Below, piece by piece: positions 1-64,000 of a stretch of 64,000 nt of DNA; the first letter of the stretch is position 1; each line of letters opens with the position of its first letter. The position numbers were made by a program, and so were the translations under genes. The notes under the pieces are model-generated. The model saw only the letters and a program-made list of their open reading frames with translations, was not told where the DNA came from and did no database searches. The stretch is taken from contig OY969811.1 in NCBI GenBank assembly GCA_963703315.1, forward strand, positions 288,001 to 352,000. Direction: 5' to 3'. Source of the DNA: an uncultured cyanobacterium. Lineage in GTDB: Bacteria > Cyanobacteriota > Cyanobacteriia > Pseudanabaenales > Pseudanabaenaceae.

Positions 1-215
1 TCAGGAATTATAGGGACTCTAGGACTTACGCCAGTGGTGTGATAGATGCCCATATCGACACCAAAGTACCAATCATCACGACTTTTCCAAATATATTCCA
101 GCAAGAACAATAGTAAATTCGGTACAAAATTCTGGTCTTCGTTATCCACAGGCGTATCATCGGAATCAGGTAATTCGTCGCTGGTGGGTAGATATTGGCG
201 ATCTATTTGTAGCAT
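1..215 (-). CDS. Uma2 (DUF820) family endonuclease, 5' part (runs off window)
   Basis: Hand translation MLQIDRQYLPTSDELPDSDDTPVDNEDQNFVPNLL...DWYFGVDMGIYH...IIP, a typical cyanobacterial Uma2 N-terminus; not in the ORF track. Confidence 0.8.
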   Translation of the reverse strand, partial: MLQIDRQYLPTSDELPDSDDTPVDNEDQNFVPNLLLFLLEYIWKSRDDWYFGVDMGIYHTTGVSPRVPIIP

Positions 216-386
216 CAGCTAATCCCAGAAGTATCTTAGCTATTCGGATTGTACTACATAGCAATGTAAGCTTTGCTGAGGACATCAAAGACGAGTGACG
301 GTAAGAGTCCGCTGTCACTCATCTCTTGGGTTTGATAGGGTTGCTATACTATTATTTTGCGTTGTGAAAAGAGATTAAGTAAAAAC

Positions 387-1520
387 ATGGCAGCGATAGG
401 CATCATGACCGCACAGGTGCGTCCCGAACGTGAGATCGGACAAATCCATGTTTATGACGGAACAGGCAAAGGCAAATCACAGGCAGCATTGGGCGTAGTA
501 CTGCGATCGCTAGGACTAGGAATGTCCGACACATCGCCCTTTGGCACAAGAATTTTGTTATTGCGATTTCTTAAGGGGGCTGAGCGTGAATATGCCGAAG
601 ATGCGGCGATTTCGGCTTTGCAACAGGGATTTCCCCATTTAATCGATCATGTACGCACTGGTCGCGCCGAATTTTTTGATGCTGAACACGTCACGCCTTT
701 TGATCGCCAAGAAGCCGAACGTGGTTGGGCGATCGCTAAAGGTGCAATGGCTTCAGGACTTTACTCCGTAGTGGTCTTAGATGAAATTAATCCCGTTCTC
801 GATTTAGGACTAATTCCTGTCGATCGCGTCGTCAAAGATTTAAAAAATAAACTACCGCATCTCGAAGTAATCTGTACAGGACGCGGCGCACCACAATCAC
901 TAATTGATATTGCTGACCTGCACTCAGAAATGCGATCGCACGATGAGGCTCATGCCGAGAAATATGGTGTGACGGGGATCGAGATTTATACGGGGGCAGG
1001 TAAAGGGAAAAGCACTTCGGCTTTGGGGCGATCACTCAAGGCGATCGGTACAGGCATTAGCCGCGATTTATCGCACCGTGTGCTGATCATGCAATGGCTT
1101 AAGGGCGGTGCTGGCTATACTGAAGACGCAGCGATCGCTGCTCTTAAACGGGGCTATCCCCATGTGATCGATCATCAACGCTGTGGACGTGATGCGATCG
1201 TGTGGCGGGGTCAGCAACAGGAAATGGACTGTATCGAAGCTCAACGTGGTTGGGAAATTGCTCAAGCTGCGATCGCCTCAGGACTCTACAAAACGATCAT
1301 CCTTGACGAACTCAATCCCACTGTTGATCTGGATTTATTACCTGTCGAGCCAATCTGCCAAGCCTTACTCAAAAAATCTCGTGATACGGAAATAATCATC
1401 ACAGGACGCTGCCTCAATCAGCCCGCCTATTTTGATCTTGCTTCCATTCATTCCGAGATGGTCTGCCACAAACACTATGCCGAAAAGGGCGTAGACCTCA
1501 AACGCGGGGTAGATTTTTAG
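387..1520 (+). CDS. cobA: cob(I)yrinic acid a,c-diamide adenosyltransferase, tandem two-domain form
   Basis: Two GxGKGKS P-loops and two LDE(I/L)N...TGR motifs; ATG at 387 preferred over TTG at 357. Confidence 0.85.
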   Translation: MAAIGIMTAQVRPEREIGQIHVYDGTGKGKSQAALGVVLRSLGLGMSDTSPFGTRILLLRFLKGAEREYAEDAAISALQQGFPHLIDHVRTGRAEFFDAEHVTPFDRQEAERGWAIAKGAMASGLYSVVVLDEINPVLDLGLIPVDRVVKDLKNKLPHLEVICTGRGAPQSLIDIADLHSEMRSHDEAHAEKYGVTGIEIYTGAGKGKSTSALGRSLKAIGTGISRDLSHRVLIMQWLKGGAGYTEDAAIAALKRGYPHVIDHQRCGRDAIVWRGQQQEMDCIEAQRGWEIAQAAIASGLYKTIILDELNPTVDLDLLPVEPICQALLKKSRDTEIIITGRCLNQPAYFDLASIHSEMVCHKHYAEKGVDLKRGVDF

Positions 1521-1549
1521 GAAGTAGAGAGAGCAACTAGATGCTCTTT

Positions 1550-3757
1550 CTACTCTTCTTTAGAACCTTCAATTGCCGTCAATGTTGGCTCAGACTCTTC
1601 TTCAGTTTCTGTGGGCGTGAGGTAGTACTGATCGTAGTATCCATAATGATATTCACTATCAGAGGAGCCAATCATATTAATCAATAACCCAGAAATATGC
1701 GCCCTTCCTGTCGATAAAACTTCTAATGCCCGCAAAATTCCACTTCTAGTAGAACGATTAATCGCTGCCACTAAGATAAATGTATCTACTTTAGAAGTTA
1801 AACATTGAGCATCGGTAATTCCAATTAGAGGCGGAGTATCCACTAGTACATAGTCGTACTCTTGTCTCCATTCTTGCAAGAGGGCTGTCATTTTGTTTGA
1901 CTCTAACAACAGCATTGGATTTGGAGGAAGAGAACCTGATGTTAAAATGTGCAGATTACCCTTTTCATCCGCAACTTGCACTATATCTTGCCAAGGATTG
2001 GGTGTTGCCAAAGCTGTAGACAAGCCAACTTTATTACTCAGTTTCGCCAACTTATGAATCGATGGCTTTCGCATATCCGCATCCACTAATAGAACTTTGT
2101 ATCCTAAAGCAGATAGAATGATTGCTAAATTATAGGTCAAGGTACTCTTACCTTCAGAAGGTACAGACGAAGTGAAGGCAATCACTTTCATCATGTTATC
2201 TGTACCCAAATAGCGTAGGTTTAAGGCTAGAGAACTAAGAGATTCTTTAAAAGCATAGTAGCTACTGGTAGGTAATATCCCTTGGCTAATTATTGATGTC
2301 AAAGAGGCAACTTCTGTGAAAGGCACTGAAGCGAGTAAGGGAACATCGATAATCTCTCTGACTTCCTCTACTTCACGAATCCGTTGATCCAAGCGATTGA
2401 GAATTAAGGCAAATAAAACGCCTAGACTGATCCCCGCGATCGCCCCAGTAATTAAGCCTCTTTCAATATCTGGAGAAGAAGGTCTGATCGGAATTAGAGG
2501 CGGCTCCAAAACTTTCCATGAGGAAATTTCCTGAGCTTCAGAAATTCTGAGTTCTTCTAATTTTTCAGTGAGCTTATTGTAAGTACTGGTATCAAGAGCC
2601 AGTTGCCTCTGAATTTCCACATACTTTTGCTGAATCTGCGGGATTTTAGAAAATGCGACAGAGACTTGAGACTGCGCGTTCCTAATACTTGCTAGTTGGG
2701 CTTGACTGACAGCAAGGTTTGTTTGAGCATCAAATAACTGAGACGCAAGATTTTGTTGAATCGCGCTATTCGGCTCATTGGTGATGTTTGCAGGACTCTT
2801 TTTAATGCCAACTACAGACTGAGCGCGAGTCTCTAGGAGCTTGTAGAGTTCATCACGACGGTCTTTTAGGGCAATTACGCTAGGATGATCGGCACGAAAT
2901 CTAGTACGTTCTAGAAAGTAATTAGTTTCCACGTCTTGGAACTGTTTGACTAGGGATTGATAGGGGGCATCCTGTTGCAAGATTGCACCACCGATCGCTG
3001 CCTCTGGAGATTTACCAACTTGACGGCGCAACACCTCATATTGCTGTTGAATTTGAGCGATTTTAATTTGTAAATCCTGCGCCTGATTTTCTAGAGATTC
3101 GCGCATTTTGTAAACAGATGCTGCGTAGGTATCAGGATCAACGATGTTATAGTTCTTGCGGAATTGGGTAACCGCTAGAGCCGACTTATCAAGTTGCTTC
3201 TTAACTTGAGGTAATTTCTCTTGAATAAATTTAATCGCGGTACTGGACTTAGTACGGCGATCGCCCAAACTATACTCGACATAGGTTTGAGATAACGCAT
3301 TTAAAACTTCGCGAGCGCGTTTAGGATCGCTATCGGTATAAGTAAGCCGCAAAATCAACGCATCTTTTTCAGGGCGGATATCTAACCCTCCCATAATTGT
3401 GCCAGCGTCGATATCCTTATAAGCGCTATTTGACTGCCGCATCTTAGAGACAGCGATTTCAATTAATGGACGGCTCCTCAAGATAGCGATTTCTGTACCG
3501 AGATTAATCAGTGAGGTATTAGGCAACCCAGGGACTTGAATATCAGATACGGCGATCGTTGAGTTGATTAGAAGAGAAGCATTAGAGCGATATTGAGGCG
3601 TTCTGGTAAATGTATAGTAAGCATTTCCCGCAAACACTGTGACGGAAACGGCGACAACAACTAGCCAACGCTTGCGTAATACTCGTAAAAACTTGCCAAG
3701 CTTAAACGAATCATCGACATACTTGCTTACATAATTAGATTTAGGATATTCGTTCAT
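1550..3757 (-). CDS. Wzc/GumC-type polysaccharide export tyrosine autokinase
   Basis: N-terminal TM/Wzz region, coiled coil, second TM, SSVPSEGKST, DADMRKP, VDTPP, C-terminal Tyr cluster YHYGYYDQYY. Confidence 0.85.
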   Translation of the reverse strand: MNEYPKSNYVSKYVDDSFKLGKFLRVLRKRWLVVVAVSVTVFAGNAYYTFTRTPQYRSNASLLINSTIAVSDIQVPGLPNTSLINLGTEIAILRSRPLIEIAVSKMRQSNSAYKDIDAGTIMGGLDIRPEKDALILRLTYTDSDPKRAREVLNALSQTYVEYSLGDRRTKSSTAIKFIQEKLPQVKKQLDKSALAVTQFRKNYNIVDPDTYAASVYKMRESLENQAQDLQIKIAQIQQQYEVLRRQVGKSPEAAIGGAILQQDAPYQSLVKQFQDVETNYFLERTRFRADHPSVIALKDRRDELYKLLETRAQSVVGIKKSPANITNEPNSAIQQNLASQLFDAQTNLAVSQAQLASIRNAQSQVSVAFSKIPQIQQKYVEIQRQLALDTSTYNKLTEKLEELRISEAQEISSWKVLEPPLIPIRPSSPDIERGLITGAIAGISLGVLFALILNRLDQRIREVEEVREIIDVPLLASVPFTEVASLTSIISQGILPTSSYYAFKESLSSLALNLRYLGTDNMMKVIAFTSSVPSEGKSTLTYNLAIILSALGYKVLLVDADMRKPSIHKLAKLSNKVGLSTALATPNPWQDIVQVADEKGNLHILTSGSLPPNPMLLLESNKMTALLQEWRQEYDYVLVDTPPLIGITDAQCLTSKVDTFILVAAINRSTRSGILRALEVLSTGRAHISGLLINMIGSSDSEYHYGYYDQYYLTPTETEEESEPTLTAIEGSKEE

Positions 3758-3948
3758 CTTCAAATTTCACCCAAGTAGCCTTAGTTGTCAAAAGCTATAG
3801 CTATAAATTGCCTACATATCAAAATCAAAACAATAAAGTCAAAGCAATATAGTAATGACAGAATTGATTACTTATAGATTTTCAGAATTCCTATTTATAA
3901 TAATTAACAAAGCAGATTGTATATCAAACCTATAGAAATTTAGACTGA

Positions 3949-4482
3949 ATGCCCACAACAATTCCTACAATATACTCCACACTGTTCTTAACAATCCTGT
4001 TATTTGTGGGTCTAGTTTCCTTTTTACGTGGCTCAATTCGCGATCGTACTACTGATGCAATATTTGCCGTAGATCAAGTTAAAGAAGATTACCCAGACGA
4101 TCGCCTGTTGATGCAGGTGCGCGATCATTTTCGGCAAAGAGCTTATAAGGTAGTGGAGATTGATCCCGAACGCGAAATTGCAACTTTAGTAGGGCAAGTC
4201 CAGCCAAGTCTTTTTTTAGCAATATTTCTCACCAGCTTAGCCGCAGTTGGTCTGATTTGCTTAGGGCTAGTGTTAGGTATTTTAATTCCTGATTTAGAAA
4301 ATCTGTGGTTATGGCTGTTGGTGGCATCGCCGATCGCTGGCATATTTTATTGGCGAGGCACTCCCCGCGAACGCCAAGTTAGCTTGCAACTTTTACCTGA
4401 TGCAAAACTCAAAATCCGCGCCCACAAAGATGAAATTGCCGAGTTAGAGCGATCGCTAAATCTCGAAAAAATTGAAGCTTAG
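3949..4482 (+). CDS. ccb1: Cofactor assembly of complex C subunit B (CCB1-like)
   Basis: STLFLTILLFVGL..FLRGSIRDRT, PSLFLAIFL, FYW, AHKDE motifs; three TM segments. Confidence 0.75.
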   Translation: MPTTIPTIYSTLFLTILLFVGLVSFLRGSIRDRTTDAIFAVDQVKEDYPDDRLLMQVRDHFRQRAYKVVEIDPEREIATLVGQVQPSLFLAIFLTSLAAVGLICLGLVLGILIPDLENLWLWLLVASPIAGIFYWRGTPRERQVSLQLLPDAKLKIRAHKDEIAELERSLNLEKIEA

Positions 4483-4610
4483 AACTCAAATCCAAGAAGT
4501 GAATGGCGGCGCTTCATGCCGCCATTCACTTCTTGGATATATAAAAAAAATGCCGCTATTTTTTTATAATGGATTAAGAAGATTTTGCAAAAATTTAACC
4601 TTGGTACTTC

Positions 4611-6029
4611 ATGACTACTGTTTTACCCAGTCTTAGACAAGAGACTGTCTCCGCGAACTTATCCAAAAATAATCCTTCCAGTTTAGACAAGCTATCTCCC
4701 AATCAACAGCTTCTGCCTTTAACTGCTCTGGTTAACTCTAATGACCATCTAGAAATTGGTGGTTGTGATGTGGTGGACTTAGTGAAGCAATATGGCTCCC
4801 CACTGTATATTTTGGATGAAGTGAGCCTCAGAACTGCTTGCCAACAATATCGTGATGCGTTGGGAAAACATTATCAAGGCGCTTCACAGGTTTTATATGC
4901 GTCCAAAGCTTGGAGTTGTCTAGCAGTTTGTGCGATCGTTGGCTCTGAAGGACTAGGCATCGACGTAGTTTCCGCAGGTGAAATTTTGACCGCACTACGG
5001 GCTGATGTTTCACCAAGTTTGATTTATTTTCATGGCAATAATAAATCTGTCGATGAACTAAGCTATGCCCTAGAGTCGGGGATCACCATTGTGGTCGATA
5101 ACTGGCATGAGCTAAAAACCTTAGATCATCTTGCCAAAGAGCAATCCTCGGAGGCAAGTTTCATCGCACCACGCATCATGTTGCGCCTGACTCCTGGAAT
5201 TGAATGTCATACCCACGAATATATTCAAACAGGACATATTGACAGTAAGTTTGGCTTTGATCCCAATGAAATCGAAGCCGTATTTGCCTTTGTCGCAGAG
5301 TCTAGCCTCAACTGTGTTGGCATCCATGCTCATATCGGTTCGCAGATTTTTGAATTGCAACCGCACCAAGATATTGGTGGAGTGATGGTGCAGTGGTTTA
5401 AGCTGGCTGGTGAAAAATATAGCTTAAAGTTCTCAGAACTAAATATTGGCGGCGGCTTAGGGATTCGCTATGTCGAGTCGGATGATCCCCCTAGTATTGA
5501 AGAATGGATCAAAGCTGTCAGTGCAGGTGTGACTGATGCCTTTACTAGTGCAGGATTAGCATTGCCCAAATTACTCTGTGAACCAGGGCGATCGCTAGTG
5601 GGTGCAACCTGTGTCACTGCTTATACTATCGGTGGTAGTAAGACTGTGCCTGACATTCGTACCTATGTCACTATTGACGGTGGAATGTCCGACAACCCCC
5701 GCCCCATTACCTATCAATCAAAATATCGGGCGGTAGTCGCCAATCGGATGAGTGCCTCCTTGTCGCAAACTGTGACGATCGCGGGTAAACATTGTGAGTC
5801 AGGTGATATTTTAATTAAAGATATTCAATTGCCTGAGACTAGTGTGGGCGATATTTTGGTCGTATTTGGTACGGGTGCATACAACTACAGCATGGCATCG
5901 AATTACAATCGTTTGCCTAAGCCTGCGGCAGTTGTAGTTGAAGGTGGTGACTCTAGTTTGATGATCAAACGTGAAACTCGTGAGGATCTATTACGTCAAG
6001 ATTGTTTACCAGAGAGACTACGGAAGTAA
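4611..6029 (+). CDS. lysA: Diaminopimelate decarboxylase
   Basis: YASKA, HAHIGSQ, EPGRS, HCESGD, GAYNYSMASNYN. Confidence 0.95.
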   Translation: MTTVLPSLRQETVSANLSKNNPSSLDKLSPNQQLLPLTALVNSNDHLEIGGCDVVDLVKQYGSPLYILDEVSLRTACQQYRDALGKHYQGASQVLYASKAWSCLAVCAIVGSEGLGIDVVSAGEILTALRADVSPSLIYFHGNNKSVDELSYALESGITIVVDNWHELKTLDHLAKEQSSEASFIAPRIMLRLTPGIECHTHEYIQTGHIDSKFGFDPNEIEAVFAFVAESSLNCVGIHAHIGSQIFELQPHQDIGGVMVQWFKLAGEKYSLKFSELNIGGGLGIRYVESDDPPSIEEWIKAVSAGVTDAFTSAGLALPKLLCEPGRSLVGATCVTAYTIGGSKTVPDIRTYVTIDGGMSDNPRPITYQSKYRAVVANRMSASLSQTVTIAGKHCESGDILIKDIQLPETSVGDILVVFGTGAYNYSMASNYNRLPKPAAVVVEGGDSSLMIKRETREDLLRQDCLPERLRK

Positions 6030-6050
6030 GGTAGATGTTTTCAGTTGTGA

Positions 6051-6956
6051 ATGAGAGGGCGATGGATGCAGTGGTTTACCGATATCAACTCAATTGCATT
6101 CATCATGAGGGCGATCGATATCCTTGCATTACTAGGATTGATTTACCTCATGCTGTCCCTCAGCAACGATCGCCGCACTTTATTGATGGTGCGTGGAGTC
6201 ATCTTTTTATTAATTGCTAGTGTATTGAGCGATCGCCTTGGTTTGCGGTTGCTCAGTTTTGTTCTCGATAAATTACTAATTGGTTCCGCCGTAGCGATGG
6301 CAGTAATTTTACAGCCAGAACTGCGGCGATTTCTAGAACGACTTGGACGCGGTGATTTGATTTCTTTATTTCAACCGACTACTAATCGGCGGACAATTGT
6401 TGAAACTGATTCTGTACTCGAAGAAATTATCGAAGCTGTCATCGAGCTATCTCAAAATCGAACGGGTGCACTGATGATCATTGAGACTGGTGAACCGATT
6501 GACGAGCGCGATTTTTCTGTCCCAGGAGTCAAATTAAATGCCCTATTATCTAAAGAACTCCTACATACAATTTTTCAGACTTCGACCCTTCTGCATGATG
6601 GAGCCGTACTTATTCGTGAAGATCGAATTTTGGCTGCGGGTGTGATTTTACCGATTTCGGAACGGGCTGCTTCGCGGGAAATCGGCACAAGACACCGCGC
6701 TGCGATGGGCATTACGGATCGGGTGCGAAATTGCTTTTGTGTAGTAGTTTCTGAAGAAACAGGTTCGATCGCGATCGCGGAAAATGGCATATTAGATCGT
6801 CCGATCTCTAGTAGTCGTCTACGAGAAATATTAGAAACTAAACTAGGTAATTATCGTCCAGTGACTCTAGGTAGAACAGTTCCAGAATTTAACTGGCTCT
6901 GGTCAAAATTGAATTTTAAAAACATGGTAAGTCGAAAATCGTCCGAAAAGAAATGA
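6051..6956 (+). CDS. cdaA: Diadenylate cyclase CdaA
   Basis: Three N-terminal TMs, HDGA and GTRHRAA DAC motifs. Confidence 0.9.
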
Positions 6957-7696
6957 CTGCGAAGCTATTGCAAACTTTACCCCCAGATCTAGACCGCCAA
7001 CGCTTGCCTAAGCACGTCGCCGTAATTATGGACGGTAATGGACGTTGGGCAAAGCAAAAGGGGATGCCAAGAATTGCTGGTCATCGACAGGGCGTAGATG
7101 CCCTGAAGGATTTGTTACGCTGCTGCAAAGATTGGGGAATTGCCGCACTGACAGTGTATGCTTTTTCGACAGAAAATTGGAGTCGCCCCGCCCAAGAAGT
7201 TGACTTCTTGATGGTTTTATTTGAGCGGATGTTGCGCCGTGAATTGGAAGAAATGTGTCAAGAAGGTGTACGCATCTCTTTTGTCGGCGATCTGGATTCT
7301 CTCTCTAATTCTTTACGCAATGAGATTGAGCGATCGCAAACTGCGACAGCTAATAATCAAGCGATTCATTTCACAGTGGCGATCAATTATGGTAGTCGCC
7401 GCGAAATTGTGCGGGTCTGTCGTCAAATTGCCGAAGCAACTTTAGCAGGTGAAGTTAAACCTGAAAATATTGATGAAAATCTGTTTGAGCAGCATCTTTA
7501 TACCGCAGGTAACCATAATCCAGATTTATTAATTCGTACCAGTGGTGAAATGCGATTGAGTAATTTTCTGCTCTGGCAAATGGCATATACGGAGATGTAT
7601 TTCACCAATACGTTGTGGCCTGACTTTAACCGCAATGAGTTTCATCGAGCGCTGATTGATTATCAAGAGCGCGATCGCCGCTTTGGTAAAGTCTAA
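6953..7696 (+). CDS. uppS: Undecaprenyl diphosphate synthase (cis-isoprenyltransferase)
   Basis: [29 protein letters not shown]. Confidence 0.95.
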
Positions 7697-7727
7697 AGAT
7701 AAAATCTCACGTAGTGAGATTTTATCT

Positions 7728-8285
7728 TTAAAGCCAATGTTTGGGATAAGTGCGCTCTTCGGCGAGGTTATTAAAAATTACGGCACACAATACCAAAATT
7801 ACGGAACCTTCTAAGGTTGGGGTCACTAAAAACTGCCAGTCTGGTTTAGTCATCATCACTACCAAAGCTACTGCTCCTGATGGTGGATGTAAGGTATGTG
7901 TAAACTGCATGGTTGCGATCGCGGTAGCAACTGCTAATCCCATTGTCCAAGGGGAAGACCCAAATAGATGCAGAATTGTTAATGAGATCAACGCTGACAA
8001 AAGGTTCCCCCCAATGACATTGCGAGGTTGGGCTAAGGGACTTTCGGGAACACCAAAAATCAGGACACTAGTTGCTCCAAAGGGAGCCATGATCAAGGGT
8101 GAATTGGTAATTGTGGAAAGATAGGCAGTTGAGGCGATCGCAAGGCAACTACCAAACCAACTCCAAAAAATATGTTTATGATGTGGTCTTGCGATCGGAC
8201 AAGTTAGGGGGCAAGACTGCCATCTGCCAAAAAGTTTAAACCAGTAATTTTGCCATTTTGATCGTGCTTTTTGGAAATTCAACAT
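7728..8285 (-). CDS. HPP family membrane protein
   Basis: APFGAT, SPLAQPRN, LHPPSGA, YPKHW. Confidence 0.85.
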   Translation of the reverse strand: MLNFQKARSKWQNYWFKLFGRWQSCPLTCPIARPHHKHIFWSWFGSCLAIASTAYLSTITNSPLIMAPFGATSVLIFGVPESPLAQPRNVIGGNLLSALISLTILHLFGSSPWTMGLAVATAIATMQFTHTLHPPSGAVALVVMMTKPDWQFLVTPTLEGSVILVLCAVIFNNLAEERTYPKHWL

Positions 8286-8447
8286 GAATAAAAAATAAGA
8301 GGTAAAATGTCAAGAAACTATGACATTTTACCTCTAGAAACAAGAGTTTGGTTTATAAATGTAGCTAAATTTACAGATATTATAGCCTTTATCGTTATTA
8401 AACAACCAATGGCGCAAAGCGCCATTGGTTGTTTAATAACGATACGT

Positions 8448-10196
8448 TTAGTAATGATTACCAACTTTGCGGTGGTGGGCGGCGGTAAGAGCTTCAGGCT
8501 TAGAAACTCGACCTTCTTCAGCGATCGCATAGATAACCCAATGATCATTACATTCCATCCGACTGATCACTTCACATTCCATAAAGGCAAGGGCATCAGT
8601 GAGGATGGGCGAACCAAAAGAGGATAGCTGCGTTTTCACCCCTTCAAAGCGATCAGCCCCAGGAGCAAATCGTTTCAGGAAATGCTGCATTAGTTTGGAG
8701 TAGTTACCATCTTCGAGAACGTTCAGAACAAAGCGATCGCCTACTTGCATAAATGATTCGATCGCCCGATCCTTTGCCACTGCCACTGTAAAACCGAGGG
8801 GTTTAAAACTTGCCTGAGCAACCCAAGAGGCTAACATCGCACTACGTGCGCCGCCCTTAGCCGCCGAAATGATATACAGCCCACCTGCTAAGCGTCCTAG
8901 AGCTTTATCAAGATCAGCATCGATCGCTTTTAGCTGCTTGATATTTTGCTTACGAGTGAGCAACTGTCCTAAGTCAGTCCCCGCTTCATCACAGGTTTGA
9001 TAGGTAGCTTCGTTAGGGTTTTCACGGACTTTGATGGCAGGGAAGGCGGTGACCACACCTAAATCTTTAAACCGATTATTCAGCAAATCGATTGATGAAT
9101 CTTGATCTCCGTGAGGTTCGTAGAGACCAATCACTTGCTTTTCACTAGCTGCTGCCAAAATTGCACCGATCGCCGTTTCTACATGGGTATTCGATGCTGG
9201 GGGTGTGCAGACGACTAAACCTGATGCATGACCGACGAGTTCGCGCAATTCCTGCAAATCGATCGCCTTAAGATCTGCCATTTCCACAGCCACACCAGTT
9301 TTGGCAATCCCACGGGCGATCGCTTGCGATAGGCGATCGCAATAGCCATAGTCAGACACATAGCAAACTACGACATTGGTTTCGCCCTTAGTTTGTGCTT
9401 GACTCCATTGGCGATAGTTTTCCGTGAGTTCTTTGAGGTTATAACGCAGTAAAGGACCATGACCATTTGCCACGATTTCCGCCTGTGGCAATTCATCCAT
9501 GCGCTTCATCGCCGAAATTACCGAACGCGCATTAGGAGCCATCAAGCACTCGTAATAAAAGCGATAGTCAGGGGTAATTCTTTTTAAATCTTCATCGTAA
9601 ATTGCATCACTGCAATAGTGCATTCCAAAAATATCGCAAGTATACAAAATCGATGTGCCAAGATCGAAAGTCATCATCGTGTCAGGCCAGTGCAGATTTG
9701 GCGCATTCACAAACTGCAAAATATGACCATTACCGAGATCAACCTGATCGCCATTTTTGACAACTTGCTGCTTAAAAGGTCGATTCAATAGCTCAGAGAG
9801 GAACTGGAGCGCTACTTTTGTGGCGACCACAGTGACATTGGGCGCAAGCTCTAAGATTTCACTGACTAAACCGCTATGGTCTGGCTCCGTATGGCTAATT
9901 ACTAAATAATCAATCTGAGAAGGATCGATTTGCTCTTTTAATGTTTGCAAATATAGTTCGCGAAACTTAGCATGGGATGTATCGACTAGAGCTAGTTTTT
10001 CGCCACGAATGATATAGGAGTTATAGGTTGTACCATTTTGCAGACCAAACTCGATATCAAAGCGATCGCGATCCCAATCTAGCGATCGGATGGTCGTTGT
10101 GTCCGCCGCAATTTCCGCAACTTGCACTGTCAGGCGGCGTTCAATCGGCTGTGCCGCAACTTTGCCAATAGAAGGAATCTCAATAGCAGCTACCAC
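8448..10196 (-). CDS. flv3: Flavodiiron protein, Flv3-like
   Basis: Metallo-beta-lactamase domain with canonical HTEPDH and HWPD ligands, flavodoxin domain, flavin reductase domain ending HHRKVGNHY. Confidence 0.8.
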   Translation of the reverse strand: MVAAIEIPSIGKVAAQPIERRLTVQVAEIAADTTTIRSLDWDRDRFDIEFGLQNGTTYNSYIIRGEKLALVDTSHAKFRELYLQTLKEQIDPSQIDYLVISHTEPDHSGLVSEILELAPNVTVVATKVALQFLSELLNRPFKQQVVKNGDQVDLGNGHILQFVNAPNLHWPDTMMTFDLGTSILYTCDIFGMHYCSDAIYDEDLKRITPDYRFYYECLMAPNARSVISAMKRMDELPQAEIVANGHGPLLRYNLKELTENYRQWSQAQTKGETNVVVCYVSDYGYCDRLSQAIARGIAKTGVAVEMADLKAIDLQELRELVGHASGLVVCTPPASNTHVETAIGAILAAASEKQVIGLYEPHGDQDSSIDLLNNRFKDLGVVTAFPAIKVRENPNEATYQTCDEAGTDLGQLLTRKQNIKQLKAIDADLDKALGRLAGGLYIISAAKGGARSAMLASWVAQASFKPLGFTVAVAKDRAIESFMQVGDRFVLNVLEDGNYSKLMQHFLKRFAPGADRFEGVKTQLSSFGSPILTDALAFMECEVISRMECNDHWVIYAIAEEGRVSKPEALTAAHHRKVGNHY

Positions 10197-10359
10197 GATC
10201 TTGTCTCCCTATTTGATTTTCAACTATCCCCAGTCTAATGCTTACTTTTCGACAAGTCCAATTGAATGTACTAATTGATACTATAAGTAACTGACCAAAA
10301 AACTAAAAATCAGAGAGCAGCGTGAAGCGATGCTCTCTCAATAAATTTAATCTGCCACT

Positions 10360-10854
10360 ATGCCAGACCTCTATGTTTCGTGGGAAGAATATCATGCCAA
10401 TATCGAGCAATTGGCAGCCCAAATCTATCAGTCACAATGGGAGTTTGACCAAATTCTCTGTCTTGCTAGGGGGGGGTTACGCATTGGTGACATCCTTTCT
10501 CGGATTTATGACAAACCCCTTGCGATTCTGGCGGCATCTTCCTACGGCGGCAAAGATTTTCAGGAGCGCGGCAACTTAACGATCGCCCATAGCATGACGA
10601 TGACTACTGCTACCCTCGGTAAACGGATTCTGCTGGTTGATGATCTAGTAGATTCGGGTGAAACTCTTGCCCATATCCTCCAATGGCTCAAACAACATCC
10701 TGAATTTGCGATTACCGAAGTGCGATCGGCAGTTTTATGGTTTAAAGCTTGTTCTGTTGCCAAACCTGATTATTACGTGCAATTTCTAGCCGATAATCCT
10801 TGGATTCATCAACCTTTCGAGAAGTATGAAAAAATGCATCCTAGTGAACTATAG
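10360..10854 (+). CDS. Type I (purine) phosphoribosyltransferase
   Basis: LARGG and LLVDDLVDSGET PRPP-binding motif. Confidence 0.85.
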   Translation: MPDLYVSWEEYHANIEQLAAQIYQSQWEFDQILCLARGGLRIGDILSRIYDKPLAILAASSYGGKDFQERGNLTIAHSMTMTTATLGKRILLVDDLVDSGETLAHILQWLKQHPEFAITEVRSAVLWFKACSVAKPDYYVQFLADNPWIHQPFEKYEKMHPSEL

Positions 10855-11016
10855 CTGTCGCCACTCTTAAACCAGAATAGTGTGAGGCGGCGCAACGCGC
10901 CGCCTCACACTATTCTGGTTTTAAAAGTACAAAAGCTCGTCACACTTTTGTGAATTGGTATGACTACAGATTAAGATTGGAAAATTCTTTGAAGATTAAC
11001 TTTAACAATTAAGCAC

Positions 11017-11538
11017 ATGGACTTTAAAAGTATTATTCGTGATATTCCCGACTTTCCGCAGCAGGGCATCATTTTTCGAGATATTACGCCTCTATTAGCG
11101 CATTCTCAGGGGCTAACCGAAATTACGCAAAGGTTTAAAGCAAGATTTGAAGAACTGAATGTTGGCGCGATCGATGCCATCATTGGCATTGAATCACGCG
11201 GATTTATTTTGGGCGCACCCCTTGCTGCATTTTTAGGGGCGAGCTTTATCCCAGTCCGCAAACCCAAAAAATTGCCGTCAGATGTGTTTCGAGTAGAGTA
11301 TGCGCTGGAATATGGAACCGACACTTTAGAAATCCATCAAGATGCGATCGCCGCAGGTCAAAGGGTGATCATTATCGATGATGTAATTGCTACGGGTGGG
11401 ACTGCGGCGGCTACCGCAAAACTAGTGGAGCAAACTGGAGCAGAACTAGCGGGCTATGGTTTTTTAATTGAGCTAGATTTTCTCAAGGGTAGACAAGCAC
11501 TACCAGAAGTTCCAATTGTTTCGTTGGTGCATTATTAA
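11017..11538 (+). CDS. apt: Adenine phosphoribosyltransferase
   Basis: [31 protein letters not shown]. Confidence 0.95.
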
Positions 11539-11563
11539 CTCATCTTACGCAGAGTAAAGATTT

Positions 11564-11616
11564 GCCCTCACCCCCAGCCCCCTCTCCCGCAATGCGAGGG
11601 GCTATGGGGTGAGGGC
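11564..11616. repeat. Short dispersed palindromic repeat (CCCTCACCCCCAGCCCCCTCTCCC family)
   Basis: gccctcacccccagccccctctcccg...ggggctatggggtgagggc; same family as the in-frame inserts in rqcH. Confidence 0.7.
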
Positions 11617-11786
11617 TTTATAAAACTTCTCTTAGTACAGGACAAATTGCGCGAAAAATTTAAGGAGAAAGTGCGATCGCTTTACAAAAAGTATCACCAA
11701 TAAAAAGAGAGTGGCAGCGCAATGCGCCGCCACTCTCTCATAACAAAGAAGCGATCGCCAATTGGCGATCGCTTCTTTGTTTGATA

Positions 11787-12092
11787 CTACCAGCTAGATT
11801 TAACTACACCGGGTAACAAACCTTGGTGAGCGAGATCTCTTAAAACGTTACGGCATAAGCCAAAATCTTTGTAATAGCCACGAGGACGACCAGTTAACCA
11901 GCAACGGTTGCGGTGACGGGTAGGGTTAGCATTACGAGGAATTTGTTGAATTTCGCGATGAATCGCGACTTTTTGTTGTTGTGTCAGTTCAGGACTGGCA
12001 AACTTTTCTTTAAGTGCTTCGAGTTTAGCTGCATACTTTTCAGCTAATTTAGCGCGTTTTTTTTCGCGCTCGATCATGCTTTTCTTAGCCAT
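11787..12092 (-). CDS. rpsN: 30S ribosomal protein S14
   Basis: [13 protein letters not shown]...[12 protein letters not shown]...LPGVVKSSW. Confidence 0.97.
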
Positions 12093-12255
12093 TGCGGTTC
12101 TATCAGGTGATGTAGAGGTAAAAGTCTAAAAATTTAATACAATTCGCGACAGTTACCGATCATAACCTAAATAGTCAATTTATAGAGCATGATTTTTCAT
12201 TTCGCAAGTTTTTAAGCCAAGCGATCGACCTGATTAGACGAGACTGGATGCAAGA

Positions 12256-12367
12256 TATAGCTGTAGTCAGTTATATTAGGACAAAACTAAAACCCAAAAG
12301 AGAGTTGCGGCGCGAAGCGCCGCAACTCTCTTTTGGGTTTTTATATTTAATTGCGCCCAGCTACTTA
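12256..12367. repeat. Palindromic MITE-like element (25-bp perfect arms 12289-12341 plus conserved right end)
   Basis: Right end ttttatatttaattgcgcccagctactta is shared with copies at 27112-27215 and 44289-44398. Confidence 0.65.
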
Positions 12368-12446
12368 AGTAAAGCGTCCAAATGCACTAGTTTTTTACGA
12401 TAATTTGAGATTAGTATAATAAGTCAAAACAACAGTTATAAAAGCT

Positions 12447-12728
12447 ATGACTCATCAAACTGGTATTTTGGTTAGCGTGTCAGCAGATGGCAAATTGGAG
12501 ATCCCGCCAGAGTTACAGTCACAAATGGAGCCATTATCTAGATATGAAGTTCTTGTGACGAATAACGAGATCATTTTCAAAAGAGTATCTCAATCTTTAT
12601 CATGGGATGATTTATCGCAACGTATTGAAGCCGCAGGGATTGATCCAGAAGAGCCATCACTTCAAGAAATCAGTGACATCGTAAAAGATGTAAGAAAATC
12701 TCGCAGAGCTAGAAATGAATGCGCCTAG
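12447..12728 (+). CDS. Putative antitoxin (AbrB-like N-terminus)
   Basis: Small ORF overlapping a downstream PIN gene; VSADGKLEIP and SLQEISDIVKDVR motifs. Confidence 0.6.
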   Translation: MTHQTGILVSVSADGKLEIPPELQSQMEPLSRYEVLVTNNEIIFKRVSQSLSWDDLSQRIEAAGIDPEEPSLQEISDIVKDVRKSRRARNECA

Positions 12729-13141
12729 TTTTGGATGTTAATGTTTGGATCTCTGGATTGCTATGGGGTGGCAGTCCAAGACAAATTGTAAATTTGGCAA
12801 AAGCGGGACAAATAACAATCTTTGTCTCAGAGCCAATTTTGAGTGAGATAGCAGAAGTTTTAGATCGGGCAAAATTTCAGGCAAGAATGCGATCGCTAGA
12901 CATCACAACTGGTGATTTACTAAATATAGTGCATCAACTTTCAAAAAATTGTGTCCCCCTTTCAGTCAATGTCCCTCAATTGCGAGATCCTGATGATGCA
13001 ATGATTTTAGGAACAGCGATCGCCGCAAAAGCTATATTGATTGTTTCAGGGGATCTCGATCTATTAGTACTTAAAGAATTTGCAAATATTCCGATTCTGA
13101 CTCCAACCGATTTTTTGAATCAGCATCAGATGAATATTTAG
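12719..13141 (+). CDS. PIN-domain toxin
   Basis: MRLVLDVNVWISG, RDPDD, IVSGDLDLL. Confidence 0.85.
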   Translation: MRLVLDVNVWISGLLWGGSPRQIVNLAKAGQITIFVSEPILSEIAEVLDRAKFQARMRSLDITTGDLLNIVHQLSKNCVPLSVNVPQLRDPDDAMILGTAIAAKAILIVSGDLDLLVLKEFANIPILTPTDFLNQHQMNI

Positions 13142-13232
13142 AGCGATCGCTTAGTAAGACTGAAAAGGACGATATATGGCAATATAGGGGTTAACGACCA
13201 TCAGCCTAAAATCATTGACTACAATCTAACTT

Positions 13233-15689
13233 GTGTCGCTTGATATAAACCGTTTACAACAAGCCTTGAGTGTCGAGGCAGAGCGAGGCTTTTCCAATTT
13301 GCAGGGAAAGCAATTTTTGTTTGCGGATTTTTTAAATGTGAGCTTGCGGGAAGAGTTGCCTGAAGATTGGGAAATGAGCGATCGCCTTCAAGCCCAAACC
13401 CTTGCTAATCAATATGCTCAATATCGTGATTTATCCCTATCGCGCCGACAACATTTAGTCGCGGAGACGCGCCGACTGCTTTATGAAGTGCGTCGTCGGG
13501 AGATTGCGGAAACTGCTGCCGCACCTAAGCCCAAGAAACCGAAAACTGAGGCGATCGCCGCAACGCAACCCAAAACTACCAAGAAAATAACTCCTGATAC
13601 CGAATTAAAGGATCTCGAAGGGGTCGGTTCTTTCATGGCGCAAAGGTTTAAACTACTTGACCTCTATACAGTGCGCGATGTTCTTAGTTACTATCCTCGC
13701 GATCATATTGACTATGCGCGTCAGATTCCGATTCGTGATTTGAAGGATGGCGATACGGTGACGGTGATTGGCACGATTAAAAAGTTTGGCTGCTTCACTA
13801 GTCCCAAAAATCCCAATCTCACGATAGTGGAAATTATTCTGCGTGACTATACGGGGCAGATTAAACTGAGCCGCTTCTGGACAGGGAAACGCTATTCCAA
13901 TCGGGGTTGGCAAGAATCTCAGAAAAAGCTCTATCCTCAAGGTTGCACGATCGCCGCTTCAGGGGTGGTCAAACAGAGCAAATATGGTCTGACTTTAGAG
14001 AATTATGAAGTAGAAGTTCTGGAGCATACTCAAGATACAATTCAATCGAAAACTGTAGGGCGGGTTGTGCCAGTCTATCCCTTGACTGAAGGCGTTACTC
14101 CCGAAGCAATTCGTCGTTTGGTGGCGCAATGTCTACCCGCAGTGTCCCAAATTCGCGATCCCATGCCCGATCGCTTTTTGCATGATTACAAAATGATGCC
14201 CTTAGCACAGGCGATCGCCCAAGTGCATTATCCCGATACCAGCGAAACTTTAGAGCAATCAGTAATTCGGCTGACCTTTGATAAATATTTCTATCGGCGT
14301 TTGGTTTCCCTTTATCGGCGGCAACAGCAAAAAGCGATTCAGTTTGTGCCGCAAAGTCAAGCGATCGCCCAACTAGAAAAGATTCTTCCCTTTGAATTAA
14401 CCAATGCTCAAAAACGGGTGGTTGCTGAAATTCGGGCTGACCTACAAGGGCAAACACCGATGAACCGATTGGTGCAAGGCGATGTTGGCTCAGGCAAAAC
14501 GATTGTGGCGGTATATGCTCTGTTAACGGCGATCGAGGCGGGCTATCAAACAGCACTGATGGCTCCGACGGAAGTTCTCACAGAGCAGCATTATCGCAAA
14601 ATTGTGGAATGGTTTATGCAGCTAAATTTGCCAGTGGAAATCTTGACTGGTTCTACGAAAACTGCAAAACGCCGCGAAATTTTACGACAATTAGAAACAG
14701 GTGAACTACCCCTAGTAATTGGAACCCATGCCTTAATTCAAGATGGAGTCAACTTCGCAAGATTAGGACTAGCGGTAATCGATGAGCAGCATCGTTTTGG
14801 CAGAGATCAGCGATCGCGACTTTTGCAAAAAGGCAATGACCCTCATGTGCTGATCATGACTGCTACGCCAATTCCACGCACGCTCTATCTCACTAATTCC
14901 GAAATTGAAGTTAGCATTATTGATGAACTTCCCCCTGGACGTAAACCAATTCAAACTGTTCTGCTCAAGCCTTCTCAACGCAAAGATGCTTTCGATTTAA
15001 TTCGCCGTGAAATTGCCCAAAATCGTCAAGCATATATCGTTTTTCCTTTGGTAGAAGAATCGGAGAAAATGGAAGATATCAAAGCCGCCACCCAAGAGCG
15101 TGAACATTTGCAAAATGTAGTATTCCCTAACTTCCAAATTGGTTTACTCCATGGTCAAATGTCTTCCGCCGAAAAAGATGAAGCAATTAATACTTTCCGT
15201 AGAGGCGAAACCCAAATTCTGGTCGCAACAACAGTCATCGAAGTTGGTGTGGATATTCCCAATGCCTCAGTGATGCTGATTGAACACGCCGATCGCTTTG
15301 GGCTAGCACAGCTTCACCAATTACGGGGTAGAGTTGGACGTGGTGCATCCCAGTCCTATTGTCTCTTATTAAGTAGTTCCAAGTCACAAACTTCTCAAGA
15401 GCGATTACAGGTTCTCGAACAGTCACAGGATGGATTTTTTATTGCAGAACGCGACTTCCAAATGCGCGGGAAGGGAAAAGATGAAGGCACGGAACAGTCT
15501 GGTCATGCAGGTTTCTCGATCGAAGATCGTCTGCCCGATGAAGCGGCTCGTCAAGAGATCTTCCAAATTGCCCGTGAAGCTGCGGAACGGATTATCAAGA
15601 AAGATCCAACTTTGGAGCATTTTCCTGCTTTAAAAGCTGAATTTGAAATGCATTATCAACGCTTACAAGGTGGCGCTATTTTTACTTAA
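13233..15689 (+). CDS. recG: ATP-dependent DNA helicase RecG
   Basis: QGDVGSGKT, DEQH, TATPIPRT, QLRGRVGRG; wedge domain. Confidence 0.92.
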   Translation: MSLDINRLQQALSVEAERGFSNLQGKQFLFADFLNVSLREELPEDWEMSDRLQAQTLANQYAQYRDLSLSRRQHLVAETRRLLYEVRRREIAETAAAPKPKKPKTEAIAATQPKTTKKITPDTELKDLEGVGSFMAQRFKLLDLYTVRDVLSYYPRDHIDYARQIPIRDLKDGDTVTVIGTIKKFGCFTSPKNPNLTIVEIILRDYTGQIKLSRFWTGKRYSNRGWQESQKKLYPQGCTIAASGVVKQSKYGLTLENYEVEVLEHTQDTIQSKTVGRVVPVYPLTEGVTPEAIRRLVAQCLPAVSQIRDPMPDRFLHDYKMMPLAQAIAQVHYPDTSETLEQSVIRLTFDKYFYRRLVSLYRRQQQKAIQFVPQSQAIAQLEKILPFELTNAQKRVVAEIRADLQGQTPMNRLVQGDVGSGKTIVAVYALLTAIEAGYQTALMAPTEVLTEQHYRKIVEWFMQLNLPVEILTGSTKTAKRREILRQLETGELPLVIGTHALIQDGVNFARLGLAVIDEQHRFGRDQRSRLLQKGNDPHVLIMTATPIPRTLYLTNSEIEVSIIDELPPGRKPIQTVLLKPSQRKDAFDLIRREIAQNRQAYIVFPLVEESEKMEDIKAATQEREHLQNVVFPNFQIGLLHGQMSSAEKDEAINTFRRGETQILVATTVIEVGVDIPNASVMLIEHADRFGLAQLHQLRGRVGRGASQSYCLLLSSSKSQTSQERLQVLEQSQDGFFIAERDFQMRGKGKDEGTEQSGHAGFSIEDRLPDEAARQEIFQIAREAAERIIKKDPTLEHFPALKAEFEMHYQRLQGGAIFT

Positions 15690-15755
15690 ATTGTGATAAC
15701 AAATGCTCAAAAATTTTATTGATCTTTATGATCCGTAGTGGCTCTAATGCGATCG

Positions 15756-17729
15756 CTATTTTCTACTCATATCCACCAATTTCGACAACGCATTTTTAAA
15801 GTCATCGTCTTCTAATTCTACGATTTCATACTGAGCTTCGGAAGGGAAGAAATTACCGAGTGCTTTTTGCAAGGTGGGATCTACGGTCATCACTGGCATA
15901 AATTGCTCACCGATCGCTACTCTTAGCATTTCGCTGTTGTGATAGAAGTATTCTTGCAGTAGGGGAATGATGCGGTGATACCAAGTAAATCGCAGGTCTT
16001 CGAGTGTTTCAACATTCATGAAGTAGCTATGCCCAATTTGGTAATCGCGTCCGATGAGGAGGGTAATGCGTTTGTTGAGTTGGATGAGCAGTTGATCTAG
16101 TTTGATGCCATCAATAATTTTCTCTTTAAGCAGTTCGGGGGCGGGTTTGAGTTCGATAAAGGTAAATCGGCGGCGGAGGGCAATGTCTAATAGGGCGATC
16201 GAGCGATCGCTTGTGTTCATTGTTCCTAATATATAGAGATTTTTCGGTACGCCAAATTCTTCTTGGGAGTAAGGCAAGGTAACTTTTAATTCGTTACGCG
16301 CTCCAATCCTTTTGTCATCTTCAATCAGGGTAATCAATTCACCAAAAACTTTAGCAATATTTGCTCTGTTGATTTCGTCAATGATAATTAAATATTTATT
16401 ATCAGGATCTAATTCTGCCTGTCTACAGATTTGTTTAAACACACCATCAACTACTTTGTAACTAACTTCATTTAATTCATTAGTTAAGGGTTTAATTCCT
16501 TCTACAAATTCTTCATAAGCAAAGGATTGGTGAAAGGTAACAAACTTTAGATATTTTGATATATCTGCAACAATTCCTGTAGATTCCTTGAGGTTTTGGA
16601 GTTGTTCAGACAAATTTTCTTCGATATACTCTCTACCCAAATCAGTTAAAAACCAATCTCCATTTTTTGTCTTCTCAAATAAATATGGAGGTTGCCTTTT
16701 TGAAATTCCATACTTTACTGTCTCAACAGAAACGTCTGTATGTATTTGCAGCATTGCATGAATCATATTACTCAATTTCTGAGTCTTAGTTGTCTTCCAA
16801 AAAGCATTAACTAAATCATCTTTAACAAGTTCAGTAACTTTGAATAATTTATCTTTTTTATAATTGACATACATTGCAAATGCGATCGCTTCATGCCACG
16901 TCAAACCTTTGACTGCATCTTGTCTTCGTTGCTCTGGAGTTATGGGAGATTGTAATTGTTTGGACAAAAATAATTTTGCAAATTGACTTACCGTATGGGT
17001 TTTGCCCGTACCAGGTGAACCGTAAAGAATTAGGTTTTTGCATTTTTGGAAATAATCAGTCAAATCATATTTATGTGTCATATCCGTATTATGATTGTCA
17101 AAATTTTTTTGATCACTTACTAATGGTAAAAAACTATATAGAAAGTCAGCAATTTGATGAGTATTCAATTCCTGAAATTCTTGAAAACTCTTTATATGAT
17201 CAAGCAATTTAAGGTTGTTTCTACAAATACTATATCCGTTAAATTTTCCAAAATATTTGAAATATTGTAAATAGCACAATATTATTTCCACCTTAGTTAT
17301 TGGCAGAAAATATTTTGGGAAATATAAATAGAGTAATCGTATTTTTAAACGATGATTTTTATCAAAATATTGGTTCGCAATCGCATCTAAACCATTTCTA
17401 GAATTGCTATTGAATTTATCAATTAAATTAATCAATCCCAACTTGATTTTTTCAAACTTTTCTATTCCTTTGACTTCATCTGAAGAATCTAAATCTTTGA
17501 ATTTAAATGATTGTTCTAAAACTACTGTTTTAGATGTTAGCCAGTAAAGCATTCCATCAGATGGATCTATAAAATCTTTATAAGTGATGTCAAGCAATTT
17601 ATCTGCTGGAAATTTCCTGATAAATTCCTGCCGTAACAATAATATTTTCTGGGATTCTAATTTAGAAGATTCTTGTTTTGTCTCTTTCCATTCCTGAAGT
17701 GCAATCCGCCAATCTTGATTAGAACTCAT
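15756..17729 (-). CDS. mcrB: McrB-family AAA+ GTPase
   Basis: GSPGTGKT, VTFHQSFAYEEFVEG, IIIDEINRAN, MNTSDRS, ALRRRF, IGHSYF. Confidence 0.88.
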   Translation of the reverse strand: MSSNQDWRIALQEWKETKQESSKLESQKILLLRQEFIRKFPADKLLDITYKDFIDPSDGMLYWLTSKTVVLEQSFKFKDLDSSDEVKGIEKFEKIKLGLINLIDKFNSNSRNGLDAIANQYFDKNHRLKIRLLYLYFPKYFLPITKVEIILCYLQYFKYFGKFNGYSICRNNLKLLDHIKSFQEFQELNTHQIADFLYSFLPLVSDQKNFDNHNTDMTHKYDLTDYFQKCKNLILYGSPGTGKTHTVSQFAKLFLSKQLQSPITPEQRRQDAVKGLTWHEAIAFAMYVNYKKDKLFKVTELVKDDLVNAFWKTTKTQKLSNMIHAMLQIHTDVSVETVKYGISKRQPPYLFEKTKNGDWFLTDLGREYIEENLSEQLQNLKESTGIVADISKYLKFVTFHQSFAYEEFVEGIKPLTNELNEVSYKVVDGVFKQICRQAELDPDNKYLIIIDEINRANIAKVFGELITLIEDDKRIGARNELKVTLPYSQEEFGVPKNLYILGTMNTSDRSIALLDIALRRRFTFIELKPAPELLKEKIIDGIKLDQLLIQLNKRITLLIGRDYQIGHSYFMNVETLEDLRFTWYHRIIPLLQEYFYHNSEMLRVAIGEQFMPVMTVDPTLQKALGNFFPSEAQYEIVELEDDDFKNALSKLVDMSRK

Positions 17730-17804
17730 ACATTTTCTTGATAATATCCAAAATTATTCTTGAGTTTTTTACCAGCTTGCTATATCTAATATTGAGATGC
17801 TTTA

Positions 17805-18167
17805 CTAACTCCAAATCCATTGATTGAGAATTACAAACTGATTCTCTAAGTTATATCCTGACATCTCAAGATTAGCGATCGCCTTAGCAATAGACTGATA
17901 ACTCATATTTTTTGAGGTGTCTGAGTTCTGATAAACAGCTAAAATACCCTCATGAATTAGGTTAACTTGATGTAATTCAAGGAAATCATCGCAATTTCTA
18001 GTCAGTATTACTCGTTTATACTGCCTTGCATAGTCAAATACAGCACTATCTGGCAAACCTCCTAAACCTATTTCATTGACTGTAAACACATCATGCCCCA
18101 CTCCACACAACAAATTCACTAAATATTTCGACTGAGAATCTTCATCAAGCAGCAACTTTAGGCTCAA
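17805..18167 (-). CDS. DUF5615 PIN-like toxin
   Basis: LKLLLDED, D..VF.YA...RVILTRNCDDF; overlaps the upstream DUF433-like gene. Confidence 0.8.
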   Translation of the reverse strand: MSLKLLLDEDSQSKYLVNLLCGVGHDVFTVNEIGLGGLPDSAVFDYARQYKRVILTRNCDDFLELHQVNLIHEGILAVYQNSDTSKNMSYQSIAKAIANLEMSGYNLENQFVILNQWIWS

Positions 18168-18528
18168 AGGAAACTCCTTTCTCTACTAAATGGTAACGCT
18201 CCTCATCAGCCTCTAACTTCAACAAATCTTGATGACTTTCACAATAGCGAACAACCTCATCAATTGTATCTAAAGGCAAATTCCAATTATCAGCAGCTTC
18301 TTCAACTGACATTTTATTAGCTATCATGTCTTGCCAAATAGTCGAAGCAAGTAGTTTTTGTCCCTTAACATATAACTGTTTTCGCCAAGCATGATTCCGT
18401 TTTGCTAAATATTGCCAATCATCAATCTCAACCTGATTTTGCAACGACTGAACTAGCGCCGCAATAAGATCAAGGCGATCGCCTTTTGACAATTTATAAG
18501 CTTGTTCCTTAAGTTCTTGCAGCAACAT
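18145..18528 (-). CDS. DUF433-like HTH antitoxin
   Basis: WRKQLYVKG, M(S)VEEAADNWNLPL..I.E...Y; paired with DUF5615. Confidence 0.65.
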   Translation of the reverse strand: MLLQELKEQAYKLSKGDRLDLIAALVQSLQNQVEIDDWQYLAKRNHAWRKQLYVKGQKLLASTIWQDMIANKMSVEEAADNWNLPLDTIDEVVRYCESHQDLLKLEADEERYHLVEKGVSFEPKVAA

Positions 18529-18647
18529 GGTGAATGCTCCTAAACAATACCAAATTATATTCTAATGCATATTTAGAGACTGACAAGAACCAATTTAAGG
18601 ATAAAATGCAATGCGCTAATCTGAATGATAACAGCCCTAAATAGTTC

Positions 18648-18989
18648 TTAAATTAACGAATCTTTTTTATAAAAAACAATACCAACCCGATTTATATGAT
18701 CGACTAAATTAAGATTGTCAATATCCTTGAAAATCGATATATCAAAAGAATAAGGCAAAAACAAATCATCAATATCTAACTCAATACTACTTAAATGTGA
18801 ATAACTAAGTTCATCACCAATCAAAGTCAAATCAATATCCGAACCATTGCGGTAATTCCCCTTAGCGCGTGAACCATATAATAATACTTTTTCGATTTTA
18901 GGATATTTTGCAAATACAGAAATAATCTCGTTAATGGTTGATTCCTTTAGACCAAATCGCTTGACAGTTTCATCAGTTTGCATCATCAC
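18648..18989 (-). CDS. Minimal nucleotidyltransferase (MNT antitoxin)
   Basis: LYGSRAKG..RNGSDIDL. Confidence 0.85.
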   Translation of the reverse strand: MMMQTDETVKRFGLKESTINEIISVFAKYPKIEKVLLYGSRAKGNYRNGSDIDLTLIGDELSYSHLSSIELDIDDLFLPYSFDISIFKDIDNLNLVDHINRVGIVFYKKDSLI

Positions 18990-19383
18990 TTAATTCCTGC
19001 ATCTTTTTACCTAACTCTACAAACAAAGCAAAAAATCTTGTCTGGATATTCGTAATAATTGCCTCAGCCGTAGCTTCATTATAAGTATGCACCGTCTGAT
19101 TACGATCCTTAATCATATCCATCCAACTTTCCCCATCCTCAATCAATCCCACCTTAAAAGCAGCTCTCACCGAATCCTTAGAACCAGTAATATTTTGGAT
19201 ACCTTGATCCTGTAAATAATCTTTTAATACATTCCATGCTAATTCATGGGTATATTCAAAAGCTTGTATTAATCCCTGCTGTTCCAGTTCATTCAACTCA
19301 CCTTTGTCAATAAACTTAGTTAACTGCACTAATGCTTTTTTATAGTTGGAAAATCTCTGCTTCCAGCGAATATCTTCATTCAT
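18973..19383 (-). CDS. HI0074-family HEPN protein (nucleotidyltransferase substrate-binding)
   Basis: RWKQRF, GLIQAFEYTHELAW, R-x4-H motif RNQTVHTY. Confidence 0.85.
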   Translation of the reverse strand: MNEDIRWKQRFSNYKKALVQLTKFIDKGELNELEQQGLIQAFEYTHELAWNVLKDYLQDQGIQNITGSKDSVRAAFKVGLIEDGESWMDMIKDRNQTVHTYNEATAEAIITNIQTRFFALFVELGKKMQELSDDAN

Positions 19384-19410
19384 AATTATTACAATTACCT
19401 TTGACTACAC

Positions 19411-20697
19411 TTACTCAAAAAGTACTTTCAACCGCTTTATTAGCTTATCACGCTCCTCCTGCTTGCTCAAATCACCACAAAGATCAATCGTCGCCGCCGT
19501 AATCGTCCCGCCTTCTATATCAAACCTAGCTCTAAGCTCTGACATCCCCACCACCTGTGGATAAATCAGCAACACATTCGGACAGTTGTAGCGTTGAGCA
19601 TAGGCATACATTTGATAAAAATCTGCCTGTGAAACACCCAACTTGCGATCGCCTTCCTTTAATCTCTTATACTTCGTATCCATAATCAAAGGGAAACTTC
19701 TATTTTGACGTATTACCAAATCGGGCTTTAAGTGGAATACGCGCTTACCTTCTGTAGTCGCAAGGTATTTTGGCTCATGGTGAGACTGTGGCAACAATTC
19801 ACAATCTTGTAGCTCTATTGGTAAAATTTCCTGACGATGGCGATCGATAAAGGCGATTACGAACTCCTCAAAAAGCTTATTCATATCCAAAGCAAAGGCA
19901 AAAGTCTGGAAATTGCCACTGGATAATTGCAAACTCTCATTTTCTAGAAACAAACGCGTCAGATTTAAAAGTGGCTCAAAGCGTTGGTTTAAGCGCGTAA
20001 TTGGAATTAATCGCAAATCTTCAACATTCACCTTTGGCAATAAAGTTACTTCTTCCATCCATTGCTGCAACTCATGCAACATTTGTCGATTATGGAAATT
20101 GCGCGTTAACTGATACAGCCGCTCCACCACATAGCGTAAAACCCGATTCAGTTGATTGTCCGCCGTAAATTCATCAAAAGTCACAGCGAACAAATGCTTA
20201 CGTTCAGGACGACGTAGCTGCTCTGTTAAGTTCCATTTGCCTTTGAGAACTGGTAAAGTATCACTCACAGCTTGGTAATTCCGAAAAGCGCCCCTTTGCC
20301 ACTCTTCCAAAAGATTCATTGCAAACAAGCGTGTCAAAATCTCAAACCAATCGAGATCCTGTTGACATAGAGAAGCCAGAGAATATTGCTTAACACTCAA
20401 CTGGTGAGTATATTCCAACATATACAGCAAATTCCGCACTGCTTCTTGCTTTTGTGTTGCCACATCAGATGAGCGATACATTTTCGGTAAAACTTCGACG
20501 GTGCGATCGCCTAATCGAAATACACCCACATATTGCCGCGCTTTTAGCTCCCGATCGCCATTGTAGATAGTCAAGTCAAACAAGCGATCGCCAAGTATTT
20601 TTTCTAACTTAGTGATCGCCTCTTGCTCTCGATCTGTCCAATTAAAACCACTGCTCAATTCGTATTCAAATAAGGATAGTTCCACAAATTTTTGCAA
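19411..20697 (-). CDS. mcrC: McrC-family restriction subunit
   Basis: YVGVF...VEVLPK, DNQLN, DMNKLFEEF, KPD..MDTKYK, DFYQMYAY. Confidence 0.88.
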   Translation of the reverse strand: MQKFVELSLFEYELSSGFNWTDREQEAITKLEKILGDRLFDLTIYNGDRELKARQYVGVFRLGDRTVEVLPKMYRSSDVATQKQEAVRNLLYMLEYTHQLSVKQYSLASLCQQDLDWFEILTRLFAMNLLEEWQRGAFRNYQAVSDTLPVLKGKWNLTEQLRRPERKHLFAVTFDEFTADNQLNRVLRYVVERLYQLTRNFHNRQMLHELQQWMEEVTLLPKVNVEDLRLIPITRLNQRFEPLLNLTRLFLENESLQLSSGNFQTFAFALDMNKLFEEFVIAFIDRHRQEILPIELQDCELLPQSHHEPKYLATTEGKRVFHLKPDLVIRQNRSFPLIMDTKYKRLKEGDRKLGVSQADFYQMYAYAQRYNCPNVLLIYPQVVGMSELRARFDIEGGTITAATIDLCGDLSKQEERDKLIKRLKVLFE

Positions 20698-20713
20698 GTT
20701 ATTTTAATACAGA

Positions 20714-21115
20714 TTACGAAGCTTTAGATTTTGCCTCGATCGCCTCAAGCCGACTTTTAAGCTCCTGATTATTTTTGCGAACTTGATCGAGTTCCTCGCG
20801 CAATTGTTTTAGCCCTGCATCCTTACCGATCGCCTTTTGGACTCGTTGAATAGCTTCATCAGCAGCACGGCGGACTCTGCCATCAGGCGTGGAATCAGAC
20901 AGCGATCGCAATACGCCAATTGCACCAGCATTGTCAATTTGTCCCAAGGCGACAACGGTAGATAGTTGAGTTAAAAAGAACGTCTCTTGAGAGATTACCT
21001 TTAAACGATTGAGAACCTGCCCCATTTTCGGTTTGGTTTGGGATTTACCGATTGCTCCTAACGCTCTAATCGCAGCAAGGCGCAAAGGTTGTGATACATC
21101 AGGTTCCGTATATTT
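20714..21115 (-). pseudogene. pepN: Orphan 3' fragment of cyanobacterial M1 aminopeptidase (HEAT repeats + coiled-coil tail)
   Basis: QPLRLAAIRALG, ETFFLTQ, TPDGRVRR.A.EA.Q.VQ, LREELDQ..K.NQELKSRL match the PepN C-terminus from recall; no peptidase domain and no credible start. Confidence 0.65.
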
Positions 21116-22505
21116 ATTGGTATTTCGCAATTTCCTCAACTGTAATCGGTTCATTATTGGATCGACTGGGGACATCAACAACGATCAGAAATCCTTCGAC
21201 TTTTCCTCTACCCACAGTAGTTAGAGCATCAAGAATCTTGGGCATATCGGCTTTGAGCAAATTGCCGCGATCATCATAAAGCTCGATCGCTGACAGACAG
21301 CCCAATGTCGCATTCCAATCAAAATATTTGCGATCGACCACTTTATCTTTATTCCCGAAAAAGTCGATCGCCGCACCACTGCCATGAATCCGAAATAGCG
21401 ATCGCCCGACATTTCCTGCCCAATAGCTTTGCTGCATTGGCTGATAGTTACGCCATGTAGGAGGCAAAAGCGCTTGATAAGCTTGTAAACTGCCCGTGAA
21501 TTTTCCCTTTTGATTTGGTAAAAATGCCTGTACGCCATCCTCAAAAGGAACAAATAGATTCACTAACGAAAATTGTCCATAGGCATGGAAAACTTCATCA
21601 TCAGGTTGGAGGGAAACGCCTTCCATGCGGTAAATACCTTGCGGAGTGCGTCCATTTGTAAAGTACCAATCAAGATTTCGCAAAGATTGCAGTAATAGCG
21701 GTGCTGACCAAAGTTGATTACCGCGCTTCAGAAATTTACCATTCCGATCTTTGATCACCGACAAACATAAAACCTCCCGATTGGGACGACATAGCACATA
21801 CATCTGCGCTTGCTGTGGTGCAATTTGCCATTTTAATAAATCTGCCAGATCGGGGATTGTAGTAACTTGATGAGCTTTTTGGGGATTTTGGAGGCGATCG
21901 CTTTGATTGGTTTGGATGGTAGCCCGCAAATGCAGATCCTGCTGCCAATTGGGAAAGCGTTGCTGAACTTTGAGGATTAGCTTTTCGACTTGCACCTTAC
22001 TAAGACTTTGCACAGGATCGGTAGATTGTGCTAAAGCTGCGAGGGATAAAGCTACCCATTGAGAGTCATTACCATCATTAATTGTGCGGACAAAATAGGG
22101 CTTGAGCTTGCCATATACCGCAGGCTTGAGCGTATATAGCTGCATCCCCACCTGCATCGCCGTATCAATAATTCCTTTCTGCGGATCGGTCAGATTTGTC
22201 TCTGTCGTCATCTGCAAAACCTTAGCTAAAGCCTCAACTGCATAGGGTTCGTCAGGTGCTAAGATGCCGATCGCCCAGAGAGAGTCTTGCCAATGGGTCG
22301 CATTACTTTCGGTAATAGGATACTTCTGAAGATCAAACCGACTAGGATGTGCCTTTTGCTGCTGCTCTTGGATTTGGGCAGTTCGCGCTGTTGCCGTTGC
22401 TTTTGGTTGATAACCGCGAATTGGTGGAGTCTGTGCTTTCGCTATTTGTGGTGCGATTAGCAAAATGGCGATCGCCACCACAGTCCTAGACATTAATTGA
22501 TACAT
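21114..22505 (-). CDS. Secreted protein with putative YkuD (L,D-transpeptidase-like) C-terminal domain
   Basis: Signal peptide (AKA-Q); TPQGIY, RIHG...TLGC motifs. Confidence 0.55.
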   Translation of the reverse strand: MYQLMSRTVVAIAILLIAPQIAKAQTPPIRGYQPKATATARTAQIQEQQQKAHPSRFDLQKYPITESNATHWQDSLWAIGILAPDEPYAVEALAKVLQMTTETNLTDPQKGIIDTAMQVGMQLYTLKPAVYGKLKPYFVRTINDGNDSQWVALSLAALAQSTDPVQSLSKVQVEKLILKVQQRFPNWQQDLHLRATIQTNQSDRLQNPQKAHQVTTIPDLADLLKWQIAPQQAQMYVLCRPNREVLCLSVIKDRNGKFLKRGNQLWSAPLLLQSLRNLDWYFTNGRTPQGIYRMEGVSLQPDDEVFHAYGQFSLVNLFVPFEDGVQAFLPNQKGKFTGSLQAYQALLPPTWRNYQPMQQSYWAGNVGRSLFRIHGSGAAIDFFGNKDKVVDRKYFDWNATLGCLSAIELYDDRGNLLKADMPKILDALTTVGRGKVEGFLIVVDVPSRSNNEPITVEEIAKYQ

Positions 22506-22644
22506 TGCACCTTACAGTCTATTGAGGCTAGAGAAATTTTTGAAAGCGCCGCGAAGCGGCGCTTTCAAAAATTTCTCTGGGTTTTAATCAAGATATGCAT
22601 AGACAAAAATGACTCGCTTAGCGAGTCATTTTTGTCTATTTTGT

Positions 22645-23982
22645 CTATGCTGATTCAGGTTTAGGCATTGAGGCTGGATGCTGCAAAATCTCCGCCGTCG
22701 ATAGTTTCTCTACCATGTCACGAGTAATCAGACACTTGGTGACATCCTTGCGTGAGGGCAACTCATACATCATGTCTAGCATCAACTGCTCAACGATACC
22801 GCGCAAAGCTCTCGCCCCAGTTTTGCGTCGATAGGCTTCCTTAGCGATCGCCTGAACAGCATCGGGCTGAAACTCAAGTTGGACATTATCCATTTTCAAA
22901 AGTTTTTGATATTGCTTGATCAACGCACTACGCGGCTCCGTCAAAATTGCCATCAGTGCTTTTTCATCAAGCGGATCAAGTACAGCCGTCACAGGTACAC
23001 GACCGATAAATTCGGGAATCATGCCAAACTTAACCAGATCATCGGGCTGGAGATTTTTCAGAATCTCCGCCGTGCGCTTTTCGCGGGGAATCGACTCACC
23101 CTGCTGCACAAACCCCATCGATTTTTTACCGATGCGCTGCTCGATTAGCTTCTCCATGCCACCGAACGCGCCACCGCAAATAAACAAAATATTCTTGGTG
23201 TCAATCTGAATACAGTCTTGGTAAGGATGCTTGCGACCACCTTGAGGCGGCACATTGGCGATCGTCCCTTCTAGCATTTTTAGCAAAGCTTGCTGGACAC
23301 CTTCGCCTGAGACATCACGAGTAATCGAAGTATTTTCACTTTTACGGGCAATCTTATCAATTTCATCAATATAAATAATGCCGCGCTGAGCCTCTTCGAC
23401 ATCGAGATCGGCAACTTGCAATAGCCGCAGTAAAATATTCTCTACATCTTCACCGACATATCCCGCCTCAGTCAGAGTAGTCGCATCGGCAACCGCAAAA
23501 GGTACATCGAGCATTTCCGCTAAAGTCTGTGCCAAGAGAGTTTTACCACAACCAGTCGGACCAATCAGCAAAATGTTGGATTTCTGGAGTTCGATGCCAT
23601 CTTCAGACTGACCTTTGGCGGCTGACTCGATGAAACTCAAACGCTTGTAGTGGTTATATACGGCGACAGACAAAACTTTTTTGGCTTCGTCCTGACCAAC
23701 TACATTTTCATCGAGATATCGCTTGATATCGCGGGGCTTGGGAATCTGACTGAGGTTAAGATTTGCCGCAGTTTTGGTTTTCCGCTTTTCATTGGCAGGA
23801 TCTTTACGTTGGGCTGCTTGAGGCGGAGCGCTATTAAACAACTCCTCATCGAGGATTTCATTACACAAATCCACGCACTCATCGCAAATGTATACCCCTG
23901 GTCCAGCAATTAGCTTGCGTACCTGCTCCTGTGATTTACCACAGAAGGAACATTTCAGATGAGAGTCATATTTACTGGGCAT
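22645..23982 (-). CDS. clpX: ATP-dependent Clp protease ATP-binding subunit
   Basis: CSFCGK zinc finger, [23 protein letters not shown]. Confidence 0.97.
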
Positions 23983-24012
23983 AAGCTATCTCAGTGTGGT
24001 GTTACGCGATCG

Positions 24013-24705
24013 CTAAACTAGGGAGAGGGCAGGTTGCTGGAGGGTCTGAGCATTGGTTAAAACGCGATCAATTAAACCATATTCTAAAGCTTCAGCAGGA
24101 GACATGAAGAAATCACGCTCGGTATCTTGCTCAATCTGTTCAAGGGGCTTGCCTGTATTGACGGCTAACATTTCATTGAGCGATCGCTTGATGTACAGGA
24201 TTTCCCGCGCTTGAATCTCGATATCGACTGCTTGACCCTGAGCGCCACCGAGGGGTTGGTGAATCATGATCCGCGCATTGGGCAGAGACATCCGTTTGCC
24301 TTTAGCACCAGCCGCTAGGAGAAACGCACCCATGCTCGCTGCCAGCCCCATGCAAATTGTGCAAACATCAGGACGGACATGGTTCATCGTGTCAAGGATT
24401 GCCATACCTGCGTAGACCGAGCCACCAGGGGAATTGATATAGAGATAAATATCTTTTTCTGGGTCTTCAGCTTCTAGGAATAAAAGTTGAGACATGATCA
24501 GGTTGGAAGTGGTGTCGTCTACTTGTGAACCCAAGAACACAATCCGTTCCCGCAATAAGCGCGAGAAAATATCAAATGCTCTCTCGCCTTTACCTGACTG
24601 CTCGACTACCATCGGCACGACCTGATTTTGGGGCGTGGCGATCGCGTATGGATCTGATATTGATTGACTAGATAAAGGGAACATTCGTTTTGAATTCACC
24701 ATCAT
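24013..24705 (-). CDS. clpP: Clp protease proteolytic subunit
   Basis: [26 protein letters not shown]. Confidence 0.95.
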
Positions 24706-24856
24706 TTTGAAGCACTACCTCAATAAAGCTTGGTATTTACCATAACTATCTAAGAGCTATTATGCATCAAAAATTGCAGTGGTAGATTGCCATACTATTC
24801 TAGTTAATCTAAAAATTTACTAAAAGAGGGGTGCTTAGCACCCCTCTTTTGTTGGT

Positions 24857-26272
24857 TTAAGCTTCTTCGGAAGTAGCTTCTACAGTGACAATATCGTCGG
24901 CATCAGCTTCGGGGGCGATCGCTTCGAGGGTTTCTTCAACGGGAGGTTGGAGAGAGCCTTGCTCAACTAGCTCGATTTGCGAATGTTCTAGCAACCAAGT
25001 TAATGCCACCTCGGTCAAGATTTCCTCACGAATGACTGTATTTAGGCGCGAGGGATCAATATTTTGACCTTTGAGGGCTTCAAGGGCATTGGCAACTCTT
25101 TCATTGAGTTCGGCTTCATCGATCTTGAGATTTTCCTGCTTGACGATTTCATCAAGGGCAACTTTGCGTCTGAGGCGTTTAACGGCTTCAGGTTGATTGA
25201 GGCGACGCATTTCTTCGACCAATTCCTTGGTGAACAGTTGCTTTGCCATCGCAGGATCAATCCGCTCTTGGAGATAGCTAGCTTGCTGCCTTACCAAAAA
25301 GTCAAGTTCTTGCTGGAGGAGGGTAACAGGTAGATCAACTTCGAGTTCGGCAGTGAGGGCATCAAGAACTGCCGTTTCTTTGTTGGCTTTAGTTTTAGAC
25401 TCAGCCTCATCGGTGACACGCTTTTCTAAAAGTTCACGCAATTCCGCGATCGTTTGCTTGTCACTGATCGATTGAGCAAATTCGTCATCAAGGGCAGGAA
25501 GCTCACGACCCTTGATCGATTTGATCGTAATGACATATTTAATTTCCTTGCCGACATACTCTTCGGGGTAATAGTCTTGAGGGAAAACTGACTCAACTTC
25601 AACGACATCATCGATCGCCGCACCCACGATCGCCTTTACGACTTCAGGAATGAAGGCTTTTTCATCCACATCTAATTGAAAGTCGTCTTCGCCCGCATCA
25701 GGCAATTCTTCCCCTGTAGCACGATCTAAAACTTTGAGATCGACGGTAACGACATCTTCGAGTTGGATTGCCCGATCTTCGACAGGTACAAGGGTGGACT
25801 TACGAACTTGAAACTCGCGTAGGGTACGATCAACTTCGGTGAGGTCTGGTTTAATTTCTTCAGCTTGCACTGCAAAATCTTGATATTTAGCAAGAGTTAC
25901 TTCTGGCTCAACATCGATCGCTGCTTTAAAAGATATTTCTTGACCAGGGTTAAAGGTTTGGACAAGGGTTTCAATATCGGTGATCAGTTGAAAACCGCCC
26001 AGAGCTTTGTCTTTAACTTCTTTATTTTCTGCGAGGACTTCATTTAAAGTTTTTTCTAGCAACTCTTCGAGAACATTTGCTTTGAGTCGCTGTGTACCAA
26101 CTTGTCTGAGTACAAGCTGTTGTGGTGCTTTGCCTTTGCGAAAACCGGGGACTTGGATCGTGCGCGTCAAGTCTTTGACGATGCGATCGTATATTGCTTG
26201 AGACTTTGCCCCTTCTACTTGAATGTCAAAACCAATTTGACTAGCGGGAAGCTTCTCTAGAGTGACCTTCAT
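24857..26272 (-). CDS. tig: Trigger factor
   Basis: VPGFRKGKAP; tig-clpP-clpX synteny. Confidence 0.93.
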   Translation of the reverse strand: MKVTLEKLPASQIGFDIQVEGAKSQAIYDRIVKDLTRTIQVPGFRKGKAPQQLVLRQVGTQRLKANVLEELLEKTLNEVLAENKEVKDKALGGFQLITDIETLVQTFNPGQEISFKAAIDVEPEVTLAKYQDFAVQAEEIKPDLTEVDRTLREFQVRKSTLVPVEDRAIQLEDVVTVDLKVLDRATGEELPDAGEDDFQLDVDEKAFIPEVVKAIVGAAIDDVVEVESVFPQDYYPEEYVGKEIKYVITIKSIKGRELPALDDEFAQSISDKQTIAELRELLEKRVTDEAESKTKANKETAVLDALTAELEVDLPVTLLQQELDFLVRQQASYLQERIDPAMAKQLFTKELVEEMRRLNQPEAVKRLRRKVALDEIVKQENLKIDEAELNERVANALEALKGQNIDPSRLNTVIREEILTEVALTWLLEHSQIELVEQGSLQPPVEETLEAIAPEADADDIVTVEATSEEA

Positions 26273-26273
26273 T

Positions 26274-26318
26274 ATTAAATATGCCTAGATTAAGTATGCC
26301 TAGATTAAATATATCTAG
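26274..26318. repeat. 15-bp tandem repeat x3 abutting the tig start codon
   Basis: attaaatatgcctag / attaagtatgcctag / attaaatatatctag. Confidence 0.8.
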
Positions 26319-26546
26319 TAAATCAAAAAACACGTTTGGGCGTTTTGCCAACTTTTGACAAAACTGTTAGAGAGTACCAAATTATGCCAAGTCTATAATA
26401 ATACGATATTGGCGATCGCATTTACACAAAAAACAGAACAGCACTTTCCATAGCACTAAACCCAAAAAGGCTTAGAAATGCTTGCTTTGCAAGCATTTCT
26501 AAGCCTTTTTGATTTGGCTCTGTATAGCTAGCGCCGCAGCTACCCC

Positions 26547-26951
26547 TTACTTCTTTGCCATAAAGGTAGGTCGTCCATCATTTGGTTTCGTGGGAGATTC
26601 AGGTTTGCTACTTGCCGCAGGATCACGGGGTGAAGGGGTAAGTGATTCTGAACCATCTAGTAAGATTTGAATTTTTGGACCAGTTGTGGCAAGGCGAATT
26701 ATCATCCCATGCAGTACCCGCTCTTTGTCAATTTGCTGATCGTCAATGTATGTGCCATTTGCGCCAATATTCACAATCTCCCAATATAGAGAATGACGAT
26801 GTAGTTCAACATGGTAACGAGAAACAACTGAACTATAGAGGATCACGTCATTATCACCAGAGCGTCCCACTCGAATCACAGGCTCAGACTCAAATTTCCA
26901 TGTTTGGATAGGAATAGCTTCGATCGGATGCAATAGGTTCAGCGTAATCAC
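26547..26951 (-). CDS. FHA domain protein
   Basis: VGRS..ND, VSRYH, ANGTY. Confidence 0.85.
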   Translation of the reverse strand: MITLNLLHPIEAIPIQTWKFESEPVIRVGRSGDNDVILYSSVVSRYHVELHRHSLYWEIVNIGANGTYIDDQQIDKERVLHGMIIRLATTGPKIQILLDGSESLTPSPRDPAASSKPESPTKPNDGRPTFMAKK

Positions 26952-27111
26952 GGGTTTAATCTAGAAATTTTACAGAGATAGGAAAATTTTGACCGCAAAT
27001 ATTACAGAATTTGCACTTATTTCAAAAGTTTAACATTGACTTTAATCATGCTGACAACTTGTCATTAAAGTAAGTAGATGAGCGCACAAATTAATAATTT
27101 GTGCGCTCATC

Positions 27112-27215
27112 TAAGTAGTTGGGCATAATTAAAAACTAGAATCAAAACCTGTGGCGCACGCGCAGCGTGCGCTACAGGTTTTAGGGTTTTATATTTAATT
27201 GCGACTAGATACTTA
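27112..27215. repeat. Palindromic MITE-like element
   Basis: Imperfect inverted ends taagtagttgggcataattaaa / tttaattgcgactagatactta around the hairpin cctgtggcgcacgc-gca-gcgtgcgctacagg. Confidence 0.65.
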
Positions 27216-27223
27216 AGAAAACT

Positions 27224-28315
27224 ATGAAAACTGTCACTATTATTGGCTGTGGGGCGATCGGGGCAATGATTGCCTACGAGTTAAGTCAATCTCAGTATGA
27301 GGGGAAAGCCCTAGAAGTGACAGTGCTTGAAGCTAAGGGACAACCTGCTATGGGAGCAACTGGGGCGGCATTGGGGGTGCTGATGGCAGCTTGCAGTGCT
27401 AAGGCTAAAGGTGATTTAGTGAACTTACGCTTAGCGAGTTTGAGCAAGTACGATCGCCTAATTTCTGAGTTAACTACTCAAACTAAGCAGGATATTCTCT
27501 ATAACCGTAATGGGATTTTAAATTTGTATCGATCGCCTGATGCAGAAACTAAGGCGCGATCGCTAATTGAAATTCGTAAAGAACAGGGCTTTGCTTTGCA
27601 ATGGCTAGACTCTGAGCAAATTTCGCAACAGTTTTCCCAATGGCATACCGATGGTGGTTTATTAAGTCCAAGCGATCGCGCTTTGCATCCCACCCAATTT
27701 GTCAATGCTTTAGTCAAAGCCGCCACTCAAAATGGGGTGAAGTTTCATTGGCATACCACAGTCCCAAATTTAGATGAGTTATCAAGCGATCGCATTGTAG
27801 TTACCGCAGGTCTAGGCAGTAACCCCTTACTTGCCCCACTTTTAAAAAACCAAACGCAAGAGCTTTTACAGCCTGTTGGGGGGCAAGCCTTACGGGTAAA
27901 AGTTCCCAATCTTAACCTCAAGACGGTTATTCACGCTGAAAATGAAGATGGCTCCGATATTAATATTGTGCCGCTTGGTGATGATCAATATTGGCTCGGT
28001 GCAACTGTCGAATTTGATTACGAGCAGTTGCCCCGTGAGGAGAATATATTGTTTTTGCTAGAGCAGGCGATCGCATGGTGTCCCACTTTTGCTAAGGCGG
28101 CAGTTTTAGAAACATGGTCAGGCGATCGACCTCGACCACAGGGGACAAGAGCGCCAATTTTAGGATTTGTCCCTGAATATCCCCATATTTTGATTGCCAC
28201 AGGACATTACCGTAATGGGGTAATGATGGCTCCTGTGACTGCACAAATTACTAAAGATTTACTATTGACTGGCGAGAGCGATTTACCTTGGAAAAGTTTT
28301 TCTCTCAAGGAATAA
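27224..28315 (+). CDS. FAD-dependent oxidoreductase (DAO/ThiO-like)
   Basis: IIGCGAIG, ATGAALG, ATGHYRNGV. Confidence 0.8.
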   Translation: MKTVTIIGCGAIGAMIAYELSQSQYEGKALEVTVLEAKGQPAMGATGAALGVLMAACSAKAKGDLVNLRLASLSKYDRLISELTTQTKQDILYNRNGILNLYRSPDAETKARSLIEIRKEQGFALQWLDSEQISQQFSQWHTDGGLLSPSDRALHPTQFVNALVKAATQNGVKFHWHTTVPNLDELSSDRIVVTAGLGSNPLLAPLLKNQTQELLQPVGGQALRVKVPNLNLKTVIHAENEDGSDINIVPLGDDQYWLGATVEFDYEQLPREENILFLLEQAIAWCPTFAKAAVLETWSGDRPRPQGTRAPILGFVPEYPHILIATGHYRNGVMMAPVTAQITKDLLLTGESDLPWKSFSLKE

Positions 28316-28342
28316 AGCTACCTTGTATACATAAGTTTCAAA

Positions 28343-28468
28343 ACCCCCTTTAATTCCCCCTTGCAAAGGGGGACGACTAGAAATTTCTGATTCCCTCTCC
28401 TTTGCAAGGGGAAGGCTGGAAATTAATTCCCTCCCCTTTGCAAGGGGATGGCTAGGGAGGGGTTAGGG
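28343..28468. repeat. Cluster of CCCC..TTGCAA.GGGG short dispersed palindromes
   Basis: Three related ccc(c)ttgcaa(a)gggg units ending ggctagggaggggtt. Confidence 0.65.
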
Positions 28469-28488
28469 ATTAGCTGTGTGTAAAATCT

Positions 28489-29397
28489 TCATTGTTTGAC
28501 AGGGACTAGATCGGGGACATCAGTAAACTTGGTTAATACGCTGGAGTCAAGACTGAGGCGATCGAGTAACTTGGCAAACTCCTTACAGCATTCCGCCGAG
28601 TTGTGCAAAATTTGCTCTTGAGCAAACTTGATAATAATCCAGCCTGAATCCACCAAAAATCTTTCGGCTAAGTCATTTCGCATCATTACGGCGGCATTAT
28701 CGGAGGCAAGATTAATCTCGATCGCAATATGGGCATTAAGTTCAGGATCGATATAGGTTAAGGCAGGTGACCAATCGTAATTAATGCTCGGAATATGTAG
28801 ATTTACGCCTTGATAGATAGTTCCAGTTAAATGCTGCTGAAGCGTAATTCCAAAATAGTAAATCACGCCTTCGATAGTTTGCTCATCTGTTGGTTTCGCA
28901 TCGAGTAAAGGATTCATCACCTCACTCAAAGCGATCGCCTTGTCATGAGGAGATAACTTTGCAAAAAACTTGCGAAATTGCTGATGGCGAAACTCAAGGA
29001 TGCGTTCAGGGGCATGGGCGATCGCTAATTCCTGTTGATATTTAATCTCTTCACGGGAATAAGCTTCTAACTTAGTTAAATATCGCTGAAACGTCTCTTG
29101 ATGTTTTTGATATCGTCTTTTGTAAGTCTCAAACTGATATTTAATCCGAATCACAATTGCTATTGTCCCCACAATGAGCAAAATGATACCTAACTCTTTG
29201 GCAAACAGCGTAATTATCGATACCACCACAGTTAGCCCAAAGGTCAGAGCTAGTGCTTCCTGTATGTGAATCGGTGTCGGCTGGCGATAGGCAGGAACAC
29301 TAGGTAGGCTGACATTAAAATTAGGTGCAACAGGCTTAGATTGAGCGATGCGTTGCACTTCTGGAGGAATGAGAATAACAGGAAACTGACGCATCAA
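28489..29397 (-). CDS. Membrane-anchored hypothetical protein, degenerate DUF559/Vsr-like C-terminus
   Basis: Two TMs, coiled coil, IAIEI...RFLVDSGWIIIKFAQEQI. Confidence 0.5.
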   Translation of the reverse strand: MMRQFPVILIPPEVQRIAQSKPVAPNFNVSLPSVPAYRQPTPIHIQEALALTFGLTVVVSIITLFAKELGIILLIVGTIAIVIRIKYQFETYKRRYQKHQETFQRYLTKLEAYSREEIKYQQELAIAHAPERILEFRHQQFRKFFAKLSPHDKAIALSEVMNPLLDAKPTDEQTIEGVIYYFGITLQQHLTGTIYQGVNLHIPSINYDWSPALTYIDPELNAHIAIEINLASDNAAVMMRNDLAERFLVDSGWIIIKFAQEQILHNSAECCKEFAKLLDRLSLDSSVLTKFTDVPDLVPVKQ

Positions 29398-29455
29398 TTA
29401 ATCTACGTGGTTAATTTGATTGATAGAAAAGGGGCGCTTTGCGCCCCTTTTCTAT

Positions 29456-30832
29456 CTAAGCATTTTCTAGTCCAGGGATGGAACGATATAACTGAATATA
29501 TTTATCGGCTGAGGACTGCCAACTGAAGTTCCCACTCATCCCACGCTGTTGTAAAGCTCTCCATGCATCGGTATAGCGATAACTTTCCCATGCACGCACC
29601 AGACAGGTATATAAATCCAATGGCTCGTAGCGATCGAAGCTAAAGCCTGTACCTGCCTGACCAATCGGATCGTGGAAGGATACCGTATCAACTAATCCAC
29701 CAGTACGACGCACAATTGGGATAGAACCATAACGCAATGCAATTAATTGACTAATACCGCAGGGTTCAAACCGACTTGGCATCAAAAAGGCATCAGAACC
29801 TGCATATACCCGATGTGATAAGGCAATGTTAAACAAAATCTGGGCTGACATCCGTCCAGGGTAACGTGAGGCAATTTGCCAGAGTTGCGACTCATAATAG
29901 CGTTCGCCCGTGCCTAACACCACAAACTGGACATCGGTATAGGCTAAGAACCGCTCCAAAATTTGTAATAGTAAATCAAGCCCTTTCTGTTCTACTAATC
30001 GCCCTACCATTCCAATCAGAAAAGTACTAGGGCTTACAGTTAAACCTAGCTCTTTTTGCAAAGCAATTTTATTGGCAAGGCGATCGTCAAGGGTTTCTAC
30101 TGAATAGTTTTGTACTAAGGCAGAATCAGTGGCAGGATTTTCAGCCTCTGTGTCAATGCCATTGAGAATGCCCCAAGGTTTGAGGAAAGAGAGTATGCCT
30201 TCTAATCCCTCACCGTAAGCTGGTGTACAGATTTGCTGGGCATAGGTTGGTGATACAGTATTTACGCGATCGGCATACTTAATCCCTGCTGCCATCGAGT
30301 TATGGGCATCCATGTACCAAGGAGTCCAAGTAATCTTATCTAAATACCATTTCCAAGGGCCTTGATAGGCGAGGTTATGAATTGTGAATACAGTGCCAAT
30401 GTCAGAAACTTGATGCATCCACACAGGAATCATGCCTGTATGCCAATCATGGCAATGAATAATATTTGGTTTCCAATAGTTCCATGCAAACTCAGCTACA
30501 GCATTGGAAAACATGGTGAACCGCCAATCTTCATCTTCACCTGAATAAATACGGGCAGGAATAAATGAGCCATGCCCCACTAAATATAAAGGTACATCTG
30601 TACCAGGGAGGACGGTCTGAAAAATATCGAACTCCTGAAACATGGCATAGCCTTTCCAGATCCATTCAGGATTTTCCTTGAGCTTGGGTGGAACTACGCC
30701 GTAGTAGGGCATGATAATCCGTACATCATGTCCCATCTTGCGAAGAACAGGGGGAAGTGCGCCCACTACATCTGCCATACCGCCAACTTTGGCGAGAGGT
30801 GCAACTTCAGCCGCCGCAAATAAAATTTTCAT
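29456..30832 (-). CDS. glgA: Glycogen synthase
   Basis: KVGGMADV, HCHDWH, PSRFEPCG, RRTGGL. Confidence 0.95.
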   Translation of the reverse strand: MKILFAAAEVAPLAKVGGMADVVGALPPVLRKMGHDVRIIMPYYGVVPPKLKENPEWIWKGYAMFQEFDIFQTVLPGTDVPLYLVGHGSFIPARIYSGEDEDWRFTMFSNAVAEFAWNYWKPNIIHCHDWHTGMIPVWMHQVSDIGTVFTIHNLAYQGPWKWYLDKITWTPWYMDAHNSMAAGIKYADRVNTVSPTYAQQICTPAYGEGLEGILSFLKPWGILNGIDTEAENPATDSALVQNYSVETLDDRLANKIALQKELGLTVSPSTFLIGMVGRLVEQKGLDLLLQILERFLAYTDVQFVVLGTGERYYESQLWQIASRYPGRMSAQILFNIALSHRVYAGSDAFLMPSRFEPCGISQLIALRYGSIPIVRRTGGLVDTVSFHDPIGQAGTGFSFDRYEPLDLYTCLVRAWESYRYTDAWRALQQRGMSGNFSWQSSADKYIQLYRSIPGLENA

Positions 30833-30941
30833 GCGATGATTTCGTACTCGTATTCAGGATACTTGATTATTTTCAGGCATAGAGCGATCGCTATAGCAGC
30901 AATTTTTACAAACGGTCTGAGCCGCCCGCTATGCAGGCATC

Positions 30942-32837
30942 TCAGATCGAGTGGGGCTGTCCCCAAATAATCTTTTCATGGGTATAAACCACCATCCCTG
31001 GTTTTGCGCCTTTAGGCTTGAATACATATTTAGGATTGGTGCAAACCACAGGAACTTGATCGCTTTGTCGGGCGCGACTGTAATAGGCGGCATAGTTGGC
31101 GGCAGTTTGGAGATCTTGATCTTCAGCGATCGCCCCCGCAGGTAAGCGCAATAACACATGACTACCAGAAATTTCTTGAGCATGGAGCCAGAGATCATAT
31201 TCCCCTGCGATACGGAAGGAAATCAAATCGTTTTGATAGTTATTTCTACCAACCCAAACTTCAAATCCATTAGGAGTTTTAAAGCGATGGCAGTCGGGAA
31301 TTTCTTCTTGCTTAGTGCGATTACTTTTATTTTTACCGCCCTTATTACTGGTCTTAGCGCGAGGAGCGTATTCAGCAGTGACTTTGAGATAGCCTTGTTG
31401 CGAGAGTTCGGCACGAATTTCCTGTAAAGCTGAGAGTTCGCTCTGTTCTAATAAACCAACGGCAGTAGCAACCTGTTCGAGATAGGCGATTTCCTGTTGG
31501 ACTGACTCTAGGAGTGGCGCGATCGCTAGGGCAGCTCGCTTTTGTTTTTGATGTTTTTTATAAAAGGATTGAGCATTCTGAGCCGCGTTCTGAGTAGGAT
31601 CGAGGGGAATAATCACCGATGCTTCAGAATGAAAATCAGTGAGGATAATCTCCTTCATGCCAATTTCCCAGAGATGCAAATGTGCCATCAGCAAATCTGC
31701 TTTGTTTTTAAAATCATCGGCTTGAGTGGAGAGTTCTAAGCAATCTAGAAATTCTTTCTCTTTGATACTCAGCTTTGTTAGTTGACTGTGAACTGCTTGG
31801 CTAATTTGCTGGTGCAACTGCTGAAAGGCAACTTGTCCTGTTTGTTGAGCATAGTAGCGATCGCAAAAATCATTAACTGATGGATTGCCCTCATCCCCCA
31901 GCCCCTTCTCCCAGAGCGGGAGAAGGGGAGCAAGAATCTTATCCCCCTCTCCCTCATTGGGAGAGGGGCTAGGGGTGAGGGCATCCCCCTCTCCCTCATT
32001 GGGAGAGGGGCTAGGGGTGAGGGCATATCCTTTTCTTATGAAAGAGGGGCTAGGAGTAAGGGCATAGCCTTTTCCTTCTAAATGGGGATAGAACTGTTTT
32101 TGCTCAATACAGGTCAGCCAAATTTGCCAAGCATGAAATAATGCTTCCCATTCTTGATTAGTTAAATCAGCAACGTTTTTGTCACCATTGATACCTGAAA
32201 TTGCCAATAGCGATCGCACTAAGGACGAACTAACCCCTCGATAATTGCTGAGTAAATTGCGCTTAATTTCTTTGGGAATTAAAATCAGGCGATCGCGCCA
32301 CGAGTCAAAGGATTCACTCAAACTGGGAATTGCTTCGAGCAATGCGGGTGGTAATTCGTAGCGATCGCCTGTTTGGATGGGTCGCACTCGTGACTGCTTG
32401 CTACTGACTTGGTGAGCAGCAGTGACAATTTCGCCATTGGCATTCACTAAAATGGCATTGCTATATTTGCCCATCACTTCTAAATACAGATGCCACTGCA
32501 CCACATCGTCAGGACGCTTAGCAAATTGCAGATCGACTACGCGCTCCCATTGACTCGTAAGCTGTACAGAAACTAGGGCAGATCCTGCCACTTGATGCAA
32601 AATCTGTTGACTAAAGGTAAAAGTATCAGGCTGTTTCGGTGGTGGCACACTGATATGTAATCTCGCGGCTTGGGGATGCCATGATAGCAACAGCCATTGT
32701 TTCTTTTCTAAAGTTCGTAATTGTAAATGAATCGTGTGGCGATCGCTTTGATGTACCTGCTCTAATCTCGCAGGCACACAAGCTTTGTTTAGCTCATGGG
32801 TCAAAGCCACAAGTGTTGTCAGATCAGCAGGTTGCAT
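30942..32837 (-). CDS. rqcH: NFACT/FbpA family ribosome quality-control protein with in-frame repeat insertion
   Basis: EVMGKYSN, NAQSFYKK, VGRNNYQND, GSHV, KPKGAKPG. Confidence 0.88.
   Translation of the reverse strand: MQPADLTTLVALTHELNKACVPARLEQVHQSDRHTIHLQLRTLEKKQWLLLSWHPQAARLHISVPPPKQPDTFTFSQQILHQVAGSALVSVQLTSQWERVVDLQFAKRPDDVVQWHLYLEVMGKYSNAILVNANGEIVTAAHQVSSKQSRVRPIQTGDRYELPPALLEAIPSLSESFDSWRDRLILIPKEIKRNLLSNYRGVSSSLVRSLLAISGINGDKNVADLTNQEWEALFHAWQIWLTCIEQKQFYPHLEGKGYALTPSPSFIRKGYALTPSPSPNEGEGDALTPSPSPNEGEGDKILAPLLPLWEKGLGDEGNPSVNDFCDRYYAQQTGQVAFQQLHQQISQAVHSQLTKLSIKEKEFLDCLELSTQADDFKNKADLLMAHLHLWEIGMKEIILTDFHSEASVIIPLDPTQNAAQNAQSFYKKHQKQKRAALAIAPLLESVQQEIAYLEQVATAVGLLEQSELSALQEIRAELSQQGYLKVTAEYAPRAKTSNKGGKNKSNRTKQEEIPDCHRFKTPNGFEVWVGRNNYQNDLISFRIAGEYDLWLHAQEISGSHVLLRLPAGAIAEDQDLQTAANYAAYYSRARQSDQVPVVCTNPKYVFKPKGAKPGMVVYTHEKIIWGQPHSI
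31887..32063. repeat. In-frame dispersed repeats inside rqcH (two exact 42-bp tandem units plus related units)
   Basis: atccccctctccctcattgggagaggggctaggggtgagggc at 31941-31982 and 31983-32024. Confidence 0.9.
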
Positions 32838-32912
32838 CGTTTTAATATCGTTTCATAAAAGAGAGTGGACGCAAAGCATCCACTCTCTTGTTCGTCTTAT
32901 GGCTTTATGTGG

Positions 32913-33227
32913 TTATTTATCAGGATCAATACGTGGACGGATTTGTTCAGCTTCAGGACAATCATCGGATACCAGCAGGTCATGAGAGGATATTCCTGTT
33001 TTGGTGAAAGATGATAATCTCTGGGTCACAGCACCAATGCTTTCTAGTCTGACCATTTCTTCCCAAGAGCAAACCTCGTCTTCATCCTCAGTCTCGTATC
33101 GAATCGTTACCACGTCACCTTCAATATCTAGTATTTTAGCCCTTTCTAGCCAACGTCCCTGATCCCTCAGGTAAATCCAAACATCGCTCTTGGCTTCACA
33201 AAGTTGATATATTTTGCGATGTAGCAT
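32913..33227 (-). CDS. Conserved cyanobacterial hypothetical protein (DUF6679-like)
   Basis: MLHRKIYQLC...CSWEEMVRLESIGAV. Confidence 0.65.
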   Translation of the reverse strand: MLHRKIYQLCEAKSDVWIYLRDQGRWLERAKILDIEGDVVTIRYETEDEDEVCSWEEMVRLESIGAVTQRLSSFTKTGISSHDLLVSDDCPEAEQIRPRIDPDK

Positions 33228-33438
33228 TCGCTTATGTCCTCAGGGTTACATAATTTTTAAGGCTAGAGCATACCTCAAAAGGTAAGAATCTAGCTATTAA
33301 TATTGTAAACGACTAAACAAACATTTAAGAGACATATTTTCCCCACTGTGAGTATCATGGTTGATCGGGGTTTTGATCGCGATCGCCTTTAACTTCCTGT
33401 GGCGCACGCTGCGCTTGCGCCACAGGCTTCAGAGCCTT

Positions 33439-35619
33439 TTATCGCTGTTCTTTAAACTGAATTACAACACGGCGGTTAAAGGCGTTATCTGTGGCTGTAT
33501 TATTTTTTCGCGATGGTTGCAACCAAGATAGAGCCTCAAAAGTAACTTTGTAATTATTATCAAGCCCGCGATCGCGTAGCATTCTCACTACTTCATTTGC
33601 TCTCGCTTGCGAAAGATCCAGATTATAGGCATAGTCGCCTGTCTTATCAGTGTGACCACTAATTTGAATAATGCCACGTCGCCCTTGGATCTTTGCCCAG
33701 AAATTATCGATTTTAACTTCTTCAGGTTGCATCAATTGGGTTTCGTTAGAAGGGAAAAAGATCGTCACTTCTAAGTCTGGATTGGTAATTGGTAAAACTG
33801 AAGTATTAACATTGCGATCGCCAGCTACTTTCCCAGCCGCATCCCCCGTTAATTGACTAGCTCTATTCTTAGAATTATCGTTAACTTTAGAATTATCGTT
33901 AATTACTGGATCAGAACTGTTTTTAGAATTATTTACGAGTTTGTTCTCATTATCTCCAGAACTATTGCTAGATGATTTGTCTCCTACTTTGTCAGGATTT
34001 TTACTAGATTTATTGCCACTCGCATCTGTCAAGCTTTTATTTGCCAGACTTTTATCTGCCAAGCTTTTATCTGCCAGACTTTTACCAACAGATTTATTGG
34101 AGTTATTAGAATTAGCTAGAGAGTTTGAATTTGCTGAGCTAGTTGGTAAGTTATTGTTGGAATTATTATTAGGGTCTGTTTTGGTATTAAGTACTGATTC
34201 TTTGATCGCACTTGGTAATATCTGAGTTTGCAATTTATTCTCATCCGATCGCTGAATTAAGATGGCAAAGGCGATCGCTGTGCCAATAAAAGCAGCACCA
34301 ACTAGTAAACCCGCTAATATTTTCCATAAGTTACTTGGTGCAGTGAGAATGCCGTCAAGTTCCTGTGCATCATCTTGATCAATATTTTGATCTGCTTTTT
34401 GATCTGCTTGCTGTGCTTGAAGCTCAAAATCAAATAACGTCTTTTTTGTGAAAGGAGCGATCGCGGCGGCAGTCCCCAAAGCGATCGTTTGACGAATGCG
34501 CTGATGACCGACTTCTAGCTCAAACCATTGCGAATCAGCACGCATCATAAAATCGACTTTAGCTGGTAAGCCCTTGTGATAGGATTTTACGCAATTTCCT
34601 GCATCATCATAAATCGAGCCGTTTTCCGCAATAATTTGATTCTCATTGACTACTTCCGCAAAAATCTGCGTGAGATTGGTCATTTCGCTAGCAATTTTGT
34701 AATCCCACAGATCAATATCTAAACCTGTATCAAAATCATCTAGTTCTTGCATCTGATAGCGATCGACATCCTTCCCAATCCCAATCAAGATTAATTTCAA
34801 ATAATTTCTTTTACCTACAGCAATTTCTAACGCTAATTCCTTGGTATAGGTCTTCACCTGATCGAGGTCGTCAATTCTGCCATCGGTTAAGAAAATATAC
34901 ATACCATGCTGGGCTTGCCGATATTGTTCTGCAAAATAGGCGATCGCGGGCAGTAGCTTTGTGGTCTTACCGAGTTTAAAAGAAGTAGGACCTGAGATGT
35001 TTAACTGCTGACAGCTAGCCGCATCAACCTCACCTAAAACCTGAATCTCATCCCCTTTGCCACAGCCCCAATAGATTAGTGAAGTCTTGCCAGTACCATC
35101 TAAACTACCTGCCAAATAAGCTGCAAAATCCTGTACTAAAGGCTGCAAGATATTTGCAGTATAGCTAATCTCATAACCACGATCTTGAATTTCCGCAAAT
35201 GCCTCACGCTGAATCCTCCGAATTGGTTCACCGTCTTCTAGATAAGAACGCAATCGACCTTGCTTAATATAATCAGTCAGTAAAGTCGGATCAACTCGCG
35301 CCTCTACCTTGCGTCCATAGGCTCGCTTCATAGAGGCGCTAGCATCTAGAGCTAGTCCAGTCCGCCACCCTTCAGCAAATCGTCCCTGTGGCTCCATCGC
35401 GATCGTAAATTCCACATGACATTCCGCAGCCTCTAAATTTAACTGAGAGGTCTCTTGCCGAACATTTACCTCTCCAAACTCTGCCACCACCAGATTCGCT
35501 GGCATTTGGAAACTATTGACTTCATTCTCAAATTCCACTTTATTCTGGAATTTATTTTTGATTTCACCATTAACTTCACGTTCTAATTCATGAGGCTCGG
35601 AATTATTTTCATGTAGCAT
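33439..35619 (-). CDS. vWA domain - TM - low-complexity linker - OmpA domain protein
   Basis: LALDASASM (MIDAS), TKLLP, LTDG; one TM; GHTD..G...YNLDLSQARA and NRRV OmpA motifs. Confidence 0.75.
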   Translation of the reverse strand: MLHENNSEPHELEREVNGEIKNKFQNKVEFENEVNSFQMPANLVVAEFGEVNVRQETSQLNLEAAECHVEFTIAMEPQGRFAEGWRTGLALDASASMKRAYGRKVEARVDPTLLTDYIKQGRLRSYLEDGEPIRRIQREAFAEIQDRGYEISYTANILQPLVQDFAAYLAGSLDGTGKTSLIYWGCGKGDEIQVLGEVDAASCQQLNISGPTSFKLGKTTKLLPAIAYFAEQYRQAQHGMYIFLTDGRIDDLDQVKTYTKELALEIAVGKRNYLKLILIGIGKDVDRYQMQELDDFDTGLDIDLWDYKIASEMTNLTQIFAEVVNENQIIAENGSIYDDAGNCVKSYHKGLPAKVDFMMRADSQWFELEVGHQRIRQTIALGTAAAIAPFTKKTLFDFELQAQQADQKADQNIDQDDAQELDGILTAPSNLWKILAGLLVGAAFIGTAIAFAILIQRSDENKLQTQILPSAIKESVLNTKTDPNNNSNNNLPTSSANSNSLANSNNSNKSVGKSLADKSLADKSLANKSLTDASGNKSSKNPDKVGDKSSSNSSGDNENKLVNNSKNSSDPVINDNSKVNDNSKNRASQLTGDAAGKVAGDRNVNTSVLPITNPDLEVTIFFPSNETQLMQPEEVKIDNFWAKIQGRRGIIQISGHTDKTGDYAYNLDLSQARANEVVRMLRDRGLDNNYKVTFEALSWLQPSRKNNTATDNAFNRRVVIQFKEQR

Positions 35620-35661
35620 GGCAATCTACTTCTCTTGCTTCTAAATGCCTTGAAAAAACAT

Positions 35662-35705
35662 CTTACTTTGTAAGGGCAATTCATGAATTGCCCTTACAAA
35701 GTAAG
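35662..35705. repeat. Perfect 44-bp palindrome, REP-like (GTAAGGGCAATTCATGAATTGCCCTTAC core)
   Basis: cttactttgtaagggcaattca|tgaattgcccttacaaagtaag. Confidence 0.75.
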
Positions 35706-35716
35706 CCTTATCTTTA

Positions 35717-36724
35717 TTAAACAAAGTCCACAACATCTTGCCATTGTTCAGTTTGAGGAATGAGTGGAGCCTCCAGATCTTTAGGCAACGCTTCGGTAAT
35801 ATCTTGGGTCACATTGCCTCCAGAAAACTCTAGGGTAAAGGCAGTTGAACCCGCAGGAAGCTTGAAACGCATGAGTGCAGGTACACCAAAGTTATATTCT
35901 TCGCAGACTGTACCCGCCTGATTGAGAATGCGTCCATAATGCGTAACAATCGTTTCCGCAGATACAAACTCTTTAAAGATTTGTTCCAAAATCTGAATGT
36001 CATCAGCAACTTGATAATCCCAGAGATCGATATCACGCCCTGAAGCATCTTTGACAAAGCTACCTTCAAACATATTGTCTAGTTCTTCTAGCTGCTTCTC
36101 ATCGATCTCTTTGCCCACACCGATGAGCAGGAGTTTGATAAATGGCTTGATGTTGTCAGCAATCTCTAGAGCATATTTAAAGCAGTACTCCTTCACATCT
36201 TCAAGATCTTCAATAATCCCGTCGGTGATGATGAGACAGATTGCCGCAGGTTGCTTTACACCGATCGCTGGAGCATCTTTATATTTGTTAATGAAATATC
36301 TGAGTGGTGGTAATAGCTTTGTCCCTGTTCCCCAAGGAATTCTCGGACCTTTGATCGCGATTTGTTCGATTTCTTCACCACTGAAGCTACCCAAATCTTC
36401 GATGAGTTCACCTGCCGCGCCGCAAGCCCAGTTAATCAAGTCAACTTTTCCTGTTGCTGCAAAATTGGCAAGATATTTGACCATCACCCGCGCTACTGGC
36501 TCGACCACATTGTTGGTAACGGCAGCACTAGCAAAGAAGCTGCTGACCACACCACTGATGCCATAGATTTTTTTCATGGAGGCAGAACCATCTAGGGCTA
36601 AGCCAACCCTTGCCCCTTCAATGTCAGGAACCATCAGGATAGTTGCAACGATGTCAATTTCTCCGTTGTTTTGCGGATAAACATTGACTTCACCAAAGGG
36701 CTGAACGACACTTTTTAACTGCAT
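35717..36724 (-). CDS. Stand-alone vWA domain protein, paralog of the N-terminal half of the neighbouring vWA-OmpA gene
   Basis: LALDGSASM, GTKLLP, ITDG, IDLWDY shared with 33439-35619. Confidence 0.75.
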   Translation of the reverse strand: MQLKSVVQPFGEVNVYPQNNGEIDIVATILMVPDIEGARVGLALDGSASMKKIYGISGVVSSFFASAAVTNNVVEPVARVMVKYLANFAATGKVDLINWACGAAGELIEDLGSFSGEEIEQIAIKGPRIPWGTGTKLLPPLRYFINKYKDAPAIGVKQPAAICLIITDGIIEDLEDVKEYCFKYALEIADNIKPFIKLLLIGVGKEIDEKQLEELDNMFEGSFVKDASGRDIDLWDYQVADDIQILEQIFKEFVSAETIVTHYGRILNQAGTVCEEYNFGVPALMRFKLPAGSTAFTLEFSGGNVTQDITEALPKDLEAPLIPQTEQWQDVVDFV

Positions 36725-37162
36725 ACTCGGACTCGCTGATATTTCACATCAAAATAGTAACGTATAGCGCCGAAAGCGCTACTTAAAAATTCCACAAAAA
36801 TTTTTAAGTCTTTAAAGATTGATAACGGCGCTTCGCGCCGTTATCAATCTTTTGGGCTTTATATCTAGGCAAAACCTACATGGCTAAGCAGCGCAAGTTT
36901 TGAAACCAGAAGATGGTGGCGGAGAAAAGCTCCGCCACCATCTTCTGGGGTTTTAATTATATATGGTTTCACAGAGTCGTAAAAATTCGTTTGTATAGCG
37001 ATCGTCCGTAATGTTAGGATCAGATTTAAACCCAAAAGAGATTTGTGGTGCTTTACGCCACAAATCTCTTTTGGGTTTTATCTTCTAGCGGTGATAGCTA
37101 TAATTTTAATAAGCGTTATAGCGCTTTTCAAGCAAGCGAGGTACAGAAGACTGTAAAACGCT

Positions 37163-37312
37163 TAGGATTTACGCAACTCAACCAAGAACTAAAGTTCTTG
37201 GCTTAAAGCTAAAGTCAGCTAAAGCAGACTCAAGAGTGGCTATGATCGACCCGTTTCAACGGGTTTAAGCTTTCAGCCCGTAATTTATTACAGGGCTATT
37301 GCGTAAGCCCTA
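37163..37312. mobile_element. Non-autonomous MITE-like element
   Basis: Ends taggatttacgca / tgcgtaagcccta (imperfect inverted repeat) enclosing several short hairpins. Confidence 0.55.
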
Positions 37313-37375
37313 GCGCTATTGGAAAAATATTGTTGACACTCACACAAAGTTACGCAAAAACAAGGGAACTGAATA

Positions 37376-39463
37376 GTGGATTTTAGTCTTCGAGAACACA
37401 CACAAGCTGTATGGGAGCAAATTGAACAAACTTGGAAGGATAGTCAAAAACCTGAAGGGGAAAGATTTCTCGGTAATAATCGGTTTTCACCGAAATCGGT
37501 AGAAGCATTACTCGATGTTTTAGCGGAAGACTTGCCAAGAATTGGAGCATTGTCGATTGATGCCCTAAATGTGAAATGGGGCGATCGCCAAAATCGTAAT
37601 TGGGTGAAAATTATCACCTTTGTATTTTCAGAATATGCTTATCACAAAGAAACAGAAGGAGTTTTTTGGGAAAGCCTTTTACAAAGACTTAAGCTGCATA
37701 ACTCCCAAGGCGCAAAACAAACCTTTGCTAAAATCCTCAAGGAAGGATTCACTCTGCTTGGTGTTGCTACAGCTAAGGGAAGTGCCAAATACCTTTCTAC
37801 GCTTTATTTACAAAGTGGAATTCCTCAGCAAAATATTAAACATTTCACGGAATTAGTTGAAGATATTGCTGATCATTTAGGATGGTGGAATATTGCCTAT
37901 CGGTATGAGGCGATCGATCTCGCTCAGACGCTATATGACCGAGCAGTAGAGAAATATCCAGAGCGATTGACGCTCAAACGTTTCTTAAAAAATAGTTGTC
38001 AAGATGATAAATCTGAGCAGGCTGATGTCGAGCCGATCGCTGGGAATATCCTCAAATATATTGCCGCGATCGCCTTAGAAATAGAGCGTAGAAGACTAAA
38101 TCCCAAAAAATTTGCAGATCAACAGGCTAGAGAGCTTTATCTACAAGGTTTTGGACTATCGAATTATTTCTTTCTGAGAGATTGGGATAAATTAATTTCG
38201 GTTTTAACTCCTAAGACAGTCTCGCCCCATAAAGCCAATCAGTTTATTCGCCAAAATAAACGTGAGCTTAAATTGCGTCTCGATCCTCTGGAGCTAAATT
38301 TACAGCTTGTTTTACCAGCTCAAAGACTCTGGCAAAAAGAATGGAAAACGTTAGGCGGTAGCCCTTGTCAGATATCTGAAACAAACTGGAAATCGATCAT
38401 CCCCTATCCAGATAGTTTAGAAATTCCCGAACTTTCTACTAATTTGACTGTCTTGAGCGATCGCTGGACATGGCATCTTCAAGATGGAACCCAGCAAGAT
38501 TTGCTAGAGTGGCATGGTGAGGGAATTGTAGATAGTTTCCCCCTATTAGTTTTTGATGCAGAGACAGGCGATCGCCTAATATTAAACGCATTAAACACAG
38601 ATGCTCCTCAAATTGTTGGTATCAATGAAGTTGTTTGCTATTTCCCGAAAGCGATAAACTTACAATTGAGTACAGAAGTTGAAGTTACCGATGATTGTTT
38701 TCCTTGTTTAATCGCTGATTGGCAAGCAAAGCAAATTCGACTCACTGGGCGATCGGCTTCTTTCTCTTTAGTCAGTGAAGAGGTGAATATAACAGTACAA
38801 TGGCAATCATTAAGTAGCGATCAGCCTATCGTGAGAGGATTACAAATCAAAGGGAAGCAAGCAACTTATTTAGAAACGCCACAAATTTACTATCCTTTGA
38901 ATGATTCTTCTGTCGAGTATATTCGTATTCAAATTGAGAATGTGGATAAACAAGCTACTCTTACACATCCAGATGCAGAGATTAAAATACTTGCCACAAA
39001 TGAGAAGTGGCAGCAGGTTTCTTTAAGTCAATGGGTTAAGGACACTGGAACTTATGAAGTGAAGCTTTGGGATAAGAATTTTTACTGGTCAACATCTTTT
39101 GTAATTAAGCAAAGTTATCAGGCTTTACCAAATCCTTATTGTTCTCACGTTCAGATTCAGAATACTAAGCAAGACAATGTATTTGCTTCGTTACCCATCC
39201 AATGCAAGGATAAGGAGGATTTTTGGAAAGAAGAAATCAAGATTGAAGGTTTATGGACATTTGAACCTGTCAATTTTGTTCTATCTAACAATAAAGAGAA
39301 TCAAACTTTCAGCTATTCTGTCCAAGCGGATCAGACGGGTTGCTTACATCTATCACTGACATCTTTGCGAGAAGCCTTACCCCAAAGCGATCGCTATTTC
39401 TTAGATTGGATAAGATTTGGAAACTATGAGCGACTGCTAGAAACAGTAAAACCTAAGAATTAG
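37376..39463 (+). CDS. Large hypothetical protein (695 aa)
   Basis: Long ORF with a GTG start; FWE..., YLSTLYLQSGIP motifs; beta-rich C-terminal half. Confidence 0.75.
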   Translation: MDFSLREHTQAVWEQIEQTWKDSQKPEGERFLGNNRFSPKSVEALLDVLAEDLPRIGALSIDALNVKWGDRQNRNWVKIITFVFSEYAYHKETEGVFWESLLQRLKLHNSQGAKQTFAKILKEGFTLLGVATAKGSAKYLSTLYLQSGIPQQNIKHFTELVEDIADHLGWWNIAYRYEAIDLAQTLYDRAVEKYPERLTLKRFLKNSCQDDKSEQADVEPIAGNILKYIAAIALEIERRRLNPKKFADQQARELYLQGFGLSNYFFLRDWDKLISVLTPKTVSPHKANQFIRQNKRELKLRLDPLELNLQLVLPAQRLWQKEWKTLGGSPCQISETNWKSIIPYPDSLEIPELSTNLTVLSDRWTWHLQDGTQQDLLEWHGEGIVDSFPLLVFDAETGDRLILNALNTDAPQIVGINEVVCYFPKAINLQLSTEVEVTDDCFPCLIADWQAKQIRLTGRSASFSLVSEEVNITVQWQSLSSDQPIVRGLQIKGKQATYLETPQIYYPLNDSSVEYIRIQIENVDKQATLTHPDAEIKILATNEKWQQVSLSQWVKDTGTYEVKLWDKNFYWSTSFVIKQSYQALPNPYCSHVQIQNTKQDNVFASLPIQCKDKEDFWKEEIKIEGLWTFEPVNFVLSNNKENQTFSYSVQADQTGCLHLSLTSLREALPQSDRYFLDWIRFGNYERLLETVKPKN

Positions 39464-39587
39464 AGATGCGGCGCGCCGCACCGCTAATTCTTGGTTTTTA
39501 ATGTCTATTTTTAAAAAACTAATAAAGGTTTGCGGGTTTGGTTTTGCCTACGGCAAAACCAAACCCGCTATTCAGGAGACAAAAGTT

Positions 39588-40328
39588 ATGAAGTATATGC
39601 ACAGCATCATTAAGGGACAGAGAAAGGCTGTAATTACAGAGGTTGAAAAACGTCTTAAAATTGCGGGTCTGGGTGGACAAGTCAAGGTGCAACCAGATTC
39701 AGTCTTAAAAAAAGAATTCTATATTGAAGTAGATTCAGAAGAATTAATTACGGATATTCGTCAAATTTTAAAGACACTCTGCAAAGAGAAAGCAGTAACT
39801 ATGCAGGGTGGATTGATTGAAGATGATGTTGCTAAGTCTCGCCAAAGGCTAAGTAAGCCTCTAAATGTTGCTCCTGCGGCTCCTGCTAAGTCTGTAAATG
39901 CAAAACCTCCGAGTCGAGATTATCCAATTGGCGAACAGGTAGTCATTTTACTCAGCAATCATCGATCGCCTATTAATGCTGCCATACCTTTCCCTTTAAC
40001 AAAAAAGCAACTTCTATCACTTTTAACATCCAGTGTCAGTCCTAGCTATTCCTCAGAGAAATTAGCTCAAGAATTAGAAGCAGCACTCAAGGAACTAGAA
40101 GCCAAAGGGGAAATATATGCTAACGAAGGCGATCGCTTTTGTATAGCCCAACCATCGGTGTTATATGAAAATGCTGTATTTCGAGGCGATCGCGCTTATT
40201 TACATCTTGCTCATCAGGTAGTGGGTAATCCTGTTACGGATAGTACAAAACTTACTTTTCCTGCCATTGAGTTTGATGTTCTCAAAGAACAGTTTTTAGA
40301 AAAAGGGATTAGTTTCCTAAAGAGTTAA
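39588..40328 (+). CDS. Hypothetical protein, possibly 3'-truncated
   Basis: AGGAG RBS before ATG 39588; the upstream ORF extension is a palindrome; the ORF ends at another palindrome (40326-40360). Confidence 0.6.
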   Translation: MKYMHSIIKGQRKAVITEVEKRLKIAGLGGQVKVQPDSVLKKEFYIEVDSEELITDIRQILKTLCKEKAVTMQGGLIEDDVAKSRQRLSKPLNVAPAAPAKSVNAKPPSRDYPIGEQVVILLSNHRSPINAAIPFPLTKKQLLSLLTSSVSPSYSSEKLAQELEAALKELEAKGEIYANEGDRFCIAQPSVLYENAVFRGDRAYLHLAHQVVGNPVTDSTKLTFPAIEFDVLKEQFLEKGISFLKS

Positions 40329-40361
40329 TGATATGACGCGCTCTGTGCGTCATATCATTAC

Positions 40362-40832
40362 TCAAAAATCTGCCTCGCGGTTAAGATGTTTGACCATCAA
40401 ATGCCGCTTTTCTCGTCGGAAGCCAAGTTTGGTATAGAGCGCCTCGGCTGGTTCATTCCAGTGATCTACAACCAAAGATAGCGATCGCATTCCTTGACTA
40501 TGCAAATATTCTTCAATCAAGGTAAATACTCTTTTACCAATACCCTGACCACGATAGTCTTCACGAATATATAACTCATCCACTAGTCCACATCGTCCAT
40601 GATATTCCATACTAAAAAAGAAGGTGAGAGCAACATATCCAATTGGACGATCGCGATCGCAAATCAACCAAATCAACCCAAGTTGCTCATCACTCAGTAA
40701 AGCTGTAAAAGCCTTGACTATAGATTCGTTAAAAGAAATTCCTTCAAATTGATAGAACTCCTGTACAAGTTCCATCAAGGGATCAATATCAATGAATTGA
40801 GCTAAGCGGAAATTAATATCTATCTGACTCAT
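40362..40832 (-). CDS. GNAT acetyltransferase
   Basis: VDELYI...YRGQGIG, LYTKLGF. Confidence 0.88.
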   Translation of the reverse strand: MSQIDINFRLAQFIDIDPLMELVQEFYQFEGISFNESIVKAFTALLSDEQLGLIWLICDRDRPIGYVALTFFFSMEYHGRCGLVDELYIREDYRGQGIGKRVFTLIEEYLHSQGMRSLSLVVDHWNEPAEALYTKLGFRREKRHLMVKHLNREADF

Positions 40833-40835
40833 AGC

Positions 40836-41225
40836 TCACACATTCACTTTATAGTTCAAACTTAGTTCATCACCAGCCACACCACGCAGTCCCCAATTAT
40901 GACTCGGTGTCTCGATCAGAATAATTTCGATATCTAAGGGGGCTATGCCTAATTTCTCATTTAGTCGCTCAAATAACAAGCGATATAGAGATTTCTTCGC
41001 TTCTATAGAACGTCCTGTAAATAGCAGGATTTCGATGATGATATATTGTTCAGTGCGATCGCGAGGATATTCAAAATCTTCAGATTGCAATGGAAAGAAG
41101 CGCTGAAATTTCTTTTCAGGTGGATAGTTGAGGGCATCAACAACACAGGAATGAATAGTAGTCGATAGAACTTCACGATTTTGCTGAATAAAATCAGCGT
41201 TTCCATAAATTTTAGTTTGGGGCAT
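40836..41225 (-). CDS. Tautomerase family protein
   Basis: N-terminal Pro (MPQTKI), GRSIEAKK, NWGLRG. Confidence 0.85.
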   Translation of the reverse strand: MPQTKIYGNADFIQQNREVLSTTIHSCVVDALNYPPEKKFQRFFPLQSEDFEYPRDRTEQYIIIEILLFTGRSIEAKKSLYRLLFERLNEKLGIAPLDIEIILIETPSHNWGLRGVAGDELSLNYKVNV

Positions 41226-41531
41226 AGCTTTTTCAGCGAGATCACTGGTTGTAAATTATAGGCAAGGTTCGAGCATAATAAATAGCTATTCCATGAAGTG
41301 AGTGGCGACGCGAAGCGTCTTGAGGCTTTGAGTAGCCCAGAGAAATTTTGGGAAGCGGCGCTCCGCGCCGCTTCCCAAAATTTCTCTGGGGTTTGATTAA
41401 GCGCAAAGCGCTGTATAGTCGTTGACACAACATAACTTTTATCAAGAGGCTATATTGTAGAGAGCAAAAGGAGTCAAATTCTGAGACTTCTATAGTCAAT
41501 TGCCAAAGAATCAATCATTACCGAATTATCT

Positions 41532-41933
41532 GTGCTAATAGGTTTCGATCCAGGAAAACAAAAATGTGGCGTTGCTGTCATGGGCTTAGATCGTAAGCTA
41601 CACTTTCAGGCAGTTATCCCCAGTACTGAGGCGATCGCCAAAGTTGGTAATTTATTAGATAGTTACCCCATATCTTTAATGGTGATGGGCGATCAAACTG
41701 CATCTAAGCAATGGAAGACTAACTTACAATCCTCATTCCCAGATTTACGAATTATTACCGTAGACGAGCGTTATAGCAGCGAAGAAGCACGTCAAAGATT
41801 TTGGGACATTTATCCCGCAAAAGGCTTAATGAAGTTAGTCCCACGAGGAATGCGATCGCCTGATCGCCCCATTGACGACATTGTGGCTACCATTTTGATC
41901 GAGCGATATCTCAGTCGTTTAATTAGCTCGTAA
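41532..41933 (+). CDS. YqgF-like (RNase H fold) pre-16S rRNA processing nuclease / resolvase
   Basis: GFDPG..KCG, VDERYSSEEAR, DDIVA. Confidence 0.8.
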   Translation: MLIGFDPGKQKCGVAVMGLDRKLHFQAVIPSTEAIAKVGNLLDSYPISLMVMGDQTASKQWKTNLQSSFPDLRIITVDERYSSEEARQRFWDIYPAKGLMKLVPRGMRSPDRPIDDIVATILIERYLSRLISS

Positions 41934-42120
41934 CTCAAACCCAAATAATTTTAAATAAGACTGGCAAAGCCAGTCTTATTTAAAATTATTTGGGTTTTTC
42001 TCTAAAAGTTTTGTCAAGCTTCGTAAAGTAACGTTAAGTAAGCTTGAAGCAGGGGTATGTAGAAATGATATCTTTGCACTTGATATCAAAAGCGTATACG
42101 CAATTTGGGAGAACATCTCA

Positions 42121-42576
42121 ATGTCTGAAGAACAAGCACAAGAAGCAGCGACATTTACTGCTCCTAAACCCACTGGCAAAACCCCAATCTGGGGCGGTAG
42201 CACAGGTGGTTTGCTCAACGCAGCCTTCACTGAGGAAAAGTACCTGATCTCTTGGAATAGCCCCAAAGAGCAAGTATTTGAGCTTCCTACAGGCGGCGCT
42301 GCAACTATGGTCAAGGGCGACAACTTACTCTACTTAGCAAAGAAAGAGCAAGCGCTTGCTTTAGGTACACAGTTGCGTAAATTTAAGATCACCAACTACA
42401 AAATTTGGCGCGAATTTCCTAATGGCGACCAAGTTTATCTCCATCCTCTAGATGGTGTATTCCCTGAGAAGGTGAATGCTGGTCGTGTTGCCGCTAATAG
42501 CGTCAGCCGCAAGATTGGTGACAACCCTAATCCTATAAGCGTTAAGTTTACAGGTAAGGCAACTTACGATGCCTAA
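42121..42576 (+). CDS. psaD: Photosystem I subunit II
   Basis: [32 protein letters not shown]. Confidence 0.96.
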
Positions 42577-42950
42577 TTAATAGCTTTGGCTATTACTACT
42601 GCTCTCATTCATTTTTTATTTTTTGCAAAAGCTACTGCGATCGCTTGATTTCGGTAGCTTTTGTGTTTTGTGGATACTCGCTGGCGCGAGTCCCACAGTC
42701 AGCAAAAGCTAATGCGATCGCTTGATTTCAGTAGCTTTGTATTAGCAGCTATGGCAGGCTACAGCCATAAGAGAGTGGCGGCGCGAAGCGCCGCCACTCT
42801 CTTATGGTTTTTATATAGGCTTTGGTAATGACTCTCATAGCTTTAGCGAATCTACCCTAAGTGGTATGGTGTGTTAAGAAATATAAAGTATTATTAATTC
42901 AAGCAAAGATTTTAAAAGTCTAGAAATCAAAACACAAGGAGATAATTGCA

Positions 42951-43097
42951 ATGTCTGACACTACAGAACCCAAATTTGGCTTTAACAACTTCGCAGAAAC
43001 TTGGAACGGTCGTCTTGCAATGCTTGGCTTCGTTATCGGTTTAGCGACAGAGTTGCTCACTGGTCAAGGTATTCTTTCCCAAATCGGCTTGCTATAG
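42951..43097 (+). CDS. hli: High-light inducible protein (48 aa), missed by the ORF track
   Basis: MSDTTEPKFGFNNFAETWNGRLAMLGFVIGLATELLTGQGILSQIGLL; AGGAG RBS. Confidence 0.93.
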   Translation: MSDTTEPKFGFNNFAETWNGRLAMLGFVIGLATELLTGQGILSQIGLL

Positions 43098-43141
43098 TTT
43101 TTTATTAAAAGAAGGGTCAGCGCTTAGCGCTGACCCTTCTT

Positions 43142-43972
43142 TTATGCTTTTAAATATTCAAGAATTTTCTGAAAAAGTTTCACGATCGCATCTTCACCAT
43201 TATCGCGAATAAAAATATCAAAATTTGGATGCGAGTTTGCTTCAATTAACCAGTAATTATTCTGATCATCCAAAGCAATATCTAAACCCACATAGGCGAT
43301 CACCATTTTCTGAAAAATTGGTTGAATGAATTCGTCGATCGCCTGCATTACTTGAAAATCATTGACTTGTTTAGCGATCGCTCCTTCCCAATGCAAAGGA
43401 CTGAGATTACCTGTAAACTCTGCTTGTGAAATATCCTTTTCGTATAAAACTATCTGTGCTTGATTAAGACAAACAGAGCGATATTCCTTAACAATATTGA
43501 TAGGTTCCTGTACCAATGCAACGTAGTCATAGTTTTTACTATTGATATTAAAAATACGATCTAAAGCATCGCGGATCTGTGGCAAATTAATACACCTAAA
43601 AACATTATTACCACCCGATCCACGATTTCTTTTGAGAATAACTGGTAAATCAAAGTTTCTTTCTATTTCAGCAATGATTTTATCGATGGAAGGAAATTCT
43701 AAATATTCTAGATACTTTGCATCACAGTATGGAGAAATGAAAGACATAGTACGGGGCATCTTTACTATATCTTCAAATATTTGATAAAAATACTGTTTAT
43801 CCTTAAAAATCTCAGCGACAGATTGCGATGTTAAGGGCGTTGAGTAGTTAGTGAAATAAAATTCGCGATCGCTAACTTTTACTTTAACAAGGTTTTGATT
43901 AGGATGCAAAATTTCATATTCAATAGATAAATTATGGCAAGCTTTCAATAACATTTTAATATTTGTCAGCAT
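43142..43972 (-). CDS. ATP-grasp (RimK-like) ligase
   Basis: PVILKRNRGSGG, LVQE, GLDI, LIEANSHP. Confidence 0.75.
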   Translation of the reverse strand: MLTNIKMLLKACHNLSIEYEILHPNQNLVKVKVSDREFYFTNYSTPLTSQSVAEIFKDKQYFYQIFEDIVKMPRTMSFISPYCDAKYLEYLEFPSIDKIIAEIERNFDLPVILKRNRGSGGNNVFRCINLPQIRDALDRIFNINSKNYDYVALVQEPINIVKEYRSVCLNQAQIVLYEKDISQAEFTGNLSPLHWEGAIAKQVNDFQVMQAIDEFIQPIFQKMVIAYVGLDIALDDQNNYWLIEANSHPNFDIFIRDNGEDAIVKLFQKILEYLKA

Positions 43973-44288
43973 AGTTACTTAGGTCTATTTGATAGATTTA
44001 GATTAAATAAAAATTGCGAGAAATTAGTTAGACATTAATGGAATAGATTACTACAGAAATTACAATTTTATCTCATTGATAGCCACTACAAAATTTTCTG
44101 TTTAGCCGCTATAGCTGTCGCCATTTGTATTAGGCTAAATCAAAACCCAAGAAGTGAATTGTGGCGCTTCGCCCCGCAACTCATCTTCTGGTTTTGTATC
44201 CTAACAATACTGGTGACAGCTATAACTCTATTGTCTTGTTTTATGAATCGTTGTAATTTAGAGTCAAAGCACATTAACATATTTTAAT

Positions 44289-44398
44289 AACTAGCTGGAC
44301 ATAAACATAATTAAAAGAACAAATCCAAAACCTGTGGCGCACGCGCAGCGTGCGCCACAGGTTTTGGGGTTTTATATTTAATTGCGCCCAGCTACTTA
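44289..44398. repeat. Palindromic MITE-like element (copy of the 27112-27215 type)
   Basis: Near-identical hairpin and right end to the 27.1 kb copy. Confidence 0.7.
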
Positions 44399-44477
44399 TA
44401 ACTAGGTTATACGATTTTAAGAGCTTCAATTCGACTGTTGTGTGACGATTAAAAATTAATTATCGGGGTGACTCTAT

Positions 44478-46754
44478 ATGTTAGAGAAAATCTTGCAGTT
44501 ACTAGAAATAAATGGGTTCATTCCCCACGGTCACTGCTATCTCTGGCAGACTAATCTTGTCGGACTGCACGTTCTCTCCGATGGATTAATCGCTTTAGCA
44601 TACTTTTCTATCCCAATTATGCTGATCTACTTTGTCCGTAAACGGCATGATGTAGCAGCATTTACGAAAGTATCTTTATTATTTAGCTCATTCATCATAG
44701 CTTGTGGCATTACCCATGTCATGGAAATTTGGACTCTCTGGTATCCAGTATATTGGCTGTCAGGTTTGCTCAAAGCAATCACCGCTATAATCTCTTTATA
44801 TACTGCATTTGAATTGATTTCCATAATTCCGATAGCATTAGCAATGCCAAGTGCTGAACAGTTAATGCAAGCGAATTATCAATTAGAGAAAGAGATTCAA
44901 GAGCGTCGTAGTACTGAAATTGCGCTTAGAGAAAGTGAAAAACGCTATCAAAGTCTCGTTTTGGAACTCGAAGAAAGAGTACAGAAGAGAACATCTGAAC
45001 TAGCTCTTCAGAATAAGGATCTAGAAATAGCGAGAAGTGAAGCTGAATTAGCCAATCAATCAAAAAGCGATTTCTTGGCAATGATGAGTCACGAAATCCG
45101 TACACCAATGAATGGAATAATTGGGATGACTAATCTATTGCTTGGTACTCAATTAACAGGTAAGCAGAAAAACTTTGTAAAAATTGTGCGTAATAGTGGT
45201 GAAGGACTTTTAACGATTCTTAATGATATTTTAGATTTTTCTAAAGTGGAATCAGGGAAGTTGGAACTAGAAGAACAGCCCTTTAATTTATTAGATTGTG
45301 TTCAGGAATCCTTGTCATTATTAAATCTTAAAGCCGAAGAAAAAAATGTTGAACTGAGCTATAAAGTTTTTCCAATCGTTCCGACCATAATTGTTAGTGA
45401 TATCACAAGAATTCGCCAAATTTTAGTCAATTTGGTAGGTAATGCGATTAAATTCACTAAAAAAGGGCGAGTACATTTAAATATAACCGCTTCTTTACTT
45501 GATAGCACATCTAAAGAAAGTAATCAAGAAAGTATAGAATCTTCAAAGTATCAACTTCTATTCTCAATCTGTGACTCAGGTATCGGTATTCCTGCGGATC
45601 GAATATCACAGTTGTTTGAGGCATTCACTCAAGTTGATGCTTCTATAACTCGCAACTATGGTGGTACAGGCTTAGGTTTAGCAATCTGTAAACAACTTAC
45701 CAGTATTATGGGGGGGACAATATGGGTAGAGAGTTTTGGAACTGTTGGTGGTAGCCCAGATGTTGAATGGTTTAAACAATATCAAATCCAAAATTCTGCC
45801 ACTAATGGTTCCACATTTTACTTTACGATCCTAGTGTCTTCAATATCACTAAACTCTTTTAATAACCTACAGAAATCTAATGGTTTTGAAAATAATCTAG
45901 AGTTTGTTAATTCTAATTTAGCTAAGCAATTTCCCTTAAGAATATTAGTTGCTGAAGATAATTCTGTTAATCAGCAGTTAATAAAATTTATGTTAGAACA
46001 GCTTGGCTATAGTTGCGATATTGTCGGCAATGGGATCGAAGTCATTGAAGCCTGTAATCGTTGTTTCTACGATTTGATCCTCATGGATATTCAAATGCCT
46101 GAAATGGATGGCATTGAAGCAACAAAAAAAATTCGTAATTTAGATGGGTATACATCGCAAACTACGCGGATTGTGGCAGTTACAGCAAGTGTGATGAAAG
46201 GCGATCGCCAAAAATTTCTCGAAGCGGGAATGGATGATTACATTTCTAAACCAATTAAAATGAGTGAGCTATTTCAAGCATTATTGAATAATCAATCTTC
46301 CTACAATAATCCAGACAGTTCTAGCTCTTTAGATCTTAATAACGAGCTAGAAAACAAGGAGAGTATAGATGAACAGAATGTAATTGATATGCAGATTTTT
46401 AGTGATGTGTTCGTTATGCTAGGTGCAAACAATGATTCAACTCCCTTTCTTCGTTTAATTGATTTATACCTACAAAGTTTGTCAGAGTTGAAATCAATGG
46501 TGATTAATGGAATTGATAATCAAGATGCTGATTCTCTAGCAATGGGATGTCATGCTCTCAAATCTCCAAGTGCTTCATTGGGGGCGGTCACTTTATCTCA
46601 AATCTGTAAGACTCTAGAGAATAAAGTCGTTAATGGCGCGATCGCCTGTTTATCTGAGGATTTACTAGCACTAGGTGATGAGTTTTGTCAGGAATGCGAT
46701 CGCGTCAAAGTAGCTTTAGAAAAACAAAGACAGTTACTTGTATCAAAACCATAA
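44478..46754 (+). CDS. Hybrid sensor kinase: ethylene-binding-domain-like TMs - HisKA - HATPase - REC - Hpt
   Basis: [47 protein letters not shown]. Confidence 0.85.
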
Positions 46755-46797
46755 CTTGTTTTTCCGCCGAAGGCGGAAAAACAAGCCTTTAATGTAA

Positions 46798-49434
46798 TTA
46801 AGCAAGAGCGTGTCTTAACTCATGTTCAGCAGCTTCTAGGGCTTCTGGCAATTTACTGGCATCCTTGCCACCTGCTTGAGCGAGGTTCGGACGACCACCA
46901 CCGCCGCCGCCACAGATTTTGGCGATCGCGCCGATGAATTTGCCCGCTTGCAAACCCTTCGCGATTACTTCTTTACTGAAGGAAGCAACTAGGGTCACTT
47001 TGCCATCATCGCTAAAAGAACCAAGTACAACTGCACTATGACCTAGCTTTGCCGAGAGTTTTTCTGCCGCCGCTTTCAAAGCTTCGGCTTCAATATCGGA
47101 AAGTTGGGCAACGAGGATTTTAAATTCGCCTACGGCTTCGGCTTCGTGAATTAGAGAATCTGCTTTAACTAGGGCTAGTTGCTGTTTAAGATGTTCAACT
47201 TCTTTCTGTGCAGTTTTTAGCTCATGTTGCAAACCTGTAATCCGATCGCTAATTTCTTCAGGCTTGATTTTAAAGCGATCGCTTAAATCTTTAGTGATGT
47301 TGTCGCGCACAGTCAGATATTCTAGAACTGCTTGCCCTGCGATCGCTTCGATGCGACGCACACCAGAGGCAACGCCAGATTCGGAAATGATTTTAAACAA
47401 ACCAATTTCGCTGGTGTTCTTAACATGAGTACCGCCGCAAAGTTCCATTGATACATTGGGAATATCGATGACGCGGACTTCTGCGCCATACTTTTCACCG
47501 AACATAGCGATCGCGCCTTTAGCTTTGGCTTGAGCGATGGGCAGTACTTCAATTACGGAGTCATGGGCTTCGGCAATCCAGTTATTGATTTGCAGTTCAA
47601 TCTGGTGAATTTCTTCGGTCGTAACTCCACGATTGAGATTAAAGTCAAAACGGAGGCGATCGCTATCGACTAAAGAACCTGCTTGAGAAACGTTAGAGTC
47701 AACGATTTTCTTCAAAGCTGCTTGTAATAGATGCGTGGCAGTGTGATGAGCTTGAATGCGCCGACGTTCGGATAAGGCGATTTGGGCATTGACACTATCA
47801 CCGACAGCAATTTCGCCTCGTTCAATTTGTCCAATATGGATAAATAAATCAGCTTGTTTTTGGACATCACTAATTTTGGCGATCGCTTCACCAATAGCTA
47901 AAAATCCTGTGTCTCCAATCTGTCCACCAGACTCCGCATAGAAAGGTGTGCGGTCTAATACGATTTGGACTTTGTTACCAGCGATCGCCTTCTTAGCAAG
48001 TTCGCCATTGACGAGAATTGCTTTGACAGTGCCAGTGCTACTTAGTTCCGTATAGCCTAGAAATTCCGTTTTGCCAATTTCCTTCGCGATATTTACCCAG
48101 TTATCTTTTGCCATCAGATCAATATCTTCATGGGCAGCTTGCGATCGCTCCTGTTGCTTTTTCATTTCTGCTTCAAAGCCATCGGCATCAACGCTGAAAC
48201 CTTCCTCTTCGGCAATCTCTTGAGTTAATTCAAGCGGGAATCCGTAGGTGTCATAAAGAGTGAAAGAATCAACGCCAGAAATAGTCTTACTAGCTTTGAC
48301 TTCAGGTTTAGCCAGAATCTCTTCTAACAACTTCTCACCACGTTCTAAAGTCTGTAAGAAGCGAGTCTCTTCGATTTTGATTTCATCTTTGATAACGTGT
48401 TCACGTTCGCGAGTGTTGGGATAAACCGACTCGGAAAGGGCGATCGCTACTTCCGCAACTTCTGAGGCAAATGTTCCAGAGATCCCAATCAAGCGCCCGT
48501 GACGCACCACCCGACGCAAGAGGCGGCGCAAAATGTAACCACGTCCAACGTTAGAGGCATTGATCCCATCAGCAATCATGTGAACGACTGAGCGCACATG
48601 ATCACCAATCACCTTGAGCGAAGTCTTCACCTTCTCATCGCTCTTGTGATAGTCAATCCCTGCAATATCGGCGGCTTTTTTGATGATTGGAAAGATTAAA
48701 TCGGTTTCGTAATTATTAGGAACGCCTTGCAATACCTGCGCCATCCGTTCCAAACCTAAGCCCGTATCAATGTTCTGCTTCTTTAGAGGTGTGAGATTAC
48801 CATGACTATCACGGTTCAATTCCATGAATACAAGGTTATAAATCTCTAGGAAGCGTGAATCATCTTCTAAATCAATATGCTCATCACCTAATTCAGGATG
48901 GAAGTCATAATAGATTTCCGAGCAAGGTCCACAGGGACCCGTCGCACCCGAAGCCCAAAAGTTATCGTCACCCATACGCTGAATCCGATGAGCAGGAATG
49001 CCGATCGCATCGCGCCAAATCGCAAAGGCATCTTCATCGGTGTGATAGACACTAACCACGAGGCGATCAGGTGGCAATTGAAATACTTTCGTGACTAATT
49101 CCCATCCCCACGCGATCGCTTCTTTTTTAAAATAATCACCAAAGCTGAAATTCCCTAACATTTCAAAAAACGTATGGTGACGCGCCGTTCTACCCACATT
49201 CTCGATGTCATTGGTACGGATACATTTCTGAGATGTAGTGGCGCGAGGAACTTCAGGCTCCTGCTGTCCTAAGAAAATTGGCTTAAATGGTAGCATTCCC
49301 GCGATCGTGAGTAGTACGGTGGGATCGGCGGGGACGAGGGAGGCGCTAGGTAGGACTTTGTGATTACGCTCTTCAAAAAAATTGAGAAACTTCGAGCGAA
49401 TTTCAGCACCAGTGAGGGAGGGAAGGCTAGCCAT
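46798..49434 (-). CDS. alaS: Alanine--tRNA ligase
   Basis: [36 protein letters not shown]. Confidence 0.97.
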
Positions 49435-49548
49435 AAAAGTTTGAATCAGTCCAGACAGTAGGTAAGATTTTTAGAAGAGAGGATAAGCTTGCCTTGGGGA
49501 ATATTTGGCAAACCTGTAGAAATTATTACAAATTTTAATAATACTTTT

Positions 49549-50253
49549 ATGCTAACACGCACTGATCTTCAAAATGAGCTAGATGCACTGGCTAGCCCGA
49601 CCAAAGCGATCGCCCTTGCGCGATTTTTTAAAACTGGTAAGGGCGAATATGGCGAAGGCGATCGCTTTTTGGGGATTACCGTGCCAGAGCAACGAAAATT
49701 AGCAAAAAAGTTTGTGAGTCTGAGCTTTGATTCCCTAGAAGAATTATTGCAAACTGATATTCATGAATATCGGCTGACCGCTTTATTAATTCTTACTTAT
49801 CAATTTCCTAAAGCCGATCTCGCCCAACGCACCGAAATTGTCACTTTCTATTTAAATCATACCCAATGGATTAACAACTGGGATTTAGTTGATGTCAGTT
49901 GCCGTCAAATTTTGGGTGTATATCTGCTCGATCAAGATCGGAGCATTCTCTCTCAACTAGCCCGATCGCCAAGTCTTTGGGAACAGAGAATCGCGATCGT
50001 CTCCACCTTAGAATTTATCAAGCATGAGCAATTTACGGATACGCTCCAGATTGCCATAATTTTGTTAAATCATCGCCATGATCTAATCCATAAAGCTGTT
50101 GGTTGGATGTTGCGAGAAGTTGGTAAACAAGACCGCCAAGTTTTAGTCGAATTTCTAGATCTCCATTATCAGCAAATGCCCCGCACGATGCTCCGCTACG
50201 CGATCGAGCATTTTGATGAACCAGTCCGCAAAGCTTACTTATACAAAAACTAA
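49549..50253 (+). CDS. DNA alkylation repair enzyme (AlkD-like)
   Basis: FFKTG.GEYGEGD.FLG, NNWDLVD, HKAVGWMLRE, MPRTMLRYAIE. Confidence 0.85.
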   Translation: MLTRTDLQNELDALASPTKAIALARFFKTGKGEYGEGDRFLGITVPEQRKLAKKFVSLSFDSLEELLQTDIHEYRLTALLILTYQFPKADLAQRTEIVTFYLNHTQWINNWDLVDVSCRQILGVYLLDQDRSILSQLARSPSLWEQRIAIVSTLEFIKHEQFTDTLQIAIILLNHRHDLIHKAVGWMLREVGKQDRQVLVEFLDLHYQQMPRTMLRYAIEHFDEPVRKAYLYKN

Positions 50254-50406
50254 AAATGGCATAGCCATTTTTAGTTTTGAAAACCCTTACTGGGTTTAGT
50301 TTTTAATTTACAAAAGTGTGACCACACTTTTGTAAATTGGTATTACGCCGCAATTAAGGCTTTGATGAACAAGGGGCTTAAGCCCCTTGCCTATAAGCGA
50401 TCGCCG

Positions 50407-51186
50407 TTAATTAGCTCGTACATCTTGGCAATACTGCTTGATTGCCTCCATGATCACGCTTTGCAAGTCAGCGTACTTTCTGGCAAAGGGTGGTTGCCAA
50501 TCCGATAGCCCTAAAACATCATGGGTTACGAGAATTTGTCCATCACAGTCCTTTCCTGCACCAATGCCAATCGTAGGAATGGGGAGCAGATCGGTAATTT
50601 TTGCGGCGAGTTCCGTAGGGATATTTTCTAATAACAGGGCAAACACTCCTGCTTCAACCAATGCCTTTGATTGGTGCAAAATTTCTTCAGCAGTTTCGGG
50701 CGTGCTACCTTGCACTCGATAACCTGTGCGATGGACGGACTGTGGTGTAAGTCCTAGATGACCCATTACAGGAATGCCAATCTGTACGAGCTTGCGAATT
50801 GTCTCCACGATATCGGGATAGCCACCTTCGAGCTTGATCCCCTTTGCGTCAGTTTCTTTAAAAATCCGTCCTGCCGATCGCATTGCTTCTTCCGTACTCA
50901 CTTGATAACTGAGAAAGGGCATATCCACAATTAGTAACGCATTTTCCACACCACGCCCAACGGCTTGAGCATGGCGGATCATGTCATCAAGGGTGACGGG
51001 CAGCGTATTTTTGTATCCAAGCGCCACCATTGCGAGGGAATCCCCCACCAAAATCATATCTACACCTGCTTTGTCTATCAGCTTGGCGATCGCATAGTCA
51101 CTGGCGGTAAGAGCCGCGATCGGCTTTTTCTGCTGTTTCCATTTTTGCAATTGGGCGATCGTCACTGGCATCGTGGCATTCCTCAT
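50407..51186 (-). CDS. panB: 3-methyl-2-oxobutanoate hydroxymethyltransferase
   Basis: [33 protein letters not shown]. Confidence 0.95.
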
Positions 51187-51336
51187 GATTTACGGCTGAT
51201 TAATTTTTTGATTTTGTGAAAGACGCAGAGTGCGTCTTTCACAAAATCAAAAAATTAAGAGAGCTAACATCTAATAATGTAAACTTTTTAAAGCAATTGA
51301 ATAAGGTTAATTGAGTTCGGTACGAGAAGCAAAATT

Positions 51337-51528
51337 ATGCAAGTTGGTCAAAAAGTTCGTGTTCGTAGTTTTAAAGATGGCAGTGGCAAGGCGATCGCTA
51401 ATAAAATTGGTGCAGTCGGCGTAATCAAAGAACAAAAAATTCTTGATGGCAGCAAATGGGGCTACATCGTCAAGTTCGATGACAGCACTAAGTCTTGGTT
51501 CTTTGAAGACGAGTTAGAAGCAGCCTAA
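51337..51528 (+). CDS. petP: Cytochrome b6f subunit PetP (DUF2862)
   Basis: GQKVRV...DGS..G..V.FDD...WFFEDEL. Confidence 0.75.
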   Translation: MQVGQKVRVRSFKDGSGKAIANKIGAVGVIKEQKILDGSKWGYIVKFDDSTKSWFFEDELEAA

Positions 51529-51616
51529 GCCAAGTAATCCTAATATCTCACCATGTAAAGTCTCGCAATGCGGGACTTCATAAATACTCCTTTAAATTTA
51601 ATTAACCACTTGCCCT

Positions 51617-51922
51617 ATGGCAGATATTAACCGTCAAGATATCATTCGGGGCATGATGGCTGAGGTTGATGGACTAAGCTATAGTATGGCTTCAGCTAGC
51701 CTTGAAGCAGTTTTAACCTGCGTCACCCAAGCTTTAGCCAATCACCAATCGATCATGTTGAGTGATTTTGGTAAGTTTGGAGTACGCCATCGTCGCGCCC
51801 GTTCGGGAAGTCATCCTCGCACCCATCAACCGATTGTTATTCCCGAAGTAATCGTTCCCCATTTCACCCCCAGTCCCCATTTAAAAAAATTAGTGCAGAA
51901 GCCTAATGAGAAAACCCAATGA
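51617..51922 (+). CDS. HU/IHF-family DNA-binding protein
   Basis: FGKF..R.R.AR.G.HPRT...I.IP...P.F.P. Confidence 0.8.
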   Translation: MADINRQDIIRGMMAEVDGLSYSMASASLEAVLTCVTQALANHQSIMLSDFGKFGVRHRRARSGSHPRTHQPIVIPEVIVPHFTPSPHLKKLVQKPNEKTQ

Positions 51923-52983
51923 GCCTAATTCTGACATTTCTCGGTAAAGGTGGCGTTGGTAAGACGACAACCGCGATCGCGGTTGCTCGTGCTTTTGCCA
52001 ACCAAGGCAAACAAGTTTTATACGTTGGTCAACAAGCAGGTGATAGTCTCAGCATGAGACTTGGAGTTGATCTTAGTAGTGATGTCCAACCCGTTGCGCC
52101 CAATTTCGCGGCGGTACATTTACAGTCAACAGTACTGCTCGAAAGATATTGGGACAGGATGAAAGGCTTAGAAACCCAATTTTTGCGGACTCCATTTTTT
52201 AAAGAGGTCTATGGTCAAGAGCTTGGTATTTTACCGGGGATGGATGCGGCTCTAGGCTTAAGCTTTTTGCGCGAACGGGATGCAGAAGGCAGATATGACG
52301 TAATTGTTTACGATGGCGTGGGCGATCTGGAAACCTTACGGATGTTGGGAATGCCAGAAATTTTAGGCTGGTATCTGCGTCGCTTTAAACAGGTCTTAAC
52401 AGGTTCGGCGATCGGTCAAGCGATATCTCCCTTTGTGGAGCCAATTTTAAGAAGTATCCTTCAAGTTTCGAGTACCGATGATATTTCACAACAGGCTGGG
52501 GAAATGTCGTCAGTCTTAACTCGCGGTCAAAAAGCAGTTAATGATCCCAATCGTGTGGCGGCTTACCTAGTTACTACTAGTGATCCCTATGCGATCGCTA
52601 CGGCTAAATATCTCTGGGGCAGCGCTCAACAGGTAGGTTTAACCGTTGGTGGTGTCTTTGCACGGGAGGCGATCGCTGAAACCGACTTTGCACCGCTAGC
52701 GATCGCCTCAATTCCCGATCAAGTTACTGAGTTAACGATTCCCGATCATCTAAAAGCAAACCTTGCCCCAAAACCAATTGAAATCAATACGGTAACTAAG
52801 CAAGTCAAGCTATTTTTACCAACATTTAATAAAAAACAGGTCAAGTTAATTCAGCTAGGTCCCGAAGTCACCATCGAAGCAGGCGATCAACGCCGTAATA
52901 TTTTCCTGCCCAATGAACTAGCAGGTAAACAAGCCACAGGTGCAAAATTTCAAGATTCTTATCTGATTATTTCTTTTGGATAG
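51919..52983 (+). CDS. ArsA/Get3-family ATPase
   Basis: FLGKGGVGKTT; C-terminal alpha-crystallin-like segment. Confidence 0.8.
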   Translation: MSLILTFLGKGGVGKTTTAIAVARAFANQGKQVLYVGQQAGDSLSMRLGVDLSSDVQPVAPNFAAVHLQSTVLLERYWDRMKGLETQFLRTPFFKEVYGQELGILPGMDAALGLSFLRERDAEGRYDVIVYDGVGDLETLRMLGMPEILGWYLRRFKQVLTGSAIGQAISPFVEPILRSILQVSSTDDISQQAGEMSSVLTRGQKAVNDPNRVAAYLVTTSDPYAIATAKYLWGSAQQVGLTVGGVFAREAIAETDFAPLAIASIPDQVTELTIPDHLKANLAPKPIEINTVTKQVKLFLPTFNKKQVKLIQLGPEVTIEAGDQRRNIFLPNELAGKQATGAKFQDSYLIISFG

Positions 52984-53013
52984 CAATTATCGGAGTAAGT
53001 AAAAATCCTTTTT

Positions 53014-53088
53014 GTAGGGTGTGTTAGCGCAGCGTAACGCACTATCTAACCTTTGATAGTGCGTTACGCTGTGGCTAACGCACCCTAC
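53014..53088. repeat. GTAG-type REP doublet (REPIN-like)
   Basis: gtagggtgtgttagcgcagcgtaacgcac ... gtgcgttacgctgtggctaacgcaccctac. Confidence 0.75.
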
Positions 53089-53164
53089 AGTAATCTTCAC
53101 GCTGATTTTTAGATGATGGGGAATTGGGCTAAAATGGGACTTTGTTGGTCAGGTCTGTTATTCA

Positions 53165-55111
53165 ATGAGCGAGATTAAGAGTAATTCCCTAAATTCAGCC
53201 AATCAAGTGCCAAATCAAGTACAGTTCCTTGATGAGTTTGAAGTAGTTGTCGTTGGTGCAGGTCATGCGGGTTGCGAAGCCGCCCTCGCCGCCGCCAGAA
53301 TGGGCTGCAAAACCTTATTACTAACTCTGAATCTCGATCGCATTGCATGGCAACCCTGTAACCCCGCCGTTGGGGGGCCTGCCAAGTCGCAACTCGTTCA
53401 TGAAGTCGATGCCCTCGGTGGTGAAATTGGCAAAATCACCGATCGCACCTATCTCCAAAAAAGAATTCTCAATGCTTCACGGGGACCTGCTGTCTGGGCG
53501 TTACGCGCCCAAACCGATAAACGCGAATATGCCGCCGAAATGAAAACGGTGGTGGAAAATGAGCCGAATCTCTCCGTGCGTGAGGGAACGGTAATTAACG
53601 TTTTATTAGATGCTAATCAAGGGATTGTCGGAGTTGAAACTCAATTTGGAGTGGGCTATGCCTGTCAAGCCGTAATCTTGACCACAGGCACATTTCTCAA
53701 TGGCAAGATCTGGGTGGGCAATCGCTCCATGTCCGCAGGTCGAGCAGGAGAATTTGCAGTGGCGGGACTTACGGAAACTCTCAATGCCTTAGGATTTGTA
53801 ACTGATCGCCTGAAAACTGGCACACCAGCGCGAGTTGATCGCCGCAGTGTGGACTATAGCAAAATGGAAGTCCAACCTTCGGATACCGAACAGAATTGGT
53901 TTAGCTTCGATCCGAGTGCATGGGTAGAACGGGAACAGATGAACTGTTACTTAACTCGCACCACTGCCGAAACCCATAAAATTATTCGTGATAATCTGCA
54001 TCTCACGCCTGTCTATGGTGGCTTTATCGATGCGAAAGGACCTCGCTATTGTCCGAGTATCGAAGATAAAATCGTGCGCTTTGCTGATAAAGAGAGCCAT
54101 CAAATTTTTATCGAACCAGAAGGTCGAAATATTCCTGAACTCTATATTCAAGGCTTCTCCACGGGAATGCCAGAGAATATTCAACTGCAAATGTTGAGAA
54201 CTCTCCCCGGTCTCGAAAATTGCAATATGCTTCGTGCCGCCTATGCAGTGGAATATGACTATATTCCTGCGACTCAGTGTTATCCCACCTTGATGACCAA
54301 GTTAATCGAAGGTCTATTTTGTGCAGGACAAATTAATGGAACTACTGGTTACGAAGAAGCTGCCGCACAGGGATTGATTGCGGGGATGAATGCCGCCCTT
54401 TTTGCCAAAGGGAAGGAAATGGTTGTCTTACCTCGCGCCAGTAGCTATATCGGTACGCTGATCGATGATCTTTGCACAAAGGAATTGCGTGAACCTTATC
54501 GAATGCTCACCAGTCGTTCTGAATATCGCTTGATTTTGCGATCGGACAATGCCGATCGCCGCCTCACACCCATCGGACGCGAAATTGGTTTAGTCGATGA
54601 TCGCCGTTGGCAACTCTTCTGTGATAAGCAAGAGCGCGTTCATGCGGAAGTACAACGTCTCAATCAAACTCGTGTCAAGGAAAAAGAAGAACTTGGTCAA
54701 AGGATTACGGCAGAAACAGGTGAAGCAATTCGTGGCGCAATTACGCTTTCGGATTTGCTGCGTCGTCCTAAGTTTAACTATGCGGAGTTAATTCACTACG
54801 GTTTAGCTGATCCAAATTTGAATCGTTTTGAACGTCTAGCTGCGGAAATTGAAGTCAAGTATGTTGGCTATATCCAACGCCAAGAGCATCAAATCGAGGA
54901 GGTTGCCAAACATAGCGATCGCAAGTTACCAACTGATATTGATTACAATGCGATCGAGACTCTATCTAAAGAATCAAGAGAGAAGTTGAGTAAGATTCGT
55001 CCGATGACGATTGGACAGGCTAGCCGTATTGGTGGGGTGAATCCTGCGGATGTGAATGCATTGCTAGTGTATTTAGAGATTCAACATCGACTGGCAGCGA
55101 AGACAAGATAA
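53165..55111 (+). CDS. mnmG: tRNA U34 carboxymethylaminomethyl modification enzyme GidA/MnmG
   Basis: [36 protein letters not shown]. Confidence 0.96.
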
Positions 55112-55138
55112 TTAGTTTTAGCGATCGCCCTAAGCACC

Positions 55139-57445
55139 ATGACTCAAGAGCCAGAACCGAAACCAAAGCTATCTCTCGAAGAGCAGATCACCGATATTGT
55201 TTTGAAAACGATCAAGACTGGTGGCATTGCTGGTGGTGGGATTGGTGCATTTTGGCAGTTGTTTATGGCGAGTGATATTCCCAAGGCGATCGCCTCGATG
55301 GTAATTGGTGCTGGTATATCCTATGGCGCGGCTTTGCTACAACCAATTCATGAGGGTAATAAAAAGCGCTTTAAGGGTTTAGGTGAGTCGGCAGATCGGG
55401 GTATCGAAAAGCTTGGCGAAAACGTAGCGGCAAATTGGCAAGCACTTGGCTTTGATGCGAAGTATCTACAATGTCAGATGTGGGACTGTCATGAAGACTA
55501 TGCGGTGGGATTGCGGGAAGATGAGAACTTGCCTGTGAATAATCCTTTGCTGCGTGAGGTATTTGTACCTTTGGAGCTATCTTCAGATTCCATTGCATCG
55601 GGTTATGAATTTCGCGATCGCGATGAAAGGTGCCAGCAGATTCAGATTTGGGAATTACTGGAAAGGGTAAAGCAGGATAATCGGTTGCGCCAGATTGCGA
55701 TTAGGGCTTGGGGCGGTTATGGCAAATCAACTTTGTTAAAGCATCTGACTTACATTTACAGCACTGGTGAATATAACAAGGGTGATTTTCGTAAATATAA
55801 GGCTCCTAAGTTTGTGCCATTTTTGCTCTATCTAGCAGGATCTTGGAAAGAGATCGCCAAAGAGAATCCGCCAGATTTGCCCGAACTATTGACCACGTTT
55901 CACATTGGGCGATTATCCAAAATCAAGGAGTTAGAAACGGTTCCACCGAATTGGGCGCTAAATTTACTACGGCGCGGTGATGCTCTGGTGATGTTTGATG
56001 GATTTGATGAAGTGCCACCTGTGCAGAGAGCAAAGGTGAGTGAGTGGCTGAGTGCAGAAATGCAGAAATATCGTGAAGCAGTTTTCATTGTGACTTCGCG
56101 CCCGACTGCTTTTCGAGAAGATTATGTAGCACGAAAACCAACTGCGAGTTTTTGGATTCAGGATTTTAATCAGGAACAGCGTAAGCAATTTGTGGAGCAG
56201 TGGTATTTGTGCCAAGAGCGCTATGCGAGGGCTGGACGGAATACTCCTGATGTGGAGGCGAAGGCGAAGGAGAGAGCGAAGTCTCTATTAGAACAAATTC
56301 AGGCACGTCCAGAGTTGAATGATATTGCGGGGAATGTGTTGCTATTGAATATGATGGCGCGGTTTCATCGGGATAATAAGATGGGGGCGGAGTTACCACA
56401 GCGTAAGGTGGAGCTATATCAAGAGATTTGTGAGTTACAGTTGGGGCGGCGACCAAGTGCTAGGGGAATTGCTCTGTTGCTAACTTCTATTAATCAACGT
56501 CAAGAGGTGTTGCAAGTTGTAGCTTTGAAAATGATGAAACGGGCTGTGTTTGACAGTGATAAAGAAGGTTTCAAACAAATTCAAAGGGATAGTTTATTGC
56601 AACTTATTCAAATGTATTTAGCAATGATCAAATCCGATGTTGATTCGCGGGAATTTTTAGCGCAAATGGTTCAGGTGAGTGAACTCTTAGTTGAAAGAGA
56701 TGGAAATATTTATCAGTTTTCGCACTTGAGCTTTCAGGAGTTTTTAGCAGCTTCAGAAATTGTCAGATTACAACAAGAAACCTTGTTATATGAGCATTTA
56801 AGCTTGAGTGCATGGAAAGATATGATTTTGTTCTATGCCAGTTTGGTTAATCCGACAAGGTTGATCCAAGAGGCAATTAATCGTAATGAAACAGATTTAG
56901 CGTATCTTATCTATCAACAAATTGATAAGAATTTAAATTTGTCGGCGGATGAGAGAAAGACTTTGGATAGTTTAAAAGAATCGGTTAATACCTCACGCTA
57001 TCATCAATTAGAAGAATATCTCAAAGCAAAGGAATGGTATAAAGCAGATGAAGAAACCTATAAGTTGATGATTACGGCGGTGGGTAAGGATGTTGGACAG
57101 GGATTTAGTTTAGATAATTTACGCAATTTCCCCTGTGATGAGTTACTGGCTATAGATCGCTTGTGGGTAAAACATAGCAATGGACTTTATGGCTTTAGCG
57201 TCCAGAAGGATATTTATGTCAAATGTGGTGGTAAGCTAGATTTTAGTTTGCCAAGTTCAGAGATTTGGGAAGAATTTTGCGATCGCACGGCATGGAAAAG
57301 CGAGGGTAAATGGGTGGACTATCCCCAACAATTTTTTGATAATAATTTTATGTATGTAAAGGGACACCTCCCAATGGGGACACCTCCCAATTTGGAGGGT
57401 GGCGATGCATACTTCTTTTCTCGCATCAAGACTTGTGAAGTGTAA
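55139..57445 (+). CDS. NACHT NTPase with C-terminal GUN4 domain
   Basis: GGYGKST, FDGFDE, TSRP, FSHLSFQEFLAA; W.KADEET, IDRLWVKHSNG.YGFSVQ, GHLP...SRIKTCEV. Confidence 0.85.
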   Translation: MTQEPEPKPKLSLEEQITDIVLKTIKTGGIAGGGIGAFWQLFMASDIPKAIASMVIGAGISYGAALLQPIHEGNKKRFKGLGESADRGIEKLGENVAANWQALGFDAKYLQCQMWDCHEDYAVGLREDENLPVNNPLLREVFVPLELSSDSIASGYEFRDRDERCQQIQIWELLERVKQDNRLRQIAIRAWGGYGKSTLLKHLTYIYSTGEYNKGDFRKYKAPKFVPFLLYLAGSWKEIAKENPPDLPELLTTFHIGRLSKIKELETVPPNWALNLLRRGDALVMFDGFDEVPPVQRAKVSEWLSAEMQKYREAVFIVTSRPTAFREDYVARKPTASFWIQDFNQEQRKQFVEQWYLCQERYARAGRNTPDVEAKAKERAKSLLEQIQARPELNDIAGNVLLLNMMARFHRDNKMGAELPQRKVELYQEICELQLGRRPSARGIALLLTSINQRQEVLQVVALKMMKRAVFDSDKEGFKQIQRDSLLQLIQMYLAMIKSDVDSREFLAQMVQVSELLVERDGNIYQFSHLSFQEFLAASEIVRLQQETLLYEHLSLSAWKDMILFYASLVNPTRLIQEAINRNETDLAYLIYQQIDKNLNLSADERKTLDSLKESVNTSRYHQLEEYLKAKEWYKADEETYKLMITAVGKDVGQGFSLDNLRNFPCDELLAIDRLWVKHSNGLYGFSVQKDIYVKCGGKLDFSLPSSEIWEEFCDRTAWKSEGKWVDYPQQFFDNNFMYVKGHLPMGTPPNLEGGDAYFFSRIKTCEV

Positions 57446-57546
57446 ACCATAAAACTTTCACACTTCTATTAACTTTTGTAAACCGACAATTAGCTACAAC
57501 ATAATGCGCTTTTCCGATATCCGTTACCTGTCAACAGCGTCTTCAT

Positions 57547-59250
57547 CCCACATTCCGCTCGTAATGGAAGGAAAAAAACAATTACGAAACAGGAGCAGGG
57601 AGCAAATAGTAGCGTTGGCAGGAGGGAGAAAAGAAATTCAAAATGTGAAGGCGAAGCGGAGACAAATTTGCAACTTGAGTCAGGTTCTGAAAAGAAACTA
57701 AATGAACCGCCATAAAACATTGAAAAATCCAACGCAAAGTTGGCGAATTAGTGGGTTTACCCAATTGATTAGGAATAGTATCTTGAGCGATGGCTAAGGC
57801 AAGTCTGAGTTGACGTTGGGCTAAATTATAAACGAGCAAGCACAGTGCCATAATCATGCCCAAAGCCTCAATGCGTTTAGCAGACTTGAGAAAAACACTC
57901 GAAGTAAAAAACAAAGGATCTTTGAGGAAACGAAAACCACGCTCAGTGCTCTGCTGAGCCTTGTATTCCCGTAAAGCATCATCAGCCGTGAATTGTAAGG
58001 AATCAAGAATATTCGTGGCTAAAATAAACCTGCCACAACGCTGTTGCTGAGCCAAGATTTCTGAGTCTATAGGAATCACCGTTGCAGTAATCCGATAACT
58101 AATGCTGGTGGGTATAGCATCAGGTTGTGGCTTACCCCGTTTCGCATAATGTGGTTTTTCTACTGCCTGAATATGGTCGAGTTGATGCCATTTCATCTTG
58201 GTTGATAATTTTTCAGCAGCAGCGATCGCGTCAGCAGCACAGGCAAAATCTTGTCCCGCCAAAGTGTGTAAATCTTGATGACATTTTTGCTGGACTTGCT
58301 CAAGCTTTTTGTCTAACTTTTTGATGTCTGATTTACGTCTTGCTTGGCTATCAACTAAAATCCATCTCTGTCTTACACCACCATACTCACTCACAGTTTC
58401 GGCTGTCCTGTATCCCTTAAATTTACTTTCTTGTAGGTCAGTTGTGCTTGACACTAAGTCACTTGCAGTTTTGATGCTTAATGGCACTCGGGTTAGCCAT
58501 TTTAGTCCTGTCATTGCTACCAGATTTTCTTCACTGTATAGCGCTGCATCGCCTACGCATATTCCCTCAAATGTCCACTGGGTTTTGAATTCTTGTAATA
58601 GTCCTGCAAATCTTGCTTTGTCGGCTTGATTTCCACTTACCACTTCCATCATTACGGGAATGTCTCCATCTCCTACACAGATCAGGTTCATCATAAATTG
58701 CTTCAGGTCGGGGCGATGGTCGCGTGAATATCCGTGTGTGATTTCGATACTCCCTTCTTCCTCTCTGCCATATTCCCCATCTACGTGAAATGAGGTTGAG
58801 TCTATATGTCCTGTTTCTACCTTGACATCGTATTTCGCTACTGCTTTCAGGCTGATTCCTAAAAATGTCTCACTCAGTCCTGCTTCATGTAAGTCATCCA
58901 GTACTTTACCGATGCGGTCATCATTGATTTGTTCGGCTGTTATCCCTTCCCCCAATAAGTGCTCGGTTGCTTTTCCTTCAAAGAATTTACCAAACATATA
59001 CAGGGGCGCTGATACAAATCCTAATCCATTCAGGAGCATTGCTTTGACGATTACCCCTGCGCTTACTTTTTCTCTTGAGCTTCTCCCGATTATCGTGTTT
59101 ATTTCTTCCACGATTCCCATCTCGTCGATGATTCCTGCCACGATCCCTAGATGGTCTAGGTTCGTTACTTTCATCTCTGTATTAATATCTGCCTCCTCTT
59201 TTTGCCTTTTCTCTAATTATTTTACCCTTCCATTACGAGCGGAATGTGGG
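57547..59250 (-). mobile_element. IS1634-family insertion sequence, complete (1704 bp)
   Basis: Perfect 25-bp TIRs (57547-57571 / 59226-59250) and 5-bp TSD TTCAT (57542-57546 / 59251-59255). Confidence 0.92.
57582..59174 (-). CDS. IS1634-family DDE transposase
   Basis: LDHLGIVAG, HIDSTSF, GYSRDHRPDLKQ, DAALY, ERGFRFLKDP. Confidence 0.92.
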   Translation of the reverse strand: MKVTNLDHLGIVAGIIDEMGIVEEINTIIGRSSREKVSAGVIVKAMLLNGLGFVSAPLYMFGKFFEGKATEHLLGEGITAEQINDDRIGKVLDDLHEAGLSETFLGISLKAVAKYDVKVETGHIDSTSFHVDGEYGREEEGSIEITHGYSRDHRPDLKQFMMNLICVGDGDIPVMMEVVSGNQADKARFAGLLQEFKTQWTFEGICVGDAALYSEENLVAMTGLKWLTRVPLSIKTASDLVSSTTDLQESKFKGYRTAETVSEYGGVRQRWILVDSQARRKSDIKKLDKKLEQVQQKCHQDLHTLAGQDFACAADAIAAAEKLSTKMKWHQLDHIQAVEKPHYAKRGKPQPDAIPTSISYRITATVIPIDSEILAQQQRCGRFILATNILDSLQFTADDALREYKAQQSTERGFRFLKDPLFFTSSVFLKSAKRIEALGMIMALCLLVYNLAQRQLRLALAIAQDTIPNQLGKPTNSPTLRWIFQCFMAVHLVSFQNLTQVANLSPLRLHILNFFSPSCQRYYLLPAPVS

Positions 59251-59338
59251 TTCATTGTCACCACCGTCATTTTCCGACAATTTCTGGCAAAACATTATTC
59301 CCATAATTCTCGTAGATACTGTCTTGAGTACCAAAAAG

Positions 59339-60325
59339 TCAAGAGGGAATTTGAACAAAATTTGGGTCGAAAGAACGCTGAGACTTGAGAACGCCAAAGA
59401 CCTGTCGTAACAGCTTGTGCATGACAGCCCCAATGACAGACATTTTGGACTTACCCTTAGCCGTAAGGCGAGCGCAGAAAGCAGCAATCGGCAAATTATA
59501 ACGACGGGCAACAATCGCAGGCATAAACAAAGCTTTACGCAAACGCGAATTACCAATTTTAGATAAACGTGGCTTACCATGAATCGAAGAACCAGATGAG
59601 AACTCACGGGGAGTTAAACCCGCAAAAGCTGCCAGTTGATCAGCAGTATCAAAGGCAGAAATATCCCGAATTTCCGCCAGTAATATAGTTGCGGTCAGTT
59701 CAGCAATACCAGGAATAGAAGTCAACAAATCCCGTTGAGATTTCAAATGAGGGTGTTGATCAAAGTGCTGACGGATCAATTTTTTGGTCATCTCAATTTG
59801 CTCTTTGAGAAAATCAATGTGAGCATTAATTGCCTCAACCAAAATTGGATCAGCCGTAGCAAGACGATTCTGCTCTTGCTGCTGCATAGCAGTTAAGCTA
59901 TCTAAACGATGCACCAATGCTTGTAGTTGCTCAATTTCTAATGCTGGTGGTGTCCAAAGAGCAGGTTTTAAGGCTGCACAAAATCTAGCAATGACTTTAG
60001 CATCAGCACGGTCAGTCTTTGTACGACTTAACTCACTCTTGCCAAAGGCTTTGGGACGGGATGGATTAACAATACTTACTTTGTATCCTGCCTCTACTAA
60101 GAATCTAGCTAACCCATTGCCGTAAGTGCTGGTAGCTTCCATACAACTATGCAAGTTTGTCACATTTTGAAGGTTTAGCCATTCTTGTAATTCAGCAAAT
60201 CCTTCAGGATTGTTGGCAAATACTTTGCTCTTGATTTTGGCGTTGCCTTGGATTAGAGCAACATCAAATTTGGCTTTGCTGATATCTATTCCTAAAACAT
60301 CATATACTTCATTGTTATTGTTCAT
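59339..60325 (-). CDS. IS110 recombinase (DEDD RuvC + Tnp domain)
   Basis: GIDISK, MEAT, KTDRADA, SIPGI, FSSGSS catalytic Ser, GNSRLR. Confidence 0.95.
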   Translation of the reverse strand: MNNNNEVYDVLGIDISKAKFDVALIQGNAKIKSKVFANNPEGFAELQEWLNLQNVTNLHSCMEATSTYGNGLARFLVEAGYKVSIVNPSRPKAFGKSELSRTKTDRADAKVIARFCAALKPALWTPPALEIEQLQALVHRLDSLTAMQQQEQNRLATADPILVEAINAHIDFLKEQIEMTKKLIRQHFDQHPHLKSQRDLLTSIPGIAELTATILLAEIRDISAFDTADQLAAFAGLTPREFSSGSSIHGKPRLSKIGNSRLRKALFMPAIVARRYNLPIAAFCARLTAKGKSKMSVIGAVMHKLLRQVFGVLKSQRSFDPNFVQIPS

Positions 60326-60364
60326 TGGGGGCAGTCCTCTTGCTAGATTTGTCCATCAAGCAAT

Positions 60365-60562
60365 CAGTGGTATTGAACTATCCTTGTGAATGCAGGTTTA
60401 CCCGTTGGGCGACCTCTGATACTGTCCAGTCTTTACTTGTTTCCACTGTTTAAGCAGAGACGACTCTATCTACAAAACGGGCTTGGTGTCCCTAGGGGCA
60501 GATCGAGTTTATCTCTGCTTTTGCTTTTTCGGATTGTAGTAAAGATTTTATCCTTTACTTTT
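60365..60562 (-). ncRNA. Predicted bridge RNA (5' hairpin, target-binding loop, donor-binding loop); ends approximate
   Basis: Guides UCUGCCCCU (60494-60502), GUAG (60470-60473), ACAGUAUC (60418-60425) and ACAAG (60383-60387) match the reconstructed target and donor; closing stems visible. Confidence 0.85.
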
Positions 60563-60575
60563 CCTCCTAGATACA

Positions 60576-60776
60576 AGGGGCAGAGCATTCCCGCAGAAAT
60601 TTATGATTTTTCAGATCCTCTCAAATCGGGAATGCTCTGCCCTAAACCTCACACATTTACCGACAATCCCCAAACCGCAGAGATAAATTATTCGTTACAG
60701 CAAAGAGGGTAGAGCATTTGCCGATAGAGATTTCGGTGATAATTTACAAATATTGGCGCAAATGCTCTACCCCTAC
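60576..60776. repeat. REP cassette 1 (two hairpins), upstream of RAYT; 5' GTAG split by IS110
   Basis: gggcagagcattcccg/cgggaatgctctgccc and gggtagagcatttgc/gcaaatgctctacccctac. Confidence 0.85.
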
Positions 60777-60803
60777 ATTTGCCACATCTGCCATATTTAT
60801 TTT

Positions 60804-61283
60804 ATGTCTTACAATCCTGAAATTCATTATCGACGTTCTATCCGTTTGCAAGGATATGACTATACAAGCGCAGGAATCTATTTTGTAACCATCTGTTGCC
60901 ATCAAAGACAGCATTTGTTTGGAGAAATAGAAAATGGAGAGATGAAAATAAATGCGATCGGTCAAATTGTCTCTAACCTATGGCAAAAGATTCCTCAGCA
61001 TTTTCCGAATGTAGAGCTTGATGCATTTATTCTGATGCCCGATCACCTACATGGAATCATCGTAATTTCAGAATCAAAGGGAAAATCCTCCTTAGCCAAT
61101 ATTATCCAAAATTTTAAATCTATTTCCTCTCGCAAAATCAATCGTATTAACAAAAACTACGGCGTATCGATTTGGCAACGCAATTATTACGAAAAGATTA
61201 TCAGATCTGAACAGGAATTAAAAAATCTGCGTGAATACATTAAAAATAATCCAGCTAATTGGACAGATTGCAATACCGAATAA
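60804..61283 (+). CDS. REP-associated tyrosine transposase (RAYT, Y1 HUH)
   Basis: RRSIRLQGYDY...YFVTIC, MPDHLHGI, WQRNYYE.IIR, YI.NNP; ATG 60804 preferred because the upstream in-frame ATG lies in the REP. Confidence 0.9.
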   Translation: MSYNPEIHYRRSIRLQGYDYTSAGIYFVTICCHQRQHLFGEIENGEMKINAIGQIVSNLWQKIPQHFPNVELDAFILMPDHLHGIIVISESKGKSSLANIIQNFKSISSRKINRINKNYGVSIWQRNYYEKIIRSEQELKNLREYIKNNPANWTDCNTE

Positions 61284-61316
61284 ATCGAGATAATGTTTTT
61301 ATTCGCATGATTCTCT

Positions 61317-61519
61317 TAGGGGCAGAGCATTCCCGCAGAAATTTATGATTTTTCAGATCCTCTCAAATCGGGAATGCTCTGCCCTAAACCTCCCACATTC
61401 ATCGACAATCCCCAAACCGCAGGGATAAATTATGGATAAAAGCCAAGAGGGTAGAGCATTTGCGGATATAGATAGTAGTAGCAATTTGAAAGATAGTGAC
61501 GCAAATGCTCTACCCCTAC
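61317..61519. repeat. REP cassette 2, direct repeat of cassette 1
   Basis: 61318-61392 is identical to 60576-60650; same second hairpin arms. Confidence 0.88.
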
Positions 61520-61531
61520 TGGCTCCTTCTC

Positions 61532-62764
61532 TTATTTGAACTTATCGAGAATGCGGCGCATGGCTTCATTCACGTTATCGCGACTGTTGAAAGCTGAAAT
61601 ACGGAAGTAACCTTCACCTGCTGCACCAAAACCAGAACCAGGGGTTCCGACCACATTACAGGTTTGCAAGAGCTTATCAAAGAAATCCCAACTGGTCAGC
61701 CCTGCGGGAGTCTTCACCCATACATAGGGAGCATTCTCGCCACCATAGACAGCCAAACCTGCTTCGGTCAATTTTTCACGGATAATCTTGGCGTTTTCCA
61801 TGTAGAAGTCAATCAAGGCTCTAGTTTGTGCTTTGCCTTCTTCAGAATAGACGGCTTCCGCACCACGTTGGACAATGTAGGAAACACCATTAAACTTAGT
61901 GGATTGACGACGATTCCAGAGCTTCCATAATTCGACATTAGAACCGTCTTTTGCCTTGCCAATCAAGTTCTTAGGCACTACAGTTAACGCGCAACGAGTA
62001 CCTGTAAATCCTGCATTCTTGGAGAAGGAACGGAACTCGATCGCACATTCCTTAGCGCCTTCAATTTCATAAATGGAGTGAGGAAGACTAGGATCGGTGA
62101 TAAAGGCTTCGTAGGCAGCATCAAAGAAGATGATTGAACCATTTGCCCGCGCATAATCGACCCATGCTTGCAAATGTTCCTTAGTCGCAGTTGCGCCTGT
62201 GGGATTGTTGGGGAAGCAGAGATAAATCAGATCGACTTTTTGGGTAGGAATCTCGGCGGTGAAATTATTTTCGGCGGTGACGGGTAAATAAACTAAGCCT
62301 TCGTATTCGCCTTTTTCGTTGATATCACCTGTGTGACCAGCCATGACGTTGGTATCGACATACACGGGATAGACAGGATCGGTGACAGCAATGATATTGT
62401 CATCGCCAAAAATATCGAGAATGTTGCCGCAGTCGCACTTAGAACCATCGGAAATGAAAATCTCGGAAGCGTCAATATCACAGCCTCTCGCCTGAAAATC
62501 ATGGGCGGCAATCTTTTCACGTAACCATGCGTAGCCTTGTTCAGGACCATAGCCCTTAAATGAACTGCGATCGCCCATATCTTCAACCGCTTTGATCATG
62601 GCATCACGACAGGCTTGGGGCAACGGTTCGGTGACATCGCCAATGCCGAGGCGGATCACTTTTGCGTCAGGATTTGCCTCGATAAAGGCGTTTACCCGTC
62701 TTGCGATTTCGGGAAACAGGTAGCCTGCCTTGAGTTTGAGATAGTTGTCGTTAACGGTAGCCAT
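61532..62764 (-). CDS. dapL: LL-diaminopimelate aminotransferase
   Basis: [33 protein letters not shown]. Confidence 0.95.
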
Positions 62765-62907
62765 GATGGATGAGTTAATCTTTTTTGATTTTTGGATAGT
62801 TTTATATTATGCCTTTATATAGCGTTTCACAGTCTAGTGAAGTATGGGATTGTTTCCCTGCTAAAGGCGGGGAAACAATCCTCTGTACCTTGCGTGCTTG
62901 AAAAGCG

Positions 62908-64000
62908 CTATATAGGTGTCTCACTAAACTGCATATACAACTCTTTGAACGCAGTAATTACTTCAGGAGACAAGTTTTTTTCCCGATCGCTATAAAATTT
63001 TTGAAATTCAGTGATCGGATCAAAGCGATCGTAATCTTGCGGTTCGGGAACCTGCGCCGATGCATTGACGATTAACTTTGGTTCCACCATTACCGCTTGA
63101 GGGCAGACTTTTCGCACCCGATCCGCGAGTCCGATGGGCGGCGTATCTACAGCGATCGTAAATTTTAAATATCCCGCATAATCACGGTGTGCTTCCAAAT
63201 TTTCTTCTAAATCATTAAGATGACATTCCACGCGCTTTAGTGGCTTCTGACAAGTAAGTGGCTGAAACTGTACTTTTGCAGGTCTACCAGTTTCCACTTC
63301 AATTAAATTAAATCCTTTCTCTTCACCAACTTCCCCAAAATCTACTTGAATTAAAGAACCTGCGTAATAAGTCGGTGCAGCATTGGGAATTTGTTGTGGT
63401 CGATGGATATGACCTAACCCTACATATTGACATTCTGAAGGAATAGATTGCCCTGAAAGACTATAGACATCACCACTATAAAATGCGGCTTCAGAACCTG
63501 TAAACTTCGCTCCATCAATGGTCATGTGTGCCATCATCACATTCACAGCATCCGTTTTAAAGGCATTGGCGAGATTCTGAAGAACATAGGTAACTGTCGT
63601 TTTGTAATCATTACGCTGTTCTACAGCATCTTTACTCCACACATCCTCAGCCGCTAATAACTTCCGTTCTGAAGCAAAGGGCATCGCACCAACACAAAGC
63701 TTACCGCTAGCAGTTTCAAGATTGACAACGCCGCCTTCTTCCGCAATTCTGGGACGACCTAAGGCTCTCACCCCTGCTAGAGATAACAAATGCGCGAGGC
63801 TATCAATCCGATTGGCAGAATCATGATTTCCTGCGATCGCTATTGAGGGAATGCTTAACTGATTAAGTTTATAGAAAAAATCATAGGCAATTCGCTCTGC
63901 TTCAGTTGTGGGGTTTGGTATATCAAAAATATCACCTGACACCAAGACTGCATCAACTTCAAATTCCTTTGCATATTGGAGGATCTCATCTAGGGCTAAG
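62908..64000 (-). CDS. sbcD: Exonuclease SbcD, 5' end outside window
   Basis: SGDIFD, GNHDS, LGHIH, YAGSL..DFGE. Confidence 0.88.
   Translation of the reverse strand, partial: LALDEILQYAKEFEVDAVLVSGDIFDIPNPTTEAERIAYDFFYKLNQLSIPSIAIAGNHDSANRIDSLAHLLSLAGVRALGRPRIAEEGGVVNLETASGKLCVGAMPFASERKLLAAEDVWSKDAVEQRNDYKTTVTYVLQNLANAFKTDAVNVMMAHMTIDGAKFTGSEAAFYSGDVYSLSGQSIPSECQYVGLGHIHRPQQIPNAAPTYYAGSLIQVDFGEVGEEKGFNLIEVETGRPAKVQFQPLTCQKPLKRVECHLNDLEENLEAHRDYAGYLKFTIAVDTPPIGLADRVRKVCPQAVMVEPKLIVNASAQVPEPQDYDRFDPITEFQKFYSDREKNLSPEVITAFKELYMQFSETPI

Follow-up and report, generated by a model that had tools for sequence, protein, structure and literature searches.

A multi-copy cyanobacterial IS110-group insertion sequence with a predicted IS621-type bridge RNA

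IS621 of Escherichia coli combines a bridge recombinase with a 177-nt bridge RNA (Durrant et al. 2024, PMC11208160; Hiraizumi et al. 2024, PMC11208158). The wild-type RNA has the donor specificity ACAGTATCTTGTAT and the target-loop specificity ATCGGGCCTAC (PMC11208160, Supplementary Table 2), and the donor oligonucleotide in the methods of PMC13396178 carries the same donor 14-mer. The second (donor) loop of bridge RNAs was reported to be much more conserved than the first (PMC11208160), so that an identical donor accompanied by a different target is the expected pattern. Elements of the IS1111 group (seekRNA elements) share the protein family and the RNA-guided logic of IS110 elements (PMC11208160), but carry the guide RNA at the other end and have longer terminal repeats (PMC11208160 Extended Data Fig. 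10 legend). ISPpu9 and ISPpu10 of Pseudomonas putida are likewise IS110-family elements present in several copies (PMC12288879; bioRxiv 10.64898/2026.03.19.712850). ISPpu9 is reported to insert into repetitive extragenic palindromic (REP) sequences, and ISPpu10 into a conserved intergenic sequence that exists in multiple identical copies; both belong to another host phylum and are likened to the present element by description, not by sequence.

The window analysed here is a 64,000-nucleotide stretch of DNA from an uncultured cyanobacterium. Positions 59314-60577 of its minus strand very probably constitute an intact insertion sequence of the IS110 group with an IS621-like mode of action. The element is an intact, multi-copy and new example of the mechanism published in 2024, and the mechanism itself is not new. 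A previous sequence-only reading of the locus had described an intact orthologue with an IS621-type donor and a target of its own. That description holds, but its novelty was overstated, as the tree table of PMC11208160 already lists a Cyanobacteria-labelled cluster representative tagged IS621;ISCro4.

The whole element measures 1264 bp including the CT core dinucleotide at both ends (left copy 60576-60577, right copy 59314-59315; this and all features below lie on the minus strand). Its limits are backed independently by seven genomic copies having exactly the same ends, with CT at both ends in 7/7, and copies with different ends, which the earlier reading had named as evidence against itself, were not encountered. 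The left junction reads AATGCTCTGCCC-CT-TGTATCTAGG (60584-60571) and the right junction AAGACAGTAT-CT-ACGAG (59322-59309), in agreement with the empty target TCTGCCC-CT-ACGAG and the donor ACAGTAT-CT-TGTAT reconstructed previously. The seven copies in the genome differ by at most one change each: four are identical, one is altered in a single base, at element position 74, and two contain one additional C in the C run right before the ATG. In public DNA data, the contigs of three runs start at 59312, while contigs stop or change at 60573-60581. One DNA contig contains the left flank and core followed by other sequence; the same 75-nt hairpin is present twice in the genome, and therefore nothing is drawn from this divergence. 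The contigs of one RNA library span 60274-60581, contig coverage alone being no sign of transcription.

The recombinase ORF (59339-60325) encodes 328 aa. Both domains typical of the family were detected, Pfam PF01548 (DEDD_Tnp_IS110) with an E of 8.5e-27 and PF02371 (Transposase_20) with an E of 1.4e-26, and a phmmer comparison with the IS621 transposase gave an E of 7e-73. A hand count from the printed alignment yielded 136 identities among 312 aligned residues (~44%). Residues D14, E63, D105 and D108 aligned to D11, E60, D102 and D105 of the RuvC-like DEDD domain of IS621, and S244-G245 to the catalytic S241-G242 of its C-terminal Tnp domain, the IS621 numbering including an inferred two-residue offset of the deposited chain (328 aa vs 326). 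The top solved relative was the ISCro4 transposase (structure 9t56, E 3.5e-76), which aligned over residues 9-321 in what is a protein-only comparison. These domains and catalytic residues, together with a reading frame that is open in all seven copies, support the earlier view of an intact cyanobacterial recombinase.

The coding region leaves a non-coding left end of 252 nt and a right end of 25 nt, and the placement of the RNA within the long left end, combined with the short right end, assigns the element to the IS110 group. The evidence presented below supports the prediction that the 252-nt left end encodes an IS621-type bridge RNA specifying both the insertion site and the joined ends of the element itself. 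A scan of 58900-61000 against Rfam 15, with E values up to 10, matched no bridge-RNA family and returned just weak microRNA-like and sRNA-like matches on REP hairpins; the assignment is therefore made without the support of a curated model.

The predicted RNA begins with a 5' stem-loop (60538-60559; 7 bp and an 8-nt loop) that was recovered in both the minimum-energy and the centroid folds, as had been proposed from the sequence. It is followed in the folds by a target-binding module (60452-60520) with an outer stem of AAGCAGAGA (60512-60520) paired with TCTCTGCTT (60452-60460) and an inner stem of CUC (60505-60507) paired with GAG (60464-60466). The energy of this arm duplex was reached by 0/500 shuffles. 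The module carries the putative left target guide UCUGCCCCU (60494-60502), which matches the left flank plus core at 9/9 positions in five of the seven copies, at 8/9 in one and at 7/9 in one. Next comes a stem-loop within the target loop (GGG...CCC, 60479-60492) found in the folds and by compensatory pairs; all four of its predicted pairs are kept with both sides changed, in 1 to 5 of 14 relatives per pair. The feature at 60468-60473 comprises the right target guide GUAG (60470-60473), complementary to the CT+AC found in 7/7 copies, and the handshake bases AU (60468-60469), complementary to donor positions 6-7 (AT). The earlier claim of a stem-closed loop with a 9/9 guide and GUAG is thus recovered at these coordinates. 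It had also been stated that guides folded into paired stems would speak against the reading. In the minimum-energy fold of the single sequence, 5/9 bases of the left target guide and 6/6 bases of GUAGAU are paired together, UCUGC of the guide pairing with GUAGA (mean unpaired probability 0.45 and 0.04), so the guide loop is not predicted to be fully open. The target guides are to this extent partly paired, but a 92%-identical relative lacks the UCUGC/GUAGA pairing, and the other relatives do not conserve it.

The donor-binding module (60365-60448 in the folds) is closed by an outer stem of CAGTGG (60443-60448) with CCACTG (60365-60370) and an inner stem of GACU (60428-60431) with AGUU (60376-60379), the latter showing compensatory changes in relatives. 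Its arms form a weak duplex in this copy, not above chance, with 97/500 shuffles reaching the same energy. The putative left donor guide ACAGUAUC (60418-60425) equals the final 7 bases of the element followed by the core C, and the left donor half ACAGTAT, which forms the last right-end bases (59316-59322), is identical to it. A 22-nt stem-loop within the donor loop (60394-60415) was found in the folds and has the length of IS621 nucleotides 133-154. The right donor guide (60381-60391) comprises AU (60390-60391), complementary to donor positions 13-14, ACAAG (60383-60387), complementary to CT+TGT, and the handshake bases GA (60381-60382); it is complementary to the right donor half TGTAT, the first bases of the left end (60571-60575), and was placed as in the IS621 template of the Durrant supplement. 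ACAAG is found twice in the module, at 60436-60440 and at 60383-60387. The stem, ACAGUAUC and ACAAG of the donor loop described earlier are all present, but the ACAAG equivalent to that of IS621 is the one at 60383-60387 and not the one at 60436-60440.

The comparison with the IS621 RNA was made by eye, using the wild-type sequence and template of the Durrant supplement and the nucleotide ranges of Hiraizumi et al., and the left end corresponds to the IS621 RNA segment by segment, in line with the layout claimed from sequence. Both RNAs have the same linkers, guide lengths (9, 9, 8 and 11 nt) and segment order, and in both 26 nt separate the left donor guide from AU. An AC right target half read by GUAG and the target-loop handshake AU are also shared. 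At the level of the element, IS621 and the present sequence have in common a two-domain recombinase with aligned DEDD and Ser residues, a long left end, a short right end, a CT core, REP-type repeats as insertion sites and a tolerated G.T wobble at target position 4. The donor 14-mer ACAGTAT-CT-TGTAT is identical; this had been stated in the sequence-only reading and is correct according to Supplementary Table 2 of PMC11208160. The two differ in the left target half, TCTGCCC here and ATCAGGC or ATCGGGC in IS621, and in ~44% protein identity. The stem-loop in the target loop is 2 nt longer here, and the target guides are 17 nt apart, as against 15 nt in IS621. Between its outer and inner stems the donor module contains an additional asymmetric internal loop (11 nt vs 5 nt), and the right donor guide is ACAAG, a full match, whereas IS621 has GCAAG. 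A blastn search of the element against complete E. coli genomes with a distant setting gave no match. A 14-base pattern for IS621 produced chance matches in genome contigs, with an IS110 homologue detected by tblastn at 0/80 fetched loci.

To evaluate the guides across related elements, we assembled 14 left ends from cyanobacteria, Enterobacterales and Deinococcus, which hold 12 distinct left target guides. The register of the 9-mer was fixed by visual inspection, taking the nine bases up to and including the CU that precedes the inner stem-loop. The guide matched its own flank at 9/9 positions in nine relatives, 8/9 in three, 7/9 in one and 3/9 in one. The right target guide fits in 11/11 relatives with a right end found, including GAAG with CT-TC and GGAG with CT-CC, and where the left donor guide varies (ACAGCAUC and ACGGAAUC), the right end varies to match; within 600 bp, three enterobacterial plasmid relatives gave no right end. 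Judged by sequence, this comparison shows that the predicted guides change together with their flanks across the relatives. AGAU of the target loop is invariant in 14/14, and the A after GUAG faces donor T7 in 14/14, an invariant column that is hence uninformative. In 11/13 relatives (one degenerate-guide row left out), the base following (A/G)CAAG pairs with flank position 7; target position 7 is G in three elements, and in two of them the handshake base has switched to C. Compensatory changes are seen in both inner stem-loops as well as in the inner donor stem, and RNAalifold on MAFFT alignments recovered these same three structures and nothing else. Because the outer stems are out of register between alignment rows, the arms were tested sequence by sequence; in 13/14 sequences, 0-19 of 500 shuffles did as well as the closing arms of the target module. 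The closest relative, L009, is present as a single copy in its own genome and is the one whose flank matches its left target guide at 3/9. The site specified by that guide is not enriched in the L009 genome (4 matches vs 24 for a reversed control).

The insertion sites of the seven copies point to a defined REP-type target. In the window, a REP-like hairpin (60578-60642) ends its 3' arm in the left target half TCTGCCC (60578-60584), and the right target half AC (59312-59313) is present in 7/7 copies. Six of the seven copies lie directly after the 3' arm of such a hairpin, at TCTGCCC (or TCTACCC)-CT-AC. The left flank is TCTGCCC in five copies, TCTACCC in one and TATTCCC in one. TCTACCC represents a G.T wobble at target position 4, a position at which IS621 tolerates mismatch (Durrant et al., PMC11208160), and TATTCCC belongs to the seventh copy, which matches the guide at 7/9 outside any REP arm motif. 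The earlier expectation that other copies would sit at the predicted site is therefore borne out for 6/7, exactly or with the wobble. The arm motif has 52 instances in the genome. The six occupied ones all have CT at the junction, while arms followed by TAAAC, AAAAC and similar sequences are empty. Thirteen REP ends with CTAC are also still empty, so neither decay nor saturation is visible. A search for empty sites in the same-genus genome G308 with two copies and their flanks placed the flanks on different contigs, and the empty site is for this reason not reconstructable there. The exact arm motif gave no match in the loci fetched from that genome; alignment of those loci revealed a diverged form of the hairpin family.

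Joining the two ends would also create a candidate promoter. The right end holds a -35-like hexamer, TTGACT (59337-59342), that overlaps the stop codon, and the joined ends read TTGACT-18-TATCTT (9/12 matches) with TATCTT spanning the junction. A promoter scan of the integrated copy on the element's own strand found no such site. Among the relatives, a promoter-like site is present at the junction in 10/11 vs 1/11 in the integrated state. By homology to IS621, the DEDD/serine recombinase would excise the element as a circle, in which a sigma-70-type promoter, formed by the joined right and left ends, would drive transcription of a ~200-nt bridge RNA from the left end. The first internal loop of this RNA would pair with TCTGCCC-CT-AC, that is, the 3' end of the REP-like hairpin plus two bases, and the second with the circle junction ACAGTAT-CT-TGTAT, with strand exchange by the recombinase presumably taking place at the CT core.

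Alternative readings of these data differ in how far they depart from an IS621-like element. It is scarcely credible that the matches between loops and ends are a coincidence and that the left end is merely the 5' untranslated leader of the recombinase gene. The short guides GUAG and ACAAG alone are expected by chance, and ACAAG occurs five times in the whole element; however, in 200,000 mononucleotide shuffles of the left end the 9-mer appeared in 35, the 8-mer in 978 and both together in 0. The change of guides with flanks across the 14 relatives and a segment spacing equal to that of IS621 argue in the same direction. A true IS110 element could instead choose its sites mainly through the DNA structure of the REP hairpin, recognized by protein or host factors, with the RNA match being secondary. 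Such a mode is in keeping with the 6/7 copies at the foot of a hairpin and with the lone L009 copy, which sits at the foot of a small hairpin despite its non-matching left target guide. The 2026 ISPpu10 preprint also reports a sequence-plus-structure target logic (bioRxiv 10.64898/2026.03.19.712850). We nevertheless regard it as highly unlikely here, given the seventh copy with its 7/9 guide match outside the arm motif, the CT found at the junction of all six occupied arms while TAAAC- and AAAAC-type arms are empty, and the twelve distinct guides that track twelve different flanks, many of them non-hairpin.

A further possibility, unlikely in our view yet less so than structural site choice, is that the copies record a past burst and that the element is now silent or disabled, through self-pairing of the target guides or a promoterless integrated state. 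In addition to that predicted pairing and the lack of a promoter-like site on the element's own strand, the contigs of four public runs contain no joint, neither circle nor empty site, and one copy is changed at G74, which is invariant in 14/14 relatives. Contigs drop rare forms, however, and the absence of joints from them means little, while a promoter present on the circle alone is the published normal state of the IS110 family (PMC11208160). The identity of 4/7 copies, the 328-aa frame open in all 7, the catalytic residues and the thirteen empty CTAC REP ends likewise speak against a silenced element.

The element leaves the published bridge-RNA mechanism unchanged and provides a well-defined natural orthologue of IS621 that is present in seven copies, has a clear REP-type target and carries the same donor. 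It is a clean natural case of retargeting with the donor held fixed, and might be of use as a compact RNA-guided recombinase of cyanobacterial origin. It also places an IS110 element, outside the proteobacteria, among REP hairpins of a family found around a Y1 (RAYT-like) transposase gene. The constancy of the donor 14-mer from Enterobacterales to cyanobacteria, at ~44% protein identity, tentatively suggests that it may be kept through two jobs, being read by the donor loop and supplying part of the -10 of the circle promoter, although we consider this somewhat doubtful. If true, a double role of this kind would account for the much stronger conservation of the donor loop relative to the target loop, and a reprogrammed donor would be predicted to silence the native promoter. 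In the element, in L009 and in a further relative (L016), the hexamer TATCTT is built from donor positions 5-10, and the -10 thus spans the core, whereas in IS621 it lies just inside the left end. Seven other relatives have a -10 hexamer that begins at donor positions 12-14.

The sequence-only reading of 59314-60577 (minus strand) as an IS110 element carrying its own bridge RNA is confirmed by exact ends, seven genomic copies and guides that match both the ends and the insertion site. On the minus strand, the left junction reads ...AATGCTCTGCCC-CT-TGTATCTAGG... (60584-60571) and the right junction ...AAGACAGTAT-CT-ACGAG... (59322-59309). Searching the 4.57-Mb genome of origin with this interval gave seven full-length copies, each with a printed identity of 100%. 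Four are identical, one carries a G to A change at element position 74, and two carry an extra C within the C run before the ATG; the 328-residue frame is kept in all seven. Because every copy begins CTTGTATC and ends ACAGTATCT, the coordinates originally proposed are exact. In three public DNA runs a contig starts at 59312, and a contig stops or changes at 60573-60581; such breaks are typical of an assembler at a repeat edge. Two pairs of copies in this genome (G000:C1:2714875-2717575 and 3075044-3077747) are inverted, their left ends facing and separated by 172 bp and 175 bp that hold two hairpins of opposite orientation. A 1264-bp and a 1265-bp version make up each pair, and RNA-guided inversion of the DNA between or around them could occur.

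In six of the seven cases the element immediately follows a REP-like hairpin, whose 3' arm reads ...AATGCTCT(G/A)CCC. Five copies have TCTGCCC as the left target half, one has TCTACCC, and the seventh, whose site has no hairpin, has TATTCCC; AC forms the two bases after the element in all seven. The arm motif occurs 52 times in the genome, both strands counted; the element follows in six instances and CTAC in 13, which are empty candidate sites, while the remainder are empty and continue with other bases. Unoccupied exact sites number five for TCTGCCCCTAC and nine for TCTACCCCTAC. The A-for-G variant falls at target position 4, where the guide G would face a bottom-strand T. IS621 tolerates a variant at this same position, its natural site being ATCAGGCCTAC versus the loop-encoded ATCGGGCCTAC (Durrant et al., PMC11208160). 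A protein search found no copy of the element in the same-genus genome G308, in which two of three aligned copies of a related hairpin family end ...TGCCC-CT-AC, the third not being aligned at that end. The insertion site thus belongs to the repeat itself, and the element is the newcomer. The one copy outside a REP arm (G000:C1:3868924-3870187) has the left flank ...GCGATCGCAGTATTCCC and a guide match of 7/9; at a distance of four bases from the core this flank also holds CAGTAT, whose likeness to the left donor half may be due to chance. The copy with the position-74 change (G000:C1:2716312-2717575) is the one at the TCTACCC site. The altered base, invariant in 14/14 relatives, belongs to the linker and lies two nucleotides ahead of the left target guide.

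The recombinase ORF (59339-60325, minus strand, 328 aa) matches Pfam DEDD_Tnp_IS110 (E 8.5e-27) and Transposase_20 (E 1.4e-26). Its only matches among solved structures are the ISCro4 transposase (E 3.5e-76) and the IS621 transposase (E 7e-73), over residues 9-321, with 136/312 positions identical to the latter by our own count from the printed alignment. In that alignment D14, E63, D105, D108 and S244-G245 stand opposite IS621 D11, E60, D102, D105 and S241-G242, residues shown to be essential by Hiraizumi et al. (PMC11208158); the two-residue offset of the deposited IS621 chain is inferred from its length (328 aa versus 326). The 90%-identity cluster of the recombinase has 149 members; among the 15 listed, three have an organism in the name, all labelled Pseudanabaena and one as an IS110 family transposase.

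Features of the putative bridge RNA were located by sequence, and structures come from single-sequence folds; the 252-nt left end comprises three parts on the minus strand. The predicted 5' hairpin (60538-60559) is followed by the first, target-binding module (60452-60520), in which an outer stem and an inner 3-bp stem lead to the left target guide UCUGCCCCU (60494-60502), one linker base, a small stem-loop (60479-60492), GU, and UUU-GUAG-AU (60468-60476). The second, donor-binding module (60365-60448) has an outer 6-bp stem, an asymmetric internal loop and an inner stem of GACU with AGUU, then GG, the left donor guide ACAGUAUC (60418-60425), AG, a 22-nt stem-loop (60394-60415), GC, and AU-UC-ACAAG-GA (60381-60391). 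ACAAG is present twice in this module, the copy at the IS621-equivalent position being 60383-60387. Shuffling of the left end produced the 9-mer in 35/200,000 cases, the 8-mer in 978/200,000 and both in none. A further 8-bp hairpin (UUGCUUGAU...AUCUAGCAA) lies between the donor module and the ATG (60326-60364, minus strand), just before a GAGGA ribosome-binding site and with no T run after it; it could mark the RNA 3' end or gate translation.

According to Hiraizumi et al. (PMC11208158), the IS621 target loop consists of a stem, a 3-nt linker, left target guide 50-58, U59, stem-loop 60-71, G72-U73 and right target guide 74-82, which includes handshake bases 81-82 (A, U). Its donor loop consists of a stem, G121-G122, left donor guide 123-130, A131-U132, stem-loop 133-154, G155-U156 and right donor guide 157-167, which includes handshake bases 166-167. 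Compared by eye with the wild-type IS621 RNA and the design template in the supplement of Durrant et al. (PMC11208160), the guide blocks here are equal in length and order (9, 9, 8 nt, then NN-UU-7 nt in IS621), and 26 nt separate the left donor guide from AU in both RNAs, whereas 17 nt lie between the two target guides here and 15 nt in IS621. The IS621 donor given in the sequence-only reading is correct: the same supplement gives the wild-type donor specificity as ACAGTATCTTGTAT, and this 14-mer also appears in the donor oligonucleotide of PMC13396178.

Searched with the protein, 401 genomes of the phylum (this one included) yielded matches at E up to 1e-40 in 16, and tblastn of plasmids returned 1222 records, all below 60% identity. 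Fourteen left ends were compared: this element's own, eight that the genome search had supplied and six of plasmid origin (Enterobacter, Escherichia, Pantoea, Deinococcus, Leptolyngbya and Kovacikia). Among them are 12 distinct left target guides. With the 9-mer register set by eye, the left target guide matches its element's own left flank plus core at 9/9 positions in nine elements, 8/9 in three (two of these through G.T or U.G wobbles), 7/9 in Deinococcus and 3/9 in L009, the closest relative. The right target guide fits the core and right flank in all 11 elements with a right end found, including GAAG with CT-TC in Leptolyngbya (seven consecutive bases) and GGAG with CT-CC in Deinococcus (six). 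Variant left donor guides behave likewise, ACAGCAUC matching the right end ACAGCAT-CT and ACGGAAUC matching ACGGAAT-CT; because right ends of relatives were located through the donor guide, this match is not independent in single-copy relatives. The base after the right donor guide pairs with target position 7 in 11/13 elements (L012, with its degenerate right donor guide, left out), and two of the three elements with G at that position carry C after the guide.

L009 (G089:C20) is 92% identical and single-copy in its own genome. Its guide is GAAACCCCU but its left junction follows ...GGCGGTTGAAACCGCGA, a small hairpin in which the first six bases on the loop side agree with the guide and four extra bases come next. 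The Enterobacter, Escherichia and Pantoea plasmid elements (L151-L153) have clear bridge RNAs with left target guides matching the left flanks 9/9; a matching right end was absent from the 600 bp examined downstream of the gene, so these elements may be longer than usual. In L011, L012 and L014 (genus g3) the left ends reach 391-526 nt, the extra length being tandem repeats rich in GCGATCG-like sequence between the element end and the bridge RNA.

RNAalifold on MAFFT alignments recovered both inner stem-loops and the inner donor stem, with 8/12 pairs in one alignment and 12/16 in another kept with both sides changed. Because the outer stems were out of register in these alignments, the arms were tested sequence by sequence against 500 shuffles. 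For the target module only 0-19 of 500 shuffles did as well in 13/14 sequences, the exception being Deinococcus (76/500); the donor-module arms are weak in this element (97/500), in L009 (121/500) and in Deinococcus (145/500). Folding of the guides as stems had been named beforehand as a result refuting the bridge-RNA reading, and the target guides are indeed predicted to be partly paired: the minimum-energy fold of the element joins UCUGC of the left guide to GUAGA (5/9 and 6/6 bases). However, this pairing is a single-sequence energy prediction, and nothing like it is conserved in any of the relatives folded; in L009, which has another guide, the fold leaves the target guides open. If formed, pairing between the two target guides would be a possible brake on activity.

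When the ends were joined by script, a promoter-like site appeared: TTGACT (59337-59342, overlapping the stop codon), 18 nt, and TATCTT, in which the core is preceded by the last three donor bases and followed by the left end's first base. It scores 9/12 and passes the same rules as the promoter scan, and neither the scan nor the script found such a site on the element's strand in the integrated copy. Among relatives with both ends known, the junction site is present in 10/11 versus 1/11 in the integrated state; the -10 hexamer spans the core in three elements and begins four bases into the left end in seven. Contigs of four public runs, which drop rare forms, contain no circle or empty-site joints. 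RNA-library contigs cover 60274-60581, although contigs as such cannot show transcription.

The shared donor, the guide lengths and order, and guides that track the flanks in relatives support the IS621-type reading. Judged by sequence, the element is a further member of the known IS621-like kind, whose mechanism is already published. In full-text literature we found no description of a cyanobacterial element with this kind of bridge RNA. Durrant et al. (PMC11208160) report thousands of predicted orthologues and a second loop much more conserved than the first, and in their tree table a cluster representative labelled Cyanobacteria bears the tag IS621;ISCro4; searches for the genus name and for one accession gave no match in the parts of their supplementary files covered.

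An ORF at 60753-61283 (plus strand) has a Pfam Y1_Tnp (IS200-like) match (E 2.7e-11) and is flanked by two copies of an identical 75-nt stretch holding the REP-like hairpin (60578-60642 and 61318-61392), beside which lie further hairpins of a second subtype (GGGTAGAGCATTTGC...). The arrangement looks like a RAYT gene with REPIN repeats. The hairpin copy at 61318 is empty and continues with CT-AA instead of CT-AC. On the other side, 63 bp from the IS110 element, lies a second, unrelated insertion sequence (57547-59250), whose 31-nt terminal inverted repeats are 94% complementary. It has an apparent 5-bp duplication (TTCAT) and a 530-aa ORF (57582-59174, minus strand) with DUF4277 and DDE_Tnp_1; public-run contigs break at 59250-59254.

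What the first reader, a model, noticed from the sequence alone, without database searches (positions are those of the whole stretch)
59299..61519. Three-tier arrangement: the IS110 is aimed at the REP belonging to the adjacent RAYT, and chose the only fully cognate copy
The insertion splits the GTAG-GGGCAGAGC start of REP cassette 1. Cassette 2 reads TTAG instead of GTAG, giving CTAA, which mismatches the GUAG guide. The inner arms read TCTGCCCTA (one C short). The second hairpins read TCTACCCCTAC (60766-60776, 61509-61519), one mismatch to the left guide. Only the occupied site matches both guides. Inference: RAYT-propagated REPs supply landing pads for an RNA-guided IS. The insertion separates the GTAG tetranucleotide that RAYTs are known to recognise from its hairpin, and REP variants may act as escape alleles.
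Basis: partly seen in the sequence, partly recalled or inferred. Interest (0 to 1): 0.75.

Follow-up and report, generated by a model that had tools for sequence, protein, structure and literature searches.

The report
Guide-RNA jumping gene targets host repeats
A small jumping gene in this cyanobacterium uses a guide RNA to land in the ends of a family of repeated hairpins, a habit already known from E. coli and Pseudomonas; the new detail is that its close relatives carry different guides matched to different repeat variants, and one appears to have swapped its guide with a neighbour.

Summary
The element is an IS621-type IS110 bridge recombinase with 7 near-identical copies in the genome. 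Six sit in the GTAG foot of the REP family that flanks this RAYT. Occupancy favours perfect sites: 5 of 10, against 1 of 51 mismatched REP ends (p=2e-4). IS110s targeting REPs is known (IS621, IS1594, ISPpu9/10), and this scan noted it before on other DNA.

The special claims fail. Nothing points to the RAYT's own REP being singled out: it is one of ten perfect sites. Mismatched variants are not escape alleles. One is occupied here, they flank RAYTs in relatives where no IS was found, a relative with the same guide has 0 of 9 perfect sites, and the cognate variant is not depleted where the IS occurs (p=0.44).

The comparison across relatives is more interesting. Close relatives carry seven guide alleles that covary with REP variants and families. 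One copy shows a clean swap of its target-binding loop between co-resident lineages, and three genomes have junctions exactly at the guide-coding core. Verdict: new member of a known kind, with a testable lead on how guides are retargeted in nature.

The parts
59312..59315 (+). GTAG foot of REP cassette 1, left behind at the junction; AG 59314-15 is one copy of the CT/AG recombination core
   Evidence: sequence; the same junction in 7 of 7 copies
59314..60577 (-). IS110 (IS621 group) element, 1264 bp with both cores; 7 copies in the genome at 99.9-100% identity; its joined ends give the IS621 donor ACAGTAT-CT-TGTAT
   Evidence: IS621 donor in the supplement of PMC11208160
59339..60325 (-). 328-aa bridge recombinase; D14, E63, D105, D108 and S244 correspond to IS621 D11/E60/D102/D105/S241
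   Evidence: PF01548 and PF02371; NF033542 244.7 bits vs cut-off 140; PDB hits ISCro4 and IS621; motif positions; IS621 residues from PMC11208158
59316..59338 (-). short right end carrying the left donor arm
60380..60530 (-). predicted bridge RNA in the long left end (limits approximate)
   Evidence: fold of 60340-60540, z=-3.61; 6 of 34 consensus pairs have double-sided changes in 10 relatives; no Rfam family reaches its gathering score
60494..60502 (-). left target guide TCTGCCC-CT; this DNA is itself a 10-of-11 match to the target
   Evidence: covariation with targets
60470..60476 (-). right target guide GTAG with a 5' TTT extension; the one non-REP copy in the genome pairs with all 7 bases
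60418..60425 (-). left donor guide ACAGTATC
60383..60387 (-). right donor guide ACAAG
   Evidence: sequence; conserved in relatives
60578..60644 (+). hairpin A of REP cassette 1, now preceded by CAAG instead of GTAG
60707..60776 (-). hairpin B of REP cassette 1, intact GTAG foot, TCTACCC variant, unoccupied
60804..61283 (+). 159-aa RAYT (TnpA-REP), the only PF01797 match in the genome; DHLH, WQ and YIKNNP motifs, like subclass 2.4
   Evidence: NF047646 85.7 bits vs cut-off 80; motifs; PMC6006769 table and section 12
61316..61519 (+). REP cassette 2: TTAG-footed hairpin A (near-identical to cassette 1, including about 16 bp of upstream flank) and GTAG-footed hairpin B, both unoccupied

Best explanation
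An intact, recently active IS621-type IS110 element. Its left end encodes a bridge RNA. The donor loop reads the element's joined ends and the target loop reads TCTGCCC-CT-AC, the GTAG foot of the genome's RAYT-associated REP family. The recombinase joins the two at the CT core. REP ends are simply the supply of targets: all 10 perfect sites in the genome are REP ends. The element fills cognate ends first but tolerates mismatches, and the RAYT-flanking REP was hit because it is one of ten cognate ends. Across the genus the guides follow existing REP variants, not the reverse. The 3-4 variable REP positions are shared by both arms of a hairpin and occur where no IS was found, and IS relatives carry guide alleles that match them. 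Because the donor sequence is shared, a copy can probably be placed by a co-resident element's bridge RNA. Shown: boundaries, copy number, occupancy bias, guide-target covariation, REP-RAYT association. Inferred from IS621 work: that the RNA is made, binds the recombinase and catalyses these events. Inferred from the RAYT literature: that the RAYT spread the REPs.
For: Protein family and catalytic residues. Donor identical to IS621's. 7 of 7 junctions at the same core. Occupancy 5 of 10 perfect, 1 of 35 one-mismatch REP ends, 0 of 16 two-mismatch REP ends, 0 of 42 and 1 of 525 non-REP sites. In 49 insertion sites from 11 genomes and 5 metagenome contigs, the element's own guide matches 2.94 of the 4 variable positions vs 1.90 shuffled; per genome-and-allele unit 3.07 vs 1.82 (0 of 20,000 shuffles reach it); allele-level 27 of 5040 permutations. 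38 of those 49 sites are in GTAG-REP families A-D. In 14 more distant elements, 10 sites match their guide perfectly and 4 have one mismatch, including ACCGCGA and CCCGCCC guides. The variable 4-mer is identical in both hairpin arms in 43 of 59 cases. L033 has 6 mismatches to its own guide but sits in the exact target of co-resident L041.
Against: No expression, circle or activity data for this element. 16 of 49 sites have 2 or more mismatches to the resident guide. I explain these by mismatch tolerance, trans action or later guide change, and tested none of them. Related genomes are not independent, so the permutation p-values overstate. REP context was defined by a short motif, so a few decayed ends are counted as non-REP. 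The RTG extension matches the flank at the first position in 16 of 23 elements but only in 6-9 of 23 beyond it, so its variability is not explained by targeting.
Confidence: 0.88

Rival explanations
1. Arms race: REP variants such as TTAG and TCTACCC are selected because they escape the IS guide and preserve RAYT recognition.
For: Occupancy is strongly biased to cognate ends (5 of 10 vs 1 of 51). The variable REP positions fall inside the LTG footprint. G009, which has many copies of this guide, has no empty cognate end (0 of 20).
Against: The variants exist in genomes without an IS match. TCTACCC is the commonest end type at RAYT loci (34 of 68). There is no depletion in IS-positive genomes (p=0.44). 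Several IS-negative genomes also have no cognate end (G049 0 of 16, G011 0 of 46). Mismatched ends are used: 0 of 9 G009 sites are perfect, and sister guides match those very variants.
Confidence: 0.08
2. Sequence plus structure: the recombinase needs the REP hairpin as well as the guide match, as reported for ISPpu10, so REPs are more than a sequence supply.
For: 10.64898/2026.03.19.712850 (abstract, sections 7 and 11 read) reports a target stem-loop gate. Here 6 of 7 copies are in hairpin ends, and 0 of 42 one-mismatch non-REP sites are used.
Against: 1 of 35 vs 0 of 42 at one mismatch is not significant (p=0.45). No perfect non-REP site exists in this genome to separate sequence from structure. 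One copy here and 11 of 49 sites overall lie outside the REP families, some with perfect guide matches (L055, L088).
Confidence: 0.3
3. The IS has a specific link to the RAYT locus (co-mobility, or inactivation of the REPtron).
For: A second IS110 abuts a RAYT gene in G044 (L136/L100).
Against: 1 of 7 copies here and 1 of 17 relatives' RAYT loci. RAYT loci are simply rich in cognate ends. The RAYT frame is intact and two GTAG-footed hairpins remain.
Confidence: 0.07

Closest known systems
IS621 of E. coli and its bridge RNA (PMC11208160: passages, section 9 and supplement search read; PMC11208158: passages read)
   Same: DEDD + Ser recombinase, long left end with bridge RNA, CT core, identical 14-bp donor, GTAG right target guide, inserts at the CTAC end of REPs (144 of 173 sites in their assay), tolerates a mismatch at target position 4. 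The paper reports guide-target covariation over 5,511 pairs, and its supplement holds other elements' targets with the same TCTGCCCCTAC 11-mer.
   Different: Cyanobacterial host, long double-hairpin REP cassettes of a subclass-2.4-like RAYT, a different target-loop scaffold, and several guide alleles among 88-100% identical elements of one genus.
IS1594 of Anabaena (PMC3184786: passage read, citing Choi 2003, which I did not read)
   Same: A cyanobacterial IS110/IS492-family element inserting into REP-like sequences.
   Different: Its sequence was not compared here; the passage describes no guide or RAYT link.
ISPpu9 and ISPpu10 of Pseudomonas putida (10.1101/2025.01.17.633520 passages; 10.64898/2026.03.19.712850 abstract and two sections)
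   Same: IS110 elements with several copies in REPs, duplicated AG/CT core, targets often in convergent pairs under 200 bp apart.
   Different: A need for a target stem-loop was shown for ISPpu10 and is untested here; no Ssr9-like module was seen here.
TnpA-REP/RAYT subclass 2.4 REPtrons (PMC6006769: passages and section 12 read)
   Same: HUH-Y1 gene flanked by long GTAG-footed REPs with three G-C pairs at the stem base; WQ and YIxNNP motifs; found in Cyanobacteria.
   Different: The HUH context here is DHLH, not NH[IFV]H; the subclass was not tested with their profiles.

Membership tests
IS110 family, IS110 (IS621) group bridge recombinase | N-terminal DEDD RuvC domain and C-terminal Tnp domain with catalytic serine | tested here: met
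   residues as
IS110 family, IS110 (IS621) group bridge recombinase | Long left end, short right end, short duplicated core, no long terminal repeats | tested here: met
   left end about 250 bp, right end about 23 bp, CT core in 7 of 7 copies
IS110 family, IS110 (IS621) group bridge recombinase | Left-end RNA with LTG/RTG and LDG/RDG matching target and donor | tested here: met
   covariation
IS110 family, IS110 (IS621) group bridge recombinase | Bridge RNA expressed, circular intermediate formed, RNA-dependent recombination | not testable with these tools
RAYT / TnpA-REP REPtron | HUH and Y1 motifs; passes the REP-associated tyrosine transposase profile; single copy | tested here: met
   NF047646 above cut-off and IS200 model below; one PF01797 match in the genome; motifs
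RAYT / TnpA-REP REPtron | Flanked by GTAG-footed REPs that are also dispersed in the genome and go with the enzyme across relatives | tested here: met
   62 family-A ends in the genome; 13 of 17 orthologous loci have both end types; other RAYT clades have other REPs
RAYT / TnpA-REP REPtron | Enzyme cleaves and mobilises its REPs through GTAG recognition | not testable with these tools
   taken from PMC6006769 passages for the E. coli enzyme
TnpA-Y1 subclass 2.4 | NH[IFV]H, WQ, YIxNNP motifs; long or double-foot REPs | tested here: inconclusive
   WQ and YIKNNP met; DHLH differs

The most novel reading that the evidence does not exclude
Co-resident IS110 lineages that share one donor sequence act as a pool of exchangeable guides. 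Short recombination tracts move the target-binding loop between lineages: in G044, L100 has L101's recombinase gene with L069's loop. This retargets an element in one step from one RAYT-associated REP family to another. In addition, the DNA that encodes the left guide is itself a near-perfect target and is sometimes recombined by the element's own enzyme (junctions exactly at that core in G044, G009 and G060). This would be a natural route of bridge-RNA reprogramming that tracks the REP subfamilies of different RAYTs.
Probability: 0.4. Interest if true: 0.62.

Novelty: new member of a known kind. Interest (0 to 1): 0.34.

Why it matters
The core arrangement is ordinary: IS110 elements have long been known to use REPs as landing sites. 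The value is the natural series. One cyanobacterial genus holds near-identical elements with the IS621 donor, seven or more guide alleles, at least five REP families and several RAYT clades. That makes an open question testable: how bridge-RNA guides get reprogrammed in nature. It also offers natural data on mismatch tolerance, placement in trans and self-targeting, which matter for bridge-recombinase editing tools.

Tried and rejected
Escape-allele reading: rejected.

Special aiming at the RAYT-flanking REP: rejected; it is 1 of 10 equal sites.

RTG extension as a strong determinant or a record of past flanks: only the first base tends to match (16 of 23; then 9, 7 and 6 of 23).

Guide positions as uniquely hypervariable: they are variable (0.7-1.4 bits vs a mean of 0.18 elsewhere), but 11 of 216 other left-end columns exceed 0.9 bits, and mosaic tracts occur all along the element (18 of 91 pairs at uncorrected p<0.01). 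No guide-specific swapping mechanism is claimed.

A binomial p of 1.8e-5 for breakpoints at the guide core (3 of 5) was discounted. The G060 junction shares 7 bases with the partner element, the G044 one could use about 9 bases shared with a REP end, and the G009 one lies near a contig end and has one extra base.

Verifying L100 in reads: the 24 runs listed were mostly other metagenomes, the best holding 0.63 of the words. In all four runs laid, the contigs carry the other letter at the one guide position listed. This suggests L100's allele is the derived one but does not exclude an assembly error.

No match: left end in plasmids; guide-loop pattern in viral contigs; Rfam at gathering score; RAYT in PDB sequences; earlier scan notes on this genome or protein. 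The close target-loop scaffold was found in 11 of 401 genomes of the class, in 3 of 169 genera.

The CDS tree is mostly unresolved (4 of 12 inner branches starred), so no count of guide changes is given.

Full report
OBSERVATION. The element runs 59314-60577 with the core AG at both ends, splits GTAG from GGGCAGAGC, and encodes a 328-aa protein on the minus strand. The protein passes NCBIfam's IS110 RNA-guided transposase model (244.7 bits, cut-off 140), and its only PDB sequence hits are ISCro4 and IS621. D14, E63, D105, D108 and S244 line up with the IS621 catalytic residues given in PMC11208158 (passages). The gene at 60804-61283 passes the RAYT model, fails the IS200 model and is the genome's only PF01797 match. 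The closest IS110 records with titles are mostly Pseudanabaena.

BRIDGE RNA. The left end folds better than all 200 shuffles (z=-3.61), and 6 of 34 consensus pairs show double-sided changes in ten relatives. It carries LTG TCTGCCCCT, RTG GTAG, LDG ACAGTATC and RDG ACAAG. The joined ends give ACAGTAT-CT-TGTAT, the donor listed for wild-type IS621 in the supplement of PMC11208160 (one supplementary PDF could not be searched and two files were cut when stored). That the RNA is made and works is inferred from IS621, not shown.

GENOME-WIDE COUNT. There are 7 copies at 99.9-100% identity, all joined at the same core. With the copies removed in silico, the genome has 10 perfect 11-mers (0.83 expected), all at REP ends, and 5 are occupied. 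Of 35 one-mismatch REP ends 1 is occupied (a TCTACCC end), of 16 two-mismatch REP ends 0, of 42 one-mismatch non-REP sites 0, and of 525 two-mismatch non-REP sites 1. Perfect vs mismatched REP ends gives p=2.4e-4; perfect vs TCTACCC ends alone gives p=0.14. The non-REP copy pairs with seven bases of the right guide, in line with the extended pairing described in section 9 of PMC11208160. REP context was called from the four bases ATGC before the site, so a few decayed ends count as non-REP.

REP AND RAYT. RAYT relatives were found in 37 of 48 genomes of the genus. I took the 17 loci whose RAYT is 70-91% identical. 13 of 17 carry both the CAGA and TAGA end types, and 60 of 68 ends are GTAG-CAGA or GTAG-TAGA. 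More distant RAYT clades are flanked by other GTAG families. The family therefore goes with this enzyme; that the enzyme spreads it is taken from PMC6006769 (passages and section 12).

ESCAPE ALLELES FAIL. TCTACCC is the usual hairpin-B end at these loci, including genomes with no left-end match. TTAG recurs at the same place in G007, where neither the protein nor the left end was found. The fraction of cognate ends among family-A ends is 0.15 (median) in 14 IS-positive and 0.17 in 21 IS-negative genomes (p=0.44). For that test I dropped 4 of 48 genomes with only weak matches and 9 with fewer than 10 ends, and added occupied sites back only for G000 and G046. G009 carries the same guide, has 0 empty cognate ends among 20 and has 0 of 9 insertions in perfect sites. 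The variable 4-mer is the same in both arms of a hairpin in 43 of 59 cases, as expected for REP subfamilies.

GUIDES FOLLOW REPS. Left ends matched in 18 of 48 genomes. After removing duplicates I had 49 sites with both a guide and a left target, from 11 genomes and 5 metagenome contigs. One site with a variant left-end start (L070) and six fragments lacking the full loop were left out. There are seven guide alleles. Mismatches to the resident guide are 0 in 18 sites, 1 in 15, 2 in 9 and 3 or more in 7; 38 of 49 sites are in REP families A-D. Own guides match 2.94 of the four variable positions against 1.90 shuffled, and the allele-level exact test gives 27 of 5040. Kin are not independent, so these overstate. 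Fourteen more distant elements, read by hand, match their own guides perfectly in 10 cases and with one mismatch in 4; two loci without a readable left-end start and two duplicates were dropped. They include a CCCGCCC guide in the REP family of another RAYT clade (L078, L060) and an ACCGCGA guide (L041). L033 mismatches its own guide at 6 of 7 positions but sits in L041's exact target in the same genome, which suggests placement in trans through the shared donor (inference).

A GUIDE SWAP. In G044, L100 and L101 have identical recombinase genes and, over the aligned length, differ at only five positions, all within 27 bases of the target loop (chance about 1e-6). There L100 is identical to the co-resident L069 lineage, from which it differs at 110 other positions. 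L100's left flank belongs to the family matched by L101's guide, but its right flank is a RAYT upstream region, so it also marks a rearrangement. Short gene conversion is the simplest reading. Mosaic tracts occur throughout these elements (18 of 91 pairs), so no loop-specific mechanism is needed. An assembly error is not excluded.

SELF-TARGETING, UNPROVEN. The guide-coding DNA matches the target at 10 of 11 positions. In 3 of 48 genomes the left end stops or is interrupted exactly at that core. L102 is the left end's first 84 bases, identical to L101's, followed directly by the REP cassette's flank. L121 continues into a second left end with one extra base near a contig end. L091 joins another repeated element with which it shares seven bases. 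Half-match recombination as described in 10.64898/2026.08.31.748434 (abstract and section 8) would explain them; microhomology deletion would too.

WHAT IS KNOWN. IS621 targets REPs, and guide-target covariation is published (PMC11208160). IS1594 inserts in REP-like sequences of Anabaena (PMC3184786 passage). ISPpu9 and ISPpu10 target Pseudomonas REPs. This scan has noted the same arrangement in other genomes. Six searches listed no paper whose title or abstract start describes natural guide-loop exchange, self-targeting of the guide DNA, or guides tracking RAYT-specific REP variants. Apart from the papers cited above I saw those hits as listings only, and the library lacks most subscription journals.

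VERDICT. Observation confirmed; interpretation partly supported. New member of a known kind, interest 0.34. The most novel reading, exchangeable guides among co-resident elements, has probability about 0.4 and would merit about 0.6.

Noticed in passing
window 57547-59250: An IS1634-family element with 31-nt terminal inverted repeats ends about 60 bp before the REP foot; 8 copies in the genome, one of them in two pieces.
   Followed up: partly
G000:C1:2714875-2717575 and 3075044-3077747: Two REP cassettes carry IS110 at both ends in inverted orientation, so 4 of the 6 REP insertions are paired. The only mismatched REP end that is occupied has an occupied partner (1 of 2 vs 0 of 7, p=0.22). Local hopping is possible but not shown.
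   Followed up: partly
window 59296-59315 with 60578-60731, against 61300-61473: The first half of cassette 2 and about 16 bp of its upstream flank are nearly identical to cassette 1, which suggests recent duplication or conversion across the RAYT gene.
   Followed up: partly
window 55139-57445; L124-L128, L130-L134, L140: A NACHT-domain gene (GUN4-like domain in the window's copy) lies upstream of the RAYT in 11 of 17 relatives, but at 35-66% identity while the RAYTs there are 80-91% identical; the dapL gene downstream was seen only in this genome.
   Followed up: no
G000:C1 about 3985030-3985710: Six family-A REP ends in a tandem array with a 131-bp period.
   Followed up: no
L147-L150: A longer RAYT clade carries its GTAGGGGCGGGTTT REPs inside the gene, as described for subclass 2.4; the same family is targeted by a CCCGCCC guide.
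   Followed up: partly
L063, L076, L048: A short non-autonomous derivative (left end to position 130 joined to the last 229 bp) keeps the target loop and both ends.
   Followed up: no
window 60470-60476 and relatives: The four bases 5' of the right target guide vary as much as the left guide, yet only the first tends to match the flank; unexplained.
   Followed up: partly
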